From the NCBI GenBank assembly GCA_026415315.1, contig JAOAHI010000002.1:45324-109323 (forward strand): a stretch of 64,000 nucleotides of DNA, written 5' to 3'. Origin of the DNA: Methylohalobius sp. GTDB taxonomy: Bacteria; Pseudomonadota; Gammaproteobacteria; Methylococcales; Methylothermaceae. Positions 1-64,000 of the stretch are shown piece after piece (position 1 is the stretch's first letter; the number at the start of each line of letters is the position of its first letter). The position numbers and the translations under genes were made by a program. The notes beneath the pieces were generated by a model. That model was given only the letters and a program-made list of their open reading frames with translations. It did not search any database and was not told where the DNA came from.

Positions 1-1635
<1,635 letters not shown>

Positions 1636-1641
1636 TTCGTA

Positions 1642-2520
1642 TCAGCGCGCCGGACGTTCACGCTTAAAATAGCGGAAAAAGTCCGAGCTGGGATCTAGGA
1701 TCAATAGATTACCCGGCTCGCCAAGGGTCTTTTCATAGGCGTTTAAACTGCGGTAAAACGCAAAAAACTCCTCGTTCTTACCATAAGCATTGGCATAGAT
1801 CTCAGCGGCCAGCGCATCCCCCTCTCCGCGTAGCTTCTCGGCGTCTCGCCGCGCCTCCGCTACGATCACTTCGCGCTGACGGTCAGCATCGGCTCGGATT
1901 TTCTCTGCCGCTTCCATTCCTTGAGAACGGAATTCGCGGGCTACCCGGGCACGTTCCGAACGCATTCTCTCGTAGACCGAACTGGAAACCTGGGGCGGCA
2001 GATCGATCCTTTTGATGCGGATATCTAGGATTTCTATCCCCAACCTAGCTCCGGTCGGCCGGGTCGTTGTGAGCAGCAGTTGGCGGATCACCTCGCGGTC
2101 GGTGGAGATCAACTGGCGGATAGTGCGCTTGCCAAACTCGCTGCGCAGTTCATCTTTGATGATTTGATCTAAGCGGATATTGGCCTGACGCGGGTCGCCG
2201 GCGACGGTGATGTAAAACGTCTTGACGTCGGCTACCCGCCATTTGACAAACGAATCGACGATTACATTTTTCTTCTCTGAAGTCAGAAAACGCTCCGGCT
2301 TGGACTCTAAGGTCAAGATCCGAGCGTCGAATTTTTTGACCGTGTTCCAGACCGGGATCGGGATCTTGAAATACAAGCCTGGGGTGTAGTCGTAGCGTAC
2401 GATTTCGCCGAAGCGAAATTTAATCGCCTTCTCGGTTTCCTGGACGGTAAAAACCGAAGCGTATCCTAGGACCAAGAGCAGGACGAATGCCCCTAAACCT
2501 ATTCTTGCCCCAGTCGTCAT
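1642..2520 (-). CDS. hflC: FtsH protease modulator HflC
   Basis: N-terminal TM helix, SPFH domain (RFLTSEKKNVIVDSFVKWRV, RMRSER), FFAFYRSL. Confidence 0.96.
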   Translation of the reverse strand: MTTGARIGLGAFVLLLVLGYASVFTVQETEKAIKFRFGEIVRYDYTPGLYFKIPIPVWNTVKKFDARILTLESKPERFLTSEKKNVIVDSFVKWRVADVKTFYITVAGDPRQANIRLDQIIKDELRSEFGKRTIRQLISTDREVIRQLLLTTTRPTGARLGIEILDIRIKRIDLPPQVSSSVYERMRSERARVAREFRSQGMEAAEKIRADADRQREVIVAEARRDAEKLRGEGDALAAEIYANAYGKNEEFFAFYRSLNAYEKTLGEPGNLLILDPSSDFFRYFKRERPAR

Positions 2521-3683
2521 CTTCCCCTCCCTTCGCGACCGCGCACAGGTTGGCGCACAGGCGGCGGTTCGCGCTGTAATAACTGCTGAGCCGCCGCTGC
2601 TCCCTCCCCAGGAGCGGATGGCAACTCTGAGGTTGAGGGCTTAAAGCCGGAGAGGCGGTCCAGCGGCAAATACAGCAGATTGTTGCCCTCTTGCACGTCC
2701 ACTAAGACCGTTCCCGTCTTGCTCAAAACCGACTCGATCGCATCCAAGTATAAACGCGTCCGAGTTATTTCCGGAGCTTGTTCGTATTCGGCCAGAATTT
2801 GTTCGAAACGGCTCACGTCCCCTTGAGCCTTGGCCACCATCTTTTGCTTATAGCCCTGAGCTTCCTCTAAAACTCGAGCGGCTTGTCCCCGCGCCCTGGG
2901 AACAACTTCGTTGGCGTACGCTTGAGCCTCATTGATGAAGCGCTGCTGATCCTCGCGTGCTTTAATGGCGTCTTCAAACGCATCTTGGACCTCTTCCGGA
3001 GGCTGCGCATCGACCAAGTTAACAGCTTGGATGTTTATTCCTGACTGATAGGCGCTCATGATCTCCTGGGCCAAGGCCTTCACCTGGGCGGCAATTTCGC
3101 TCCGGCCCTCGGTCAAAACGAAATCCATGGTGCTGCGCCCTACCACTTCGCGCAAGGCGCTCTCGGCCACCTCGCGCAGAGTTTTCTCAGGCTCACTGAT
3201 ATTAAATAAGAAATCTCTGGCATTACCGATGGCATACTGCACGGCCAGATGCACACTGACGATGTTCTCGTCCCCAGTCAACATTAAAGCCTCTTGCGGA
3301 ACTGAGCCGACCCCGCTGCGGTAGCCCAACTCCAAAAAGCGCTGTTGCTCCACATCGACGATATCCGCTCTCTCCACCGGGAACGGGATGTGCCAGTGCA
3401 GACCCGGCAGCGTAGTCTCAGTGTAACGGCCAAAGCGGGTTACGACCCCCCGATTGCCAGCGTCAACGATATAAAAACCGGTCAGTATCCACAGGACGAA
3501 CACACCTAAGACGATCAACCACACTATCGTGGAAGAAGGAGGCGCCTCTCCCTGCCTGCCGAACATCCGACCAAACCACCTTTGCAGCGAGCGGACAAGT
3601 TCTTCCAGGTCCGGAGGACCACCCGGCTGCTCCTGCCCGCTCCAAGGATCTTTTTTGCCTCCACCCGGTTCATTCCAGGCCAT
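2517..3683 (-). CDS. hflK: FtsH protease modulator HflK
   Basis: MAWNEPGG...DPW...GPPDLEE N-terminus, SPFH domain, LLYLPLD; start moved to ATG 3683. Confidence 0.96.
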   Translation of the reverse strand: MAWNEPGGGKKDPWSGQEQPGGPPDLEELVRSLQRWFGRMFGRQGEAPPSSTIVWLIVLGVFVLWILTGFYIVDAGNRGVVTRFGRYTETTLPGLHWHIPFPVERADIVDVEQQRFLELGYRSGVGSVPQEALMLTGDENIVSVHLAVQYAIGNARDFLFNISEPEKTLREVAESALREVVGRSTMDFVLTEGRSEIAAQVKALAQEIMSAYQSGINIQAVNLVDAQPPEEVQDAFEDAIKAREDQQRFINEAQAYANEVVPRARGQAARVLEEAQGYKQKMVAKAQGDVSRFEQILAEYEQAPEITRTRLYLDAIESVLSKTGTVLVDVQEGNNLLYLPLDRLSGFKPSTSELPSAPGEGAAAAQQLLQREPPPVRQPVRGREGRGR

Positions 3684-3703
3684 GCCGACAACTCCCAAAA
3701 TTG

Positions 3704-5038
3704 TTATTGACGACTTGTTGCCAACTCATCTCTGAGAAGGCGGTTATTGTAACCTGAAGATGTTCCACTCACGGCCACAGCACGGCTTATTATGCTTTCC
3801 AAAAAGCCGCCGTGTCTTGCTGGTAACTCCACTTCCATATTCCAACCGCCGTCGCTGGTCGCCTCGTCCCTCAACACTCGCCCAACCGTAAACAAACGAG
3901 CGCGCAAAGCGCCCTCGCTCGGCGAGAGATGGACTTGGGCCCGCACGACCTCGCGCGCGAGCACCTCAGACAGCGCCGTCAGCAAAAATTCTAACCCTGC
4001 GCCGGTCCGCGCTGACAGCCAAACACGCGCCGGCCAGCCATCGGCATTGCGATCCAACTGCGGCAATCGACCTAAGCGATCTATTTTGTTGTATACCTCG
4101 ATCACTCGCTTCCGATCTATACCCAGATCTTCCAAAACGCCATACACGGCTTCAATATTGGCCTGGCGTTGATCGGCACTGGCATCGATCACGTGCAGCA
4201 CCACTTCCGCCTCGCAGGTCTCTTGCAGAGTGGAACGAAACGCCGCCACCAGTTCATGGGGCAAGTGGCGGATGAAACCGACAGTGTCGGCCAGAACGAC
4301 GCTACCTCCATCGAGCTGAAGACGGCGCAAAGTCGAATCAAGGGTGGCAAACAGCTGATCGGCCGCATATACTCCTGCCTGAGTCAAAGCGTTAAACAAA
4401 GTGGATTTGCCAGCATTGGTATAACCCACCAAAGCCACTGTGGGAAGTTCGGCTCTTTTGCGCGCGCTGCGGCTCAACCGCCAACGCCCTTCAACTTTGC
4501 GCAGACGCTGCTCGATCTGGCGAATGCGTTGTGCAATCAGGCGGCGGTCGATCTCGAGCTGGGTCTCCCCAGGCCCCCTAAGACCTATTCCTCCCTGCTG
4601 GCGCTCCAGATGGGTCCATCCTCGCACTAAACGGGCAGCCATATGGCGCAGCTGGGCTAACTCCACCTGCAATTTACCTTCGTAGGACCTGGCGCGTTGG
4701 GCAAAGATGTTTAAAATCAAGCCGGTGCGGTCCATCACCCGTACGCCCAAGGCCTGTTCTAGGTTCCTCTCTTGGCTGGGAGATAAGGCGCAATTAAACA
4801 GCACTAGCTCGGCTTGATAGTCCACCACTGCCTGCCGAACTTCTGCCACTTTACCCCGACCGATAAAAAGCTTCGGATCTGGCTCGTCTCTACTACTTTG
4901 TATAACCGCCACCGGCTTAAGCTCACAAGACGCGGCTAACGCAGCCAGCTCCTCCATATCTTCGGTAGTAGCGCGGGAGGCCGCAATATGCACTAAAATA
5001 ACCTTCTCCCCTGCGTTGGGGCGTTCGAATAAGAGCAT
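3704..5038 (-). CDS. hflX: Ribosome-rescue GTPase HflX
   Basis: GPGETQLE, GYTNAGKS, DQLFATLD, DTVGFI, NKID. Confidence 0.97.
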   Translation of the reverse strand: MLLFERPNAGEKVILVHIAASRATTEDMEELAALAASCELKPVAVIQSSRDEPDPKLFIGRGKVAEVRQAVVDYQAELVLFNCALSPSQERNLEQALGVRVMDRTGLILNIFAQRARSYEGKLQVELAQLRHMAARLVRGWTHLERQQGGIGLRGPGETQLEIDRRLIAQRIRQIEQRLRKVEGRWRLSRSARKRAELPTVALVGYTNAGKSTLFNALTQAGVYAADQLFATLDSTLRRLQLDGGSVVLADTVGFIRHLPHELVAAFRSTLQETCEAEVVLHVIDASADQRQANIEAVYGVLEDLGIDRKRVIEVYNKIDRLGRLPQLDRNADGWPARVWLSARTGAGLEFLLTALSEVLAREVVRAQVHLSPSEGALRARLFTVGRVLRDEATSDGGWNMEVELPARHGGFLESIISRAVAVSGTSSGYNNRLLRDELATSRQ

Positions 5039-5076
5039 TATGGAAGAAGAATCAAACCGCTACCCTTAAAGGAAGT

Positions 5077-5322
5077 TCACTCCGTCGCTTCGCCTTCCTC
5101 CGGGCCATGGGGGATCCGCACCGGCCGCGCCGGCACGATAGTAGAGATGGCGTGTTTGTAAACCATCTGATTGACCGAGTTTTTAAGCATGATAACATAT
5201 TGATCGAACGAGTCGATCCTACCCTGCAGTTTGATCCCATTAACCAGATAAATGGACACAGGAACATGCTCCTTGCGCAGGGTGTTCAAGAAAGGATCTT
5301 GGAGGTTTTGACCCTTAGACAT
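5077..5322 (-). CDS. hfq: RNA chaperone Hfq
   Basis: [13 protein letters not shown]...[10 protein letters not shown]...[11 protein letters not shown]. Confidence 0.99.
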
Positions 5323-5463
5323 CCTAATTTCTCCGTTATTTTATTTGCTCTACTCTAAAGGCGCCTTCGAAATTGGCTTTATTAGAACAAATTCTATCAA
5401 AATTGGCTACGCGCCGTTATCATAGACAGCCTATTTGGCTACGAGTTTACTAAGGCACAACCC

Positions 5464-6414
5464 ATGCAGATCTTACTTGCTAATCCTAGGGGATTTTGCG
5501 CGGGCGTCGATCGGGCTATAGAGATCGTCGAGCGCGCTATAGACGCGTTTGGAGCTCCGGTTTACGTTCGCCACGAAGTGGTACACAACCGCTACGTGGT
5601 AGAAAACTTGCGCCGGCGTGGCGCCGTTTTTGTCGAGGACTTAGACGAAGTTCCAGAGGGCGCCACTTTGATTTTCAGCGCGCACGGAGTATCGAGAAAA
5701 ATTCAAGAGGAGGCAACCCGGCGCAATCTCAACGTCTTCGATGCGACCTGCCCTCTAGTGACCAAAGTCCACATCGAAGTCCATAAGCTCGCTCGGGAGG
5801 GCCGGGAAATCGTTTTCATAGGTCACGCCGGTCACCCCGAAGTAGAGGGCACCATGGGCCAGTACCAGACCACCAAACCCACGGGCGGCATTTACCTCGT
5901 AGAGACGGTCCAAGACGTAGAAAAGCTTCAAGTCAACGACCCTGACCATTTGGCTTACGTCACCCAGACCACTCTGTCTATGGACGATACCCAAACCATC
6001 GTGGAAGCCTTGAAAAGGCGCTTTCCCAAAATCGTTGGCCCGAAAAAAGAGGACATTTGCTATGCCACTCAAAATCGCCAGGATGCGGTCAAAAAGCTTG
6101 CTCATCAGTGCGACGTATTGTTGGTAGTAGGCTCCCCCAACAGTTCCAACTCCAACCGCTTGCGCGAAATCGCCGAAAAGATGGGCAAGCCAGCTTATCT
6201 TTTGGACGATGCCTCCCACCTTCAGCGCCATTGGATCGAAGCAGCTGAAACGGTGGGAATTACAGCCGGCGCTTCCGCGCCGGAAATCTTAGTACAGCAA
6301 GTGGTGGAGAAACTGCGTCAGTGGGGAGGAACAGTCATCCGTGAAACCCCAGGGGTTGAGGAAAAAATCATCTTCTCGATCCCAAGGGAGTTACAGCGGA
6401 CGGCGACCGGATAG
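5464..6414 (+). CDS. ispH: 4-hydroxy-3-methylbut-2-enyl diphosphate reductase
   Basis: [41 protein letters not shown]. Confidence 0.98.
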
Positions 6415-6421
6415 CCAGCCA

Positions 6422-7780
6422 TCATTTTCCGATACAAAACTCGGCGAAAATCTCTCCCAGGAGGTCTTCGTTTGTCACCTCGCCCGTAATCTCCGCCAGC
6501 CTCTGCTGGGCCAGACGCAAGTTCTCGGCCACTAGCTCAGCCGCTTGGGTATGGCGCAGTTCGTCCCAAGCGCGTTGGAGAAAGTCCTGGGTTCGGATTA
6601 ACGCCTCTAGATGACGGCGGCGGGCGGCGAGGGCATCTTCCCTCTCAGCCTCGAATCCCATAACATGCATCAGATGGGATTTAAGCAGGTCGATCCCCGC
6701 CCCCGTTTTGGCCGAGAGATATACTACCGAAGTAGCAGCCTCTTCTAGGCCAGGGCTCAGCCCACCTAGGTCGATCTTGTTGTACACCTTGGTTACCGGC
6801 ACACCGCAAGGGAGTTGAGCCATCATAAACTCTTCCGCTTGAGTCTGCCGACAATCCAACACCAAGAGGATGCGGTCGGCACTCTGCATAGCTTGGATAG
6901 CCCGGCGCATTCCTTCGCGCTCGATCGAGTCACCGCCCGAACGTAAACCGGCGGTATCGATTACGGTGCAAGGCATGCCGTCGAAATTGAGGTGCTCGGT
7001 GAGCAAGTCGCGGGTAGTTCCAGCGATGTCGGTGACGATCGCCGCCTCCCGCCCAGCTAATCGGTTAAGCAAGCTGGATTTGCCTACATTGGGGGGGCCG
7101 GCGATCACCGCCGTCATTCCCTCCCGCAACAGGCGCCCCTGCTGGGCGCGCCGACGCAGAGTTTCCAGGTCTTCTAGCAAACTTTGAAGACGTGCTTCCA
7201 CTTCTCCCTCGGCTAAGAGGTCGATCTCCTGGTCCGAAAAATCGATGCTTGCCTCCACATACGCCCTAAGCTCAAGCAGGGCTTGTGAGAGTTTATGAAC
7301 CCGTTCGGAAAACATTCCCTCCAAGGATCGCTGGGCAGCGCGCGCAGCCTCTTCCGAGGCGCTCTCGATCAGCGCTGCCACTGCCTCAGCTTGGGCCAAG
7401 TCGAGCTTGCCATTAAGGAAAGCGCGGCGACTGAATTCTCCCGGCTCAGCTGGTCTTGCCCCAAGCGCAAACAGCCGCCTAAGGAGCATTTCGACCACCA
7501 CCGGGCTGCCGTGGCAATGGAGCTCCAGCATGTCTTCACCAGTATAAGAATGAGGCGCAGGGAAATAGAGAATCAGCCCTCGGTCGATAGCGCTGCCGTT
7601 CTCGTCCAGGAACGGCGCATAATGGGCGTAGCGAGGTTTGAAATCGCTTTTTCTAGTCAACCTTAAGGCCAAAGACTTAAGGTTGGGGCCAGATACCCGC
7701 ACCACTGCCACCGCTCCCCGGCCAGGAGGCGTGGCAGGCGCAGCGATGATGTCGGCGTAAAAATCAAGCGCTTTTGGCAC
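6422..7780 (-). CDS. mnmE: tRNA modification GTPase MnmE
   Basis: LHCHGSP, GEFSRRAFLNGK, GPPNVGKSS, GTTRD, C-terminal FCIGK. Confidence 0.98.
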   Translation of the reverse strand: MPKALDFYADIIAAPATPPGRGAVAVVRVSGPNLKSLALRLTRKSDFKPRYAHYAPFLDENGSAIDRGLILYFPAPHSYTGEDMLELHCHGSPVVVEMLLRRLFALGARPAEPGEFSRRAFLNGKLDLAQAEAVAALIESASEEAARAAQRSLEGMFSERVHKLSQALLELRAYVEASIDFSDQEIDLLAEGEVEARLQSLLEDLETLRRRAQQGRLLREGMTAVIAGPPNVGKSSLLNRLAGREAAIVTDIAGTTRDLLTEHLNFDGMPCTVIDTAGLRSGGDSIEREGMRRAIQAMQSADRILLVLDCRQTQAEEFMMAQLPCGVPVTKVYNKIDLGGLSPGLEEAATSVVYLSAKTGAGIDLLKSHLMHVMGFEAEREDALAARRRHLEALIRTQDFLQRAWDELRHTQAAELVAENLRLAQQRLAEITGEVTNEDLLGEIFAEFCIGK

Positions 7781-9380
7781 CCTCTATTTGGCGGTTGATC
7801 CACCACTGCTGGACGATAGACAAAGCGTTGTTCACCACCCAGTACAGCACCAGTCCAGATGGGAAAAAGGCAAAAAAGACAGTGAAGATCAAGGGAAACA
7901 TCTTCATGACTTGGGCCTGGACCGGGTCGGCAGGAGGAGGGCTGAGTTTCTGCTGAATCCACATCGTCACCCCCATTAGGGCCGGCAGAACAAAATAGGG
8001 ATCTTTGGCCGTCAGATCAGTTAACCACAGCAAAAAGCTGGCTTGCCGCATCTCCACGCTTTCCACCAATACCCAGTAGAGGGAAATGAACACTGGGATT
8101 TGGACCAAAATCGGCAAGCACCCCCCTAAAGGGTTGACCCTCTCCTCCCGATAAAGCTGCATCAGTGCTTGGTGAAACTTTTGTTTGTCCTCGCCGAAGC
8201 GCTCCTTCAAGGCCTGCATTTTGGGCTGGATCTGGCGCATCTTGGCCATGGACCGGAAGCTGGCTGCCGACAAGGGATAAAACATAGCCTTGATGACTAC
8301 CGTGGTAAAGATGATCGCCCACCCCCAATTTCCAAACAGTTTTTCAAACTGTTCCAACAGCCAGAAAATAGGTTTGGCGATAAAAGTAAAGATGCCGTAA
8401 TCGACGGTCAGCTCGAGTCCCGGCGCAACCTGCTCCAATACTCGCTGAAGTTTAGGGCCAATATAAAAGCGAGCGCCGAAAGTCTTGGTTTCACCTGCAG
8501 CCACCTGATATTCAGGCGAGTAGGAGCCAACGATGTACACTTGATCCGGCAGGGCCTTGGTATAAAAGTAGTTAGTTTGGTCTCCAGGCAGCCAGGCAGC
8601 TAAAAAATAGTGCTGAATCATAGCGCACCATCCCCCCTCGGTTTCCCAGTTTTGGGCCAGGTGTTCGATGTCGCTAAAAGAGATTTTTTCATACGGCTCA
8701 TCGGCGCGCCGGCAGGCCACCCCAGTATAGGTACGGATGAAAGCGCTATCCTCAGTTTTGGCCGGCGGCTTGCGTTTAATCTGCCCATAAAGGCGGGCAT
8801 TCCAGGAGACAGGCGAGGAATTGGCCACCTGATAATCGAAGCGGATCTCGTAACTGCCCGGCTTGAAAGTGAAGGTCTTGACGATTTCCACCCCGTCGCC
8901 ACGCCAAATAAGAGGCACCTTGAGCGCTTCCTGACCGTTCATCCGATACTCAAGAGCTGTGGCTTGCCATACAGCGGTGTGCTTAGGGGCAATTTTTTCA
9001 TCCCCCAAAAAACCCGTCTGGGTAACAAACAAATGGTCCGGCTCATCGCTCAACAAGCGCACTGGCTCCTCTGGCTTGCCCTTGGCGACCGGATAGTTAA
9101 GTAGGTCCACCACCTTAAGATCACCGCCCACGAGATCGATTTCGGCCTTAAAAACGTCGGTCTGAACGCGTATTCTCCCTGCCTTCTCGGGCCTCGTGCT
9201 TGTCTGCGCGCCAAGTGCAGACTCGACCTGGGCTTGGGCCTGGGCCTCAGGTTGCGCTTGAACCGCTGGCTGAGTCTCAGCCTCAGGCGGCTTGGGTCCA
9301 TAATCCCGTTGCCAAGCTTCCCATAACATATAGCCCAAAAGAAGGGTCATGAGGATAAGAAAAAACCTTAAGTTGTCCAT
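7764..9380 (-). CDS. yidC: Membrane protein insertase YidC
   Basis: [30 protein letters not shown]. Confidence 0.98.
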
Positions 9381-9649
9381 TTTTTATTCCATAATCGCTC
9401 TGGAACTGGATCCACGCCCCCTGGATGCCAAGGATGACAACGCAGCAGGCGGCACAGTGCGAGCCATAACCCTCCCGCCACCCCGAACCGCTCAATGGCT
9501 AGCAACGCATAGCTAGAACAGCTGGGATAAAAGCGGCATTGATTACCCAGCCACGGACTTAGCCAAAAGCGGTACCACCGGATTGCAGCGATCAGGGCGA
9601 GGCGGCAAGCATACTCAAGTCCTGCCAATGCTTTGCCAAAGATTCCCAT
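9368..9649 (-). CDS. yidD: Membrane protein insertion efficiency factor YidD
   Basis: [10 protein letters not shown] and [14 protein letters not shown] motifs. Confidence 0.95.
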
Positions 9650-9963
9650 AACACGCTCCGCTCAGCGGTCAACACCGAGGGTTTAGCTAAAACCACGACA
9701 TCGATAGCAGGCAGCCGGCTTTGGTTCAAGCGAAAACTCTCGCGCACAAGGCGTTTGATCCGATTGCGAGCAACGGCTTTCTTAATCTTCCGTTTGGAAA
9801 TGGCCAAACCAAGCCGCGGCCAACCCTTATCGTTAGACCGCGCCAGGACAGTAAAAAACTCGTCCGCGACCACCTTAGGCTGACTAAAAACATAGCCAAA
9901 TTCGGCCGCTGCCAAAAGCCTTGAGGCCTTCGGAAAACCGAATCTAGCTCGCGCTGCACTCAG
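9592..9963 (-). CDS. rnpA: RNase P protein component (start probably CTG at 9963; see findings)
   Basis: [27 protein letters not shown] (RNR motif); the conserved FPKASRL lies upstream of the track's TTG start. Confidence 0.93.
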
Positions 9964-10094
9964 GGCGCTAGTCTAACCCGGCCTTTAGCGCGCCGGGATG
10001 CAATCACCTTACGGCCGCCACGAGTGCGCATCCTAGCCCGAAAACCATGAGTCCGAGCGCGCCGGATTTTGCTGGGTTGATAGGTTCGTTTCAT
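9960..10094 (-). CDS. rpmH: 50S ribosomal protein L34
   Basis: [44 protein letters not shown], 44 aa. Confidence 0.99.
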
Positions 10095-10143
10095 CGCCTC
10101 AAGCCTTATAATTATTTGAAAAACATAATAAAAAAGGATATAA

Positions 10144-10172
10144 ATGATACTCTGCTGAAACTTAGACGTCAA
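10144..10172 (-). promoter_or_regulatory. Sigma70 promoter for the rpmH operon
   Basis: Minus strand TTGACG-17 nt-TATCAT. Confidence 0.7.
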
Positions 10173-10277
10173 GGCTGCGAGGGCTTAACAAATTCGGTAT
10201 AGTATCTTTACTCCAGAATGCAGGCTGTCGCTTGTAAGCGGAGTCGGCGGTTCAATCCTAACGTTTCAGGCTAACCC

Positions 10278-11603
10278 ATGAGCGAACTCTGGAATCGGTG
10301 CATCCAAAAGCTGGAAAACGAAATTCCTACTCAGCAGTTCAATACCTGGATTCGCCCCCTCCAAGCGGTTGAAAACGGTTCAGAGTTAAAACTTCTCGCT
10401 CCCAACCGCTTCGTGCTCGACTGGGTCAAAGAACATTTTATTGACAAGATCGAGGCAGCCCTTCCCCAAAATGCCAGCGGCATTCATCACGTAGTGCTAG
10501 AGGTCGGCACCCGCCGAGAAGAAATCAGCACCGCCCCCGATTTCGGAGCCAAAGACAAACGGCCGCGTAAGAAAAAACCAGGTGCTAATTACCTCAACCC
10601 AGCCTTTACCTTCGCCACCTTCGTCGAGGGCAAATCCAATCAGTTCGCCAAAGCGGCGGCCATGCAAGTGGCGGAAAACGTCGGTCAAGCTTATAACCCC
10701 TTATTCATTTACGGCGGGGTGGGATTGGGCAAAACCCATCTCATGCACGCCATCGGCAACCTTATCGTTGAGCGCGATCCCTCCGCCGCTGTGGTATACC
10801 TGCATTCCGAGCGCTTTGTCTCAGATATGGTCACTGCCTTGCAGCATAATGCTATCAATGCGTTCAAGGAGTATTACCGATCGGTGGACGCCCTCTTGAT
10901 CGACGACATTCAGTTTTTTGCTGGCAAGGAGCGTTCGCAGGAAGAGTTCTTCCATACTTTTAACACTTTGCTAGAAAACAAACACCAAGTAGTCCTTACC
11001 TGTGACCGCTATCCAAAGGAAATCGAAGGTTTGGAGGAGCGGCTTAAATCCCGTTTCGGCTGGGGCCTGCCGGTGGCGATCGAACCTCCAGATTTAGAGA
11101 CTCGGGTCGCAATCCTGATGAGCAAAGCCCAGCAATGGGGGGTTGAGTTGCCTGAAGACGTCGCTTTTTTCATCGGTAAACGAATCCGCTCCAACGTACG
11201 CGAGCTGGAGGGGGCGTTGCGCCGGGTCACCGCTCGCGCTCAGTTTACCGGCGAACCGATCACTCTGCCTTTCGCCAAGGAAGCGCTGCGCGACTTGATC
11301 GCGGTCCAAGACAAACTCATTAACGTAGAGAATATTCAGAAAACGGTGGCTGAATATTACAAAATCCGGGTCGCCGACATCCTCTCCAATAAGCGTACCC
11401 GCTCTATCACCCGGCCGCGGCAAATCGCGATGGCGTTGGCTAAAGAGCTGACCAACCACAGCCTGCCAGAGATTGGCGAGTTTTTCGGGGGCCGCGATCA
11501 TACTACCGTCTTGCACGCTTGCCGCAAGGTTGAGGAACTCAGAGAATCCGACAGCAAGCTCGCCGAGGATTATGCCACTTTGTTACACCTTTTGATCAAT
11601 TGA
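10278..11603 (+). CDS. dnaA: Chromosomal replication initiator DnaA
   Basis: [44 protein letters not shown]. Confidence 0.99.
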
Positions 11604-11612
11604 GATCGGACG

Positions 11613-12713
11613 ATGCAGTTTTTCATCACTCGTGAACCCTTGCTCGAGGCGCTGCACAAGGTGGTCGGCGTGATCGAGCGCCGTTCTACTCTGCCGATAC
11701 TGGCCAATGTCCTCCTCCGCGTCCAGGATGGCCGCTTGACCCTAATCGGCACCGATCTAGAGATTGAGCTCATCACTTCTTGCGAAGCAAGCGGTGACAG
11801 CGGTGAAACTACCGTGCCGGCACGCAAACTTTTGGACATCTGCCGCTTGCTCCCGCCAGGGACTTCTCTGCACTGTGCTCTAAAGGACAACAAAGCGCTA
11901 GAAATTAAAGCAGGCAAAAGCCGGTTTCAGCTCTCAGCTTTGCCCAGTGCCAACTTCCCTGAATTCACCCTACATGGCGAGAGCATTAAGACCCTAGTGA
12001 GAGGGGATGCGCTCAAAAAGCTTTTGGTTAAAACCATGTACGCTATGGCTCAGCAAGACGTGCGCTACTACCTCAACGGCCTGCTGCTGGAAATGGAGGG
12101 AACATTTATCCGCGCCGTCGCCTCTGACGGCCACCGCTTAGCCTGGTGCGAAGAACCCTTGGAAAGCGAGGTGGCCGGGATCCATCAGCCCATCCTACCA
12201 CGCAAAGGGGTGCAAGAACTCGTGCGCCTGCTGGAGGGTGAAGGATCCTTGCATCCCCTGCGTCTCACTGCCAACAATATCCGCTTGGAACTAGGCTTGA
12301 CGGTGTTCTCCGCCAAGCTAATCGACGCCCGCTATCCGGATTATCGGCGGGTTTTCCCAGAGAGCCTATCCCGCCGCTTAACCGTGAGCCGCTCGCAATT
12401 AAAAGAAGCTATCGGTCGGGTCTCTATTCTCTCCAACGAGCAGTACCGCGGCATCCGCCTAGACGTATCCCCAGACCTGTTGCGCCTCTCCACCCACAAT
12501 CCGGAGCACGAAGAAGCGGAAGAAGAAGTGGAAATCACCTACTTGGGCGAACCGTTCACAGTCGGTTTTAACGCTGCTTATCTTGCCGATGCGGTCTCTC
12601 ATCTGGACGCAGACACCATCCAGCTCTCTTTCTCCGACCAAAACTTAAGCTGCCTCGCTGAGGAGCCAGGCAACCCCTCGCTGCGCTACCTGGTCATGCC
12701 GATGCGATTATAG
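11613..12713 (+). CDS. dnaN: DNA polymerase III beta sliding clamp
   Basis: AQQDVRYYLNG, VASDGHRLA, KLIDARYPDYRRV, VMPMRL. Confidence 0.98.
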   Translation: MQFFITREPLLEALHKVVGVIERRSTLPILANVLLRVQDGRLTLIGTDLEIELITSCEASGDSGETTVPARKLLDICRLLPPGTSLHCALKDNKALEIKAGKSRFQLSALPSANFPEFTLHGESIKTLVRGDALKKLLVKTMYAMAQQDVRYYLNGLLLEMEGTFIRAVASDGHRLAWCEEPLESEVAGIHQPILPRKGVQELVRLLEGEGSLHPLRLTANNIRLELGLTVFSAKLIDARYPDYRRVFPESLSRRLTVSRSQLKEAIGRVSILSNEQYRGIRLDVSPDLLRLSTHNPEHEEAEEEVEITYLGEPFTVGFNAAYLADAVSHLDADTIQLSFSDQNLSCLAEEPGNPSLRYLVMPMRL

Positions 12714-12741
12714 GGGCAGGCCCAGAGAGCCACCTGCCCCT
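12712..12741. terminator. Hairpin between convergent dnaN and ftsZ
   Basis: AGGGGCAGG-12 nt-CCTGCCCCT inverted repeat, only a short T run. Confidence 0.55.
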
Positions 12742-12748
12742 TTGACAT

Positions 12749-13915
12749 TCAGTCCGCCTGCCGGCGCAGGAAAGCCGGAATATCTAAGTAATCCAGGTCT
12801 TCTTCGCTGCCTGCGCTGCTTGCCTGCAACCCACTGAGTTTGCGTACCCTTTCAGGTTGCTGACGAATAACGGTGGGCCGCTCCAACTTGTCGTAATCGA
12901 TCCGCCCATCGCTAGCTTTCTCTACCAATCGCACCGGTGCATCTGCAGTCGCCCGCGAGCTCTCAAGACCGGTGGCCACCACCGTCACCCGGATCTCATC
13001 CTGCAGCTCCGGATCGATGACCGTGCCGATTACCACCACGGCGTCCTCGGAAGCGAACTCCTTAACCACGTTGCCGACCACATCGAACTCGCCTATAGAC
13101 AGATCCAAACCGCCGGTGATGTTGACTAGGATCCCACGCGCGCCGTGCAAGTTGATGTTCTCCAGCAAGGGGCTGGCGATAGCCCGTTCCGCCGCCTCGC
13201 GGGCCCGATTGTCCCCACTGGCCGAACCGGTTCCCATCATCGCCATCCCCATCTCCGCCATCACCGTCCTAACGTCGGCAAAGTCCACGTTGATCAAACC
13301 CGGACGGGTGATGAGTTCGGCGATCCCTTGCACGGCTCCCAAAAGCACGTTGTTGGCCGCCGCAAACGCTTGGAGCAAAGAGGTATCCTTGCCCAAAACT
13401 GGCAGGAGCTTTTCGTTGGGGATAGTGATCAGCGAATCCACATACCGACTCAGTTCTTCGATCCCGCGCTCGGCAATCATCCGCCGCTTGTTGCCCTCAA
13501 AGGGAAACGGTTTAGTCACCACTGCGACCGTCAACGCCCCAAGATCCCGAGCGATTTCGGCAAATACCGGCGCCGCTCCGGTACCCGTGCCCCCTCCCAT
13601 GCCGGCGGTCAAAAAAACCATATCGGCACCGCGGATCACTTCCTGGATGCGGTCGCGGTCGTCCATGGCCGCCTGTTTTCCCACCTCAGGATTAGCGCCT
13701 GCCCCCAGACCCTTGGTCAACTCGCCGCCGATTTGCAACACCGTTTTGGCCGACACTCGCCTTAACGCTTGGGCATCGGTATTAGCACAGATAAATTCCA
13801 CGCCCTCGATGTTGCTACTGACCATGTAGTCCACAGCGTTACTGCCTCCGCCGCCGATGCCGATCACCTTAATGACCGCATTTTGGCCAAATTCGTCAAC
13901 CATCTCGAACTTCAT
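12749..13915 (-). CDS. ftsZ: Cell division protein FtsZ
   Basis: GGGTGTG tubulin motif, NVDFADV, C-terminal DIPAFLRRQAD. Confidence 0.99.
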   Translation of the reverse strand: MKFEMVDEFGQNAVIKVIGIGGGGSNAVDYMVSSNIEGVEFICANTDAQALRRVSAKTVLQIGGELTKGLGAGANPEVGKQAAMDDRDRIQEVIRGADMVFLTAGMGGGTGTGAAPVFAEIARDLGALTVAVVTKPFPFEGNKRRMIAERGIEELSRYVDSLITIPNEKLLPVLGKDTSLLQAFAAANNVLLGAVQGIAELITRPGLINVDFADVRTVMAEMGMAMMGTGSASGDNRAREAAERAIASPLLENINLHGARGILVNITGGLDLSIGEFDVVGNVVKEFASEDAVVVIGTVIDPELQDEIRVTVVATGLESSRATADAPVRLVEKASDGRIDYDKLERPTVIRQQPERVRKLSGLQASSAGSEEDLDYLDIPAFLRRQAD

Positions 13916-13964
13916 ATCTGCTCTCCTTAAAAGTTGTTAAAAACCCAAAACCCCTACCCACTGC

Positions 13965-15200
13965 TCAAAAATTCCCCTGAAACCAACTGCACATCCGCCT
14001 CCAAATCGCCGTCCACCCCGACTCCCTCTCCGTCAAACTAAAAGATGTGTGATGCTCATGCCCGAACAACAACAATCCCACCCCGGTAGCGAAAGCCGGG
14101 CTTTTGACCGCCTCGACCAGACCGGTCACGCGGCGAGGCAAGCCTAAACGCACCGGCATATGGAATATTTCTTCCGCCAGCTCCACCAAGCCTTCCAGCT
14201 TGGCGCTGCCTCCGGTTAAGACGATGCCGCCGGCGATCAAATCTTCAAAGCCGCTGCGGCGCAACTCGGTCTGGATCAGCAGGAGAAGCTCCTCACAGCG
14301 GGGCTCCACAATTTCGGCTAGGTTGTGGCGGGAGATCCGACGCGGTGGGCGATCCCCAATGCTGGGCACCTCGATTACGTCATCGATGTCAGCCAGCTGA
14401 ACCAAGGCGCACGCGTGCTCAACCTTGATCCTTTCAGCCTGCTGGATTGGAGTGCGTAACGCCACCGCGATGTCGTTAGTAATCTGATCACCGGCGATCG
14501 GAATCACGGCAGTGTGGCGGATGGCGCCATCGGTATACACAGCGATGTCTGTAGTCCCGCCCCCGATGTCGACCAGACACACTCCTAAGTTTTTCTCGTC
14601 TTCGCTTAAGACCGCGTAACAGGAGGCCAACTGCTCCAAAACGATGTCCTGGACTTCCAGGCCGCAGCGGCGCACGCACTTAACCAGATTTTGGGCTGCG
14701 CTGACCGCACCCGAGACGATGTGTACCTTGGCCTCCAACCGGATTCCCGCCATCCCAACCGGCTCCTTGATGCCTGTTTGGCTGTCTATGATGTACTCCT
14801 GGGGCAAAACGTGGAGGATTTTCTGGTCGGCTGGGATCGCTACCGCCCGCGCCGAATCCAATACCCGGTCCACATCGGCCTGGGTCACTTCTTTGTCTTT
14901 AATCGCTACGATACCATGGGAGTTGAGGCTGCGGATGTGGCTGCCAGCGATTCCCACATAGGCGGAATGAACTTGAAAACCAGCCATCAGCTCAGCTTCC
15001 TCTACCGCCCGTTGAATCGCCTGCACGGTGGACTCGAGGTTGACCACTACCCCCCGTTTCAGGCCTTTAGAGGGATGGACACCGATGCCAATGATCTCGA
15101 TTTCCTCATCCCTTACGCTATATTCACCTATGATCGCAGCCACCTTGGAAGTACCGATGTCAAGCCCCACGATGATGTTGCGGTCTCTGCGCCTTGCCAT
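13965..15200 (-). CDS. ftsA: Cell division protein FtsA
   Basis: GLDIGTSKV, DIGGGTTD, LTGGSAKL; start moved to ATG 15200. Confidence 0.98.
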   Translation of the reverse strand: MARRRDRNIIVGLDIGTSKVAAIIGEYSVRDEEIEIIGIGVHPSKGLKRGVVVNLESTVQAIQRAVEEAELMAGFQVHSAYVGIAGSHIRSLNSHGIVAIKDKEVTQADVDRVLDSARAVAIPADQKILHVLPQEYIIDSQTGIKEPVGMAGIRLEAKVHIVSGAVSAAQNLVKCVRRCGLEVQDIVLEQLASCYAVLSEDEKNLGVCLVDIGGGTTDIAVYTDGAIRHTAVIPIAGDQITNDIAVALRTPIQQAERIKVEHACALVQLADIDDVIEVPSIGDRPPRRISRHNLAEIVEPRCEELLLLIQTELRRSGFEDLIAGGIVLTGGSAKLEGLVELAEEIFHMPVRLGLPRRVTGLVEAVKSPAFATGVGLLLFGHEHHTSFSLTERESGWTAIWRRMCSWFQGNF

Positions 15201-15212
15201 ATCGCTCAAACC

Positions 15213-15980
15213 TTATGGATTTCGTTTTCCGTCTGAACCGGATTGGCGCAGACGAACCGCAAAACCGTGCTTATAGCGAGCGTCCAGCCGTTCAATCCGC
15301 TGCCTTTGACGCACGGTCAAGCTTCCCAAAAATTGGGCCACCCGAGCAAACACCTCCTGTGGCTTTTGCCGTCCTAAAACGATCACCATATCCGATGCTG
15401 GCTGCCCTTCAGACTCCAAGGTCAGCTGCCAAGATCGCCTGGCGTCTACTTCTAACTTACGGATTTTAAAATGCAAAGGTTTAAGAGCCTCGGCCATCTG
15501 ACAGTAAGCAGCAAACAGCAGCTTTTCGTGTCCGGGGGGACCGTCCAATCGAGGTAGGTTCGCAAACGAGGACATATCCTCCTTAGCCCCTCCATATGCA
15601 GCCGGAGTGAATTTCTCTCCCTGAGGACTAAACAAGTCTCTCTCCCCCCAACGGAGATAAGGGACTTTTTCGCTTACCTTCACCTCGATTACATCCGGCC
15701 AGATGCGCTCGACTTGCACCTTGTCCACCCAGGGATGCTGTTTAGCGGCCGCCGCCAATTCGGCCAGATTTAGGGTGAAGTAGCTTCGGTCCAAAAAAGG
15801 TCTAAGCAGCTTCTCTAGGTCATTCGGGCGCACATGCTCTAGCTGCCCTTCTAGCCGAACATATCGAATCGGAGCATGAACCAAAGCGCAGCGCGCCTTA
15901 TCTCTACACCAAACCCAACTCATTAACAAAAGTACCACTGCCAATCCTACCGTCCAACCAGCCGCCTTATACCTCGACAC
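15213..15980 (-). CDS. ftsQ: Cell division protein FtsQ
   Basis: N-terminal TM helix, POTRA domain (PWVDKVQVERIWPD), DARYKHGFAV; position in dcw cluster. Confidence 0.9.
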   Translation of the reverse strand: MSRYKAAGWTVGLAVVLLLMSWVWCRDKARCALVHAPIRYVRLEGQLEHVRPNDLEKLLRPFLDRSYFTLNLAELAAAAKQHPWVDKVQVERIWPDVIEVKVSEKVPYLRWGERDLFSPQGEKFTPAAYGGAKEDMSSFANLPRLDGPPGHEKLLFAAYCQMAEALKPLHFKIRKLEVDARRSWQLTLESEGQPASDMVIVLGRQKPQEVFARVAQFLGSLTVRQRQRIERLDARYKHGFAVRLRQSGSDGKRNP

Positions 15981-16896
15981 TAGTCTCCAGAATCTGCCAT
16001 ACCAATTCGTCGAATTCGATCCCAGCCGCGCGCGCTGCCATCGGCACCAAGCTGTGATCGGTCATGCCCGGCACCGTGTTGACTTCGATTAACCAAGGTG
16101 CGCCTTGATGATCCAGAAACAGGTCCACCCTGCCCCAGCCGGTCACGCCCAGCACCTGACAGGCACGCTTGGCTAATTCTTTAAGCCTTTGCTCCTCATC
16201 CGCAGGCAAACCGCAAGGGCACAGGTAACGGGTGCTTGTGGCCCGGTACTTGGCTTCAAAGTCGTAGAAGGTCCGCGGTGTCTCCAAGCGAATCAACGGC
16301 AGGATCTCATCTTTGAGCAAGGCAGCGGTATACTCGTCGCCATCTACCCAACACTCGGCAAACACTGGACAGCGGTAACGTTTGGCTTCTTCCCACGCCC
16401 ATGCTAACTCTCTAAGATCGCTGGCTTTGTTGGTGCCTATGCTGGAACCTTCTAGCGCCGGTTTGACAATCACTGGAAAACCCAAAGTCTCCGCACAGGG
16501 GGTTAAATCTGCCGCAGTCTCAAGCACATACCAAGCGGGAGTCGGCAGCCCGGCGCCGCGCCAACACAACTTGGTAGCCAGTTTATCCATACTTAAAGCA
16601 GAGCCGAGCACGCCGCTACCCGTGTAGGGCAGCCGCATGGCTTCCAATAATCCTTGGAGCACACCGTCCTCACCGCCGCGACCATGGACGATGTTGAACA
16701 CCCGATCAAAGCCCTGGCCCCACAAGGCTTGAAGCGGCCTATCGCCTATATCTACCGCCACCGCTTCCACCCCGAGGCGTTCAAGGGCCCTCCATACCCT
16801 CTGCCCAGAAAGCAAGGAGATCTCACGCTCGGCGCTTGCCCCCCCCATCGCCACCGCAACCCGCCCGAAGTCTTTTGGATGTTTAATCTGTCTCAT
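15967..16896 (-). CDS. ddl: D-alanine-D-alanine ligase
   Basis: GGASAEREISL, HGRGGEDG, GWGRVD, EVNTVPGMT; start moved to ATG 16896. Confidence 0.97.
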   Translation of the reverse strand: MRQIKHPKDFGRVAVAMGGASAEREISLLSGQRVWRALERLGVEAVAVDIGDRPLQALWGQGFDRVFNIVHGRGGEDGVLQGLLEAMRLPYTGSGVLGSALSMDKLATKLCWRGAGLPTPAWYVLETAADLTPCAETLGFPVIVKPALEGSSIGTNKASDLRELAWAWEEAKRYRCPVFAECWVDGDEYTAALLKDEILPLIRLETPRTFYDFEAKYRATSTRYLCPCGLPADEEQRLKELAKRACQVLGVTGWGRVDLFLDHQGAPWLIEVNTVPGMTDHSLVPMAARAAGIEFDELVWQILETSVEV

Positions 16897-17788
16897 TCCT
16901 CCCCCCCACACCCAAGATTTTGACTTCTGGCTCAAGCCTTATGCCAAAGCGGACCTGTACCTCCGCCTGAGCAAGGCAGATCAGGGCCTCGATATCAGCC
17001 GCTTGGGCCCCACCCAAGTTGAGGATGAAATTGGCGTGCACTTCCGAAATCTTGGCCAAACCAATCCGTTTACCCTTAAGGCCGCACACCTCGATCAGAC
17101 GCCCGGCTTTTTCACCCTCAGGATTTTTAAAGACCGAACCGCAGCTTGGCCAGCCCATCGGTTGGGTCTTATAGCGCTGGGTCAACAGGTGCCGGATACG
17201 CCATCTGCCAGCTTCTGGATCCCCTGGGGCAAAGCGCAGCCAAGCAGCCAGGAAGCACTCGCCCGCCGGCCCCTGCACGTTGCGGTAACCCACCTGGTAT
17301 TCGCATCGGCTACGGCGGTACACCTTGCCATGCCTGTCCGCTGTCTCTACTTCTTCGACCCAATCCCACGTCTCTCCACCAAAAGCTCCCGCGTTCATCG
17401 CCAACGCTCCGCCAAAACTGCCTGGGATCCCAGCCAGAAACTCCCCCCCTGAGAGGCCGTGTTCGAGGCAGAAACGCGCTACATGGGCACAAGGAACACC
17501 GGCCTCAACGTAAATTCGCCCCTGCTCGAGAAATAAGCGACGCAAGCCAGAGGTTAAAATCACCGTCCCTGGCACTCCGCCATCGCGCACCAGGACGTTG
17601 CTGCCCAAACCCAAGAGAGTCAAAGGCTCGCGCTCCGGCAAAGCGGCAAGAAACCCAACCAGGTCCTCTTTGGACGAAGGCTGAAATAGGCGTTCAGCTG
17701 GCCCGCCCACGCGCCAAGAAGTAAATCTGGCCAGCTTTACATGGTTTTTAAGTTCGCTGTGGGGCCAAAGCGCCTTTTCCATCCTCAT
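16883..17788 (-). CDS. murB: UDP-N-acetylenolpyruvoylglucosamine reductase
   Basis: GLGSNVLV, GIPGSFGGALAMNAGA, GSVFKNP, HANFILN. Confidence 0.97.
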   Translation of the reverse strand: MRMEKALWPHSELKNHVKLARFTSWRVGGPAERLFQPSSKEDLVGFLAALPEREPLTLLGLGSNVLVRDGGVPGTVILTSGLRRLFLEQGRIYVEAGVPCAHVARFCLEHGLSGGEFLAGIPGSFGGALAMNAGAFGGETWDWVEEVETADRHGKVYRRSRCEYQVGYRNVQGPAGECFLAAWLRFAPGDPEAGRWRIRHLLTQRYKTQPMGWPSCGSVFKNPEGEKAGRLIEVCGLKGKRIGLAKISEVHANFILNLGGAQAADIEALICLAQAEVQVRFGIRLEPEVKILGVGGRNETD

Positions 17789-19260
17789 CGTTTAAGCTCC
17801 TCCAAAGCCTGCGGCAGAGAGGCTGCCAACTGACCGATGCTGCCGGCACCCATGACTAGCACCACATCCTGCGGCTTAAGACAAGCCGCCAAAGCGGCAG
17901 GCACATCCGTTAAAGCCTCTAGCAGTCGAGGAGAGCGATCGAGCCTGGCGAGCTCTTGTACCAAAGCAAGGCTGTCGCCGCCGGGAAGCGGCTGCTCCCC
18001 GGCCGGATAGACCGGAAGCAGCAATACCTCGTCGGCTCGGCTTAGGACCTCAGCAAACTCGGTCAGCAGGGCGCGGGTGCGGGAATAGCGGTGAGGTTGG
18101 AATACCACTAATTGCCTGCGTTCCGGCCAGGCCTGTCTGGCTGCCGCAAATACGGCCGCTAATTCGCGCGGGTGATGGCCGTAATCGTCAACCAAAACGA
18201 CCTCGCCTCCACCCCAAGGTACGCGATGTACCCCAAATCTGCGCCCAACTCCAGCAAAATTGGCCAGCGCTTTTTGGATCGCCGATGGGGCGATATCCAA
18301 CTCCCGCGCCACGGCTATAGCCGCTAAAGCGTTCAGAAGGTTGTGGCGACCGGGAAGGTTTAGCTCCACCGGAAGAGGGCGAGCCAAGCCTTTGCCCTCG
18401 GCCACAAAATACGTTTTAAGTCCGGCGGGAGTAACGCTGTGGGCACGCAAATCAGCCTGCGGGTGAAAACCATACGTCCACATCGGCTTTTGGATCTCTG
18501 GCAGGATCTCCGACACCCCCGGATCATCCCGACAAACTACTGCTAACCCGTAAAAAGGGATATGGTGGAGAAATTCGACGAAGGTTTGCTGCAGACGTTT
18601 GAAATCGCCCTCATAGGTATCCATATGATCGCGGTCTACGTTAGTCACCACCGCTATGATCGGCTGCAAGTGCAGGAATGAGGCATCGCTTTCGTCGGCC
18701 TCGGCCACCAAGAAAGGGCTAGACCCAAGGGCAGCGTGGCTACCCCGGCTTTCAAGCCGACCCCCAATGACGAAAGTCGGATCCAGACCGGCTTCGGCCA
18801 AGATGCTGGCAATCAGGCTCGTGGTCGTGGTTTTACCGTGGGTTCCGGCGACAGCGATGCCAAAGCGGAAGCGCATTAATTCGGCCAACATCTCCGCACG
18901 CGAGATCACCGGGATGCGCAATCGCCGCGCAGCCACCCGCTCCGGATTGTCATCGGGCACAGCGCTGGAGACCACCACCACCTCTGCGCCGCGCACCCTA
19001 GCGGCATCGTGCCCCACGCTCACCTCCACTCCCAAAGCGCGCAGCCGCTGCAGAGTAATGCTCTCGCGCAGGTCCGAGCCCGATACCCGGTAGCCTAAAT
19101 TGACTAGCACTTCGGCAATCCCGCTCATGCCGGCCCCGCCTATGCCTATGAGGTGGATTCGACCGATCTTGGTGCAACGCCGCTTGATCTGCTCTTCCAC
19201 GGCCGACGATGACGGCAACCGGCCGGTCACTCCTATTTCTTGCCGCAACTTAGGCATCAT
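17785..19260 (-). CDS. murC: UDP-N-acetylmuramate-L-alanine ligase
   Basis: GIGGAGMSG, GTHGKTTT, EADESD, DDYGHHP; start moved to ATG 19260, which overlaps the murG stop. Confidence 0.97.
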   Translation of the reverse strand: MMPKLRQEIGVTGRLPSSSAVEEQIKRRCTKIGRIHLIGIGGAGMSGIAEVLVNLGYRVSGSDLRESITLQRLRALGVEVSVGHDAARVRGAEVVVVSSAVPDDNPERVAARRLRIPVISRAEMLAELMRFRFGIAVAGTHGKTTTTSLIASILAEAGLDPTFVIGGRLESRGSHAALGSSPFLVAEADESDASFLHLQPIIAVVTNVDRDHMDTYEGDFKRLQQTFVEFLHHIPFYGLAVVCRDDPGVSEILPEIQKPMWTYGFHPQADLRAHSVTPAGLKTYFVAEGKGLARPLPVELNLPGRHNLLNALAAIAVARELDIAPSAIQKALANFAGVGRRFGVHRVPWGGGEVVLVDDYGHHPRELAAVFAAARQAWPERRQLVVFQPHRYSRTRALLTEFAEVLSRADEVLLLPVYPAGEQPLPGGDSLALVQELARLDRSPRLLEALTDVPAALAACLKPQDVVLVMGAGSIGQLAASLPQALEELKR

Positions 19261-20324
19261 CGTAAGACTTCCTCCAAACAAATCTGCGCTACCGTCTCGG
19301 TAGCATCTAAGCGGGCTGCCTGCCGCGCTGCTTCCCCCATGGCTTGCAGGCGATCGGGATGAGTGATCAGTTCTGCCACCGCTGCTGAAAGACGGTCCGC
19401 TGTCAATTCCCGCTGTGGCAATAACCACGCTGCTCCCCGCTCTGCGAGGTACTTAGCGTTATGCGTCTGGTGATCATCTCGACAATACGGGTAGGGCACT
19501 AAAATCGCTCCTAGACCGATAGCTGCCAGCTCGCTCACAGTCATCGCACCTGCCCGACAGATCGCCAGATCCGCCCAGGAATAGGCTGCAGCCATATCGA
19601 CGATGAAAGCATCAACCCTGGCTTTCACAGCGGCATTGTGGTAGGCCGCCGTCACCTGGGCTTGCATAGCCGACCCGCTTTGATGCCAAACATCTATCCG
19701 GCTCCCCAAGGCGGAAAGGGCTCGGGGCACGATTTCGTTTAGGGGCTGGGCACCTTGGCTGCCGCCTAGGACTAAAATTCGAACTGGCCGTAAAGCGGGG
19801 GCCGAGCGGCGCTTTACTCCTGCCTCTTGGATTTCACGCCGTAAAGGGTTGCCAGTCCAGCACGGGCGAAAGCGATCGGCAAACGCGCCTGGGAACGCCT
19901 CCAACACGCGCCGCGCCCAGCGAGCCAGGAAACGATTGGTCGCTCCAGCTACTCGGTTTTGCTCATGGATTACCAGCGGAACTTTAAGCCCTACTGCCGC
20001 TATCCCGCCTGGACCAGCAACAAACCCCCCCATGCCCAAAACCACGTCTGGGCGGCGGCGACGAATGTGGCCAACTGCCTGGACAAGCGCTTTGACCAGC
20101 ATCCCTGGGGCCTGCAGCTTAGTCGAAAGCCCCGCTCCGCGCAGCCCGCTTACATCTAAAACGTCCAACTCAATGCCCGCCTCTGAGACCACCCGCGCCT
20201 CCAGTCCCCTGCGCGTGCCCATCCAGCTTACCCGATGGTCGTGTCTGCGCAACCAATCGGCCACTGCCAGGGCTGGAAACACGTGGCCGCCGGTCCCTCC
20301 GGCCAAAATCATGACCTTCGCCAT
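19257..20324 (-). CDS. murG: Undecaprenyl-PP-MurNAc-pentapeptide GlcNAc transferase
   Basis: GGTGGHVFP, HEQN, GNPLR, GGSQGA. Confidence 0.98.
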   Translation of the reverse strand: MAKVMILAGGTGGHVFPALAVADWLRRHDHRVSWMGTRRGLEARVVSEAGIELDVLDVSGLRGAGLSTKLQAPGMLVKALVQAVGHIRRRRPDVVLGMGGFVAGPGGIAAVGLKVPLVIHEQNRVAGATNRFLARWARRVLEAFPGAFADRFRPCWTGNPLRREIQEAGVKRRSAPALRPVRILVLGGSQGAQPLNEIVPRALSALGSRIDVWHQSGSAMQAQVTAAYHNAAVKARVDAFIVDMAAAYSWADLAICRAGAMTVSELAAIGLGAILVPYPYCRDDHQTHNAKYLAERGAAWLLPQRELTADRLSAAVAELITHPDRLQAMGEAARQAARLDATETVAQICLEEVLR

Positions 20325-21493
20325 AGCCCCCTCCTTAAGGAAACATCCTTGTTCGCGAGGGCCTTGGCTTTGGCTTCAGCATAGACGCGAGCCACCTGTC
20401 CTAAGGCCAGGCAACTCATTACTAAACTCCCCCCTCCATAACTCATCAGCGGCAAGGTCAACCCTTTGGTGGGGAGCACGCCTAAGTTCACGCCCATATT
20501 GACCAGCGCCTGCAGTCCCAGCCAGATTCCAACCCCGTAAGCGAGAAAAGCACCAAAGACCTCGCCAGCAACATGTGCGCATTGAGCGATAGCGAAGATC
20601 CGCCATACTAAAAGGCCAAACCCGGCTCCTACAGCCATCACTCCCACCAAGCCCAGTTCCTCCCCGACCACCGCGAGCAAGAAATCGGTATGGCCTTCTG
20701 GCAGGTAAAACATCTTCTGCACGCTGTTTCCCAGGCCGACCCCGAACCATCCACCGCGGCCAAAGGCGATCAACGCCTGCACTAGTTGATAGCCAGAATC
20801 CTGGGAATGGGCGAAAGGGTCGAAAAACGCTTCTAAACGCTTAAGGCGATAATCCTCCGCGACCACTAGCCCCACGGCCACAGCCGCCAGCCCACCAAGC
20901 AATGACAAAAGCGGCAAAACTCTCGCTCCGGCCAGAAACAACACCGTCACCGCCGTCGCCATCAGAATCGCTGCAGCGCCAAAGTCCGGTTGCCATAACA
21001 TGAGGCCAGCCCCTAGCGCCAACACAAAAAGCGGACGGTAAAGTCCCAGCGCGCGCCTGCGCAATTCTTCTCCGTGGCGAACTATGTAACTAGCCAGGTA
21101 GATATTGGCGATCCATTTGAATACTTCCGAGACCTGCACGCGCACTCCGCCCACACTTAGCCACCGCGTGCTGCCGTTGACGGTTACTCCCAATCCGGGC
21201 AGCTTAACTGCCAAAAGCAAGCCAAATCCTATGATCAGCAGCGCCGGCCACAGCCTAAGCCATTCTTTAAGAGGAACAGCGCAGACCAAGCCACCAGCGC
21301 CGAGCCCCAAGCCCAAGTGCAGCAATTGGTGCTTAGCAAAATGAAAACCGTCCTCGCTCAGATGGAGTGAGGCCGAAGTCATCATGACGTACCCCCCCAT
21401 GAGCAAGCCCAAAGTTACCGCCAGCAGCCAGCGGTCAACGAAAACCGCGGGAGGCGGGGCTTTGGCTCCAGGCGGAGGGATCACTGTTGCCAC
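20309..21493 (-). CDS. ftsW: SEDS peptidoglycan polymerase FtsW (start approximate)
   Basis: NGSTRWL, QPDFG, GYQLVQAL, YLPEGHTDF, PTKGLTLPLMSYGG. Confidence 0.96.
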   Translation of the reverse strand: MATVIPPPGAKAPPPAVFVDRWLLAVTLGLLMGGYVMMTSASLHLSEDGFHFAKHQLLHLGLGLGAGGLVCAVPLKEWLRLWPALLIIGFGLLLAVKLPGLGVTVNGSTRWLSVGGVRVQVSEVFKWIANIYLASYIVRHGEELRRRALGLYRPLFVLALGAGLMLWQPDFGAAAILMATAVTVLFLAGARVLPLLSLLGGLAAVAVGLVVAEDYRLKRLEAFFDPFAHSQDSGYQLVQALIAFGRGGWFGVGLGNSVQKMFYLPEGHTDFLLAVVGEELGLVGVMAVGAGFGLLVWRIFAIAQCAHVAGEVFGAFLAYGVGIWLGLQALVNMGVNLGVLPTKGLTLPLMSYGGGSLVMSCLALGQVARVYAEAKAKALANKDVSLRRGLWRRS

Positions 21494-22887
21494 CGCAAAA
21501 CCTCCCGCGTAAAGCACTCCCCTCGAGCTTGATAATTTTCGAACTGATCGAAACTGGCACATGCTGGCGAAAGCAGCACGGTGTCGCCCGCTCGAGCGAT
21601 CTTTCTGGCAGTAGCGACCGCTTGCGGTAGATCCTCCACCACATAGATCGCCGTCACTTCCGCCAACGCCCGGGCGATCAAATGGCGGTCACGGCCATAC
21701 AACACCGCGGCCCGAACTTTACCGGCCACCGCAAGCTTAAGCTGGGAAAAATCGGCACCTTTGCCATCCCCGCCGGCGAGCAGGATCACCGGTCCTGCAA
21801 GTCCAGCGATGGCCGCCTCCGTCGCCCCGATGTTGGTGCCTTTGGAGTCGTTGATCCAATCCACGCCATCAATCTGTGCCACTCGCTGCATCCTGTGGGG
21901 GAGGCCAGCAAAGTGCGGCAATGTCGACAACGCCCCCTCACGCGGCACGCCTACTGCTTCCGCCAACGCCAAGGCCGCCAAGGCATTTGCCAAATTATGG
22001 CGACCGACCAGTCGAACTGCCGAAGCAGCAAACAACGGCTCTCCCCGGCACGCCAAGCATTCCTGGCCCTGATAGCGCACTAACCCGTAATCGGCCTCAG
22101 GATCGGTCAGGCTGAACCGAATCCAGTCCCGGTTCTCTGACGTTGCCTCACTGCGCCTCGCATCTGACCTTGCATCCCACCCCTTTTGTCTAGCCATCTC
22201 TCCGACCAGCGGGTCATCGCCATTGATCACCTTGACCTGGCTAAATTGCAAGAGCTTACCCTTGATCGCAGCATAGCTGGCTAAATCACGATGGCGATCT
22301 AAGTGATCGGGGCTTATGTTCAAAATCGCCCCCGCCGTGAGCTTCAATCGTCGCGTTCGTTCCAATTGAAAGCTAGATAGCTCAAGCACATAAAGCTCAC
22401 ACTCCTCGGTCAGGAGATCCAAAGCCGGTGTCCCCAGGTTGCCACCGGCCACAGCACGGATGCCCGACGCCTTGGCCATCTCAGCGACCAAGGTGGTCAC
22501 AGTGCTTTTGCCATTGGAGCCGGTCACCCCAACTACTGGTCCTTGAACTTGATCAGCGAACAAATCGATGTCGCTGATCAAGGCTACCCCTCTCTCCAGA
22601 GCGGTGCGGATTTCCGGTCGGTCGAGCTCCACTCCAGGGCTGACTAAGAGATGCGTGGCCCCACATAGCCAGTCGGAACGCAAACTGCCTGTAAATACCG
22701 GCACGCTCAGCTCCTGGGCAACCGAGAGCCCAGGCGGCTGCTCACGGCTATCTATGGCCAGGCACGCTATTCCTTGCCGGCACAGAAAGCGCAACGCCGA
22801 CACGCCGGTCTTGCCCAGCCCTACCACCACCACTCGCGCATCGTGGTCCAGCCCGAGCGCGCTAGACGCGTGTGCCTGCCTTCCCAC
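21481..22887 (-). CDS. murD: UDP-MurNAc-L-Ala-D-Glu ligase (start approximate, GTG)
   Basis: GLGKTG, GSNGKSTVT, LELSSFQLE, DSKGTN, SPACASFDQF. Confidence 0.97.
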   Translation of the reverse strand: MGRQAHASSALGLDHDARVVVVGLGKTGVSALRFLCRQGIACLAIDSREQPPGLSVAQELSVPVFTGSLRSDWLCGATHLLVSPGVELDRPEIRTALERGVALISDIDLFADQVQGPVVGVTGSNGKSTVTTLVAEMAKASGIRAVAGGNLGTPALDLLTEECELYVLELSSFQLERTRRLKLTAGAILNISPDHLDRHRDLASYAAIKGKLLQFSQVKVINGDDPLVGEMARQKGWDARSDARRSEATSENRDWIRFSLTDPEADYGLVRYQGQECLACRGEPLFAASAVRLVGRHNLANALAALALAEAVGVPREGALSTLPHFAGLPHRMQRVAQIDGVDWINDSKGTNIGATEAAIAGLAGPVILLAGGDGKGADFSQLKLAVAGKVRAAVLYGRDRHLIARALAEVTAIYVVEDLPQAVATARKIARAGDTVLLSPACASFDQFENYQARGECFTREVLRWQQ

Positions 22888-22892
22888 TGTCT

Positions 22893-23972
22893 CTACCTCA
22901 GCTTCAAGGTGGCCAGACCGATGAGAACCAGGATTACGGTGATAATCCAAAACCGCACGATCACGCGCGGCTCCGGCCAGCCTTTGAGCTCAAAATGGTG
23001 GTGCAAGGGAGCCATGCGGAAGATCCGCCGACCGGTTAACTTGAAGGAAGCTACCTGGAGGATGACCGACAGGGTCTCGACCACAAACACGCCCCCCATC
23101 ACCATTAACACAACCTCCTGTCGCACTAGTACAGCCAACGTTCCCAGGCTGGCTCCTAGCGCTAAGGCTCCGATGTCACCCATAAATACTTGGGCTGGGT
23201 AGGCATTGAACCACAAAAATCCAAGCCCTGCTCCCACCAACGCCCCACAGAACACCACCAATTCGCCTGTGCCAGGAACATGGGGCACAGCTAAGTAATT
23301 GGCGAAGTTCACATTCCCAGACACGTAAGCGAAGATTCCCAACGCCCCGCCGACTAGCACTGCCGGTAAGATTGCCAGCCCATCCAAGCCGTCGGTCAAA
23401 TTGACCGCATTGCTAGCTCCTACAATCACTAACCAGGTCAGAGGAATAAATCCCCACCCCAAATCCAGATTAACTTGTTTAAAAAAAGGAATGATGTAAG
23501 CCGTTTCAGCCTGCACCTTGGCTGAGGCATACAAAAACCCGGCCGCCGCCAATGCCACCATCGTCTGCCAAAACAGTTTCCGGCGCGCGGACAAACCTTG
23601 ACTATTGCCCAAAACCAATTTCTTGTAATCATCGGCGAAGCCAATCGCCCCAAACGCTAAGGTCACCAACAGCACTACCCAAACCTGACGATTGCGCAGA
23701 TCTGCCCACAGCAACGTCGCTAGGGTGAGGGCGAGTAAAATCAAAAGCCCTCCCATAGTTGGGGTCCCTGCTTTAGAGAAGTGATTTTGCGGTCCGTCCT
23801 GTCGAATTGGTTGGCGACCCAGAGAGCCAAGACGGCAAATTAAGGGCGGACCAAACACGAACGCAATCGAGAGCGCCGTCAACACCCCCAGGATGGCCCG
23901 CAGGGTCAGATACTGAAAAACCCGAAACGGCCCGTACCAATCCGCTAGCCAATTCGTCAAAAAATACAGCAC
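22893..23972 (-). CDS. mraY: Phospho-MurNAc-pentapeptide transferase
   Basis: [32 protein letters not shown]. Confidence 0.98.
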
Positions 23973-23973
23973 C

Positions 23974-25317
23974 TTACCTCTTCCTCAACGCTGCCACCAC
24001 GACTTCTAGTTTTTGCCTGCGCGACCCTTTAACTAAAACCCGGGCGTCTGCATGAAGCAGGTTTTGGGCCGTCTCAATTAGTGCTTGTTGAGAAGCAAAC
24101 CACTGCCCACCAGCCCCAAACGCAGCCACTGCGGCCTGGCTTTCCTCGCCTACCGCTAAAAGGCGCTGAACCCCATATTCCTTGGCTAACTGCCCAGCTC
24201 GGGCGTGCCAAGCCGCACTCTCTGGACCCAACTCGCCGAACGCCCCGAGCACGACCCAAGGCTCGCCCCCTAAAGCTTGCAAAGCCTCAAGGCCGGCTTG
24301 AAATGAGGCGGGGTTAGCGTTGTAGCAATCATCCAGCAGCCACGCTCCTTCTGTCGCCGCTGGTATGGGGTTAAGCCTGCCTGCCACTGGCACCATATTG
24401 GCTAGTCCCGCTTGGATCTCCGAGATCTCTCTCCCCAAAGCCATACCCACTGCACAAGCCGCCAGCGCGTTGGCTATATTGTGTCGCCCCGCCAGCGCCA
24501 GCTCGACCGCAAAATTCTCGCCTAAGGCGGCGACTACAAACCAGTTGCAAAACCTTCCTTGCTCGAATCGAAGCGGCGCGATCTCTACGGCCCGCACATC
24601 GGCCGCTTGGCTCAGACCGAAGCTCACAACCTTTCTTGCACCCGCCAATCCGCGCCAGTACTCAAAAAAGCGATCGCCCGCGTTCAAAATCGCGATACCA
24701 TCCTCCGGCAAAGCGGTAATCAACTCGCCTTTGGCCTGAGCCACTCCCTCTAGCGAACCAAAGCCTTCAAGGTGAGCGGGGCCAGCGTTGGTAATGACGC
24801 CGACTTTAGGCTCAGCCAACCGAGCAACGTAAGCGATCTCGCCTAGATGATTGGCCCCCATCTCGATCACGGCAAAACGATGCTCGGGCTTAAGGCGTAG
24901 TAAGGTTAAAGGCACTCCGATAGCGTTGTTAAAATTACCCTCGGTCTTCAACCCTGCCAGTACCTGGGCAATCATCTCCTTGACCGTGGTCTTGCCATTG
25001 CTGCCAGTCACCCCTACCAGATCGCCTGAAAAATACTGGCGCCGATGATGGCGAGCGAATTCCCCCAAAGCTAAGCGGGTATCGGCGACCAAAAGCTGCG
25101 GCAGATTGCAACCCACTGACCGTTCGACCAAAGCACAGGTCGCTCCGGCAGACTGAGCTTGGGGGACAAAATCGTGACCGTCAAAACGGGCCCCACGCAA
25201 AGCCACAAACAAGCAGCCACCCAAATCTTGGCGGCTGTCGATGCCAACGCCGATAAATTCGGCCTCTCCTCCTAGCTGTCTCCCATTAAGCACCGCTGCC
25301 AATTCGCTCAGACGCAT
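23974..25317 (-). CDS. murF: UDP-MurNAc-tripeptide-D-Ala-D-Ala ligase
   Basis: [32 protein letters not shown]. Confidence 0.97.
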
Positions 25318-26762
25318 ATCGCTGCCTCGTTGAGTAACTCTGCTACTAACGCACGGTCACTAAACGGTTTTCGAACGCCCTCGATTTCTTGGTAATCCTC
25401 GTGCCCTTTACCCGCTATCAGCACGACATCTTCAGGACTGGCGCTTGTTACTGCTGTAGCAATCGCCTCGGCGCGGTCGCGGATAATCCTAGGCAAAGAA
25501 ACCATGCCAGCGCGGATATCGGCGATGATTCGGTCTCCAGGTTCGCTGCGTGGATTGTCGTCGGTGAGAATGACGTAGTCAGCCAGCTGCTCGGCGATTT
25601 TTCCCATCAGCGGCCGCTTGCCGCGGTCGCGCTCTCCACCGCAGCCGAACACCACCCATACCTTCCCGTGAACATGCCGGCGCACGGCATTTAGGGCAGA
25701 TTCCAGGCCAGCTGGAGTATGAGCGTAGTCCACCACCACTAACGGCCAACCTTCGGCCCTGAAGCATTCCATTCGCCCAGGTACAGGCTGAATCGTCCGC
25801 AGATGCTCAGCCGCCTCCACCAATTGCCAACCTCGCGCCAGCAATACGGCCAGCACTGCTAAGACATTAGCCAGATTGAACTCACCGAGCAACGGCACCT
25901 CAACGGGCGCTCGTTCCTGGCCCCAGAGCGCCTCAAACCGCATCCCGGCGGCGCCATAGTGCACTTCGGCAGCCGTCACGCGCGGAAAAAGCAACGACTC
26001 GTGCGCTTTTGTCCCATAGCCCACTACAGTCACGCCGGGAGCAACCACTTGGTAAAAGTGAGGCCAAGCAGGATCGTCCAAATTTAGCACCGCTGCTTCC
26101 AAAGTCGGCCAGGCAAATAACTTCTGCTTAGCTTCCAGGTACGCTTCCATAGTGCAGTGATAATCCAGGTGATCGCGGCTTAAGTTGGTCCACAGCGCTA
26201 GGCGAAAATCGATGCCGTTTACTCGTCCCTGCTCCAATGCGTGGGAAGAGACTTCCATAACTACGACCTTTATTCCTTGCCCACGCAGCTCATTAAGGCG
26301 CCTTTGCGTCTCGATCGCGGGGGCCGTGGTATGCAAACTTGGCTGGAGCACTCCAGGTCGCCCCCACCCTAAGGTTCCTAGCACTCCCCCCTTTAGGATC
26401 TGCGCCAGAAACAGGCTGCAAGAAGTCTTACCGTTGGTCCCAGTGACGCCGATTACCTCTATGTCCCTCGAAGGATGGCCGTAAAAGCGGGCAGCGATCT
26501 CCCCTAGTCGCTCCTTAAGCTGAGGGACGGCAATAGCGGGAATGTTAAGCGGCACGTTTACTTCGCTTTCTAAGTCATATACTACGGCTATTGCGCCCCT
26601 GGCTTGAGCGTCGTAAATGAACTCAAGCCCGTGGCAGCGAGTACCGGCTAGGGCGAAGAAGACATCCCCCGGTCGCACCGCCTGACTCTGGTCGCACAGC
26701 CCACCGACCTCCAGCGCTGGACACAAAACCCCTGGCAGGAGCTCGTTAAGCTTCATTCCCAT
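25308..26762 (-). CDS. murE: UDP-MurNAc-dipeptide-meso-DAP ligase
   Basis: GTNGKTS, DYAHTP, DNPR (DAP-type), AGKGHE. Confidence 0.97.
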   Translation of the reverse strand: MGMKLNELLPGVLCPALEVGGLCDQSQAVRPGDVFFALAGTRCHGLEFIYDAQARGAIAVVYDLESEVNVPLNIPAIAVPQLKERLGEIAARFYGHPSRDIEVIGVTGTNGKTSCSLFLAQILKGGVLGTLGWGRPGVLQPSLHTTAPAIETQRRLNELRGQGIKVVVMEVSSHALEQGRVNGIDFRLALWTNLSRDHLDYHCTMEAYLEAKQKLFAWPTLEAAVLNLDDPAWPHFYQVVAPGVTVVGYGTKAHESLLFPRVTAAEVHYGAAGMRFEALWGQERAPVEVPLLGEFNLANVLAVLAVLLARGWQLVEAAEHLRTIQPVPGRMECFRAEGWPLVVVDYAHTPAGLESALNAVRRHVHGKVWVVFGCGGERDRGKRPLMGKIAEQLADYVILTDDNPRSEPGDRIIADIRAGMVSLPRIIRDRAEAIATAVTSASPEDVVLIAGKGHEDYQEIEGVRKPFSDRALVAELLNEAAICV

Positions 26763-28470
26763 CCAGTTTGGCCTTTAACAGTTGGTGTTTGAGATCTGAC
26801 GGGGCATCCGGCGGCACCCCAAGCAGCCTAAGCGCAAACCCCATTACTCGGGCAAACACCGGCGCGGCTACTTCACCACCGTAATACTGCTCGCCTGCAG
26901 GCTCCTCGATCACGACGGCCAGTACTAGGCGCGGCCTGGACACCGGAGCTATTCCCACAAACAGAGATCGATAGCGGCCATCGGCATAGCCGCCAGCGGC
27001 CGCGATCTTGGCTGTACCGGTCTTGCCGGCCACCCGGTAACCTGGCACCTCTGCCTTAAGCGCCGTTCCCTCTCGGCTGACCACACCCTCAAGCATGGCC
27101 AAAACCATATCTGCTACTTCTTTCGGCACGACTCTCATTGCGTGCTCATCCCGATGCCGAGGGAGCAAGGTCAAACTATGCAGTATCCCGCCATCGGCCA
27201 AAGCCGTATAAGCGCGCGCCAACTGCAATGCGGAAACCGAGATCCCATAGCCAAACGCGATAGTAGCCTGCTCGAACGCATCCCATCCGGCAGGGTCAGA
27301 CAAAAATCCGCTAGCCTCGCCCGGATATTCAATCCCTACCGGACGGCCGAAGCCAAAATCCCTAAGGCAAGCAGCCAACGCCTTAGGTGTGAGCCTGAGC
27401 GCGACCTGGGTGATCCCGACGTTGCTCGACTTATGCAAAATAGCGGCCAGATCAAGCACTCCATAGTCCTGGTGGTCACGCACTAGGTGGCGTCCCACGC
27501 GCAACCAGCCCGGGTGGGTGTCGACCTTGAAATCTCTCGGCACAGCCTTGCTGCGCAAAGCGCACGCCAGGGCGAACGGTTTTAAAGTAGAACCTGGCTC
27601 GAAGCCATCGGTGATAGCGCGGTTACGGAAGTGCCCCGCCTGCAATGAGCGGCGCAGGTTAGGGTTGAAGGCAGGCTGGTTGGCCAACGCCAGCACCTCG
27701 CCGGTGCGTACATCGACCAGCACCAGCATTCCCCCTTTCGCCCCGTGTTCAGCTACTTGGCGCTTGAGTTCCAAGTAACTCCAGTATTGCAAGCGCCGGT
27801 CGATACTCAAGACCACATCGCGACCAGGCTGGGCCGTTTGAACAGCCTCAATAGCCTCGATGATCCGCCCGCGCCGATCCTGCACGACCCGAATTCTCCC
27901 CGCAACCCCTTGCAGCTGAGCTTCGAATTGTTTTTCCAGCCCTTCCTGGCCGCGTTGATCGATATCGGTGAAACCGAGCAAATGGGAGCTCACTTCCGCC
28001 GCCGGATAGTAGCGTTTGAATTCCGGTCGCAAAAACAGCCCCTCAATCTCGAGCTTAGCAATTTTGTCCGCCTCAACTGGCGGCAAGTGCCGTTTTAGAT
28101 ACACAAACGCTCTAGAGCGGGATTGAAGCCGTTTTTTTAGGTTTGCCTCGGACAAGCCAAGCAACCTAGAAAGTCGGCGCAATTGCTCCTGGCTGGGCTG
28201 AAACCGGCGCGGGTCAACGCACACCGACTGCACCGGAGCGCTGACGGCCAGCGGCACTCCGTCACGATCCAATAGCTGACCGCGATGGGCAGGCAAGGAC
28301 GCAATCCGAATCTGCTGCCTGTCTGCACGGCGCTGGAAGAAATCCCGCTGCCATACCTGAACGTAAAATGCCCGCGCCATCAGGCTTATCAGCCCCAAAC
28401 CAAACCCTGTTAACACCAGTGTACGTCGCCAGGCTGCGACGGGATGGTGGGTAGCGTTCAGATTTACCAT
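26746..28470 (-). CDS. ftsI: Peptidoglycan D,D-transpeptidase FtsI (PBP3); start approximate
   Basis: STLK (SxxK), SSN (SxN) and KTGT motifs; single N-terminal TM helix. Confidence 0.96.
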   Translation of the reverse strand: MVNLNATHHPVAAWRRTLVLTGFGLGLISLMARAFYVQVWQRDFFQRRADRQQIRIASLPAHRGQLLDRDGVPLAVSAPVQSVCVDPRRFQPSQEQLRRLSRLLGLSEANLKKRLQSRSRAFVYLKRHLPPVEADKIAKLEIEGLFLRPEFKRYYPAAEVSSHLLGFTDIDQRGQEGLEKQFEAQLQGVAGRIRVVQDRRGRIIEAIEAVQTAQPGRDVVLSIDRRLQYWSYLELKRQVAEHGAKGGMLVLVDVRTGEVLALANQPAFNPNLRRSLQAGHFRNRAITDGFEPGSTLKPFALACALRSKAVPRDFKVDTHPGWLRVGRHLVRDHQDYGVLDLAAILHKSSNVGITQVALRLTPKALAACLRDFGFGRPVGIEYPGEASGFLSDPAGWDAFEQATIAFGYGISVSALQLARAYTALADGGILHSLTLLPRHRDEHAMRVVPKEVADMVLAMLEGVVSREGTALKAEVPGYRVAGKTGTAKIAAAGGYADGRYRSLFVGIAPVSRPRLVLAVVIEEPAGEQYYGGEVAAPVFARVMGFALRLLGVPPDAPSDLKHQLLKAKLDGNEA

Positions 28471-28474
28471 ATCG

Positions 28475-28762
28475 TCAACGCTCCCATCTAACCAGTGGGA
28501 GATAAGCGATTTCATCGGCCTTCGGAACGGCCATGTGCAGGCGCACCTGTGCTAGACGTTCGATCCGAGTCAAATCGGCCCAAGCGTGCTCCTCAAGCAA
28601 TAATTGCTCCCACTCTACCTCGCACGCATCTAACTGTGCCTGCAGACGTTGAACTTCATTAAACAGCAAACGGCTTTGGTACTTGCCGTACACTACGCCT
28701 ACTGCCGAGCCGGCCACCAGAATGGACAACCCCACGCACACCCACTCCGCTTTGCTCAGCAT
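28475..28762 (-). CDS. ftsL: Cell division protein FtsL
   Basis: TM helix plus coiled coil (LLLEEHAW...RIERLA), between rsmH and ftsI. Confidence 0.9.
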
Positions 28763-29637
28763 CTACGCTCCGCCACCCTCAAAATGGCACTGCGTGCACG
28801 GGGGTTGGTCATCACTTCAAACGGACTCGGCTTGCTCTTACCTAAAGCGTGCAAGCCATTCACTTCGCGGATGAAGCGTTTGACAATCCGATCCTCCAGG
28901 GAATGAAAAGCGATAGTCACCAAGCGTCCGCCCACGGCTAGCACCTCTGCCGCCTGCGCTAGAACGGCTTGGAGAGATTCAAGTTCGCGGTTGAGGTGGA
29001 TGCGCAGCGCCAGAAAGGTCCGGGTAGCTGGATGCTTGCCCGGCTCACGCCTGGGAACACAACGCTCGACTAATCTTGCCAACTGGCCAGTGCGGGTTAA
29101 CGGTTTCTTGGCGCGAGTCCTGACGACTGCCCGGGCGATATGGCGGGCAAACCGCTCCTCGCCACAACGCCAAAGAACCTCGGCGATCTCCCGCTCCCCA
29201 GCCTGCGCTAGCCACCTAGCTGCGCTCAGGCCCGCAGTCGGATCCATGCGCATGTCTAAAGGGCCGTCACGGACAAAGGAAAAACCGCGCTCAGGGTCAT
29301 CCAGCTGTGGGGAGGAAATTCCTAAATCCAGAAGTATGCCGTTGATCTTGCCTACATACGCTATATCCTGAAGCACTTCTTTAAGCCGTGCAAAATCAGC
29401 ATGAATCAATCTAAACCGTGCATCCTGGTCTAGAATGTTGGCCTGAAGCGAAGCAATAGCGTCTGGGTCTTTGTCCAAAGCCACCAGCCGGCCGTCCGGC
29501 CCTAACCGGTCGAGGATAGCTCGGCTGTGCCCACCGCGCCCAAAGGTGCAATCCACATAAACCCCATCTTTACGAATGGCCAAGCCCGCCAGCGCCTCTT
29601 CCAGCATGACAGGGCGATGAACGATCGCATCCATCAT
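28756..29637 (-). CDS. rsmH: 16S rRNA m4C1402 methyltransferase
   Basis: [41 protein letters not shown]. Confidence 0.98.
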
Positions 29638-30095
29638 TAAATTGATAAAGTGCTCAAAGCCGACGACCCCTGACTATCGGCCAAGCTGGTCTCCTCCACC
29701 CACACGTTGCGGCGAATGTCCCAGGACTGCGCGTCCCAAATCTCGAATTTCCCGCCCAGCCCGACCAATGCCACGGCCCTATCCAAGTTAGCGTACTTGC
29801 GCAACGGAGAGGGCAATAACACTCGCCCTTGCCCGTCCATCTGACATTCGCTGGCATGACCTATCAACATCCGCTGCAAGCGGCGGGTTTGCTGATCGAT
29901 GGCCGGCAACGAGAGCAGCTGACGCTCCAGAACTTCCCATCGGGATAAAGCGTAAAGCCAAAGGCAACGGTTATCGATCGCGATGGTGATCACCACTTGA
30001 CCGTCGCGCTCATGCTGCAAGACCTCCCGATATTTGGTGGGAATGGCCAGGCGACCCTTGGCGTCCAGATTAAGCACATGGATACCACGAAACAC
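29637..30095 (-). CDS. mraZ: dcw transcriptional regulator MraZ
   Basis: (M)[18 protein letters not shown]; true start is GTG 30095, giving 152 aa; the track's 25-aa extension is promoter sequence. Confidence 0.96.
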
Positions 30096-30128
30096 CCCAC
30101 ATCCCCACACAAATCCACATATCCCCAC
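30095..30128 (-). promoter_or_regulatory. MraZ-binding direct repeats
   Basis: Minus strand GTGGGG / GTGGAT / GTGGGG at 10-bp period (30128, 30118, 30108), plus a fourth GTGGGG at 30100. Confidence 0.8.
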
Positions 30129-30141
30129 TAAATTACGAGGC

Positions 30142-30170
30142 ACTATAAAAAGACTAAAAGGCTTCGTCAA
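30142..30170 (-). promoter_or_regulatory. Sigma70 promoter of the dcw cluster
   Basis: Minus strand TTGACG-17 nt-TATAGT directly upstream of the MraZ boxes. Confidence 0.8.
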
Positions 30171-30252
30171 GCGTGCCTTTTAGACAACAAAAGTTGTCTA
30201 AAAGAGACATTTATCACTTTTTTACGTTTGCCGAATTTAGGCGTTTTTCCAG

Positions 30253-30849
30253 TCAGGCAACACGTTCGCTACGATAGGCTGCAGCTATCATGAAAAAGGC
30301 AGCCAAATCGTAGGCCGCGTGCACTATCATCGGTATTAACAGATTGCGCTCGCCCCCAACGTCTAACAACCATCCTAAATAGACCCCCGTTAGCGCGGCC
30401 AACAAGGTATACAAAGGTGTCACTGAATGGGCCAAGCCGAATAGAAGATTGCTGATCAGCAAAGCCCAAAGCTTACCCCACATTGTTTCCATCCATGGCT
30501 GGAGGAGACCACGGAACAAGATCTCCTCGCCCACCCCGGCCAAAGTTGCTATGTAGACCAACTCGTACCAACGACAGGACGAGAGCAGAGACCCTAACGT
30601 TTCGACCAGCAGGCGTCTGATCTTTTGCAGCTCCGGTACCGGAAGACGATAAGTGAGCCCAAACACCCACATCAGCGAAAGGGTAGCAAGCAGGCTCACG
30701 CCGAGCGCGTCAGCGTGCAGGCGCAACGAGGCCAAAGGATTTATCTCCAGCCACCAACCCAAAAGGTAGGCCAAGGCGATCAACCCTCCTTCAAAGCCAC
30801 TTGCCAATAAGAGAAATTGGGTTTTAGTCATCAGTTGCAATTTTAACAT
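30253..30849 (-). CDS. CPBP/Abi-family intramembrane glutamic protease
   Basis: GVGEEILFRG, FGLAH and HAAYD motifs; hydrophobic. Confidence 0.88.
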   Translation of the reverse strand: MLKLQLMTKTQFLLLASGFEGGLIALAYLLGWWLEINPLASLRLHADALGVSLLATLSLMWVFGLTYRLPVPELQKIRRLLVETLGSLLSSCRWYELVYIATLAGVGEEILFRGLLQPWMETMWGKLWALLISNLLFGLAHSVTPLYTLLAALTGVYLGWLLDVGGERNLLIPMIVHAAYDLAAFFMIAAAYRSERVA

Positions 30850-30945
30850 TCATCAACTTCTAGCATTTTGTCTGCTGCGCCACCCCAACGATCCTACCCT
30901 CTGACAGTGGTAAAATTCATTATTTGGTCAACCTTGCAGCTTGCG

Positions 30946-31986
30946 ATGAGTCACAGATACAAAGCAGTTGCCTTGATTTCCGGCGGCTTAGATTCGATGC
31001 TGGCAGCCAAGATCATCCAAGATCAGGGCATCTATGTGGAAGGACTTAATTTTTTCACCGGCTTTTGCGTGGAGGGTCACACCCATGCCATTCGCCAGCG
31101 CAACCAAAAAAAGCCCAAGCGCAACAACGCCTTGTGGGTGGCAGAACAGCTAGGGATTAAACTCCACATCCTAGACGTTATCGAAGAATACAAAAGCGTC
31201 GTCCTGAACCCCAAATACGGTTATGGAGCTAACCTAAACCCTTGTCTAGATTGCAAAATCTTCATGGTCGGCAAGGCTAGGCAGTGGATGGAGGAGAACG
31301 ACTTTGACTTTATCATTACCGGCGAGGTGATCGGTCAACGCCCCAAGTCTCAGCGCAAGGACACCATGCCGCTAATCGCTCGCGACTCGGGCGCCAACGA
31401 CCTTTTACTGCGCCCTTTGTCGGCCAAACTGCTTCCCCCCACCAAACCGGAACGGGAAGGCTGGGTAGATCGCAACAAGCTGTATGGCTTCTGCGGGCGC
31501 AACCGTAAGCCACAGATGGAACTGGCCAAAGCGTTTGGTCTTACCGATTACGCTCAACCAGCCGGCGGCTGCTGCTTCCTAACCGATGAAAACTATGCCC
31601 GTAAGCTCGCCGATCTGTGGCAAACCAGAGGCCAGCGGGATTACGCGCTGGACGACATCATGCTGTTGAAAGTAGGCCGCCATATCCGACCTAAGCCGGA
31701 ATTTAAGCTAATTGTTGCCCGCGAGGAAGGAGAGAGCCGGTTCTTGAGCGGCTACAAAAATCGCTTTGTATCCCTCTATCCAATTAGCCATCCTGGCCCT
31801 ATGACGCTGGTCGATGGGCATTTGACAGATGAAGGCCTTATCTTGGCCGCGCGCATCGTCGCTCGTTATAGCCAGGGCCGCGACGCTGATCGAGTCGAGA
31901 TCAAAGCGATCTCTTCTGAAGGCGAATGCTGCTTATGCGTTGCTCCCCTCAAACCCCACGAGATTCCGGCGGAGTGGCTGCTGTGA
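30946..31986 (+). CDS. PP-loop (ThiI/MnmA-like) putative sulfur-insertion ATP pyrophosphatase, no THUMP domain
   Basis: SGGLDS PP-loop, PCLDC, TGEVIGQRPKSQ, AGGCC; start moved to ATG 30946. Confidence 0.8.
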   Translation: MSHRYKAVALISGGLDSMLAAKIIQDQGIYVEGLNFFTGFCVEGHTHAIRQRNQKKPKRNNALWVAEQLGIKLHILDVIEEYKSVVLNPKYGYGANLNPCLDCKIFMVGKARQWMEENDFDFIITGEVIGQRPKSQRKDTMPLIARDSGANDLLLRPLSAKLLPPTKPEREGWVDRNKLYGFCGRNRKPQMELAKAFGLTDYAQPAGGCCFLTDENYARKLADLWQTRGQRDYALDDIMLLKVGRHIRPKPEFKLIVAREEGESRFLSGYKNRFVSLYPISHPGPMTLVDGHLTDEGLILAARIVARYSQGRDADRVEIKAISSEGECCLCVAPLKPHEIPAEWLL

Positions 31987-32210
31987 AGCGCAAGGTCATC
32001 GACGCGCGCGGCCTGTTGTGCCCGCTGCCGGTCATCCGGCTTCAGGAGGCAACCAAACGTCTTGCTGCTGGCACCGAGGTGGAGCTAATCGGAACCGACC
32101 CAGGCGTTTTGTATGACGTGCCTGCATGGTGTCGAGTCCATGGCCATCCGGTCTTGCAAACCTGGCAAGACAACGGCCAATACCACGTGCTGCTTGCTAT
32201 TCGGACATGA
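31983..32210 (+). CDS. TusA-family sulfur carrier
   Basis: DARGLLCPLP motif; GTG start overlaps the upstream stop (GTGA). Confidence 0.92.
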   Translation: MKRKVIDARGLLCPLPVIRLQEATKRLAAGTEVELIGTDPGVLYDVPAWCRVHGHPVLQTWQDNGQYHVLLAIRT

Positions 32211-33361
32211 GCACGACAGCCCTTCGTACTGAGCGAAGCCATGCTAAGCTGCGCATCACTTTAGTGGGTGCCGGGATCAATCTGGCGTTGGCAGCGGGCA
32301 AAGTAGCCGCTGGCATCTATGGAAGATCCTCGGCCCTGATCGTCGATGGCCTCCACTCGCTTTCCGATCTGGCTACCGACATTTTAGTCTTTTTCACCCT
32401 GCACCTTGCCGGTCAGGATGCCGATGACACCCACCCTTACGGTCACGGCCGGTTTGAGACAGCCGCCGCCATGGTGTTAGGGCTGATCCTCGCTGCGGTA
32501 GCTGCGGGTGTCATCTGGGACGCAGCCCAACGCCTGCAAGAAGATGCAACGCTGTGGCAGCCGAGTTATTGGACGCCGATCATTGCCGCCTTATCGATCC
32601 TGATCAAAGAGGGGTTGTATCGCTATACCCTCCACGTGGCCCACTGCACCCGCTCACGCCTGCTCGTTGCCAATGCTTGGCACCATCGATCGGATGCGGT
32701 CTCTTCGATCGTCGTTTTGATCGGCTTGGCAGGATCCCTATACGGCTATCGCTTCGCCGATTCGGTAGCTGCCATCGTCGTCGGCCTGATGATTGTCAAA
32801 ATCGGCCTAGAATTGGTTTTGAACAGCGCCCAAGAATTGGTAGACACGGCTTTACCTGCCGTCCGCGTCCAGCAAATCGAGCAAGCCATTCTAACTACCG
32901 AGGGCGTCAAAGCTTTGCACTGCTTGCGTACCCGCCAAATGGCGGGCGAGGCCCTGCTGGACGTGCATCTAGAAGTATCGCCGGAGATTTCCGTCTCCGA
33001 AGGCCACGCCATCGCTGACAAGGTACGCGATCGCCTGCTCGAGCAGTTCGAGGAAGTCTACGATGTCACCGTCCACATCGACGCTGAGCGCGACTTAAGC
33101 CAACCTTCTTTGCAGTTGCCGCTGCGCTCTGAGGTTCTTGCATACCTCCATCAAGTCTGGCGCGACCTGGCATATGCCAAGTCGATTGAGAAAATCAATC
33201 TGCACTACTTACAGGGCAAAATCCACGTGGAAGTCTATCTGCCTCTTAGTATCCTAACTCAAAGCGATCTTGCAGCAGAGGAAATCGTTACGCAATTGCG
33301 ACGGGCAATTACTGATCTTTCTTTTTTGGGTGGTCTTTCAGTATATTTCGTTGCTGCTTGA
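32207..33361 (+). CDS. Cation diffusion facilitator with extended C-terminus
   Basis: HSLSD and HHRSD metal sites, HPYGHGRFE, VHLEV...HAIAD; ATG overlaps the TusA stop (ATGA). Confidence 0.93.
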   Translation: MSTTALRTERSHAKLRITLVGAGINLALAAGKVAAGIYGRSSALIVDGLHSLSDLATDILVFFTLHLAGQDADDTHPYGHGRFETAAAMVLGLILAAVAAGVIWDAAQRLQEDATLWQPSYWTPIIAALSILIKEGLYRYTLHVAHCTRSRLLVANAWHHRSDAVSSIVVLIGLAGSLYGYRFADSVAAIVVGLMIVKIGLELVLNSAQELVDTALPAVRVQQIEQAILTTEGVKALHCLRTRQMAGEALLDVHLEVSPEISVSEGHAIADKVRDRLLEQFEEVYDVTVHIDAERDLSQPSLQLPLRSEVLAYLHQVWRDLAYAKSIEKINLHYLQGKIHVEVYLPLSILTQSDLAAEEIVTQLRRAITDLSFLGGLSVYFVAA

Positions 33362-33394
33362 TACTTTCATTTGCGATTAGTTTTTTATATTGTT

Positions 33395-33442
33395 TGCACC
33401 AATATGGTGCAAATCAATTAAGCTCTGAGTAAAAATAGTGCA
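33395..33442. promoter_or_regulatory. NtrC enhancer sites upstream of glnA
   Basis: TGCACCAATATGGTGCA (33395-33411, full consensus) and weaker TGAGTAAAAATAGTGCA (33426-33442), 31 bp apart. Confidence 0.85.
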
Positions 33443-33529
33443 AAAAAACAAAAATCTTTAACTTAGGTACAATTAAAAACATATCATGAAAGCAACTTAA
33501 TCTAACAATTAAAAATTCTTACATTTAGC

Positions 33530-33544
33530 TGGTACAACTTATGC
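33530..33544 (+). promoter_or_regulatory. Sigma54 -24/-12 promoter of glnA
   Basis: TGGTACAACTTATGC (GG-N10-GC), separated from the NtrC sites by an AT-rich spacer. Confidence 0.8.
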
Positions 33545-33599
33545 TTTCAAGACAGCTTGAACTGTTCGCTTAACTTTACATCCACAGGGGATAAAAAAT

Positions 33600-35009
33600 A
33601 TGTCTGTTGACAAAGTCTTTGCAATCATTAAAGAGAAAGAAATCAAATTCGTCGATCTGCGTTTTGCCGACACTCGCGGCAAAGAGCAGCACTTGACAAT
33701 CCCTGCCCACGTCGTAGACGAGGATTTTTTCGAGGCTGGCAAGATGTTTGACGGCTCGTCCATCGCTGGCTGGAAAGGCATCCAAGAGTCGGACATGATT
33801 TTGATGCCGGATCCAGATACCGCAGTCGTCGATCCGTTTTTCGAGACACCCACTTTGATTCTGCGCTGTGATATCGTCGAGCCCTCGACGATGGAGGGCT
33901 ACAGCCGCTGTCCGCGCTCAGTGGCCAAACGCGCCGAAGCCTACCTTAAATCCACGGGAATTGCCGATGCCGCCTTGTTCGGCCCGGAGAACGAATTTTT
34001 CATTTTCGACGACGTGCGCTGGGCTGCCGACATCCACCGCTGCTTTTATCAGATCGATTCCGAGGAAGCAAGCTGGAACACCGAGAAAGTCTATGAAAGC
34101 GGCAATATCGGCCATCGCCCAGGAATTAAGGGGGGATATTTCCCAGTTCCACCGGTAGACTCGCTGCAGGACATTCGCACCGCCATGTGCGAGACCTTAG
34201 AAGAAATGGGGCTGAAAACTGAAGTCCATCACCACGAGGTTGCTACCGCCGGTCAGTGTGAAATTGGCGTCCGCTGCAATACTTTGACTAAAAAAGCCGA
34301 CGAGGTATTGATCCTTAAATACGTGGTTCAAAACGTAGCTCACTCCTTTGGCAAAACCGCCACTTTCATGCCCAAGCCGTTGGTGGGCGACAACGGCAAC
34401 GGCATGCACGTGCATCAATCCTTGAGCAAAAACGGCGTTAACCTGTTCAGCGGCGATATGTACGGCGGACTGTCGGAATTAGCCCTCTACTACATCGGCG
34501 GCATTCTCAAACACGCGCGTGCTTTAAACGCCTTCACCAACGCCTCCACCAATAGCTACAAACGCTTAGTGCCAGGATTTGAAGCGCCGGTGATGCTGGC
34601 TTACTCAGCCCGCAACCGCTCTGCTTCCATCCGCGTCCCGTTTATCACCAACCCCAAAGCGCGTCGGATTGAGGTGCGTTTCCCCGACTCGAGCGCCAAC
34701 CCATATCTAGCCTTTGCCGCTATGCTGATGGCTGGCCTCGATGGAATCCAAAACAAGATCCATCCCGGTGAGGCGATGGACAAAAACCTGTACGACTTGC
34801 CACCCGAGGAGGAGAGGGAAATTCCTAAAGTGTGTTTCTCTCTTGATCAGGCCTTAGAACACTTGGACCGCGACCGCGCTTTCTTAAAAGCGGGCGGGGT
34901 ATTTAACGACGATCTGATCGATGCGTATATCGAGCTCAAAATGCAGGAAGTCACCCGTCTGAGGATGAGCACTCATCCGGTCGAACTCGATATGTACTAC
35001 AGCTTATAA
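33600..35009 (+). CDS. glnA: Glutamine synthetase type I
   Basis: [41 protein letters not shown] adenylylation loop. Confidence 0.99.
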
Positions 35010-35018
35010 AAGCTTGCC

Positions 35019-35045
35019 AAGCGCCCCTTTGCGGGGGCGCTTTCT
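35019..35045. terminator. Intrinsic terminator between glnA and the second amt
   Basis: AAGCGCCCC-TTTGCG-GGGGCGCTT followed by a short T-rich run. Confidence 0.8.
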
Positions 35046-35050
35046 TAGCC

Positions 35051-36223
35051 TCACTTACGGATCCCAACCCACATTTTGAGCGCCCCCCAGAACACAAAAC
35101 TTGCAGCGAACGCAAACCCTAAAATCACTCCTATGCCAACCAACTGTGCACTGAGCTTAGCTTGTGGGTTAGAGAGGCACACTGCCAACAGTCCCCAAAT
35201 ACCAGCCGCCCCGTGAATGGACAATGCCCCCACCGGGTCGTCCAGGCGTAACTTATCCAAACCGACGAGAGAGCACACGGCCACCGCCCCACCTATGGCA
35301 CCTACAGCCATGCTCTGCCATGGCACAGGAGTGAGAGGCTCAGCGGCGATCGCCACCATCCCAGCCAGGGCACCACTCACCGCCCCAATCAAATCAGCCT
35401 GGCCGAACCAGGCCCGGCTCATGAGCAGTGCAGCCATAGCCCCAGAGGCCGCTGCGGTGTAAGTATTGACGAAAATCCGAGCGACGGCGTTGGCCTCAGT
35501 TAGGGTGGAAATCCTAAGTTCGGCCCCCCCATTGAAGCCGACCCATCCAAGCCCCAGAATGAAAGCGCCTACAGCAGCCAACTGCGCATTTCCGCCCAGG
35601 AGCGGATCAGGCTCTGGATTTAGCCCATATCTGCCCGCGCGCGGCCCAAGCAAAATTACCCCGGCAAGGGCAGCAGCAGCGCCACACACATGCACTAACC
35701 CCGCACCGGCGAAATCGAAAAACCCGATTTCATCCAAAAACCCTCCCCCCCATTTCCAAAATCCCAGTAAAGGGTAAATGAAACCGGCCAGCACCGCTGC
35801 AAACAAAAGGAAAGGAAACAACCTTACTCGCTCTGCCATTGCTCCGGAAACGATACCCAGAGCAATTACTACAAATCCTACTTGAAAGAAAAAGTCAGCC
35901 ATTTTGGAAGAGTAAAGCCCGCCTTCGCTTTGCAGGACTTCCCTCAGCGTCCAGTCTTGACCGAGCAAAAACTCCACCCCTGGCCAAATCGAATGCAGCG
36001 GCACTGCGGGATACATTAAACGGTAACCAAACAAAAGGTACACCAAGTACACCACTGCATACCCAGTCAGGTTCTGGATCAAAACAGAGACAGCACTTTG
36101 CGGGCGCACCAGTCCAGCCTGAAACAAAGCAAGTCCTACCCCCATAGCTAGTACCAGCAGTCCGCTGACAAGAAGATACAACGTGTCCAACGCATACCTT
36201 AATTCAACAAAGGCTTGATCCAC
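35051..36223 (-). CDS. Second, divergent Amt-family ammonium transporter lacking the C-terminal tail
   Basis: IVSGAMAER, FDFAGAGLVH, GWVGFNGG, DDPVGALSIHG; GTG start with GAGGAGG RBS; ends at VGIRK. Confidence 0.9.
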   Translation of the reverse strand: MDQAFVELRYALDTLYLLVSGLLVLAMGVGLALFQAGLVRPQSAVSVLIQNLTGYAVVYLVYLLFGYRLMYPAVPLHSIWPGVEFLLGQDWTLREVLQSEGGLYSSKMADFFFQVGFVVIALGIVSGAMAERVRLFPFLLFAAVLAGFIYPLLGFWKWGGGFLDEIGFFDFAGAGLVHVCGAAAALAGVILLGPRAGRYGLNPEPDPLLGGNAQLAAVGAFILGLGWVGFNGGAELRISTLTEANAVARIFVNTYTAAASGAMAALLMSRAWFGQADLIGAVSGALAGMVAIAAEPLTPVPWQSMAVGAIGGAVAVCSLVGLDKLRLDDPVGALSIHGAAGIWGLLAVCLSNPQAKLSAQLVGIGVILGFAFAASFVFWGALKMWVGIRK

Positions 36224-36264
36224 TCTAGCCTCCTCTCCCCCAAAAGATCGCTTTAAAAAGGTGC

Positions 36265-36292
36265 AAAAAAGGGCGCATCTTAGCGCCCTTTT
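36265..36292 (-). terminator. Intrinsic terminator after amtB
   Basis: AAAAGGGCGC-ATCTTA-GCGCCCTTTT; 6-T run on the minus strand. Confidence 0.8.
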
Positions 36293-36327
36293 AAGATATC
36301 AGTTTTTGATCTCTTTTATTTCTTATC

Positions 36328-37698
36328 TTAGTTATATGCCTTCTCCCCATGGGAGCTGAGATCCAAACCCTCGCGCTCTTCCTCCTCGCTAACCCTAAGC
36401 CCCAAAATCACGTCGATCAGCTTGTACAGAACAAAGCTCAAAACGCCGCTCCAAACGATAGTAGTTAAGGTAGCGATGGCTTGTTTGCCCACCTGGGCCC
36501 CCATGGAGACACCTTCCGGATAACCAACCCCCCCCAATTTAGGGGCCATGAAGACGCCGGTCAGAATCGCGCCGATTATCCCCCCCACTCCGTGGACGCC
36601 GAAGACGTCTAGGGAGTCGTCGTAACCCAGGGCAGACTTAAGGTTGGTGACTGCCCAGAAACACACCGCCCCCGCCAATGCTCCAATGACGATTGCTCCC
36701 ATCGGCCCGACGAAACCGCAGGCTGGGGTGATCGCCACTAGCCCGGCCACTGCCCCAGAGGCGGCCCCCAGCATGCTGGGTTTACCTTTAACCATCCATT
36801 CCACGGCCATCCAGCCAAGCACCGCCGCCGCTGTAGCAAACTGCGTGTTGGCCAAAACCATCCCGGCGATGCCATCGGCGGCGAGCTCGGAACCGACGTT
36901 AAAGCCGAACCAACCCACCCACAACAGCGACGCGCCAACCATGGTCAAGCCCAAGTTGTGAGGAGGCATAGCCTCCCGTCCGTAACGCAAGCGTTTGCCT
37001 AACACGAGAGCGCCTATCAGCCCAGCGATTCCAGCGTTGACATGTACCACCGTACCGCCGGCAAAATCCTTAGCTCCCAGATCTGCCAGCCATCCTCCTC
37101 CCCACACCATGTGGGCGATAGGTACGTAACATAGGATGAGCCATCCACCCATAAACCACAGCAAGGCAGAGAACTTGATCCGCTCTGCAAAGGAGCCGAC
37201 GATCAACGCAGGGGTGATAGCGGCAAAGGTCATCTGAAATGTCGCAAACACGTACTCTGGGATGACTCCGTTTAGAATATCCGGGGTCAGGCCGCGCAAA
37301 AAGGCTTTAGAAAGCCCACCGATGACCGCATCGAGCTTGGAAGGGCCTTCGGTGAAGGCCAAGCTATAACCAAAAAGCGCCCACAGCACCGATACCAGGC
37401 AAAAGGTAACAAACACGTGCATCAGCACCGAAAGCACATTTTTGGCTCGCACCAAGCCGCCATAAAATAGAGCCAGCCCTGGAATGGTCATCATGATCAC
37501 CAACACAGTCGCCACAATCATCCAAGCGGTGCTGCCCGAATCCAGGGTGGGCTTTTTCTCCTCAACTGCAACAGACTCTGCCTGCGCTTCCTGAGTCTCA
37601 GAGGCAACAGGTGCTGCCCCCTCCTCGGGTAACTGGGCCATCCCAGGTGGCACTATCCCCAAAAAAGCCAGAAAAAACAAAACGATAATTTGTTTCAT
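36328..37698 (-). CDS. amtB: Ammonium transporter AmtB
   Basis: Signal peptide, DFAGGTVVH, GWFGFNVGS, DDSLDVFGVHG, full tail EEEREGLDLSSHGEKAY. Confidence 0.98.
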   Translation of the reverse strand: MKQIIVLFFLAFLGIVPPGMAQLPEEGAAPVASETQEAQAESVAVEEKKPTLDSGSTAWMIVATVLVIMMTIPGLALFYGGLVRAKNVLSVLMHVFVTFCLVSVLWALFGYSLAFTEGPSKLDAVIGGLSKAFLRGLTPDILNGVIPEYVFATFQMTFAAITPALIVGSFAERIKFSALLWFMGGWLILCYVPIAHMVWGGGWLADLGAKDFAGGTVVHVNAGIAGLIGALVLGKRLRYGREAMPPHNLGLTMVGASLLWVGWFGFNVGSELAADGIAGMVLANTQFATAAAVLGWMAVEWMVKGKPSMLGAASGAVAGLVAITPACGFVGPMGAIVIGALAGAVCFWAVTNLKSALGYDDSLDVFGVHGVGGIIGAILTGVFMAPKLGGVGYPEGVSMGAQVGKQAIATLTTIVWSGVLSFVLYKLIDVILGLRVSEEEEREGLDLSSHGEKAYN

Positions 37699-37732
37699 GA
37701 CCTCTCCTAATCCTTGTTCTTAATGGACTTTT

Positions 37733-38080
<348 letters not shown>

Positions 38081-38117
38081 TCACATCAAAGCTGTGGATT
38101 CTCTCAGCAAAAATGGG

Positions 38118-38132
38118 GCAAATTTTGTGCCA
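38118..38132 (-). promoter_or_regulatory. Sigma54 promoter of glnK-amtB
   Basis: Minus strand TGGCACAAAATTTGC, matching consensus TGGCAC-N5-TTGC. Confidence 0.88.
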
Positions 38133-38183
38133 TACGAACATAAACTTTTTATTCTGAAATAAAATGCAAAAACCAAGCGCTTT

Positions 38184-38200
38184 TGCACCATTTTTGTGCA
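38184..38200. promoter_or_regulatory. NtrC site between glnK and glnL
   Basis: TGCACCATTTTTGTGCA. Confidence 0.8.
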
Positions 38201-38240
38201 AATCGATTATTGTGCTATTAGAATCGTTATTTTCAAAATT

Positions 38241-38255
38241 GGGCACGTTATTTGC
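38241..38255 (+). promoter_or_regulatory. Putative sigma54 promoter of glnLG
   Basis: GGGCACGTTATTTGC (GG-CAC-N5-TTGC), 21 bp before the glnL ATG. Confidence 0.65.
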
Positions 38256-38276
38256 CCAAATTCTCTATAGATAGAT

Positions 38277-39338
38277 ATGGCCGAATCCCTGCATCAACGA
38301 ATTCTTGATCATCTGGGCAATGCTTTGCTCGTGTTTGATCGCGGCGGGCGCCTATGCTACCTCAACCCGGCCGGAGAGATGCTGCTTGCTATCAGTGCCC
38401 GCCAAAGTTTGGGATTGACTGCAGAGGAGCTGTTTGGCTCCCAGGGTGAGAAGCTTGCCCACGATCTGATGCAGACTCTGGAGAGCGGCACACCCAGGGT
38501 GGAGCGCAATTTATCTCTGGCTCTTCCCGAGCGCGTCATGTTGGTGCACTGTGCTCTAACCCCGCTATTCCAAGGCGAAACAACAGAAGCCGTAGTGATG
38601 GAAATCGAAGACGTAGAGCGCTATCAGCAGCTGTCGCGGGACGAGCGCTGGCTGACTCAGCAGCACATCGTCTATCAACTCCTTAAAAGCTTGGCTCACG
38701 AGATCAAGAACCCTTTAGGAGGGTTGCGCGGTGCCGCCCAGTTATTGGCCGCTGAACTGGCCGATCCGTCTTTGATTGAGTACACCGATGTGATCATCGC
38801 CGAAGCGGACCGTCTGGGTGCTTTGATCGACCGCCTGCTGGCGCCGGACCAACCCCTTAAAATAAGCCAGCTCAACATCCACCAAGTTTTGGAACGGGTG
38901 CGCCAGATCTTGACAGCAGAATATCCTAAGCTTGTCCTGCGGCGCGATTACGATCCTAGCCTGCCACCTATCCTGGGCGATCTAGACCAACTCATCCAGG
39001 CGTTTCTCAACGTAGCTCGTAACGCCGCCCAAGCGCTTGAAGGCATAGGCGAAATCACTTTGCGTACCCGTATCCAGCGCCGGGTAACCATCCGCCAACG
39101 CCCTCACCGGCAGGTGGTCCGAGTCGATATCCTGGACCCCGGTCCGGGTATCCCACCCGAACTTATCGACCAGATTTTTTATCCCATGATTACCGGCCGC
39201 CCGGACGGTACCGGTCTTGGGCTTTCTATCGCCCAAACCTTGATTAGCCGCCACGGAGGAATGATCGAGTGCCAATCGCGGCCTGGCCGGACCTGCTTTT
39301 CGGTTTATCTGCCGCTGGAGAATGCTCATGGCTCATGA
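38277..39338 (+). CDS. glnL: Nitrogen regulation sensor kinase NtrB
   Basis: PAS domain, LAHEIKNPLGGLRGAAQLL, DPGPGIP, GTGLGL. Confidence 0.96.
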   Translation: MAESLHQRILDHLGNALLVFDRGGRLCYLNPAGEMLLAISARQSLGLTAEELFGSQGEKLAHDLMQTLESGTPRVERNLSLALPERVMLVHCALTPLFQGETTEAVVMEIEDVERYQQLSRDERWLTQQHIVYQLLKSLAHEIKNPLGGLRGAAQLLAAELADPSLIEYTDVIIAEADRLGALIDRLLAPDQPLKISQLNIHQVLERVRQILTAEYPKLVLRRDYDPSLPPILGDLDQLIQAFLNVARNAAQALEGIGEITLRTRIQRRVTIRQRPHRQVVRVDILDPGPGIPPELIDQIFYPMITGRPDGTGLGLSIAQTLISRHGGMIECQSRPGRTCFSVYLPLENAHGS

Positions 39339-40752
39339 AGTCTGGGTCATAGACGACGATCAGTCGATCCGCTGGGTCCTAGATAAGGCATTAAAAAAAG
39401 CGGGGTTTAAAGTTCATTGTTTTGCCGATGCTGCTGAGGCAGAGTTTCTATTACGCCGCCAGACCCCTGAGGTGCTCATCACCGACATCCGCATGCCTGG
39501 TATCGATGGCATAGAACTTCTCCGTCGCCTTAGAACCAGTCACCCCGATCTGCCAGTCATCGTCATCACTGCCCACTCGGACTTAGACAGCGCAGTTGCC
39601 TCTTTGCATGGGGGAGCGTTTGAGTACTTACCCAAGCCGTTTGATTTGGACGAGGTAGTGCAAGTAGTCCGACGGGCTATGCAGAGCCGCAACGTCCCTC
39701 AGGCCGGAGCCAAAAGCTCTAGCTCTGTCCCTGAAATCATCGGCGAAGCTCCAGCTATGCAGGAAGTGTTCCGCGCCATCGGCCGCCTCGCCCGCTCTTC
39801 CGTCACCGTGCTGATCACGGGCGAGTCCGGTACTGGCAAAGAGCTCATCGCCCGCGCTCTGCACCGTCACAGTCCTCGTCGCGAGGCGCCCTTTATCGCT
39901 TTGAACATGGCGGCCATCCCTAAAGAGCTTCTAGAATCGGAGCTGTTTGGGCACGAGAAAGGAGCATTCACCGGCGCCGTCCAGCGCCGCATTGGGCGCT
40001 TCGAGCAAGCCGATGGCGGCACGTTGTTTTTGGACGAAATCGGCGATATGCCGGCTGAACTTCAGACACGCTTGTTGCGCGTGCTAGCGGAGGGCGAATT
40101 CTACCCCTTGGGGTCTTACACGCCTTGCCGCGTGGACGTACGCATTATCGCCGCCACCCACCAAAATCTCGAACAATTGGTGACGCAGGGCCGCTTTCGC
40201 GAGGACCTTTACCATCGCCTCAACGTCATCCGTATCCATACCCCCCCGCTCAGGGAGCGGCGCGAGGATATCCCGCTGTTGCTGCGCCATTTCCTCCAGC
40301 GCATCGCCAAGGAACTTGCGACCGAACCTAAAACCGTACGCCCAGAGGTCGAAGAGTACCTCAAATCGCTGGATTGGCCGGGCAATGTCCGCCAGCTAGA
40401 AAACACCTGCCGCTGGCTGACTGTGATGGCGCCTGGCCAGACCATATACTTAGAAGATTTGCCCCCGGAATTGAGAAGCAGCTCCAAAATCCAAGCTGGC
40501 GGCGCGGCAGATGGCAACTGGCAGTCCAACTTAGCACAGTGGGTCAGTCGGCAGTTGGCCGAAGGCAAGGGCAATCTGGCTAAGCAGGCAATCGCCGATG
40601 CCGAACGCATTCTGATCCAGACGGCCTTGCAGCACACCCGTGGTCACCGCCAGGACGCCGCCCGCCTGTTGGGTTACGGGCGAAATACCTTAACTCGCAA
40701 GATCAACGAGCTGCAACTGCAAGAGGACAAAAACCGTAACCTTCACGATTAA
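39328..40752 (+). CDS. glnG: Nitrogen regulation response regulator NtrC
   Basis: Receiver [20 protein letters not shown]-terminal [15 protein letters not shown]. Confidence 0.97.
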
Positions 40753-40824
40753 CAGCTGTCTCGAACTTTACCCAACGGGCGCTTTCGAATATAACGAATG
40801 TAATTATTTTGCGAGAATGTACCT

Positions 40825-42702
40825 ATGCCCGCCTCACCCGTGATCCCTTTGCCGGAAAGCATAGAGTGCGCCTCACTTCGGGAGCCGGCCCATGCCGTGC
40901 TCTGGGATGATCTGGGAAGCGGTTACTCTCCAGTGCAGGCCGAGGCGATCCGCCGGGCTTATTCTTACGCTGTGGCAACTCCTGGTGAGTTAACCGAGAG
41001 GGCAGTGGCCGTCGCCCTCGTCTTAAAGGAAATCCTAGCCGATGGCCCCACCCTCCAAGCGGCCCTGCTCGTCGATACCGGACTGGAGCAGGCAGCCATA
41101 AGCGCTCATTTCGGAGACCAAGTGGCCTCACGGGTGCGCAAGGTTCTTCAGTTGGAGCGTTTTACTTGTCCGAAATCGGTTCTAGACCAGCCGCGCCAAG
41201 CCGAGATGTGGCGGCGCCTCCTCTTAGCCTTGGCCAATGATGTGCGCCCTTTACTTATTGTGCTGACGCGCCGGCTAGAAACCCTGCGCGCGGCCTGGCG
41301 TGGCAATTTCGAGGACGGCCAAAAGTTGGCCCGTGAGACTCAAGGTATCCATGCTCCTCTGGCTAGTCGCTTAGGTGTACATCGGCTTAAATGGGAGCTG
41401 GAAGACCTTGCATTCCGCATGCTAGAACCAGACACTTATCGCCAACTCGCGCTGCAATTGGCCTCCCGCCGTGCCAGCCGGGAGAGCTACATCCAGGACT
41501 TCATTGCTGGACTTAAAGCAAATCTTGCTAAGGCCAGCATCCAAGCCCAAGTCCAGGGACGCCCTAAGCACATTTACAGCATCTTCAAAAAAATGCAGCG
41601 CAAGAAGGTCGCCTTTTCTGACTTATACGATCTCAACGGCGTGCGGGTCATCGTAAGTGACATTCCGACCTGCTATCGGGTTTTGGCCTTAGTCCACGAC
41701 CTGTGGGAGCCAGTGCCGGAAGAGTTCGACGACTATATCGCTCGTCCTAAGGACAACGGCTATCAGTCCCTACACACCGTGATCCGCGGTCCTCAAGGGG
41801 TACCGGTGGAGGTTCAGATTCGCACCGAGTCCATGCACACCCTGGCCGAATACGGAATGGCAGCCCACTGGCGCTACAAAGAGGGAGGGCGTCAAGACCC
41901 AGTATTGGAGCACACAGTAGCAGCTTTGCGCCGTTCCCTGCAGACAGGGGAAGAAGGTGGTGACTGGTTTGCTGGGCAAATCTTTGTCCTCACGCCAAGG
42001 CAAGAAGTCGTCTGCTTGCCTCAGGGAGCAACACCGATCGGTGTCGCTTACACCATCCACACCGAGGTCGGCCATCGCTGCCGCGGTGCGCGCGTGAACG
42101 GGCGCATCGTGCCGCTCAACTATCGGCTTAAAACAGGTGAACAAGTAGAAATCCTAACCGCCAAGGAAGGCGGGCCAAACCGTGCCTGGCTTGATCTGGT
42201 CCAGACCGACCACGCCCGCCAGCGCATTCGGCAATGGTTTAAACAGAGGGAGGCCGAGGCCTTCCGCCGTCTTGGGCAACAACGCCTGGAACGGGAACTC
42301 AAGCGGCTGGAGATAAAAGAGATCGATTGGCCGCGCCTGCTCCAACGCCTGCGCTTGCATCGGCCAGAAGAAGTGTGGCTCGCTATCGGTCGCGGGCAAA
42401 TCGCGCGCGGCCAATTGGTCGCTGCCCTGCGCGCGACCGCTGCTTCTCAGGCTACAGTCCCCAAAACCCCGGCCAGTCCCAGTTTCGGGCCATCTTCTGG
42501 AACCATTCCTACCCTCTGCGTTCACGGTGAGCGCAACCTTTTAACTCAACTCGCCCGCTGCTGCCAGCCAACCCCAGGCGAGGCGGTAGTTGGCTATCTG
42601 ACCGTGCAGCATCGCATCACTATTCACCGCCTAGATTGCCCAAACATCGTGCACTTGCCAGAGACGCGCCGTAGCCGATTGGTGGAAGCGGTATGGAAAT
42701 AA
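40825..42702 (+). CDS. relA: RelA-like (p)ppGpp synthetase; degenerate hydrolase domain, no ACT domain
   Basis: GRPKHIYSI, EFDDYI, NGYQSLHT, EVQIRT, AAHWRYK, TGS domain, CCQP zinc-finger-like domain; ends at EAVWK. Confidence 0.85.
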   Translation: MPASPVIPLPESIECASLREPAHAVLWDDLGSGYSPVQAEAIRRAYSYAVATPGELTERAVAVALVLKEILADGPTLQAALLVDTGLEQAAISAHFGDQVASRVRKVLQLERFTCPKSVLDQPRQAEMWRRLLLALANDVRPLLIVLTRRLETLRAAWRGNFEDGQKLARETQGIHAPLASRLGVHRLKWELEDLAFRMLEPDTYRQLALQLASRRASRESYIQDFIAGLKANLAKASIQAQVQGRPKHIYSIFKKMQRKKVAFSDLYDLNGVRVIVSDIPTCYRVLALVHDLWEPVPEEFDDYIARPKDNGYQSLHTVIRGPQGVPVEVQIRTESMHTLAEYGMAAHWRYKEGGRQDPVLEHTVAALRRSLQTGEEGGDWFAGQIFVLTPRQEVVCLPQGATPIGVAYTIHTEVGHRCRGARVNGRIVPLNYRLKTGEQVEILTAKEGGPNRAWLDLVQTDHARQRIRQWFKQREAEAFRRLGQQRLERELKRLEIKEIDWPRLLQRLRLHRPEEVWLAIGRGQIARGQLVAALRATAASQATVPKTPASPSFGPSSGTIPTLCVHGERNLLTQLARCCQPTPGEAVVGYLTVQHRITIHRLDCPNIVHLPETRRSRLVEAVWK

Positions 42703-42947
42703 TTCCTGGCTCTTTTTTACACACCCGTAGGAACCACAGGTTCCCAGCACGGCGATGACTGGAACCATTGCTGCCTAATCAGACAATAACGCAAACATTG
42801 TTGAGGTGGCTAGGCTAAACTGTTACGCGAAGACGTTCACGGATTGGTTCAAGCCTTGATTCGCGGCTTAATGTATGGATGCGGAGGACCAACTGAACAT
42901 CGCAGTTGCAACCTGCACCCCTAAACAACTCACCCTCCAACTGTGCC

Positions 42948-45900
42948 TTAGGACTCTCCAGGCGCATATGCAAGGTTGGGAGCCAGCCACTTTTCCGCTT
43001 CGGCTAAAGTCCAGCCCTTGCGGCGAGCATAGTCCTCAACCTGGTCGCGACCTATGCGACCAACGTTGAAGTAATTGGCCTTAGGGTGGGAGAAATACCA
43101 GCCGCTGACCGAGGCCGCAGGCGCCATGGCAAAGCTCTCGGTCAGGCGAATGCTTATCATCTGCTCAACCTGCAGTAGATCAAATAAAACGCGCTTTTCG
43201 GTGTGATCCGGGCATGCTGGATAACCAGGTGCTGGACGAATGCCCCGGTATTTCTCCGCGATCAACTCTTCATTGGTGAGATCTTCGTACGGAGCATAAC
43301 CCCAAAATTCCCGCCGGACCCGCTCGTGCAGGTGCTCAGCAAAGGCTTCGGCCAGCCGATCGGCTAGGGCTTTGAGTAAGATCGCACGATAGTCGTCGTG
43401 GTTGCGCTCAAAGCGGGCTAGAGGCTCCTCGATGCCAATGCCGCAAGTGACCGCAAACGCTCCGATGAAATCGGGAATACCGATCTCCTCCGAGGCCACG
43501 AAGTCGGCCAAACAGTAGTTGGGTTGGCCTGCAGGCTTTGGCTGTTGTTGACGCAGATAGTGGAGCACCCATTCGCGACCGTTCGCCTTCACCACCACGT
43601 CGTCACCGCGGGCAGCGGCGGGAAAGAGCCCCACAATGCCTTGTGCCGTCAACCACTTCTCCGCCACCAGCTGCTCTAACATCCTCTCGGCATCGGCTAA
43701 AAGCCTCCTAGCCTCTTTGCCTACGATCGGATCGTCCAAAATCTTAGGATAACTTCCCATCAACTCCCAAGCTTGAAAAAACGGCGACCAATCGATATAG
43801 CGGATAAGCACCTCCATGGGATAGTCGCAAAAAACGTGTACGCCAGGCCGAAGCGGTGTGGGGGGAGAATAACTTGTCCAGTCGGTGCGCACGCAGTTGG
43901 CGCGCGCCTCATCGATAGCAAGAAGTCGTGCCGACTCCTGCCGCAGCGCGTGGCGGCGGCGCACCTCTTCGTATTCCTGGGCTAGATTCGCCAGAAAAGG
44001 GGCGCGTAACTCGGCGCTCAATAGGCTACCGACCACTCCGACCGCGCGCGAAGCATCAGGAACATACACCACCGAAGCAGGGTAATGAGGATCAATTTTG
44101 ACAGCGGTGTGGACGCGTGAGGTGGTTGCTCCTCCGATCAACAAGGGGAGAGTGAAGCCTTGCCGGGCCATCTCTTTAGCCACGTGAATCATTTCATCTA
44201 AAGAGGGCGTGATCAGTCCTGATAAGCCGATGATGTCAACTTGCTCCTCGCGGGCCACAGCTAAAATTCGATCCGCTGGTACCATCACCCCCAGATCGAT
44301 CACTTCAAAGCCGTTGCATTGCAACACTACCCCGACGATGTTTTTGCCGATGTCGTGAACGTCACCCTTGACCGTAGCGAGTAGAATCTTGCCGGCGCTT
44401 TTTCCTTCCTGGCGCTCTGCCTTAAGATACGGCTCGAGATATGCCACAGCCCGCTTCATTACCCGCGCCGATTTGACCACTTGGGGCAGAAACATCTTGC
44501 CCGCGCCGAACAAATCCCCGACCACGTTCATCCCCGCCATTAAGGGACCCTCGATCACTGCCAGCGGGCTGCCGAGAAGTCTCCTCGCTTCTTCAGCATC
44601 CTCCTCAATATAGTCGGCAACTCCTTGGACTAGAGCATGCTCTAAGCGCTTTTCTACCGGCCAAGTACGCCATTCCAATGCCTGCTGCTGAACAGCCCCC
44701 TCGCCGCGGTATTTGGCCGCCACCTCCAGTAGGCGCTCGTCAGCCTCTTCGTGCCGGCACAAAAGAACGTCTTCTATAGCCTCACGCAGCTCCTGAGGAA
44801 CCTCCTCATAAATGCCCAATTGCCCAGCGTTGACAATGCCCAAGTCCAACCCCGCGCGGATGGCGTGATACAGAAATACCGCATGGATCGCCTCACGCAC
44901 GTAATCGTTGCCACGGAAAGAGAACGATATATTAGAGACCCCGCCCGAAGTCAAAGCATAAGGTAAGGTCTGTTTGATTTCGGCCACCGCTTCGAGAAAA
45001 TCCAAGCCATAGCGGCGGTGTTCGGGAATGCCAGTGGCCACGGCGAAGATATTCGCGTCGAAGATGATGTCCTCAGGCGGGAAATCAAGCCTTTCGCGCA
45101 GAAGGCGATAGGCGCGGGTGCAGATCTCCACCTTGCGCTCCTTAGTGTCGGCTTGCCCTCGCTCATCGAAGGCCATCACCACCACTGCCGCCCCATACAA
45201 GCGGGCTAAGCGGGCGTGTTCTAAGAACATCTCCTCGCCTTCTTTCAGAGAGAGGGAATTGATAACCCCCTTGCCCTGGATGCACCGCAGTCCGGCCTCT
45301 ATCACCTCCCACTTGGAGGAGTCGACCATGATCGGCACGCGGGCAATATCAGGCTCGGAGGCGATTAGGTTTAAGAATTGGACCATCGCTTCTTTGGCAT
45401 CGAGCATCCCCTCGTCCAGGTTGACGTCGATCATCTGCGCGCCATTTTCCACCTGCTGTCTAGCGACCTCCACAGCGGCGGCAAAATTTCCCTCTTGGAT
45501 CAGGCGGCGGAAGCGAGAAGAGCCTGTCACGTTGGTGCGCTCGCCCACGTTGACAAATAAAGAACCCGGGCCGATGTTTAAAGGCTCAAGGCCCGCCAAG
45601 CGGGTTAGGATTTTGGGCTTGGGCACACGCCTAGGTGCTATCCCAGCCACCGCCTCGGCAATCGCTTGGATGTGCTCTGGGGTGGTACCGCAGCAGCCGC
45701 CTATGATGTTAAGCCACCCTTCTTTCGCCCACTCGCCTATTTCCTGGGCCATGGTCTCGGGGGTCTCGTCGTAGCCCCCCAATTCATTAGGCAGCCCAGC
45801 GTTGGGGTGGGCAGAAACGCAAGTGTCGATGTAAGCTGAGATTTCTTCGATGTGCCGGCGCAGCTCTCTGGCCCCCAAGGCGCAATTGAAACCAAAGGAC

Positions 45901-46610
45901 AAAGGCTCGGCGTGGCGTAGCGAGTTCCAGAATGCCTCTGGAGTCTGGCCGGATAAAGTGCGGCCAGAGGCGTCGGTGATGGTGCCGGAAATCATGAGCG
46001 GCCTCTCTATTCCGTACCTGGCAAAATATTGCTTGACTGCAAACACCGCTGCCTTGGCGTTCAGGGTATCGAACACGGTCTCGATCAGAATCAGGTCCAC
46101 GCCGCCCTCGATTAATCCTGCCACTGCTTCGGTATAAGCCTGCACGAGATCCTGAAAAGTCACGTTGCGCAGTCCCGGATCGTTGACGTCCGGGGAAATG
46201 GAGGCAGTACGGTTAGTGGGGCCGAGGACGCCGGCGACAAAACGTGGTTTCTCTTCGGTGCTGAATGCATCCGCCGCCTGCCGCGCCAGGCGTGCTGCGG
46301 CCAAGTTGAGCTCATACGCCAAGGACTGCATGCCATAGTCGGCCAAGCTAATCCGGTTGGCGTTGAAGCTGTTGGTTTCGATAACGTCCGCGCCGGCCTT
46401 CAGGTATTGACGATGAATGTTCACTATGATCTGCGGCTGGGTCAAAACCAACAGATCGTTGTTGCCCTTAAGGTCACTTGGCCAATCCTGAAAACGCTCA
46501 CCGCGGTAGTCGGACTCGCCCAATTTGTAGGCCTGGATCATGGTGCCCATGGCCCCGTCTAGGATCAGGATGCGTTGTGCCAGATGCTCTTTAATCAAAT
46601 TGCTACGCAT
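42948..46610 (-). CDS. metH: Cobalamin-dependent methionine synthase
   Basis: [31 protein letters not shown]. Confidence 0.99.
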
Positions 46611-46699
46611 GGCTTAAAATGATCAAATGGAAAGGCGTCCTAGCAATGCCGATTTTGCGATAATGACATTTTTATAACAACAAATTTGAGGAGGACCCC

Positions 46700-47137
46700 A
46701 TGCGCACGATCCTATTTTCGTCTTTGGTGGCAGGACTTTTAGCCTCCATCACCGGTTGGGCGGTCACCCTCCACCCGCCTAGTGCGACGTCGGAGCAATC
46801 CGCGCAACGCCATCCGATTCAACTCAAGGACGCCACCGCCATCCTTGGCCGCTGGACGCTGGTGGAAGTTGCCCCCCGCGCCACCGGGCCGCGTATCCCA
46901 GAGAACAGAACATGGGAATTCAAGCCCGACGGATCTTTGATCACCTCGGGCTACAACCGCCATTTTAAGCGCGAGGACCGGCAGGAGTTCCATTATCAGG
47001 TCAAGGATGGCATGATCGTCACCGATCTGCCGGGGAGACCGGATAAACAACTCATTTACCAAGTCTATGACCTAAAAAACGGCGACTTGATCCTACAAGG
47101 CGGCGTGGAGGGTTTCTATTTCTTCAAACGCAAATGA
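46700..47137 (+). CDS. Exported hypothetical protein, lipocalin-like
   Basis: Signal peptide, GRW motif near the N-terminus, C-terminal YFFKR; GAGGAGG RBS. Confidence 0.6.
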   Translation: MRTILFSSLVAGLLASITGWAVTLHPPSATSEQSAQRHPIQLKDATAILGRWTLVEVAPRATGPRIPENRTWEFKPDGSLITSGYNRHFKREDRQEFHYQVKDGMIVTDLPGRPDKQLIYQVYDLKNGDLILQGGVEGFYFFKRK

Positions 47138-47150
47138 CTGCACAGAGGAG

Positions 47151-47741
47151 TTGGCAATGAAAGCGAACATCGACAGCAAGTATAAAATCGACATTTTAAT
47201 GTGGGCGGGAATTCTAGTGGCCAGCTTCCTGCTCATAGGCATATTTATGGTATTTACCACTACCTCCCCGTTGGAGCTGATTAAGAAAATCCTAAGCGCT
47301 ATCTTGATCATGTTCTTGCCCGGATACGTCATCGTCAAGCTCTATCTAGATCAGCTCAAGCTCACCGATAACCCAGCGCTGGATAGATTCATCCTCTCCT
47401 TTGCCTTGTCCATCGTCACTGTCCAGTCCCTAGCTTTTTTAGTCAGCTACTTTGCCGTCCACGAACTCGAGCTGGACCAGGAGATTCGAATCAGCGTGGA
47501 AAACCAAGTACCCCTGATCATCGTCTTTTTGGTCATCGCAGTCGCGGTGGGGCTGAAGTTCTTCCAGGATAAAGTTACTGCTCTGTGGCAGCAGATGTCG
47601 TCTTGGGCCAGCCAGAAAATCGGCGAGAGCGGGCCGATGATCCTGTTGATTCTGGTCACATTCCTGACTTTGGCGGTGCTCTTCGGGCTGGTCAGGCTAA
47701 TCTTATTTATCGTCATGAGGCTTTCCGGCTTGCCGGCCTGA
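47151..47741 (+). CDS. Multi-pass membrane hypothetical protein (DUF1616-like motifs)
   Basis: About 5 hydrophobic helices, FLPGY and LDRFILSFALSI; GAGGAG RBS. Confidence 0.6.
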   Translation: MAMKANIDSKYKIDILMWAGILVASFLLIGIFMVFTTTSPLELIKKILSAILIMFLPGYVIVKLYLDQLKLTDNPALDRFILSFALSIVTVQSLAFLVSYFAVHELELDQEIRISVENQVPLIIVFLVIAVAVGLKFFQDKVTALWQQMSSWASQKIGESGPMILLILVTFLTLAVLFGLVRLILFIVMRLSGLPA

Positions 47742-47757
47742 ACCTAGAACTTTTCTT

Positions 47758-47786
47758 AAGCGGGCCTTGCAGGCCCGCTTTATTTT
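47758..47786 (+). terminator. Intrinsic terminator
   Basis: AAGCGGGCCT-TGC-AGGCCCGCTT then TATTTT. Confidence 0.75.
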
Positions 47787-47789
47787 GCC

Positions 47790-49460
47790 ATGACGGACCG
47801 ACCCTGGCTTAACCTTTATCCGCCAAGCCTTCCGGCGGATCTTCCTCCGCCTCAAGATGCTTCGCTAGCGGCTCTGTTCGAACGCATAAGCCGCCAGTTT
47901 ACCAGCCTTCCGGCCTTGGAAAACTTAGGAACCGTAATCACTTACGGCGATTGGGACAGGTTATCCTTGCGCTTTGCCCACAGCTTGATCCGAGTTGGCC
48001 TTACCCGAGGCGAGCGGCTAGCGATCATGTTGCCCAACCTGCTGCAATTTCCAGTCGCACTTATAGGAGCCCTGCGCGCGGGTCTTACCGTAGTCAACAT
48101 TAATCCGCTGTTTACTCCGCGAGAGTTAGCGCAGGAGCTGGCCGACTCCCAGGCTTCAGCGATTCTCCTTCTGGCCAATTTTGGCCACGTTCTAGAACAG
48201 GCCATACGCACGTTCGGACTGAAAATCAAACATATCTTTGTTACCGAGGCTGGCGATCTTCACCCCGCGCCAAAGCGTCAATGGATAAATTGGGCTTTGC
48301 GCTATGTAAAGCGCTCGGTGATGCCTTTCCATTTACCTATCACCGCCAGCTTTCGCCAAGCCCTCGTAGAGGGGCAGGAATCGCCTCTAAACATTCCTGT
48401 ACAGTCCCAAGACCTTGCTTTTCTGCAATATACCGGCGGCACTACCGGCACCCCCAAGGGAGCGATGCTTTCTCATGCCAACCTGCTTGCCAACATTGAA
48501 CAGGCGCGCCTGTGGTTGTCTTGCCAGGACTTTCACAAGCACCTGAGGCCTGGCTATGAACGGGTGATCACTGCCCTGCCTCTCTATCACATTTTCGCCT
48601 TGACCGCCAACCTTTGGGTCGGAATGGCCCTAGGAGCCCATAATTACCTCGTTACCGATCCTAGAAATTTACCTGGCTTGATTAAAACCTTAAATCAAGC
48701 CAAACCTACAGTGATCACCGGGGTCAATACTCTGTTCAGCCACCTACTTGCCGCTTCAGAATTTACAGAGCTCGACTTCTCTTCCCTGAAACTTACTTTG
48801 TCCGGCGGCATGGCCATGCAGAGGGCGGTCGCCGAGCGCTGGCAGCAGATCACCGGCTGCCCAATCCTGGAAGGCTATGGTTTGACCGAGACCTCCCCGG
48901 TAGTGACATTAAACCCTCTAGACCTAGATACGTTTACCGGCAGCATAGGGTTACCACTGCCGGGCACCGAATGCCAAATCATGGACGATAGCCGGCCCCT
49001 GCCGGCAGGAGCAGTCGGAGAATTGTGCGTACGCGGTCCCCAAGTGATGCAGGGCTACTTTAACCAGCCTGAGGAGACGCGCGCTGTCTTAAGCGAAGAC
49101 GGCTGGCTGCGCACAGGCGACCTTGCGAGGATGGATGAAAATGGGTTCTTTTATTTGGTGGACCGCAAAAAGGATCTGATCTTGGTCTCCGGTTTCAACG
49201 TCTATCCTAACGAGATCGAAGAGGTGGTGGCTTCCCACCCTAAAGTCAAGGAATGCGCAGCGGTAGGCGTACCGGACGCCGATACCGGAGAGGCGGTTAA
49301 GCTCGTGGTAGTCAAAGCCGACCCCAGCCTAACTGCCGATGAGCTTCGGGCCTGGTGCCGGGCTAATCTTACGGCCTACAAGCGCCCTCACCAGATTGAA
49401 TTTCGCTCAGAACTTCCCAAGTCGGCGGTGGGTAAAGTGCTGCGCCGCCAGCTTAGATAA
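47790..49460 (+). CDS. Long-chain fatty acid-CoA ligase (FadD-like)
   Basis: YTGGTTGTPKG, GYGLTET, TGD, DRKKDLILVSGFNVYPNE, GKV. Confidence 0.93.
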   Translation: MTDRPWLNLYPPSLPADLPPPQDASLAALFERISRQFTSLPALENLGTVITYGDWDRLSLRFAHSLIRVGLTRGERLAIMLPNLLQFPVALIGALRAGLTVVNINPLFTPRELAQELADSQASAILLLANFGHVLEQAIRTFGLKIKHIFVTEAGDLHPAPKRQWINWALRYVKRSVMPFHLPITASFRQALVEGQESPLNIPVQSQDLAFLQYTGGTTGTPKGAMLSHANLLANIEQARLWLSCQDFHKHLRPGYERVITALPLYHIFALTANLWVGMALGAHNYLVTDPRNLPGLIKTLNQAKPTVITGVNTLFSHLLAASEFTELDFSSLKLTLSGGMAMQRAVAERWQQITGCPILEGYGLTETSPVVTLNPLDLDTFTGSIGLPLPGTECQIMDDSRPLPAGAVGELCVRGPQVMQGYFNQPEETRAVLSEDGWLRTGDLARMDENGFFYLVDRKKDLILVSGFNVYPNEIEEVVASHPKVKECAAVGVPDADTGEAVKLVVVKADPSLTADELRAWCRANLTAYKRPHQIEFRSELPKSAVGKVLRRQLR

Positions 49461-49566
49461 GTCGTTTTTGCTCCAGATCAAAAACCGAACTCCCGTTAAG
49501 TGGTAACTTAAGCTGCGCCAAGCACTTTTGGCCAATTGACAACCGTTTTTTTTAAGGAGAAAACCA

Positions 49567-49734
49567 ATGAGCCAACAGCCTAAACAGGAGAAAGATTACT
49601 TTTGGCAGATCATCGTCGGCGTCATTGCCCTCGTGGCCGTGACCTTGTGGCTAGTTAAAAGCCAGGAACATGGTAAATACGTCACTTCCCAACAAGCCAT
49701 CCAGCAGGACAAAGCCTTTTCCGCTTACCGGTAA
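49567..49734 (+). CDS. Small single-pass membrane protein, 55 aa (absent from ORF track)
   Basis: AAGGAG RBS; MSQQPKQEKDYFWQIIVGVIALVAVTLWLVKSQEHGKYVTSQQAIQQDKAFSAYR; followed by a strong terminator. Confidence 0.8.
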   Translation: MSQQPKQEKDYFWQIIVGVIALVAVTLWLVKSQEHGKYVTSQQAIQQDKAFSAYR

Positions 49735-49774
49735 CGTTGTTTATCCCTTGACTCCTCCTTCTCTGAAATGGACA

Positions 49775-49809
49775 GAGAGGTGGGCATAAATGCCCACCTC
49801 TCCTTTTTT
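49775..49809 (+). terminator. Intrinsic terminator after the small ORF
   Basis: GAGAGGTGGGCA-TAAA-TGCCCACCTCTC perfect 12-bp stem, then CTTTTTT. Confidence 0.85.
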
Positions 49810-49812
49810 GTC

Positions 49813-50640
49813 TCACAAAAGATTGCCCTCTTTATCCACCAGCGGCACCTGATAGCGCTTGAGCAAGGCGGTGATCGTTTCTTTGTTTTGCTCGATCAAT
49901 TCGTCGAGTTTAGCCTTGAGCACCTTGTCGTCACGCCGGACGCCCATAGCGATAGCGTAGTCAAAGCGGATCCCAGGCTCCGACTTAAGAGGCAACAAGC
50001 GATAATCCTTGGGATGCTTAAGGCTCAAATAAGCGCCTAGCGGTCCCCATACGACTGCCATGTTGACTCGGTCGGCGGCAAATTCCTGCTCCAGCGTCAA
50101 CGCCGTGTTGACTTTGGGATCACCAGTCATAGCTTGGTATGTATGCCCCCAGTCGATAAGGCCATGTCGCAACAGCCACGTCACCCCCGGCGTGCGGTCA
50201 AACATAGCGATCTTGAGCTTAGCTTTGCGCTCGGCAGGCAAAGCAAACAACTTCTCTGGCTGATCGATGTCGTCAAAACCTTTTCCCTGAGCAATCACCA
50301 ATACATAGGTGGAACGGTAATAAGGCTTAGTGGTTGCGGCCAGCTCAAATCCAGCGGGTAAACCCATAACCACGTCGCACTTGTACTTATCGGTCTCAGG
50401 ATCCTTAGCTTGCAAGGTATTGCGCAGGAAACCGATCCGCTGCGGGTACCAGGTGTACACAACCGGCTTTTTTAGGGCCTGGGCAAACAACTTAGCGATC
50501 TGGTTCTCAAACCCTTCCTCTTGCTGAGTGGACAAAGGAGGGTTCATCGGATCGGCACAAACGCGCAGAGGTTCTTCGTCGGCGCAGGCTATTCCTGCCA
50601 ACCACGCGAGAGCGAGGATATGAGTTAAACGCACTAGCAT
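49813..50640 (-). CDS. MxaJ/XoxJ-family periplasmic binding protein (quinoprotein dehydrogenase-associated)
   Basis: Signal peptide, LRVCADPMNPPLS, GFENQIA, CDVVMG, PYYRSTYV, IAMGVRR. Confidence 0.88.
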   Translation of the reverse strand: MLVRLTHILALAWLAGIACADEEPLRVCADPMNPPLSTQQEEGFENQIAKLFAQALKKPVVYTWYPQRIGFLRNTLQAKDPETDKYKCDVVMGLPAGFELAATTKPYYRSTYVLVIAQGKGFDDIDQPEKLFALPAERKAKLKIAMFDRTPGVTWLLRHGLIDWGHTYQAMTGDPKVNTALTLEQEFAADRVNMAVVWGPLGAYLSLKHPKDYRLLPLKSEPGIRFDYAIAMGVRRDDKVLKAKLDELIEQNKETITALLKRYQVPLVDKEGNLL

Positions 50641-50758
50641 CGATGCGACTCCTTAATAGTAAGTGTTAATGAGCAAGGCAGCAGTATACACTCCCTTGTC
50701 GGCCGCAGAATTTTTAGGTAGCTTTAGTTCTTCGTTCATATCCTGAGGCTATAGCTCC

Positions 50759-51151
50759 ATGACCCTGCAGGCTAAAGACATCATGGAACCAGAAGTGGTC
50801 TCCGTTCCCCCGGAAATGACCCTGGATCAATTCGAAGAGTTCCTGACTATTCAGGACATAGACGGGGCACCAGTGCAAAACGCTGTTGGGGAAATCATCG
50901 GCATTGCCTCTAAAACCGACGTCATTCGCGCCCTGCGTTTCCAAGGGCGGGATTGTTTTAAAGCAAGTGGGAGAGAGATCACCGTAGGCGACATCATGAC
51001 CGACGAGGTGGTCTTTGTTCCGCCCGACCTTTCTCCGCGAGAAGTGGCCGAGCTGATGATCGAGCACCGCATCCATCGGGTTCTGGTGGGAGACAAGCGC
51101 GGCGTACGCGGGATTATCACTGCCTTCGATTTGCTGCGCCTCGTACGCTAA
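50759..51151 (+). CDS. Stand-alone CBS-domain (Bateman) protein
   Basis: Two CBS repeats (AKDIM...GAPV...GIASKTD; VGDIM...GIITAFD). Confidence 0.88.
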   Translation: MTLQAKDIMEPEVVSVPPEMTLDQFEEFLTIQDIDGAPVQNAVGEIIGIASKTDVIRALRFQGRDCFKASGREITVGDIMTDEVVFVPPDLSPREVAELMIEHRIHRVLVGDKRGVRGIITAFDLLRLVR

Positions 51152-52218
51152 ATCTCTAGTCCCAATGGATTGTCCGGGTCTATGCCGGGCATGAACGGCA
51201 CCCGTCGATCTTGATCCGTGACCTGATAGACCAGTCCCAGCCAGTTGTTGAATACCGCTTTGGCGGTATCGCGCCAGGTGTTGTCAAGCAGCGGCAGCAA
51301 TGCTGCCTCTGGGAACGGCGGCGGCTCCCAACCGCGTCGCTTGGCGCTTTCTAGCGCCGCTCGATAATCGCGCAAGATTGCCTGGGCCTTAGGACTGAAA
51401 TAATTATCCACCAGTGGCGGGTAGTCCTCGCGTTCGCCGCTTAAGTACCGGCCCACTTCGCGTTTGTACTCTTTCAGCAGGCTGACGGTGTCGTATTCGG
51501 GGTGGCCTTGAAAATACACCACCCGCAGAAGGTCTGAGCTGACTGCCAAGTGTACTCCGGCCACCTCGCTCTCGACTAAGATTTTTAACCCCACTTGCTC
51601 GAGATCCTCGCGAAACAGCTCGTTGAAACGCGAGTGGGGCACGTCAAAACGGGTATTGATGTCGGCCACTAGGGGATGACGCAGGTTCACGACCCGGTGG
51701 GAATAAACCCCCCATCGTTTGGCCGGCAGACGGGTACGGCGCAGGCCGTAACAATACTGGACCAAAGCATGGGTAGCCAAACACGAACACAAAATAGAGG
51801 TCACGTGGTGCTTGGCCCAGTCGAACACCTCTGTCAGCGGCCTCCAAAACGGCTCCTCCGAGATATCGGCATGGGTCACGTTGGCGCCGCTGATGATCAG
51901 TGCGTCTAAGCCTTCCTCACGAATCTTCGCAAATGGCTCATAATACTTCTCAATATGAGCGCGAGCTTCCTCGCCCCGCTCCAACCCATCGACAGTGAAC
52001 GGATGAACATAAAATTGGACGATCTGGTTGCATCCTCCGAGGAGACGAAAAAACTGCCGTTCGGTAGCCTCCAGAGCTTTGTCTGGCATCAGGTTGAGCA
52101 GGCCGATGTGGAGCTCACGAATATCCTGATGACGTGCAGCGTCTAGCGACAGGACTTTTTGGCCCTCGGCTTTAAGGCGCGCAAAAGTCGGCAGTTCAGT
52201 GTGGGCAACCAAAGGCAT
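51148..52218 (-). CDS. metA: Homoserine O-acyltransferase (MetA family)
   Basis: LHIGLLNLMP, catalytic Cys in CSCLATHA, PHSR, GHPEY. Confidence 0.93.
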   Translation of the reverse strand: MPLVAHTELPTFARLKAEGQKVLSLDAARHQDIRELHIGLLNLMPDKALEATERQFFRLLGGCNQIVQFYVHPFTVDGLERGEEARAHIEKYYEPFAKIREEGLDALIISGANVTHADISEEPFWRPLTEVFDWAKHHVTSILCSCLATHALVQYCYGLRRTRLPAKRWGVYSHRVVNLRHPLVADINTRFDVPHSRFNELFREDLEQVGLKILVESEVAGVHLAVSSDLLRVVYFQGHPEYDTVSLLKEYKREVGRYLSGEREDYPPLVDNYFSPKAQAILRDYRAALESAKRRGWEPPPFPEAALLPLLDNTWRDTAKAVFNNWLGLVYQVTDQDRRVPFMPGIDPDNPLGLEI

Positions 52219-52238
52219 GGCTCTCCTCCTCTCACTAG

Positions 52239-53096
52239 TTATGAGCTTAAATCCTCTTTGGCCGCAATGGCGTCGGCCACCAACTCAAGAAAATCGCGTT
52301 CGTCACGCACTGTAGCCGCCTTGTTGGCATCAACTACATACCCATAGCGGTCAGCGATTGCCTGGTAGCGGGGCAGGCGAGATAAAAAAAGGCGCGGAAA
52401 TACCCAAGCAACAAATTCATCGGGAGGAATCTCTTCGGTTCTGGTATACCCATGCTCGGCCATGAATTCGGCCAACTGCCGATCCAGAAACTCCTCTCGA
52501 TAATACAGAGGCTTAGGATGGCGGCGGGCGCGCTCGATCAGTATCTGCTCCAATTCTGGAGTAGTTTGGATATATAAGATCAGCGTGTGCTCAGCCAGTG
52601 AGTCCAGTACCTCGGGGGCATCCAGCTCACAGACGCTGCCGCCGGCGTCGTTGATAAAGTGGCGATAACCGTAGATCTCGCGTGCCTTTTCAATGAACAC
52701 CGGTACATCCAACATAGCAGCGATCTCCGCTTGACGGTGGAGCGCCTGACGGCGCTTGAACTCTTCCAAAGGAAGGCCTCCTTTGCTTGGGTCGCCAACT
52801 TTGCCTAAAAAGCTGGCGATAGGGGCGAGGTTGTCCACCGTGATGTTGCTGCAGATATAGATCGAATCGGAGCGAAGCAAGTCACGCAAAAAAGGCACTT
52901 GCATTGCCTGGCGTTTAATGTTGTCGAGGATCGGCTCCTCGAGATACTTAGTGCCGATCCGGTAATCGCCCGAATAATGAAACCACTCCTCCTTAGGCAG
53001 CTTGTTGGCCAGAGTGGTCTTTCCTACTCCAGACATTCCGAGTAAGGTGATGCGTTTGGCGTTCCAATCCAGAAATTCCTGCGGCGTCATTCTCAT
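52239..53096 (-). CDS. Uncharacterised P-loop NTPase/kinase-like protein (start approximate)
   Basis: Walker A GMSGVGKTT, HYSGDYRIGT, INDAGGS; 20 bp upstream of metA. Confidence 0.8.
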   Translation of the reverse strand: MRMTPQEFLDWNAKRITLLGMSGVGKTTLANKLPKEEWFHYSGDYRIGTKYLEEPILDNIKRQAMQVPFLRDLLRSDSIYICSNITVDNLAPIASFLGKVGDPSKGGLPLEEFKRRQALHRQAEIAAMLDVPVFIEKAREIYGYRHFINDAGGSVCELDAPEVLDSLAEHTLILYIQTTPELEQILIERARRHPKPLYYREEFLDRQLAEFMAEHGYTRTEEIPPDEFVAWVFPRLFLSRLPRYQAIADRYGYVVDANKAATVRDERDFLELVADAIAAKEDLSS

Positions 53097-53258
53097 AAGG
53101 GGCACACCCTCTCTGGTAGCGACGCTGATAATAATAACCTTGACCTAAAGCAAGTTCCCACTTGGATCGAGATTGACGCCTTTTGGTTCCTAGAAAGTCG
53201 TCCGTGTGTCATAATTAGGCTACACAATTTTGCTTTGAAGCTACATAAAGCGCTTGTG

Positions 53259-54125
53259 ATGGCCTCAACCCCCAAACAATCTAAGGCCAATCCTATTGCA
53301 TACGGATTGTTGCTTTATTGGCTGGCGTTCGCTGTCTATGCTCGCCCCATCTTGACCCTGCCCAGCTGGAGTGAGCTGACGCTGGAGCTCTCCCCAGCCT
53401 TAACGGTTACAGCCGACCTGAAAACAACCGTCGCCGAGCGTATTCAACCCAGCCTTATTGAGCGGCCAGGCGCCCTCCAGCCCCAGGAAACGGCTTACCA
53501 TTTAAGAGTGGAAACTCACCTGAAATGGTTTTTATCCAGCAAGACTTGGCAAGGGGAGCTGTGGCTCAAGCCAGATCTTACTGCCTTACAGCGCACGCGC
53601 TTTAAGCGGGGCCCTACCAGCGAATATAAAATTTATCGTTACGCCGCGCGGGGAGTATACCGAATTCGTCACCAGCCGCAGGCACAAGCCGGGCCGCTGC
53701 CGGAGACTGAGCATTTTTACCCTTTTCCGGAAAACTTACCTACTTGCCGAATCGTCTCTGACCCTTACGCAATCTTGCTGTTATTGTCCCAACCCGATTC
53801 TATCCCGGATAAAATCTGCATATTCAACAAACAGGGGTTATATCAGATCAGCTTTCAACTCTCAGGCTTTGAGCCGGTTCAGGTCCACTATCGCCAAAAC
53901 GTCAAACCGCATCGAGTTCAGACCCAAATCCAAGCCCAGCGCGTGGTGATTCGCCCGCTCCCGCTTGAGATCGGCGGCGATCTTGAACCTTTCGAATTCC
54001 TAGGCATGGAGGGCGAAATCGCTTTCTTGCGCGATCCCAAAACCCATCTTCCGCTTCAGATCGAAGGCCAAGTCCCTGGTTTTGGTCGAGCCAAGCTGCA
54101 ATTGACTAAAGTTAAGCTGCGCTGA
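53259..54125 (+). CDS. Exported hypothetical protein (DUF3108-like); start uncertain
   Basis: N-terminal hydrophobic segment; beta-rich C-terminus ending LPLQIEGQVPGFGRAKLQL. Confidence 0.55.
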   Translation: MASTPKQSKANPIAYGLLLYWLAFAVYARPILTLPSWSELTLELSPALTVTADLKTTVAERIQPSLIERPGALQPQETAYHLRVETHLKWFLSSKTWQGELWLKPDLTALQRTRFKRGPTSEYKIYRYAARGVYRIRHQPQAQAGPLPETEHFYPFPENLPTCRIVSDPYAILLLLSQPDSIPDKICIFNKQGLYQISFQLSGFEPVQVHYRQNVKPHRVQTQIQAQRVVIRPLPLEIGGDLEPFEFLGMEGEIAFLRDPKTHLPLQIEGQVPGFGRAKLQLTKVKLR

Positions 54126-55812
54126 CTGCCTGCGCTAAGCGCTCAAGCAGGCCGCCTTTCGCCACGGCGAGCTTGGCAATTTCACGCGCTCGGGCACAGC
54201 TGGCGGCAAAAGCATAAACTCTAAGCTGGGGGGCAGTGCCTGAGGGGCGCACGTGGGCAATTTCGCCACCTTTAAAGCGACAGCGAATGCCATCGAGGAC
54301 GTTGATGGCAACGAGTGGGGCAAAACCCAACTGTGGAGAAAATACTTGTTCTAAAAGGTTTTTCCTAGCCAGCCATGCTTTGGCCTCCGGGTTGGTTGAG
54401 GTCAGTCTGGCCAGTTGGTCTCCGTCTCTATTCAGCAAAACTACCTCGTCGGAGACAAAGCGCACTTCCTCCACCTGTGGGTCCTCTGGAGCAAAATAGG
54501 AGAGGATTTTCTGGCTCAACTCTTGGGGAAAATCGTCCACTAAGCCGGATTGGCCAAAGTGCGGAGGAAATTGCCGCACAAGTTCGGCCAAGCTCACCCT
54601 TTGGCGCTTAGCCTCCGCCAACACGCACAGGATAGGCAGGACGGCGTCGCGGGTAGGAAGCGCCTTCAGCACCCCTCCCCCCAAAGCGAAATCCGATCCG
54701 AGCAAAAACCCGCCATTGGCCTCCCAGGCCACGACTCGCTGTTTTCCGCTTTCCTTTAAGCCCTGCATAGCTTCGATCACATAGGGCGAGCCGATTTTAG
54801 TGCGTTTGAGCGCCACTTTAGGACCTAAAAACTCCTCCAACCCCGGGTTGGCACTGATCGGCACAGCCGCCGCATCGGCGTGAAGAAATTTAGCTACCGT
54901 CGCCCCCAACAGGTCGCCTGGAAAGATCGCAAGCTCCTCTCCTTCCACTCCAAGCACGAGCGGTCGATCACTATCGCCGTCGGTAGCTACTACCGCATCG
55001 ATGGAACGTTGTTGCTGCTTGACTAAATCCCGCAATAGCTGCAGATGCGTATCCGAGATAGCCTCGGTATCGAGGGGAATGAATTCCTCGCAGCGCCCGA
55101 CACAGAATACTTCGCAGCCTGCTGCGGCCAAAATTTCAGGCACCAGTTCCCGACCCACCGCGCTGTATTCGAAAAAGAAGACCTTAAGACCTTGGAACAA
55201 GTCTTGGCTGAATACCGCTCGATAACGAGCGCGGTACAACTCTCCCGGCGCCGGATTGACCGGCGGCATAGCGAGGCGATACCCTGGCTTTAAGCAGCCA
55301 TCTGGGTCAAACATCGAGGTTTGAGTCGACCGCGCGTATTCTTGGGCTCGAAACTCTTCCACCGCAGCCAGGATTCCTGCCTCGTCGCTTTTTTGCACTT
55401 CGCCATCGCAGCGGTTGGCTTTCTGGCCATTGCGGTCAGCCGGAATGTGGCTGCCCGTTACGACAAAGCTAGCTACTCCTTGCTCTAAAGCATAATAGGT
55501 TAAGGCCGGGGTGGGGATGCGACCTGCGTAATCCACCTGATAGCCGGCGTCCACGATCGCCCTGGCGGTAGCCTCGAGCAATCTCTCAGTAGAAGGCCGA
55601 AGATCCCCCGCCAAAGGAATGGCGATGGGCACTTTCGGCTTGGACGCTTGCACCAGCTTTCCAGTCCGCTCAAAATACGCCAAAGTCCCGCGGGTCAAAC
55701 AGTATACCTCTAGGTCGGTCAACTCCTCCACTTTGGCGCGTACGCCGCTGGTCCCAAAGCGCAGCGGCTTAGGTAGGTACGTCAACACCTCGCGCAGACA
55801 CGGTCCGCTCAT
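54112..55812 (-). CDS. Phosphomannomutase/phosphoglucomutase family
   Basis: FGTSGVR, TGSHIP phosphoserine loop, DGDSDR, WEANGG, RPSGTAPQ. Confidence 0.93.
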   Translation of the reverse strand: MSGPCLREVLTYLPKPLRFGTSGVRAKVEELTDLEVYCLTRGTLAYFERTGKLVQASKPKVPIAIPLAGDLRPSTERLLEATARAIVDAGYQVDYAGRIPTPALTYYALEQGVASFVVTGSHIPADRNGQKANRCDGEVQKSDEAGILAAVEEFRAQEYARSTQTSMFDPDGCLKPGYRLAMPPVNPAPGELYRARYRAVFSQDLFQGLKVFFFEYSAVGRELVPEILAAAGCEVFCVGRCEEFIPLDTEAISDTHLQLLRDLVKQQQRSIDAVVATDGDSDRPLVLGVEGEELAIFPGDLLGATVAKFLHADAAAVPISANPGLEEFLGPKVALKRTKIGSPYVIEAMQGLKESGKQRVVAWEANGGFLLGSDFALGGGVLKALPTRDAVLPILCVLAEAKRQRVSLAELVRQFPPHFGQSGLVDDFPQELSQKILSYFAPEDPQVEEVRFVSDEVVLLNRDGDQLARLTSTNPEAKAWLARKNLLEQVFSPQLGFAPLVAINVLDGIRCRFKGGEIAHVRPSGTAPQLRVYAFAASCARAREIAKLAVAKGGLLERLAQAVSAA

Positions 55813-55815
55813 TCC

Positions 55816-57018
55816 TCATCTCCCCACGACTTGAATCTTGGCAAAGCGACGCTTGCCGACTTGAAACACGTGGATCTCCCCAATCGCAATTGTCCGGCCA
55901 GGATCGACAATCCGCTCGCCATCGATCCGCACCGCCCCCTGCCGGATCAGGCGCATCGCCTCGGACGTACTGGCCACCATGCCTGCCTCCTTAAGCAAAT
56001 ATGCCACTCCTAAGCTCGATGGCGCTCTAAGCACAACCGTCTCAAGATCCGTCGGCATCTCTCGGCGCGCAAAACGCGCCTCGAAGTCCTCCTGCGCTTT
56101 GCGGGCTACCTCTTGGCCGTGGAACCTCGTCACGACCTCCAGCGCCAGTTCAATCTTGGCCTCGCGCGGATTTTTGCCCATGGTGCACGCTTGTTTGAGC
56201 GCTTGGATTTCATGCGCCGGGCGCAGGCTCAAGAGCTCAAAATAACGCCACATCAGCTCATCGGAGATCGACATCAGCTTGCCGAACATCTCCTGCGGAG
56301 GCTCATTGAGACCAACGTAATTGCCTAGGGACTTGGACATCTTCTGTACTCCATCCAACCCCTCTAGAATCGGCAGCGTGATCACAACCTGGGGCTTTTG
56401 TCCATAGACCTCTTGTAGATGCCTGCCCACCAAAAGATTGAACTTTTGGTCTGTCCCTCCTAGCTCAACATCGGCCTTAAGCACTACTGAATCGTACCCT
56501 TGGAGCAAAGGATACAAAAATTCGTGAATGGCAATCGGCTGACCGCTTTTGTAACGTTTACTAAAATCGTCGCGCTCCAACATGCGCGCTACGGTGTATT
56601 TGCCCGCCAGCTGGACCAGATCGGCGGCAGAGAGCTCGCCTAGCCAGCTCGAATTGAACATCACTAACGTGCGTTCGGGGTTTAAAATTTTATAAATCTG
56701 TTCTTCATACGTGCGAGCGTTCTCGATTACCTGGTCGCGGCTTAAAGGCGGACGAGTTTGACTTTTGCCAGTGGGATCGCCAATCATGCCCGTGAAGTCG
56801 CCGATCAAAAAGATCGCTTCGTGCCCCAAGTCCTGAAATTGCTTAAGCTTATTGAGCAAAACCGTATGACCCAAATGCAGGTCGGGGGCAGTCGGGTCAA
56901 AACCCGCCTTGATCCGCAGCGGACGCCTCTCCTTAAGGCGCGCTAATAACTCTTGTTCCAAAAGGATCTCTTCTGTACCCCGTTTCAGCTCGGCCAACAC
57001 CGCGGCAAGTTCGCACAT
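55816..57018 (-). CDS. tyrS: Tyrosyl-tRNA synthetase
   Basis: [27 protein letters not shown]-terminal S4 domain. Confidence 0.98.
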
Positions 57019-57101
57019 ACTGCTCTCTCTTCCAACCCAAACTGGAAAAGCTTACACGCCGTTAGTTACACTTAACAAATTTTAAAATCATTGACCGCCT
57101 G

Positions 57102-58205
57102 ATGGGTGCGTACTTCATCGGTCTAATGGCCGGCACCAGTTTAGACGGAGTAGACGCCGTGCTGGCCGAGATCTCGGCCCAGGCGTTTGCAGTGCGCGCT
57201 CACCGTTACACCCCATTTCCTCCTGAGTTGCGGCAAACTCTTCGCCGCTACTGCTTTGCCGATCAGATTGCGCTGTCGGTACTTGGTCAGCTGGATGCCG
57301 AACTGGGAGAATGGTTCGGCCGCTGCGCCTTAGCTTTACTTGAAAGCGCTGGTGTTCCCCCGCAGCAGGTGCGCGCTATCGGCAGCCACGGCCAAACTCT
57401 CCACCATGCCCCGCATGCCTCGCATCCGTATACCATACAAATCGGCGATCCCAGCCGCATCGCCGAAATGACTGGCATCACCGTCGTGGCCGACTTTCGC
57501 CGCCGCGACGTCGCTGCCGGCGGTCAAGGCGCCCCCCTAGTGCCTGCTTTCCACCGCGCGTTATTCGCCTCGCCCCAAGAAAACCGGGCCGTCTTAAACT
57601 TAGGCGGGATTGCTAACCTTACTTTATTACCTAAAGACCCCACCCAACCTATTATTGGTTTCGACGTAGGACCGGCAAACACGCTGCTCGATTATTGGAT
57701 AGATCGGCACCTAAACCTGCCCTGGGACGGCGAAGGACGATGGGCGAGACAAGGTGAACTGGTGCCAGAACTGCTCAAAGCGCTGCTGGCCGATCCATAC
57801 TTTGCCCGACCTGCGCCTAAGAGCACGGGGCCTGAGTACTTCTCTCCCGCCTGGCTCGATGGATACCTCAAGCGCTTCGACGAGATTAGACCGGAAGACG
57901 TCCAGGCGACTTTAGCCCACTTGACTGCAGCCAGCGTGGCATTGAGCCTGAAACAGGCCAAACCGGATCGGCTTTTGGTCTGCGGCGGCGGCGCGCACAA
58001 TCTTTATCTTTTAGAACTCTTGGCAGAGCACTGCAGTTGCCCAGTGGAAACGAGTGCAGTCTATGGGATAGCCCCCACCCAAGTAGAGGCAGCCGCCTTT
58101 GCCTGGCTCGCTTGGCGGACTCTGGCCGGTCTCTCAGGCAACCTGCCTTCGGTCACTGGCGCTCGCCGCGAAGTGATCCTCGGCGGAATTTACCCGGCCT
58201 GCTAA
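57102..58205 (+). CDS. anmK: Anhydro-N-acetylmuramic acid kinase
   Basis: [41 protein letters not shown]. Confidence 0.97.
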
Positions 58206-58555
58206 ACGGAAAACGAAGAACCGCAACCGCAAGTAGTCTGGGCATTGGGGTTGCGGATCACGAAGCGGGCGCCGGCAAGGTCCTCCTTGTAGTCGATCTC
58301 TGCCCCCTGTAAATAGGGCAGGCTCATGGAATCGATCAGAACCGTCACTCCCTGCTTCTCGATCACCGTGTCGTCTTCCGCCACCTGTTCTTCAAAGGTG
58401 AAGCCGTACTGGAATCCGCTGCATCCGCCGCCAGTGATATACACCCTGAGCTTGAGCTGAGGATTGTTTTCCTTTGCGATCAATTCAGCCACTTTAGTAG
58501 CTGCACTCTCTGAGAAGACAATGGGAGCTTCTTCTGCTGCCATAGCATCATTCAT
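58202..58555 (-). CDS. erpA: Fe-S cluster insertion protein ErpA
   Basis: [12 protein letters not shown]-terminal TCGCGSSF. Confidence 0.95.
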
Positions 58556-58586
58556 TAATTTAAGACCTCAACTGAAGATTGTCCTT

Positions 58587-58611
58587 TTATCCGACTATTA
58601 AAGTCAAGAAT
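58587..58611. promoter_or_regulatory. IscR type-1 operator overlapping the erpA -35
   Basis: TTATCCGACTATTAAAGTCAAGAAT matches ATASYYGACTRwwwYAGTCRRSTAT at 21 of 25 positions; minus-strand TTGACT lies inside it. Confidence 0.75.
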
Positions 58612-58630
58612 AAGGACTAGAACCTGTTTT

Positions 58631-59347
58631 TCAAGGCAGCCGGATACCTACCTGCGTCAATACCTGCTCCAAGGCCTGTGCCCATCCATGGTTGGCCGCA
58701 GGGTTCAGCGGGCTGGGATGCGGAATGGTGCCAGTGCCGATCGCCGCTCCTGCGAGAATCACTTTTATCCGACGCGCGGCAAATCCTCCCACACCGAGGA
58801 CATATTTAGGACTTAAGATTTCTACCGCTTGCCTGAGCGCCGCATCACAGGCAGCAAACAGCGGCTGCCTGTCGCTGGCAGGCAGGCGGTCCGGCGTTAA
58901 GTTCTCGCCAGACTCGGTAAAAAAAGCCAAGGGGCAGTAATTGAGCACAAAAAAACGGGCAAAGAACCGTTCCGGTGATCCATAAGTCTTCTTTGCCCAA
59001 CCCCACAACCGCATGCCGCTTACCTCTCGCCGGCGGCAGGCAAATCCCAACACCGGCCTTTTGGGGTGCTCTCTTTCTGGCCGCCCCACTGGAGCTGAAA
59101 TGCCTAGCCAGTCGCGTACCAACACCACATCGCCAAACGGCACCCCAGTCTGAACCATGCCCCAAGGACCTGGGTTCATCCCTACGAGCAAGATCTCCTT
59201 GGGTGCCTGGCCATAACGTTCCAAGTACATGCGGTGCGGTTGCCAAGCGTATGCCAAAGGATTATAGACCCAAGCCGCTGGCGGCCTGAAACCCAGCTTG
59301 CCCACCGCCGCTCCCAGCTCATTGGCAATCGCAATCAAATCCATCAA
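58631..59347 (-). CDS. SMUG1-type (family 3) uracil-DNA glycosylase
   Basis: GMNPGPWGM.QTGVPFG, EVSG.RLW, NYCPL, HPSPLNP. Confidence 0.9.
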   Translation of the reverse strand: MMDLIAIANELGAAVGKLGFRPPAAWVYNPLAYAWQPHRMYLERYGQAPKEILLVGMNPGPWGMVQTGVPFGDVVLVRDWLGISAPVGRPEREHPKRPVLGFACRRREVSGMRLWGWAKKTYGSPERFFARFFVLNYCPLAFFTESGENLTPDRLPASDRQPLFAACDAALRQAVEILSPKYVLGVGGFAARRIKVILAGAAIGTGTIPHPSPLNPAANHGWAQALEQVLTQVGIRLP

Positions 59348-59359
59348 TAAGCCCTATTT

Positions 59360-60310
59360 TTAGAGCAGGACGCCGGCCACCGCGGACAGCGGCTCAGGCA
59401 GAGCGTCCCGCTCCTCAAGTTGCTGCCTAAGATCGATCTCGATGATTCGACATAAAGCTGTCATGGGCACGTCGTTGACTTTGTTTTCAAAAGGATCGCG
59501 TAGCTCTGAACCTAAGCGCTCGATGGTGACCAAAATAAAAGCCAACAGCGCCTCAGCTAGAATGGCGGCAACGTCAAAGCGCTGATCGGTCTGAATCAGA
59601 CTAAACGGAATCAAAGTGGCCACCAGCCAGACGAACAGATGGGTATGAAACCGAAAACGATCGGGAAAGGCAGTGCGTTTAATCCGCTCGCAGCCCCCCT
59701 GAACCTCATAGATTTGGTTTAGAGTCATATCGATCTGGAGCAAAATCTGTTGCTCGGCAATATCTTTTCCGATCACGCTGGCCAATCTTCTACCCTGATG
59801 TTGGAGGATTTGGGTAGGAACGTTGCGGGCCTGATGGAGGCGTTGGATCTCGTCCGGCGGCAACCAGCTAGAAAGCAGCTGCCAATCTTCCTCCGCAGGC
59901 TGGCCATGGCGCAAGCTGATGCGTAGGGCGTGAACGTATGCGATCAGGCGATAGACCAACTCCTTTTGCAACCGCCAAGCCGCCTGTTCATCGCCTAAAG
60001 AGGCGATTCTGCCAGCGGTCAGCAAGGTCGTGACCTGTCGCCCGAAAGAACGGCTTGCATTCACTAGTTGTCCCCAAAGCTGCCGCGCCTCCCACCATCT
60101 CTCGTAACATTGGTTGATCTGGAAGGCCAAAAAGATGGACAACGCCGTGATCAACACCCCCATCGGCAGAGTGGGCAAGGTGGTGGTGTGGGCCAGCGGG
60201 GTGTATTCGTATACGAACTCGACTGCAAGCGACAAAGCCAGAAAATAGACTAAAGCCGGCCAATCGCTTTTTAGGGCGCGCCAAAGGGTGGTTCCGTGAT
60301 GAACGATCAT
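59360..60310 (-). CDS. Bestrophin-family anion channel
   Basis: FLAFQINQCYERWWEARQLWG, GGCERIKRT, DPFEN..NDVP. Confidence 0.9.
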   Translation of the reverse strand: MIVHHGTTLWRALKSDWPALVYFLALSLAVEFVYEYTPLAHTTTLPTLPMGVLITALSIFLAFQINQCYERWWEARQLWGQLVNASRSFGRQVTTLLTAGRIASLGDEQAAWRLQKELVYRLIAYVHALRISLRHGQPAEEDWQLLSSWLPPDEIQRLHQARNVPTQILQHQGRRLASVIGKDIAEQQILLQIDMTLNQIYEVQGGCERIKRTAFPDRFRFHTHLFVWLVATLIPFSLIQTDQRFDVAAILAEALLAFILVTIERLGSELRDPFENKVNDVPMTALCRIIEIDLRQQLEERDALPEPLSAVAGVLL

Positions 60311-60315
60311 AGGCG

Positions 60316-61242
60316 TTATATACTGCCAGATTCGGTCGGAGAGTACAGCCTGTCTTGGGCGCGATCGAGAATGGCGTTGACCACCAGGTGAGCCTGTTTT
60401 CTTTGCTGCGCTATAGCATAAAACTGCTCGCGCACTGCCTCAATTTGACCCACTATCGACACGCCGTACTGAGCCATGATCTCCTCAGCCACGAGCGCCG
60501 GAGCGATAAATAAACCTATGCCGCTGCTACCAAAGGTTTTGAGCAAAGCGCTGTCCTCGATCTCCGCCTGTACGCGAGGCAAGATGCCTTGGGCATGAAA
60601 CCACTGTTCTAACGATCGCCTAAGCGCGGTATTGCTGGTCGGCAGCAAAAACGGCGCCCCGTTCAGGGAGGCGGGAAAGCCAGCGCGATAGCGATCGACT
60701 AAAGCTGGGGCAGCAAACACGCAAACTGCGCTTTCCCCCAAAAAATAGCTGAACGCTTTGCTTGAACTCGCCGGAGTCAGCGGGGCATCGGTTAGAATCA
60801 AATCGATCTCCCGCCATACCATCTCAGCCATTAGGCGTTCAATTGGCCCCTCGTAGCAAATGATCTGCACCGGCTCGTCTAGATGAAAAGCTGGCTCAAG
60901 AAGGCGGTAGGCTACCAGTTTAGGCAAGGCATCGGACACGCCAACTGTCAGACGCATAGCCCGTCCACTCGGACGGCCTTTTAAGGTATTGATCAACTCC
61001 TGCCCGAGCGAGAAGATCTCCTCTGCATATTGGAATACCAAACGGCCTGTCTCGGTAGGTACTAAGCGCCGCCCCTCTTTATGCAGGAGCCTTTCGCCAA
61101 GCGCCTCCTCCAGCATTGCCAATTGACTGCTGATGGTGGGCTGTGCCAAGTGGAGTTTGGAGGCGGCTGCGCTGACGCTCTGCTCACGCACTACCTGCCA
61201 AAAGTAAAAAAGGTGCTGATAATTTAAGCGTCTCTTGCTCAT
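60316..61242 (-). CDS. nhaR: NhaR-like LysR regulator
   Basis: LNYQHLFYFW, QPTISSQL, VGVSDALPK..AYRLL, EDSALLKTFG; start moved to ATG 61242. Confidence 0.85.
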   Translation of the reverse strand: MSKRRLNYQHLFYFWQVVREQSVSAAASKLHLAQPTISSQLAMLEEALGERLLHKEGRRLVPTETGRLVFQYAEEIFSLGQELINTLKGRPSGRAMRLTVGVSDALPKLVAYRLLEPAFHLDEPVQIICYEGPIERLMAEMVWREIDLILTDAPLTPASSSKAFSYFLGESAVCVFAAPALVDRYRAGFPASLNGAPFLLPTSNTALRRSLEQWFHAQGILPRVQAEIEDSALLKTFGSSGIGLFIAPALVAEEIMAQYGVSIVGQIEAVREQFYAIAQQRKQAHLVVNAILDRAQDRLYSPTESGSI

Positions 61243-61352
61243 GCCCACTTTATATTGAAATTCTCGATGTTTAAATTTTAACAATTCTATTTTACTTATA
61301 AATCGGCTTTAGCTAAGCTAAGAATCGAATTTGCACTCATGAGGGACGAACC

Positions 61353-62018
61353 ATGCAGAAGCTGATCCAAGGCATTCACCGTTTCCAAAAGGAAGTCTTC
61401 GGCTCGCAGCGTGAGTTGTTTGCTCGCCTGGCGCAAGGCCAGCATCCGGAGGTGCTGTTTATCACCTGCTCGGACTCCCGCATTGACCCCAACTTGATCA
61501 CCCAAACCCAACCGGGAGAGCTATTCATTCTGCGCAATGCGGGCAACCTCGTGCCGCCGTATGGGGCAGTGATGGGAGGAGAAGCTGCCACTATCGAGTT
61601 TGCAGTGGCCGGTCTTGGGGTAAAAGATATTATCGTTTGCGGCCATTCCCACTGCGGGGCCATGCAAGGGCTGCTTAATCCCCCCCCCACACGCGACTTT
61701 CCGGCTTTGACCCACTGGTTAACATATGCCGAACCTACCCGCCGTACCGTAGTGGAAAAATACGCGCTCGACGGTCAAGCCTTGCTCAACGTTACGATCC
61801 AGGAGAACGTTCTGATGCAGATGGAAAACCTGCGCACGCATCCAACGGTTGCAGCAGGACTTGCCCAAGGCAAGCTCAAACTGCACGGTTGGGTGTATAA
61901 GATCGAAACCGGAGAGGTGTTTGGCTATGATCCGGACGTCGGGCAATTTACGCTGTTGACGGAACAGCGGATCCCCAGGCCCATGCCTTACCCAATTTTG
62001 ACTGCCAAGACGATCTAA
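61353..62018 (+). CDS. Beta-class carbonic anhydrase
   Basis: CSDSR and HSHCG zinc ligands, RNAGN, HGWVY; no signal peptide. Confidence 0.96.
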
Positions 62019-62714
62019 GTGAGAAAATACAGCTGGCTCAGTGCCTTTTTGCTCCTGTTCTCCGCCATTGGCCAAGCGGAGACCCAGGAGGATTTTCGAC
62101 TGTGGAGCAATGTCACGGCTGTTACGAACTTAGGTCGCGTGGACGAGCGCTTGGCACGCTGGCGATTGTGGACAGAGGTGCAAAACCGTTGGCGGGATAT
62201 GGCCAAAGATGCCGATTTGGACCAACTTCTAGTTAGGCTCGGGCTGGGCTATGCGTTAACCGGGCAACTGACCGCATGGGCGGGCTATGGCTATATCCCG
62301 ACTTTTACCCCAGCCGACAAGGTCGTTAACGAACATCGGCTGTGGCAACAGCTTTTATGGGTGGAAAGCTTTGGACCTTGGCACTTTTCCAGCCGCACCC
62401 GCCTGGAGGAGCGCTTCATCGAGGGGGCAAAAGAACTACTGTGGCGCTACCGCCAATTCGTGCGCCTCTCCTACCCATTGAGTCTAGATTTACCTGTAAG
62501 CTTAGTCCTATGGGATGAGGTATTCTTCCATCTGAACTCGGCCAGCCCCGCCATTCAAAGCGGCTTCGATCAAAACCGCGCGTTTTTGGGGATAGGTTGG
62601 CAACCGGTTCCCACAACCAGGATAGAGGCAGGTTACCTCAACCAATTCCTCGACCTTCCAACCTTAGATCGGGTTAACCATATCGTATCGCTAAACCTAT
62701 TTTTCAACTTCTAG
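62019..62714 (+). CDS. Outer-membrane beta-barrel protein (DUF2490-like)
   Basis: Signal peptide, NEHRLWQQ, RTRLEERF, FDQNR, terminal Phe (LFFNF); GTG directly after the carbonic anhydrase stop. Confidence 0.8.
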   Translation: MRKYSWLSAFLLLFSAIGQAETQEDFRLWSNVTAVTNLGRVDERLARWRLWTEVQNRWRDMAKDADLDQLLVRLGLGYALTGQLTAWAGYGYIPTFTPADKVVNEHRLWQQLLWVESFGPWHFSSRTRLEERFIEGAKELLWRYRQFVRLSYPLSLDLPVSLVLWDEVFFHLNSASPAIQSGFDQNRAFLGIGWQPVPTTRIEAGYLNQFLDLPTLDRVNHIVSLNLFFNF

Positions 62715-62727
62715 GAAGAGCGTGGTC

Positions 62728-64000
62728 ATGAAAAAAACAAGCTATCTAACCGTGCGTCACTGGAAAGAGGATCTGCTCGCCTCCATCGTAGTGTTTTTAG
62801 TGGCTCTCCCCCTGTCTATGGGGATCGCCATCGCCTCCGGCGTTCCGCTCGAGAAAGCCGCCGCAGTCGGCTTATTCACTGCGGCCATCGCCGGCATAGT
62901 CAACGGCACTTTATCGGGTTGTCCGCTGCAAGTGAGCGGACCGGCCGCCGGCTTGGCCGTGATGGTAGCTTTGTTTGTCGAACGCTTCGGGTTTGACAAC
63001 CTGGGAATCATCGTCCTGCTTGCTGGACTGATTCAACTTGCCGCCGGAATGCTTCGCCTAGGACCGGTGTTTCGCGCCGTCTCGCCCGCGTTAATTCAAG
63101 GCATGCTCGCCGGAATCGGGGTCTTGATCTTTGCCGCCCAGTTTCACGTCATGGTGGACGACCTCCCCCCGGGAACCGGTAAAGAGTTCGGTGGCCTGAT
63201 TAACCTTTGGACATTGCCTAAGGCGGTCTGGAAAGGCGTCATGGAAACCGCCCACCGTCCGGCCGCACTTACCGGCCTGTTGACGATTGCAACGATCGTG
63301 CTTTGGGCAAAATGGTCGCCTGCCAAACTCAAGCTGATTCCGCCACCCTTGATCGGGGTCATTGTGGGAACAGCTTTTGCTGTTATCTTAAGTCTTCCCG
63401 CCAAAACGGTGCCGGTTCCAGAGAACTTGCTCAGCGCCATCGATTGGCTGCATCCTTTGGATTTTCACTTACTGGGTCAGGCAGGTATTTGGTGGGCAGC
63501 TGTCTCGCTGGCGTTTGTGGCCAGCGCCGAATCCCTGCTAACCGCCACCGCCGTGGACGCGATGCAAAATCGCACGCCGCGCACACGCTACAGCCAGGAA
63601 CTGTTTGCCCAAGGCGTAGGCAACACAGTGGCGGGCATCTTGGGGTTAATGCCCATGACCGGAGTGATTGTGCGCTCCACGGCCAACGTTATGGCCGGGG
63701 CTTACACGAGGCTGTCGGCGATCTTGCACGGGGTGTGGATTTTGGTGTTCGTAGCGCTCTTGCCGGACATCTTGCGCTTGATCCCCGTGGCCAGCTTGGC
63801 AGCAGTGCTGGTTTACACCGGCTTTAAGTTGATGAACCCTAAGGTCATACGCGAATTGTGGCAGACCGACCGCTCCGAAGCTGGCGTTTATACAGCTACC
63901 CTGGTCTCCGTGGTGGCCATAGACCTGCTCACCGGTATCGTGATCGGGATTGTGTTAGCCTTGGTCAAGCTGCTATGGAGCATTTCCCGCTTGGAGATCG
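62728..64000 (+). CDS. SulP/SLC26-family anion transporter, 5' part (absent from ORF track, runs off window end)
   Basis: Manual translation MKKTSYLTVRHWKEDLLASIVVFLVALPLSMGIAIASG...QVSGPAAGL...ELFAQGVGN...GVIVRSTAN. Confidence 0.93.
   Translation, partial: MKKTSYLTVRHWKEDLLASIVVFLVALPLSMGIAIASGVPLEKAAAVGLFTAAIAGIVNGTLSGCPLQVSGPAAGLAVMVALFVERFGFDNLGIIVLLAGLIQLAAGMLRLGPVFRAVSPALIQGMLAGIGVLIFAAQFHVMVDDLPPGTGKEFGGLINLWTLPKAVWKGVMETAHRPAALTGLLTIATIVLWAKWSPAKLKLIPPPLIGVIVGTAFAVILSLPAKTVPVPENLLSAIDWLHPLDFHLLGQAGIWWAAVSLAFVASAESLLTATAVDAMQNRTPRTRYSQELFAQGVGNTVAGILGLMPMTGVIVRSTANVMAGAYTRLSAILHGVWILVFVALLPDILRLIPVASLAAVLVYTGFKLMNPKVIRELWQTDRSEAGVYTATLVSVVAIDLLTGIVIGIVLALVKLLWSISRLEI

Follow-up and report, generated by a model that had tools for sequence, protein, structure and literature searches.

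Two overlapping genes of the gammaproteobacterium Methylohalobius sp. (Methylothermaceae) probably encode a route to 4-thiouridine (s4U) in tRNA that works without a THUMP domain. The most likely target position, by analogy with the predicted function of the family, is U8. s4U at tRNA position 8 serves bacteria as a near-UV sensor and as a tRNA stabiliser, and ThiI is missing from many bacteria. The first gene (gene 1) is predicted to be a THUMP-less tRNA 4-thiouridine synthase and the second (gene 2) encodes a TusA-family sulfur carrier. A third gene (gene 3), for a cation diffusion facilitator (CDF), follows directly and in our preferred reading is a mere conserved neighbour. Coordinates refer to the window, the whole 64,000-nucleotide stretch of DNA that was analyzed.

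30946..31986, + strand: gene 1, ThiI-like PP-loop ATP pyrophosphatase with a C-terminal NFACT-R_2 domain, 346 aa (Pfam)
30979..30996, + strand: PP-loop motif SGGLDS, residues 12-17, at least 90% conserved among 125 diverse homologues
31243..31254, + strand: CLDC within NPCLDC, containing C100 and C103, invariant among 125 diverse homologues
31570..31575, + strand: cysteines of GGCC, C209 variable and C210 invariant in the alignment of 125 homologues
31675..31977, + strand: NFACT-R_2 domain of gene 1, residues 244-344 (PF18297, E 1.1e-31)
31983..32210, + strand: gene 2, TusA-family sulfur carrier, 75 aa, GTG start (PF01206, E 5e-19)
32207..33361, + strand: gene 3, YiiP/FieF-like cation diffusion facilitator, 384 aa (TIGR01297)
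33104..33358, + strand: C-terminal extension of gene 3, residues 300-384, alpha-beta-beta-alpha-beta in the AF2 model
33395..33545, + strand: glnA control region and operon boundary, read from sequence

The three genes are coupled by short overlaps. Genes 1 and 2 share a GTGA, in which the TGA stop of gene 1 (31984-31986) overlaps the GTG start at 31983, and genes 2 and 3 share an ATGA, in which the TGA stop at 32208-32210 overlaps the ATG at 32207. A preliminary description of this DNA had reported these overlaps, and the coordinates bear it out. Gene 1 begins with ATG at 30946; there is also an in-frame TTG upstream at 30868, and homologues are 345-347 aa long.

We placed gene 1 in the family of ThiI-like PP-loop enzymes with an NFACT-R domain because its C-terminal domain is NFACT-R_2, which scores 109.4 bits with PF18297 (cut-off 26.9). 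The extra C-terminal domain noticed in the preliminary description is therefore real and can be named. Pfam also agreed with the earlier statement that gene 1 contains neither a THUMP nor a rhodanese domain. More than 8000 homologues have the identical PP-loop plus NFACT-R_2 architecture. The AF2 model of gene 1 had a pLDDT of 95.2, and Foldseek matched its C-terminal part to 5h3w, 8s1u and 7aqc, the nearest solved folds being the NFACT-R domains of FBPS/RqcH. The same relationship was found with the family profile, whose match among PDB entries was the NFACT-R domain of RqcH/FBPS (1e-7). We predict that NFACT-R_2 is a tRNA-binding module standing in for THUMP.

The N-terminal part matched the Pfam families tRNA_Me_trans (2e-12) and ThiI (2.5e-8), and its nearest solved folds were MnmA, [4Fe-4S] LarE, ThiI and TtuA. 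By sequence profiles the PP-loop domain is about equally near to MnmA (1e-12) and to ThiI (2e-11), so that "ThiI-like" is not a clean phylogenetic statement. Gene 1 is not a canonical ThiI: it has no THUMP domain, and it scored 33.7 bits with TIGR00342 against a cut-off of 264.5, in a match spanning profile positions 174-312 only. Nor is it a paralogue of MnmA or the MnmA of this genome, since its match to the MnmA family (TIGR00420/PRK00143; 44.7 bits against 236.95) covers the HUP domain only, residues 7-128, and a full MnmA is encoded on contig C31.

To assess conservation we used an alignment of 125 diverse homologues with 37-66% identity. The motifs pointed out earlier, SGGLDS, CxxC (as PCLDC) and GGCC, were all confirmed, at residues 12-17, C100/C103 and C209/C210; SGGLDS is the predicted ATP-binding and adenylation site. 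Two further family motifs are present, TKPE (TxxE, residues 166-169) and GRNRKPQ (GRxRxxQ, residues 184-190), in which T166, E169, G184, R185, R187 and Q190 are at least 90% conserved among the 125 homologues, as are R245 and R259 of the NFACT-R_2 domain. All motifs that Burroughs & Aravind listed for the ThiI+NFACT-R family are thus present and conserved in gene 1.

Gene 2 scored 68.3 bits with PF01206 against a cut-off of 28.6. Its active-site Cys13 (32019-32021) lies within LLCPLPV, which confirms the CPxP motif, here CPLP, described earlier. Two TusA paralogues are encoded in the genome, gene 2 and a second one on contig C34. Gene 2 reaches 44.9 with the E. coli TusA equivalog, which has a cut-off of 78, and we therefore regard it as a paralogue distinct from the TusA that serves the MnmA relay.

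The coupling of genes 1 and 2 is not peculiar to this locus. The same pair is carried by about half of gammaproteobacterial families, and tusA lies directly 3' of gene 1 in 74 of 89 families; out of these 74, all of which were examined for spacing, 64 had the two genes overlapping or at most 10 nt apart, and the arrangement is not accidental. The pair in our window is an ordinary copy of a widespread module, whose carriers include the methanotrophs Methylomonas and Methylomicrobium, and the earlier view of gene 1 and TusA as a dedicated sulfur-insertion pair is supported. Outside Gammaproteobacteria the gene 1 family adjoins QueH, cysteine desulfurase and NifU. We also considered a 96-aa open reading frame that takes the place of TusA in Calditrichota-like loci as a hidden TusA, and rejected it; it has no TusA similarity and no conserved cysteine.

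The family has been considered before. Burroughs & Aravind (2014, RNA Biol 11:360, PMC4075521) predicted that ThiI+DUF814 (NFACT-R) proteins, together with a neighbouring TusA, substitute for ThiI in making tRNA s4U8. TusA was the only conserved neighbour in their survey, which also found exclusion between ThiI and the NFACT-R family (PMC4075521). We found no experimental test of the family in the literature searched, in which subscription journals were incompletely covered, and the NFACT-R-type enzyme was absent as an s4U candidate from the recent reviews searched.

We then asked how the genome itself bears on the prediction. The preliminary description had proposed a check for canonical thiI and mnmA elsewhere, which we ran. 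The genome is 98% complete and its MnmA, on contig C31, scored 438.6 bits against a cut-off of 237; no canonical ThiI was found in it, the best match being gene 1 itself. Gene 1 is the sole ThiI-like gene, and MnmA is separate from it. The genome also encodes several cysteine desulfurases, including an IscS-IscU pair, and it encodes RudS, a fusion of TudS and DUF1722. RudS is an s4U-specific tRNA desulfidase (PMC11417400).

To determine how ThiI, RudS and the gene 1 family are distributed, we used two genome samples, one of 201 Gammaproteobacteria (class sample) and one of 251 Pseudomonadota, many of them from few families (phylum sample). The TudS fusion was seen in the genome studied here, and RudS in the other genomes was scored from DUF1722 and open-frame length only. 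In the class sample, 1 of 97 genomes with the gene 1 family also had ThiI (Fisher p 0.01, kinship ignored), and in the phylum sample 0 of 43 did (p 3e-11, kinship ignored). About half of the sampled genomes carry neither enzyme, which makes the exclusion of ThiI weaker than strict replacement.

RudS/DUF1722 followed the two enzymes closely. It occurred in 54 of the 201 genomes of the class sample, 49 of them with the gene 1 family and 6 with ThiI, and in none of the 94 genomes that had neither (p 4.5e-19, kinship ignored). The phylum sample gave the same picture: 17 of 43 genomes positive for the gene 1 family and 35 of 99 positive for ThiI had RudS/DUF1722, against 0 of 109 that had neither (p 1e-15, kinship ignored). 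About half of the genomes with the gene 1 family have no RudS. The restriction of RudS to genomes with ThiI or the gene 1 family is new, indirect support for an s4U role of the latter. The prediction of tRNA s4U8 is backed here by a genome that lacks ThiI and encodes RudS, and by the phyletic patterns. The preliminary description had spoken of an unassigned thio-modification whose target could not be read from the sequence. Its sulfur relay is supported; its two statements on the target are not, as the NFACT-R domain points to a family predicted to make s4U8.

The same counts weigh against a different RNA target. It could be argued that gene 1 is a TusA-fed thiolase for s2C32, s2U54, s4U9 or rRNA, chosen by NFACT-R, and that the exclusion of ThiI is a lineage effect. 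The equal nearness of the PP-loop to MnmA and ThiI would fit such a function, as would the facts that NFACT-R is known elsewhere in RqcH/NEMF proteins, which bind the ribosome, and that so many genomes live with neither ThiI nor the gene 1 family. We regard it as unlikely: RudS was found only with one or the other enzyme, ThiI exclusion showed up in both of our samples as well as in the survey of 2014, and s2U34 is already covered by the genuine MnmA of this genome.

It is more improbable still, to the point of being very doubtful, that the substrate of gene 1 is not RNA but a small molecule or cofactor, thiolated in a LarE-like reaction or in thiamin or molybdopterin synthesis. [4Fe-4S] LarE is among the best Foldseek matches of the PP-loop domain, and some homologue records are named "thiamine biosynthesis protein", but these names were inherited from ThiI annotation. 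The enzyme is fused to an RNA-binding NFACT-R domain that is conserved and has invariant arginines, its neighbours elsewhere include queH, a tRNA-modification gene, and the family co-occurs with RudS.

In the route that we propose, sulfur would reach the tRNA by way of three cysteines of the catalytic domain, C100, C103 and C210, which form a CxxC+C motif. C100 and C103 lie at the start of helix 100-117 in the AF2 model, as described for the CxxC of TtuA; profile alignments place them opposite D99/C102 of E. coli MnmA and opposite the CxxC of a second MnmA. For C210, the third cysteine of the pattern, there is a weak alignment to the cysteine in GiCF of MnmA. CxxC+C binds a [4Fe-4S] cluster in archaeal TtuI (PMC9825150) and in C-type MnmA and TtuA (PMC7025502), and by analogy a [4Fe-4S] site at C100/C103/C210 of gene 1 is plausible. 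The earlier idea of an Fe-S site made of CxxC and a third cysteine is in keeping with this, as all three residues are invariant in the 125 homologues.

We propose the following sequence of events for the s4U route. A cysteine desulfurase would charge Cys13 of gene 2, the dedicated TusA, with a persulfide. The tRNA would be held by NFACT-R_2, as its homology with tRNA- and ribosome-binding NFACT proteins suggests, and the PP-loop, judging from its family, would adenylate O4 of the uridine. Sulfur would then be delivered through a [4Fe-4S] cluster on C100, C103 and C210, the free iron of which would take up TusA-derived sulfide; this cluster-delivery step is modelled on TtuA, C-type MnmA and archaeal TtuI. 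Gene 3, as a YiiP-like exporter of divalent cations, would be on the transcript through an old gammaproteobacterial gene order, gene 1-tusA-cdf-glnA, and not through a need of thiolation.

The earlier identification of gene 3 as a CDF was confirmed by TIGR01297, with 233.8 bits against a cut-off of 82.35; the CDF transmembrane domain and the cytoplasmic dimerisation domain were both recognised (PF01545 and PF16916). It fell under the cut-offs of the subfamilies MamB (204.7 against 350), MamM (170.5 against 350) and FieF (143.6 against 420). By Foldseek its six-helix transmembrane domain and first cytoplasmic domain match YiiP/FieF (8f6e, 3h90) at 26% identity (8f6e, E 2e-15; TM-score 0.8 on target), and the HxxxD pairs of TM2 and TM5, H50/D54 and H159/D163, are invariant, as in YiiP/FieF. 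Unlike YiiP/FieF, gene 3 has an additional C-terminal module of about 85 residues, the extension listed above, predicted with a pLDDT of about 85-94. The extension is kept in orthologues, with matches running to about residue 381, and no Pfam domain was found in it. Its predicted fold suggests a second module like the cytoplasmic domain, that is, a duplication; we rejected the idea that the first cytoplasmic domain is repeated at the level of sequence, as there was no BLASTP similarity and only the predicted fold fits.

Gene 3 is probably co-transcribed with genes 1 and 2 and is probably not their functional partner. The preliminary description had seen all three genes as one unit, in which metal efflux protects or tunes an Fe-S enzyme; the exported cation would be Fe, Zn or some other. 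Several observations speak for such a unit. Apart from the ATGA overlap at our own locus and the unusual second cytoplasmic-domain-like module, tusA is followed by cdf in 47 of the 89 gammaproteobacterial families, the two genes may lie within 10 nt of each other at 29 of 39 loci, and a CDF orthologue is present in 72 of 97 genomes with gene 1 versus 29 of 104 without it (odds ratio 7.4, kinship ignored). Were this reading correct, the exporter, with its duplicated sensor-like domain, might set local Fe/Zn and spare a [4Fe-4S] sulfurase from mismetallation or starvation, and a system for tRNA thiolation would include regulated metal efflux as its third component.

We consider both the unit and this role of the exporter improbable. 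In those 29 genomes the CDF exists without gene 1, and in 10 of the 20 examined it lies directly upstream of glnA. Among the 72 genomes with both genes, 22 have the CDF at a different locus; it is missing from 25 of 97 genomes with the gene 1 family, and in 17 families tusA is followed directly by glnA. None of the 8 loci examined outside Gammaproteobacteria has a CDF, and to Burroughs & Aravind TusA alone was a conserved neighbour. A functional link to the CDF is not supported because the gene occurs upstream of glnA without gene 1 and is missing at the 8 other loci, and its distribution together with these 8 loci rules it out as an obligate partner. The two linkages fared differently: that of TusA is conserved, and that of the CDF is conserved only inside Gammaproteobacteria.

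We also looked for the end of the operon. The 238-nt AT-rich spacer between cdf and glnA contains a palindrome, TGCACCAATATGGTGCA, at 33395-33411 and a GG-N10-GC element, TGGTACAACTTATGCT, at 33530-33545, which we take to be NtrC-like and sigma-54-like, respectively, from their likeness to the consensus sequences. glnA would have its own NtrC/sigma-54-type promoter and is unlikely to be an operon member. The spacer showed no terminator-like site.

The s4U route that we favour can be compared with several known systems. The E. coli pathway of ThiI and IscS, which makes s4U8 through a rhodanese persulfide, shares the uridine-adenylating PP-loop; gene 1 is without its THUMP and rhodanese domains. 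The GE..GQ..SQ- and RPL-type motifs of gene 1 align with those of Bacillus anthracis ThiI. In the E. coli TusA-TusBCDE-MnmA relay TusA is the sulfur carrier, as here. The D99/C102 site of that MnmA corresponds to the NPCxxC position of gene 1; the central and C-terminal barrel domains of MnmA are missing from gene 1, and no TusBCDE-like genes were seen adjoining it. The C-type MnmA of Thermus thermophilus has a [4Fe-4S] cluster on a CxxC-C motif (PMC7025502), and gene 1 matches its G-x-C-F-type third cysteine.

[quoted passage not shown] Its product is s4U8, the same product that is proposed for gene 1. TtuI keeps an N-terminal ferredoxin-like domain and THUMP, and no TusA partner has been described for it (PMC9825150). 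Gene 1, unlike archaeal TtuI, has a C-terminal NFACT-R domain in place of THUMP and an overlapping TusA gene, and its cluster is a prediction.

The closest likeness is to the ThiI+DUF814 family itself (PMC4075521), which has the same order of PP-loop and NFACT-R, the same motifs and adjoining TusA, and likewise no THUMP or rhodanese domain and no canonical ThiI alongside. Nothing essential differs, and gene 1 is a typical member. Two features go beyond the 2014 description (PMC4075521), namely the synteny with CDF and glnA that is seen across Gammaproteobacteria and the link with RudS in genome content. The NFACT-R-type enzyme has been a computational s4U candidate since 2014, and the RudS counts tie both threads together. 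The RudS pattern suggests that U8 sulfurases probably include a third class, which is THUMP-less, TusA-fed and probably cluster-dependent.

The three genes reported in the preliminary description are present in the window exactly as claimed, with stop/start overlaps of GTGA between gene 1 and gene 2 and of ATGA between gene 2 and gene 3. The unit and its borders contain the following features.

30253-30849, minus strand: CPBP/Rce1-like intramembrane protease gene, upstream of and divergent from gene 1
30946-31986, plus strand: gene 1, 346 aa
31983-32210, plus strand: gene 2 (tusA), 75 aa, GTG start
32207-33361, plus strand: gene 3 (cdf), 384 aa
33104-33358: C-terminal extension of the CDF, ~85 residues without a Pfam match, predicted alpha-beta-beta-alpha-beta (pLDDT ~85-94)
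33395-33411: palindrome TGCACCAATATGGTGCA, in the spacer upstream of glnA
33530-33545: GG-N10-GC element TGGTACAACTTATGCT, in the same spacer
33600-35009: glnA, downstream of gene 3

A consensus scan found no plus-strand promoter-like sites within the three-gene unit; over the region as a whole, sites resembling terminators occurred no more often than in shuffled sequence. In the AT-rich, 238-nt cdf-glnA spacer, we take the palindrome, which matches the consensus, to resemble an NtrC site and the GG-N10-GC element to resemble a sigma-54 promoter, and we therefore treated glnA as a separate transcription unit. The order cdf-glnA or tusA-glnA is kept across many gammaproteobacterial families; the CPBP/Rce1-like neighbor is retained only in the two closest relatives (loci L006 and L007).

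Pfam searches matched the N-terminal PP-loop of gene 1 to the MnmA HUP domain (2e-12) and to ThiI (2.5e-8), and identified the "extra C-terminal domain" noted earlier as NFACT-R_2 (PF18297, E 1.1e-31, residues 244-344). Gene 1 scored far under the NCBIfam cut-offs for both MnmA (44.7 vs 237) and ThiI (33.7 vs 264.5). A ThiI-like PP-loop joined to DUF814/NFACT-R, lacking THUMP and rhodanese domains, was described by Burroughs and Aravind in 2014 (PMC4075521), who noted that the family retains the CxxC and an internal Cys, has its own GRxRxxQ and TxxE motifs, is almost mutually exclusive with THUMP-ThiI and has TusA as its sole conserved neighbor, and who predicted that the two proteins form a new route to tRNA s4U8. 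When gene 1 was aligned with 124 representatives (37-66% identity), all of the features that they listed were seen, which makes gene 1 a typical member of the family. Invariant residues included N98, C100, D102, C103, R132, G184, R187 and C210, while SGGLDS, T166, E169, R185, Q190, R245 and R259 were at least 90% conserved. The preliminary description had left the target of the enzyme unassigned; because it missed the identity of the C-terminal domain, it also missed this published prediction. The architecture is common to more than 8000 database proteins; some of these bear old MnmA names, whereas others are called "thiamine biosynthesis protein," "ThiI" or "hypothetical." The literature searched contained no experimental study of the family.

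The proposal of a dedicated, TusA-fed sulfur insertion enzyme is supported. Of the 89 gammaproteobacterial families whose flanking sequence was long enough, 74 have tusA directly 3' of gene 1, and in 64 of these 74 it overlaps gene 1 or begins within 10 nt. We also examined eight loci outside Gammaproteobacteria. In one, from a Magnetococcales MAG, tusA again adjoins the gene 1 homologue; there a 364-aa protein with only faint glycosyltransferase-like matches (L188:5297-6391) overlaps the end of the pair, where the CDF would stand. In three Calditrichota-like loci the place of TusA is taken by a conserved, acidic 96-aa ORF that ends in ...SQEG(G), contains no cysteine and has no Pfam match; queH, a cysteine desulfurase gene and nifU come after it. 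The remaining four loci had no sulfur genes near the gene 1 homologue.

Conserved 96-aa ORF overlapping the gene 1 homologue in Calditrichota-like contigs
L185:5041-5331
L191:5041-5331
L192:5029-5322

The Methylohalobius assembly (2.23 Mb, 98% complete), of Methylothermaceae type by its closest homologues, encodes a full MnmA (contig C31), a second TusA (contig C34) and a number of cysteine desulfurases, among them an IscS-IscU-like pair, but canonical ThiI was not found in it. It does encode a 313-aa protein of RudS architecture, for which removal of s4U from tRNA has been demonstrated (PMC11417400). With an s4U eraser but no ThiI, a genome needs another s4U writer. The neighboring light sensor is suggestive, since s4U is sensitive to near-UV light.

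L213:1471-2412 (contig C83), minus strand: RudS-type gene, TudS/2-thiouracil desulfurase domain followed by DUF1722
L213:581-1447 (contig C83), plus strand: BLUF blue-light sensor fused to a PsiE domain, adjoining the RudS-type gene

Across genomes, RudS was counted as DUF1722 presence, the TudS fusion having been confirmed in the Methylohalobius genome only. In a first sample of 201 gammaproteobacterial genomes, with roughly one from each family, 97 encoded an NFACT-R_2 protein, 11 canonical ThiI and one both (Fisher p 0.01, ignoring kinship). DUF1722 occurred in 54 genomes, 49 with the NFACT-R family and 6 with ThiI, and in none of the 94 with neither (p 4.5e-19, kinship ignored); with frames of at least 300 aa only, it occurred in 46 and again in 0 of 94. 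In a second sample of 251 Pseudomonadota genomes, dominated by a few families, 43 had the NFACT-R family and 99 had ThiI, with no overlap (p 3e-11), and DUF1722 was present in 17/43, 35/99 and, where both were missing, 0/109 (p 1e-15; kinship again ignored for both values). Groups of RudS bearers without ThiI had been reported, with the guess that they use ThiI homologues of different architecture, in a paper that mentions neither NFACT-R, DUF814 nor TusA (PMC11417400). The RudS co-occurrence pattern alone is the new element of the present analysis. In one gammaproteobacterial family (L161; genome G166, contig C25, 97418-98141), the DUF1722/RudS gene is convergent with the gene 1 homologue and lies ~60 nt past its end, so that predicted s4U writer and eraser are direct neighbors.

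Gene 3 encodes a YiiP-like CDF (TIGR01297, 234 bits; Foldseek YiiP match 2e-15, 26% identity) with invariant H50/D54 and H159/D163. Its extension, retained by orthologues in ~100 of the 201 gammaproteobacterial genomes, is predicted to be a second cytoplasmic-domain-like module that would repeat the CDF cytoplasmic domain fold.

Gene order 3' of gene 1 (gammaproteobacterial families)
tusA-cdf-glnA: 40
tusA-cdf: 7
tusA-glnA: 17
tusA only: 10
glnA only: 1
none of tusA, cdf or glnA: 14

The preliminary description had given the CDF the role of protecting or tuning an Fe-S enzyme. The tight tusA-cdf spacing and the co-occurrence of CDF and gene 1 (odds ratio 7.4) speak for such a functional link, but of the 101 genomes (among the 201) with a CDF orthologue 29 lack gene 1, and the CDF was absent from all eight loci outside Gammaproteobacteria. 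We consider the link improbable and the role over-read. Where both were present (72 genomes), gene 1 and the CDF stood side by side in 50 and were separated in 22, a few of which may be contig breaks; in 10 of 20 examined genomes without gene 1, the CDF was still directly upstream of glnA. These distributions are most simply explained by an old array, gene 1-tusA-cdf-glnA, from which the pair or the CDF was lost independently. A 1.4-Mb genome (G109, contig C1, 279162-280727) keeps the CDF beside only an NFACT-R remnant (profile positions 50-104, internal TAA), which looks like in-place decay of gene 1.

An AlphaFold2 model of gene 1 built from the alignment with the 124 representatives (pLDDT 95.2, pTM 0.91) had MnmA, the [4Fe-4S] enzyme LarE, ThiI and TtuA as the nearest solved folds of its N-terminal part, and the NFACT-R domains of FBPS and RqcH as those of its C-terminal part, in agreement with the family's sequence profile (MnmA 1e-12, ThiI 2e-11, RqcH 1e-7). 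Profile alignments revealed a mosaic: NPCxDC occupies the place of D99/C102 in MnmA, while GEVxGQRPxSQ and RPL align with ThiI. Gene 1 is read as a dedicated, TusA-fed sulfur insertion enzyme, probably with an Fe-S cluster. The earlier Fe-S reading is rated probable by analogy, as the CxxC+C is invariant and the same motif holds an essential [4Fe-4S] cluster in archaeal TtuI (PMC9825150) and C-type MnmA (PMC7025502). In the model, C100 and C103 are placed at the start of helix 100-117 and C210 in a loop, an arrangement like that reported for the cluster ligands of TtuA (PMC7025502).

Follow-up and report, generated by a model that had tools for sequence, protein, structure and literature searches.

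A carbonic anhydrase–DUF2490–SulP operon divergent from an NhaR-like regulator in Methylohalobius sp.: a candidate bicarbonate-handling module

Introduction

A locus of Methylohalobius sp., in which the gene for an outer-membrane β-barrel of the DUF2490 family stands between those for a carbonic anhydrase (CA) and a SulP anion transporter, raises the question of whether the barrel takes part in moving bicarbonate across the cell envelope. Work on bacterial inorganic-carbon uptake has dealt with inner-membrane transporters and CAs, and the outer-membrane step has, to our knowledge, received hardly any attention. SulP-CA gene pairs and fusions are reportedly among the subjects covered by Felce and Saier in 2004. 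CA-SulP microsynteny and gene fusions have been proposed to serve bicarbonate transport, the pair acting in uptake or export as well as in pH homeostasis, and in the can2-sulP cluster of Acidithiobacillus ferrooxidans the can2 transcript drops as CO2 rises (PMC6458275). In the same work the CA-linked SulP clade is treated as bicarbonate transporters, mostly on bioinformatic grounds (PMC6458275). Members of both the SulP and the Chr family are active on HCO3− (PMC10880623). DUF2490 is a putative porin family (TC 1.B.81) without established function (PMC4827864), and in the literature mentioning DUF2490 we found no link to CA-SulP or Chr transporters. The SulP-CA pairing is thus already known, and the new part is DUF2490.

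Organization of the locus

The window, a stretch of 64,000 nucleotides, was annotated from its open reading frames by Pfam and NCBIfam profile searches (Table 1). These confirm the positions and identities of all five genes of the original prediction, and reading the junctions reproduced its gaps of 0, 13 and 110 AT-rich bp. The TAA stop of the CA gene abuts the GTG start of the DUF2490 gene with 0 bp between them, and 13 bp, including the ribosome-binding site GGAAGAG, separate the latter from the SulP ATG at 62728 (GTG 62722 is the other possible start). Co-direction and tight spacing agree with the predicted single operon. The divergent spacer, counted from the LysR ATG at 61242, is 110 bp long and 67% A+T. 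Just 5 bp lie between the LysR stop and the start of the bestrophin gene, which is probably co-transcribed with the regulator. Reading past the window edge, as had been proposed, SulP is completed at window-equivalent 64329 (contig position 109652), giving 535 residues of which the window covers 1-426; a convergent gene comes next, and the same strand carries no further gene.

Table 1. Features of the locus (window coordinates).
Feature	Position	Strand	Evidence
Bestrophin, 316 aa	59360-60310	-	Bestrophin_2 PF25539, E = 4e-60, 204.2 bits (cut-off 27)
NhaR-like LysR-type regulator	60316-61242 (or to 61284)	-	HTH_1 and LysR_substrate; NF008284
Divergent control region, 110 bp	61243-61352		LysR-CA spacer alignment
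β-class CA, 221 aa, first gene of the operon	61353-62018	+	Pro_CA PF00484, E = 5e-48, 163.7 bits
DUF2490 outer-membrane β-barrel, 231 aa	62019-62714	+	PF10677, E = 2e-53, 181.1 bits
SulP/SLC26 anion transporter with C-terminal STAS	62722-64000, past the window edge	+	Sulfate_transp PF00916; STAS_2 PF13466

Carbonic anhydrase, SulP and the host genome

We assigned the first gene to the β-CAs by a PF00484 score over the cut-off of 25.7 together with the zinc ligands and the catalytic dyad, which lie in the intact motifs C39-S-D41-S-R43 (CxDxR) and H98-S-H-C101 (HxxC). Reading of the N-terminus revealed no hydrophobic segment, in line with the predicted lack of a signal peptide. The closest solved structure is PDB 5swc (E = 1e-70), and orthologues, 63-80% identical, are encoded upstream of SulP-clade genes. 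The protein is a predicted cytoplasmic β-class enzyme.

The full-length transporter has the Sulfate_transp membrane domain (201 bits) followed by a cytoplasmic STAS domain (STAS_2, 32.2 bits, cut-off 29.2), the architecture of the SulP/SLC26 family. It shares this architecture and the Pfam family with BicA, the cyanobacterial Na+-dependent SulP bicarbonate transporter, but lacks a carbon-concentrating-mechanism context and reaches only 112.1 bits on the BicA equivalog (NF050096) against a cut-off of 880, so that we rejected it as a BicA orthologue. Scores on DauA (174 bits, cut-off 614) and TIGR00815 (168 bits, cut-off 380) are also far below their thresholds, and the closest solved relatives are 5da0 (90 bits) and BicA itself (6ki1, 74 bits); by sequence, the protein is remote from every characterised SulP. 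A DUF2490-partnered SulP from a separate architecture, G021, is much nearer to BicA (536 bits). Known SulP-CA pairs, like the present one, place a cytoplasmic β-class CA directly beside a SulP permease, whereas here a DUF2490 barrel is inserted, the regulator is NhaR-like and the host has no RuBisCO. In addition, our SulP keeps its STAS domain, while the CA-linked clade has been described as lacking it (PMC6458275).

In same-genus genomes this SulP is absent (best match 37% identical) and another SulP paralogue is kept, which argues for an accessory gene rather than a housekeeping sulfate importer. Since the whole block is missing at the equivalent site in those genomes, it was probably gained horizontally. 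No RuBisCO (PF00016), PEP carboxylase, DabA or NhaA (PF06965) was found in the 98%-complete genome; a search for RuBisCO and PEP carboxylase had been suggested along with the original prediction, and neither is present. This argues against a role in autotrophic carbon concentration, and a classical carbon-concentrating mechanism was rejected on the absence of RuBisCO and DabA, carboxysome shell genes being outside the search.

The DUF2490 barrel

The DUF2490 protein is a clear member of TC 1.B.81: its PF10677 score far exceeds the cut-off of 29.8, the N-terminus (MRKYSWLSAFLLLFSAIGQA) resembles a signal peptide, and the predicted barrel ends in the sequence LFFNF with a terminal Phe, the C-terminal aromatic residue used as a membership criterion. 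The family has more than 4,000 members. In the AlphaFold2 model (pLDDT 94.2, pTM 0.83), DSSP assigns 11 long strands, and fold matches were outer-membrane barrels only (TM 0.38-0.51, sequence identity 9-13%), with NanC (2wjq, 2wjr) and Omp32 (2fgq, 1e54) among the top ones. All 15 of the 15 strand Arg residues lie on the inferred lumen face, where conserved residues also cluster, and the modelled net charge is about +9. Lumens of anion-selective barrels are typically Arg-lined and positively charged in this way, and the protein resembles KdgM/NanC, Omp32 and OprP/OprO in its small size and basic lumen. The KdgM/NanC proteins, 12-stranded monomeric channels for acidic solutes, differ from it in strand number and have no Pfam relationship to it. 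Membership of that family was rejected (TM 0.44-0.51 and 11-13% identity to 2wjq/2wjr; Pfam match to DUF2490 alone).

The barrel may be an open pore, but with the DUF2490 charge network described as buried in AlphaFold models (preprint 10.64898/2026.07.29.741452), it could also be closed. Conservation of the lumen residues extends to the whole DUF2490 family and is not peculiar to SulP-linked members.

Conservation of the CA-DUF2490-SulP linkage

The SulP clade was surveyed in 70 non-redundant metagenome loci, with denominators of 63 for CA, 53 for LysR and 70 for DUF2490. A β-CA gene lies directly upstream of SulP in 51/63 loci, and an NhaR-like LysR gene is divergent in 22/53. DUF2490 occurs within the operon in 12 of the 70 loci and in none of the other 58, in three orders: CA-DUF-SulP, CA-SulP-DUF and CA-SulP-Usp-DUF. 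Neighbouring genes include PEP carboxylase (three of the 70) and biotin carboxylase (eight), a pointer to bicarbonate, as well as tandem universal-stress-protein genes directly after SulP (11/70). The order LysR<>CA-DUF2490-SulP (<>, divergent) recurs in loci L102, L104, L105 and L106, with identities to the present module of 52-69% for DUF2490, 76-79% for CA, 67-74% for SulP and about 60% for LysR. G021 has LysR<>CA-BicA-like SulP-Porin_O_P-DUF2490. Given its Porin_O_P gene, DUF2490 is possibly not the channel there. In the related module G017 an unrelated GT_PLOD-like gene occupies the DUF2490 slot, and P-type cation ATPase genes adjoin this module and G029.

In a set of 31 genomes, made up of our own and 30 relatives from the same genus or order, 11 of the 31 DUF2490 matches have a SulP match no more than 10 kb away, where about 2% would be expected. 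Mapping SulP linkage onto the DUF2490 tree takes 12 label changes, and supported branches force at least 10 of these. In sphingomonads, 10-11 loci have DUF2490 behind a Chr-family anion transporter, and in L103 its neighbour is a transporter of the CitMHS/ArsB type. For the majority of DUF2490 genes from 80 species the neighbours are unrelated, with histidine kinases and PepSY-like genes among them. The linkage of DUF2490 with CA and SulP, on whose conservation the original prediction had staked itself, thus holds in the four orthologous loci, in reshuffled ones and in G021. On this sequence evidence, recruitment of DUF2490 to CA-SulP operons appears repeated and independent, and the trio is supported as a putative functional module. 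The recurrence of the trio in shuffled orders lets one propose, and test, that DUF2490 helps bicarbonate, or a small anion like it, to cross the envelope.

The bestrophin fared differently. It had been proposed as a possible second channel of the module, but it is absent beside the orthologous modules L102, L104, L105 and L110; it is linked to the module only in our genome and in one other lineage (L116-L118), where it follows SulP at a distance of about 0.85 kb.

The NhaR-like regulator and its control region

NhaR of Escherichia coli is the Na+-responsive LysR activator of nhaA. The NhaR equivalog NF008284 is by a wide margin the best-matching model for the present regulator (308 aa from ATG 61242; alternative start TTG 61284), which passes it marginally (228.3 bits, cut-off 219; next model 85 bits). 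Orthologues score 222.4, 214.5 (L104, below the cut-off) and 245.4; they are 58-66% identical and divergent from CA in L102, L104, L105, L106 and L110. The predicted nhaR-like divergent regulator is therefore borne out by its profile and by its travelling with the module. Unlike E. coli NhaR, it has the CA-SulP operon as its conserved partner across the divergent spacer, in a genome devoid of nhaA-family genes, and a classical nhaA regulon was rejected for want of a PF06965 match. Na+/pH sensing is inferred from the borderline profile score.

The spacer, aligned between our genome and L102, L104, L105, L106 and L110, contains a conserved but imperfect dyad of the T-N11-A type, ATATTG-N7-CGATGT, at 61252-61270; positions 61284-61293 hold a further conserved element, ATTCTATTTT. 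At the aligned place L110 has a perfect dyad (ATATCG-N7-CGATAT) and L106 has AATCG-N7-CGATT. A promoter scan of the spacer gave scores not above those of shuffled sequences.

Proposed function and alternatives

Taken together, the gene content and its conservation make it somewhat probable that the locus is a regulator-controlled operon handling bicarbonate/CO2. SulP would carry HCO3− through the inner membrane, or exchange it there for another anion; in the cytoplasm, the CA would bring HCO3− and CO2 into equilibrium; DUF2490 would offer the anion a positively lined route through the outer membrane; and the LysR protein would activate the operon from the spacer dyad. At low CO2, the operon could provide biotin carboxylases and other carboxylation reactions with bicarbonate; alternatively, it could buffer cytoplasmic pH. 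In a host without RuBisCO and PEP carboxylase, carboxylase supply or pH buffering is the likely purpose, not the feeding of a carbon-concentrating mechanism.

The role of the barrel can be disputed. It is possible, though we lean against it, that DUF2490 is no conduit: a closed, salt-bridged barrel like OmpA/OmpX, with a structural, docking or sensing role and sharing nothing but its regulation with envelope and ion-stress genes, would leave CA-SulP to work without it. The buried charge network, the family-wide rather than SulP-specific conservation of the lumen, the heterogeneous neighbours in the wider family, the absence of DUF2490 from most CA-SulP loci and the true anion porin gene accompanying it in G021 would all fit such a barrel. 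A conduit is favoured instead by a linkage to inner-membrane anion transporters of two unrelated families that arose repeatedly (at least 10 label changes), by the lumen-facing Arg residues and net positive charge, as in anion-selective barrels, and by nearest folds among which are NanC, a 12-stranded channel for acidic sugars, and Omp32, which is anion-selective.

The direction of transport and the substrate may also be questioned. A cytoplasmic CA beside a bicarbonate importer would leak CO2, which makes the direction uncertain, and such a CA suits export better than import. The module might then run in reverse under alkaline/Na+ stress: CA would make H+ and HCO3− from metabolic CO2, SulP would expel HCO3− by the membrane potential, DUF2490 would let it out of the periplasm, and the cytoplasm would keep the protons, with an NhaR-type switch acting without NhaA. 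An NhaR-like regulator in a genome lacking NhaA, RuBisCO and PEP carboxylase, the adjoining cation ATPases and the universal-stress-protein genes are consistent with this, but the carboxylase neighbours suit bicarbonate supply rather than disposal, and the regulator exceeds the NhaR cut-off by just 9 bits, with the L104 orthologue below it; we regard this reversal as unlikely. Still less credible to us is that SulP mainly carries sulfate or another oxyanion, alone or in exchange for CA-supplied HCO3−, with DUF2490 letting small oxyanions in general through the outer membrane. Animal SLC26 exchangers, which work with carbonic anhydrase, would be the model. CysD/CysH-like genes occur in the genome and a sulfate-binding protein, Sbp, was not found there, so SulP could be the organism's sulfate importer; DUF2490 directly follows Chr (chromate/sulfate family) transporters and has the CitMHS/ArsB-type neighbour; and the DauA and generic sulP models score SulP about as well as any other. 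Against this, SulP behaves as an accessory gene within the genus, and its near-obligate CA partner and the carboxylase neighbours point to inorganic carbon, as does the treatment of the CA-linked clade as bicarbonate transporters, mostly on bioinformatic grounds (PMC6458275).

Beyond bicarbonate handling by this operon, we offer a broader proposal only tentatively. DUF2490 proteins might be dedicated outer-membrane channels for bicarbonate or small oxyanions, often recruited by unrelated SulP and Chr transporters. Here, one would form with SulP and CA a RuBisCO-less trans-envelope pathway for inorganic carbon or pH, under an NhaR-type regulon shifted from Na+/H+ antiport to bicarbonate and with bestrophin as a second, co-regulated ion leak.

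Implications

The repeated recruitment of DUF2490 and its pairing with Chr transporters yield a concrete hypothesis for the family, that of an anion-selective outer-membrane conduit. The presence of the module in a host with neither RuBisCO nor PEP carboxylase is relevant to the reason for which heterotrophs retain bicarbonate toolkits, be it to supply carboxylases or to control pH. Finally, the locus suggests that regulators automatically annotated as NhaR may govern a different regulon in many genomes.

Organization of the carbonic anhydrase–DUF2490–SulP locus

The original prediction described an operon of a beta-carbonic anhydrase (CA), an outer-membrane barrel protein of the DUF2490 family (PF10677) and a SulP/SLC26 anion transporter, divergent from genes for an NhaR-like LysR regulator and a bestrophin. 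All of these genes were recovered in the six-frame ORF list and in profile searches of the window (see table). Junction sequences agree with the claimed gaps of 0 bp between CA and DUF2490 and 13 bp between DUF2490 and the SulP ATG, the latter containing GGAAGAG, and the 110-bp divergent spacer is indeed AT-rich (67% A+T). Reading the contig past position 64000, as had been proposed, completes SulP as a protein of 535 aa with a STAS_2 domain; the gene after it is convergent, which leaves an operon of three genes. The translated CA lacks a signal sequence, as predicted, and has both zinc-site motifs, CSDSR and HSHC. DUF2490 has a signal-like N-terminus, MRKYSWLSAFLLLFSAIGQA, and a C-terminal Phe. 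Against NCBI profile models, SulP scores far under the BicA, DauA and generic sulP cut-offs. Promoter and terminator scanning yielded counts no higher than in shuffled sequence.

Features of the locus (window positions)
Feature	Position	Strand	Remarks
Bacterial bestrophin gene	59360-60310	-	5 bp beyond LysR gene
LysR-type regulator	60316-61242, or to 61284 from upstream TTG	-	ORF and profile matches
Dyad in LysR–CA spacer	61252-61270		ATATTG-N7-CGATGT
Beta-carbonic anhydrase	61353-62018	+	ORF and profile matches
DUF2490 protein	62019-62714	+	GTG start directly abuts CA stop TAA
SulP permease	start 62722/62728	+	window ends at residue 426

Conservation of the module in other lineages

Microsynteny and gene fusions of CA and SulP are already known, with bicarbonate transport as the proposed role (PMC6458275), and the window operon resembles them in combining CA with SulP. 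DUF2490 appears in a published list as a putative porin family, without a function (PMC4827864); none of the three papers found to mention DUF2490 connects it with inorganic carbon. When DUF2490 relatives were searched in a collection of 5.8 billion proteins, the closest ones (52-69% identical) turned out to sit, with near-zero gaps, in modules of the same order as in the window, LysR divergent from CA-DUF2490-SulP (L102, L104, L105 and L106), so that the predicted linkage is conserved. We also scanned metagenome contigs with SulP, which at 48-73% identity gave 80 loci, or 70 once redundancy was removed. Of the 63 loci with an adequate 5′ flank, 51 have CA as the co-directional gene immediately before SulP; a divergent NhaR-like LysR is present in 22/53, and DUF2490 occurs on the same strand within 1.2 kb in 12/70, in the orders CA-DUF-SulP (5 loci), CA-SulP-DUF (4) and CA-SulP-Usp-DUF (3). 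Tandem Usp genes immediately follow SulP in 11/70 loci. The CA-SulP pair is adjoined by PEP carboxylase in three loci (L122, L124, L192) and by a biotin-dependent carboxylase alpha subunit (biotin carboxylase/BCCP with a PCC_BT domain) in eight, five of these from one lineage (L137, L139-L142, L164, L180, L183). Bicarbonate is a substrate of both enzymes. Bestrophin, originally taken as a possible part of the module, was seen beside it in only one further lineage (L116-L118), there 3′ of SulP, and comparison of neighbours across orthologous and metagenome loci rules it out as a core member.

L103 and L110 depart from this arrangement. At L103:6814-9108, DUF2490 is 66% identical to that of the window, and upstream there is only a CA remnant (residues 5-66, 42% identical); SulP is missing, a CitMHS/ArsB-type anion transporter gene is convergent and polyphosphate kinase lies upstream, and the module seems either to have decayed or to have been rewired. 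L110, in a relative's genome (G017:C1:1708000-1722000), has orthologous LysR, CA and SulP (58%, 79% and 68% identical, respectively), with the DUF2490 slot filled by an unrelated 322-aa GT_PLOD-like gene. There, a P-type cation ATPase gene follows the LysR gene; in G029, a P-type ATPase follows SulP-DUF2490.

DUF2490 linkage beyond the clade

Among same-order genomes, SulP-DUF2490 pairs without CA are found in G019, G029 and G030, and G021 has LysR divergent from CA-SulP-Porin_O_P-DUF2490 (L111, G021:C15:21000-32000), with a BicA-like SulP (536 bits) and a non-NhaR LysR. One inorganic-carbon operon of G021 thus encodes two distinct outer-membrane barrels, DUF2490 and Porin_O_P, the latter of an anion-porin family. 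Both searches covered 31 genomes: the one that holds the window, those of 13 congeners and 17 others of the same order. In this set, 11/31 DUF2490 matches are ≤10 kb from a SulP match, where SulP copy number and genome size predict ~2%; counting the genus-wide locus as one event, the fraction is 6/26. On a maximum-likelihood tree of 126 DUF2490 proteins, the label "SulP-adjacent", which short flanks cause to be undercounted, needs 12 changes, at least 10 of them forced by supported branches. In sphingomonads, a co-directional gene of the Chr (chromate transporter) family immediately precedes DUF2490 in 10-11 loci (L010-L014, L017-L020, L023, L030). Chr is unrelated to SulP and makes a second family of anion transporters with which this barrel is paired.

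Across 80 species-level DUF2490 loci, SulP is adjacent in only two and CA of this type is nearby in one, and the remaining family has mixed neighbours, including histidine kinases, one DabA and one LCIB-type CA. DUF2490 as invariably an inorganic-carbon gene is thereby ruled out; because neighbours elsewhere are heterogeneous, the link is strong in some clades and not universal. The LCIB/LCIC-type CA (PF18599, E 5e-78) lies within two gene positions of DUF2490 at one locus among L002-L040. In Bacteroidota, a ~165-aa gene immediately precedes distant DUF2490 in 18 loci (among L047, L051, L054, L057-L063, L070-L080); its PepSY-like match is weak and sub-threshold (20.7 bits vs cut-off 28.3), and the two genes are conserved as a pair for which a link to inorganic carbon is not obvious.

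Genomic context in Methylohalobius

Synteny with four same-genus genomes (G001, G002, G006, G008) spans tyrS, anmK, erpA and a UDG-like gene and breaks exactly past the latter, at window 59348-59360; none of the four carries here the block that extends from bestrophin through SulP to the end of the contig. Neither DUF2490 nor SulP of the window has an orthologue in the 13 congeners, the best matches (42% and 37% identical, respectively) being at paralogous loci. Together with the synteny break, this rules out vertical conservation within the genus, and the block is either an acquisition specific to the species or a loss elsewhere. Beyond SulP, the contig encodes a ceramidase-like membrane protein (with N in the assembly), a radical SAM protein and a YbaK-like protein, and the block also holds a type I restriction-modification system with a Fic-domain gene; from bestrophin to the contig end it has the appearance of a variable island.

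Outside the window, the genome encodes another SulP (643 aa) and another DUF2490 (248 aa) (L109, own genome C34:136000-152000), which flank a cluster similar to a complex-I-related module or a membrane-bound hydrogenase. It encodes two Proton_antipo_M proteins, a NuoB-like subunit and a fused subunit of the 30kDa/49kDa/NiFe-hydrogenase-like type, followed by a histidine kinase and then a sigma-54 response regulator. DabA is not present at this cluster. Five congeners show the same 8-kb distance from SulP to DUF2490, and in G030 DUF2490 is divergent from SulP-Proton_antipo_M.

Regulator and barrel

The window LysR scores 228 bits on the NCBI NhaR equivalog (cut-off 219) and ≤85 bits on all other LysR models; its orthologues (L102, L104, L110) reach 214-245 bits on the NhaR model. 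Aligned LysR-CA spacers have in common a dyad of the T-N11-A type, perfect in L110 (ATATCG-N7-CGATAT), as well as a ATTCTATTTT block. A genome-wide search of the 98%-complete genome found no NhaA-family gene, and, as judged from these comparisons, the CA-DUF2490-SulP operon is the only conserved candidate target of the regulator. Literature searches that paired NhaR with CA-SulP, or bestrophins of bacteria with CA operons, returned nothing relevant.

The AlphaFold2 model of DUF2490 (65-sequence alignment; pLDDT 94.2, pTM 0.83) has 11 long strands with short turns. Foldseek matched outer-membrane barrels only, among them V. cholerae OmpT, NanC, PcoB, OmpG and the anion-selective Omp32, all with TM 0.4-0.5; it retrieved no close solved homologue, and the search gives the fold class only. 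With strand faces assigned by hydrophobic parity, the lumen face would carry all 15 strand arginines and six acidic residues and the lipid face no strand arginine; nearly all invariant residues (R57, R73, E105, R107, R126, R128, E130, R132, R143, R145, E167, R187, E203) face the lumen. Such a charged face would fit an anion-selective lumen, and it also fits a closed, salt-bridged barrel core, which AlphaFold models of this family show according to a recent preprint (10.64898/2026.07.29.741452). We consider the chances that DUF2490 forms an open anion channel to be roughly even.

Possible physiological role

Genome-wide searches of the 98%-complete genome detected no RuBisCO or PEP carboxylase, for which the original prediction had proposed a check, and likewise no DabA or Sbp sulfate-binding protein. 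The absence of RuBisCO, DabA and PEP carboxylase excludes a classical, autotrophic carbon-concentrating mechanism. The genome does encode a second, divergent beta-CA, two biotin carboxylases and CysD/CysH-like genes, and SulP may act in sulfate transport or anion exchange. That the module is real and its genes functionally linked appears very probable; the complete mechanism, with bicarbonate or a similar anion crossing the envelope through DUF2490 and SulP, cytoplasmic CA interconverting bicarbonate and CO2, and LysR activating the operon, we favour only slightly. The best reading of the sequence data is that the module would handle bicarbonate, either for the supply of carboxylases or for pH control.
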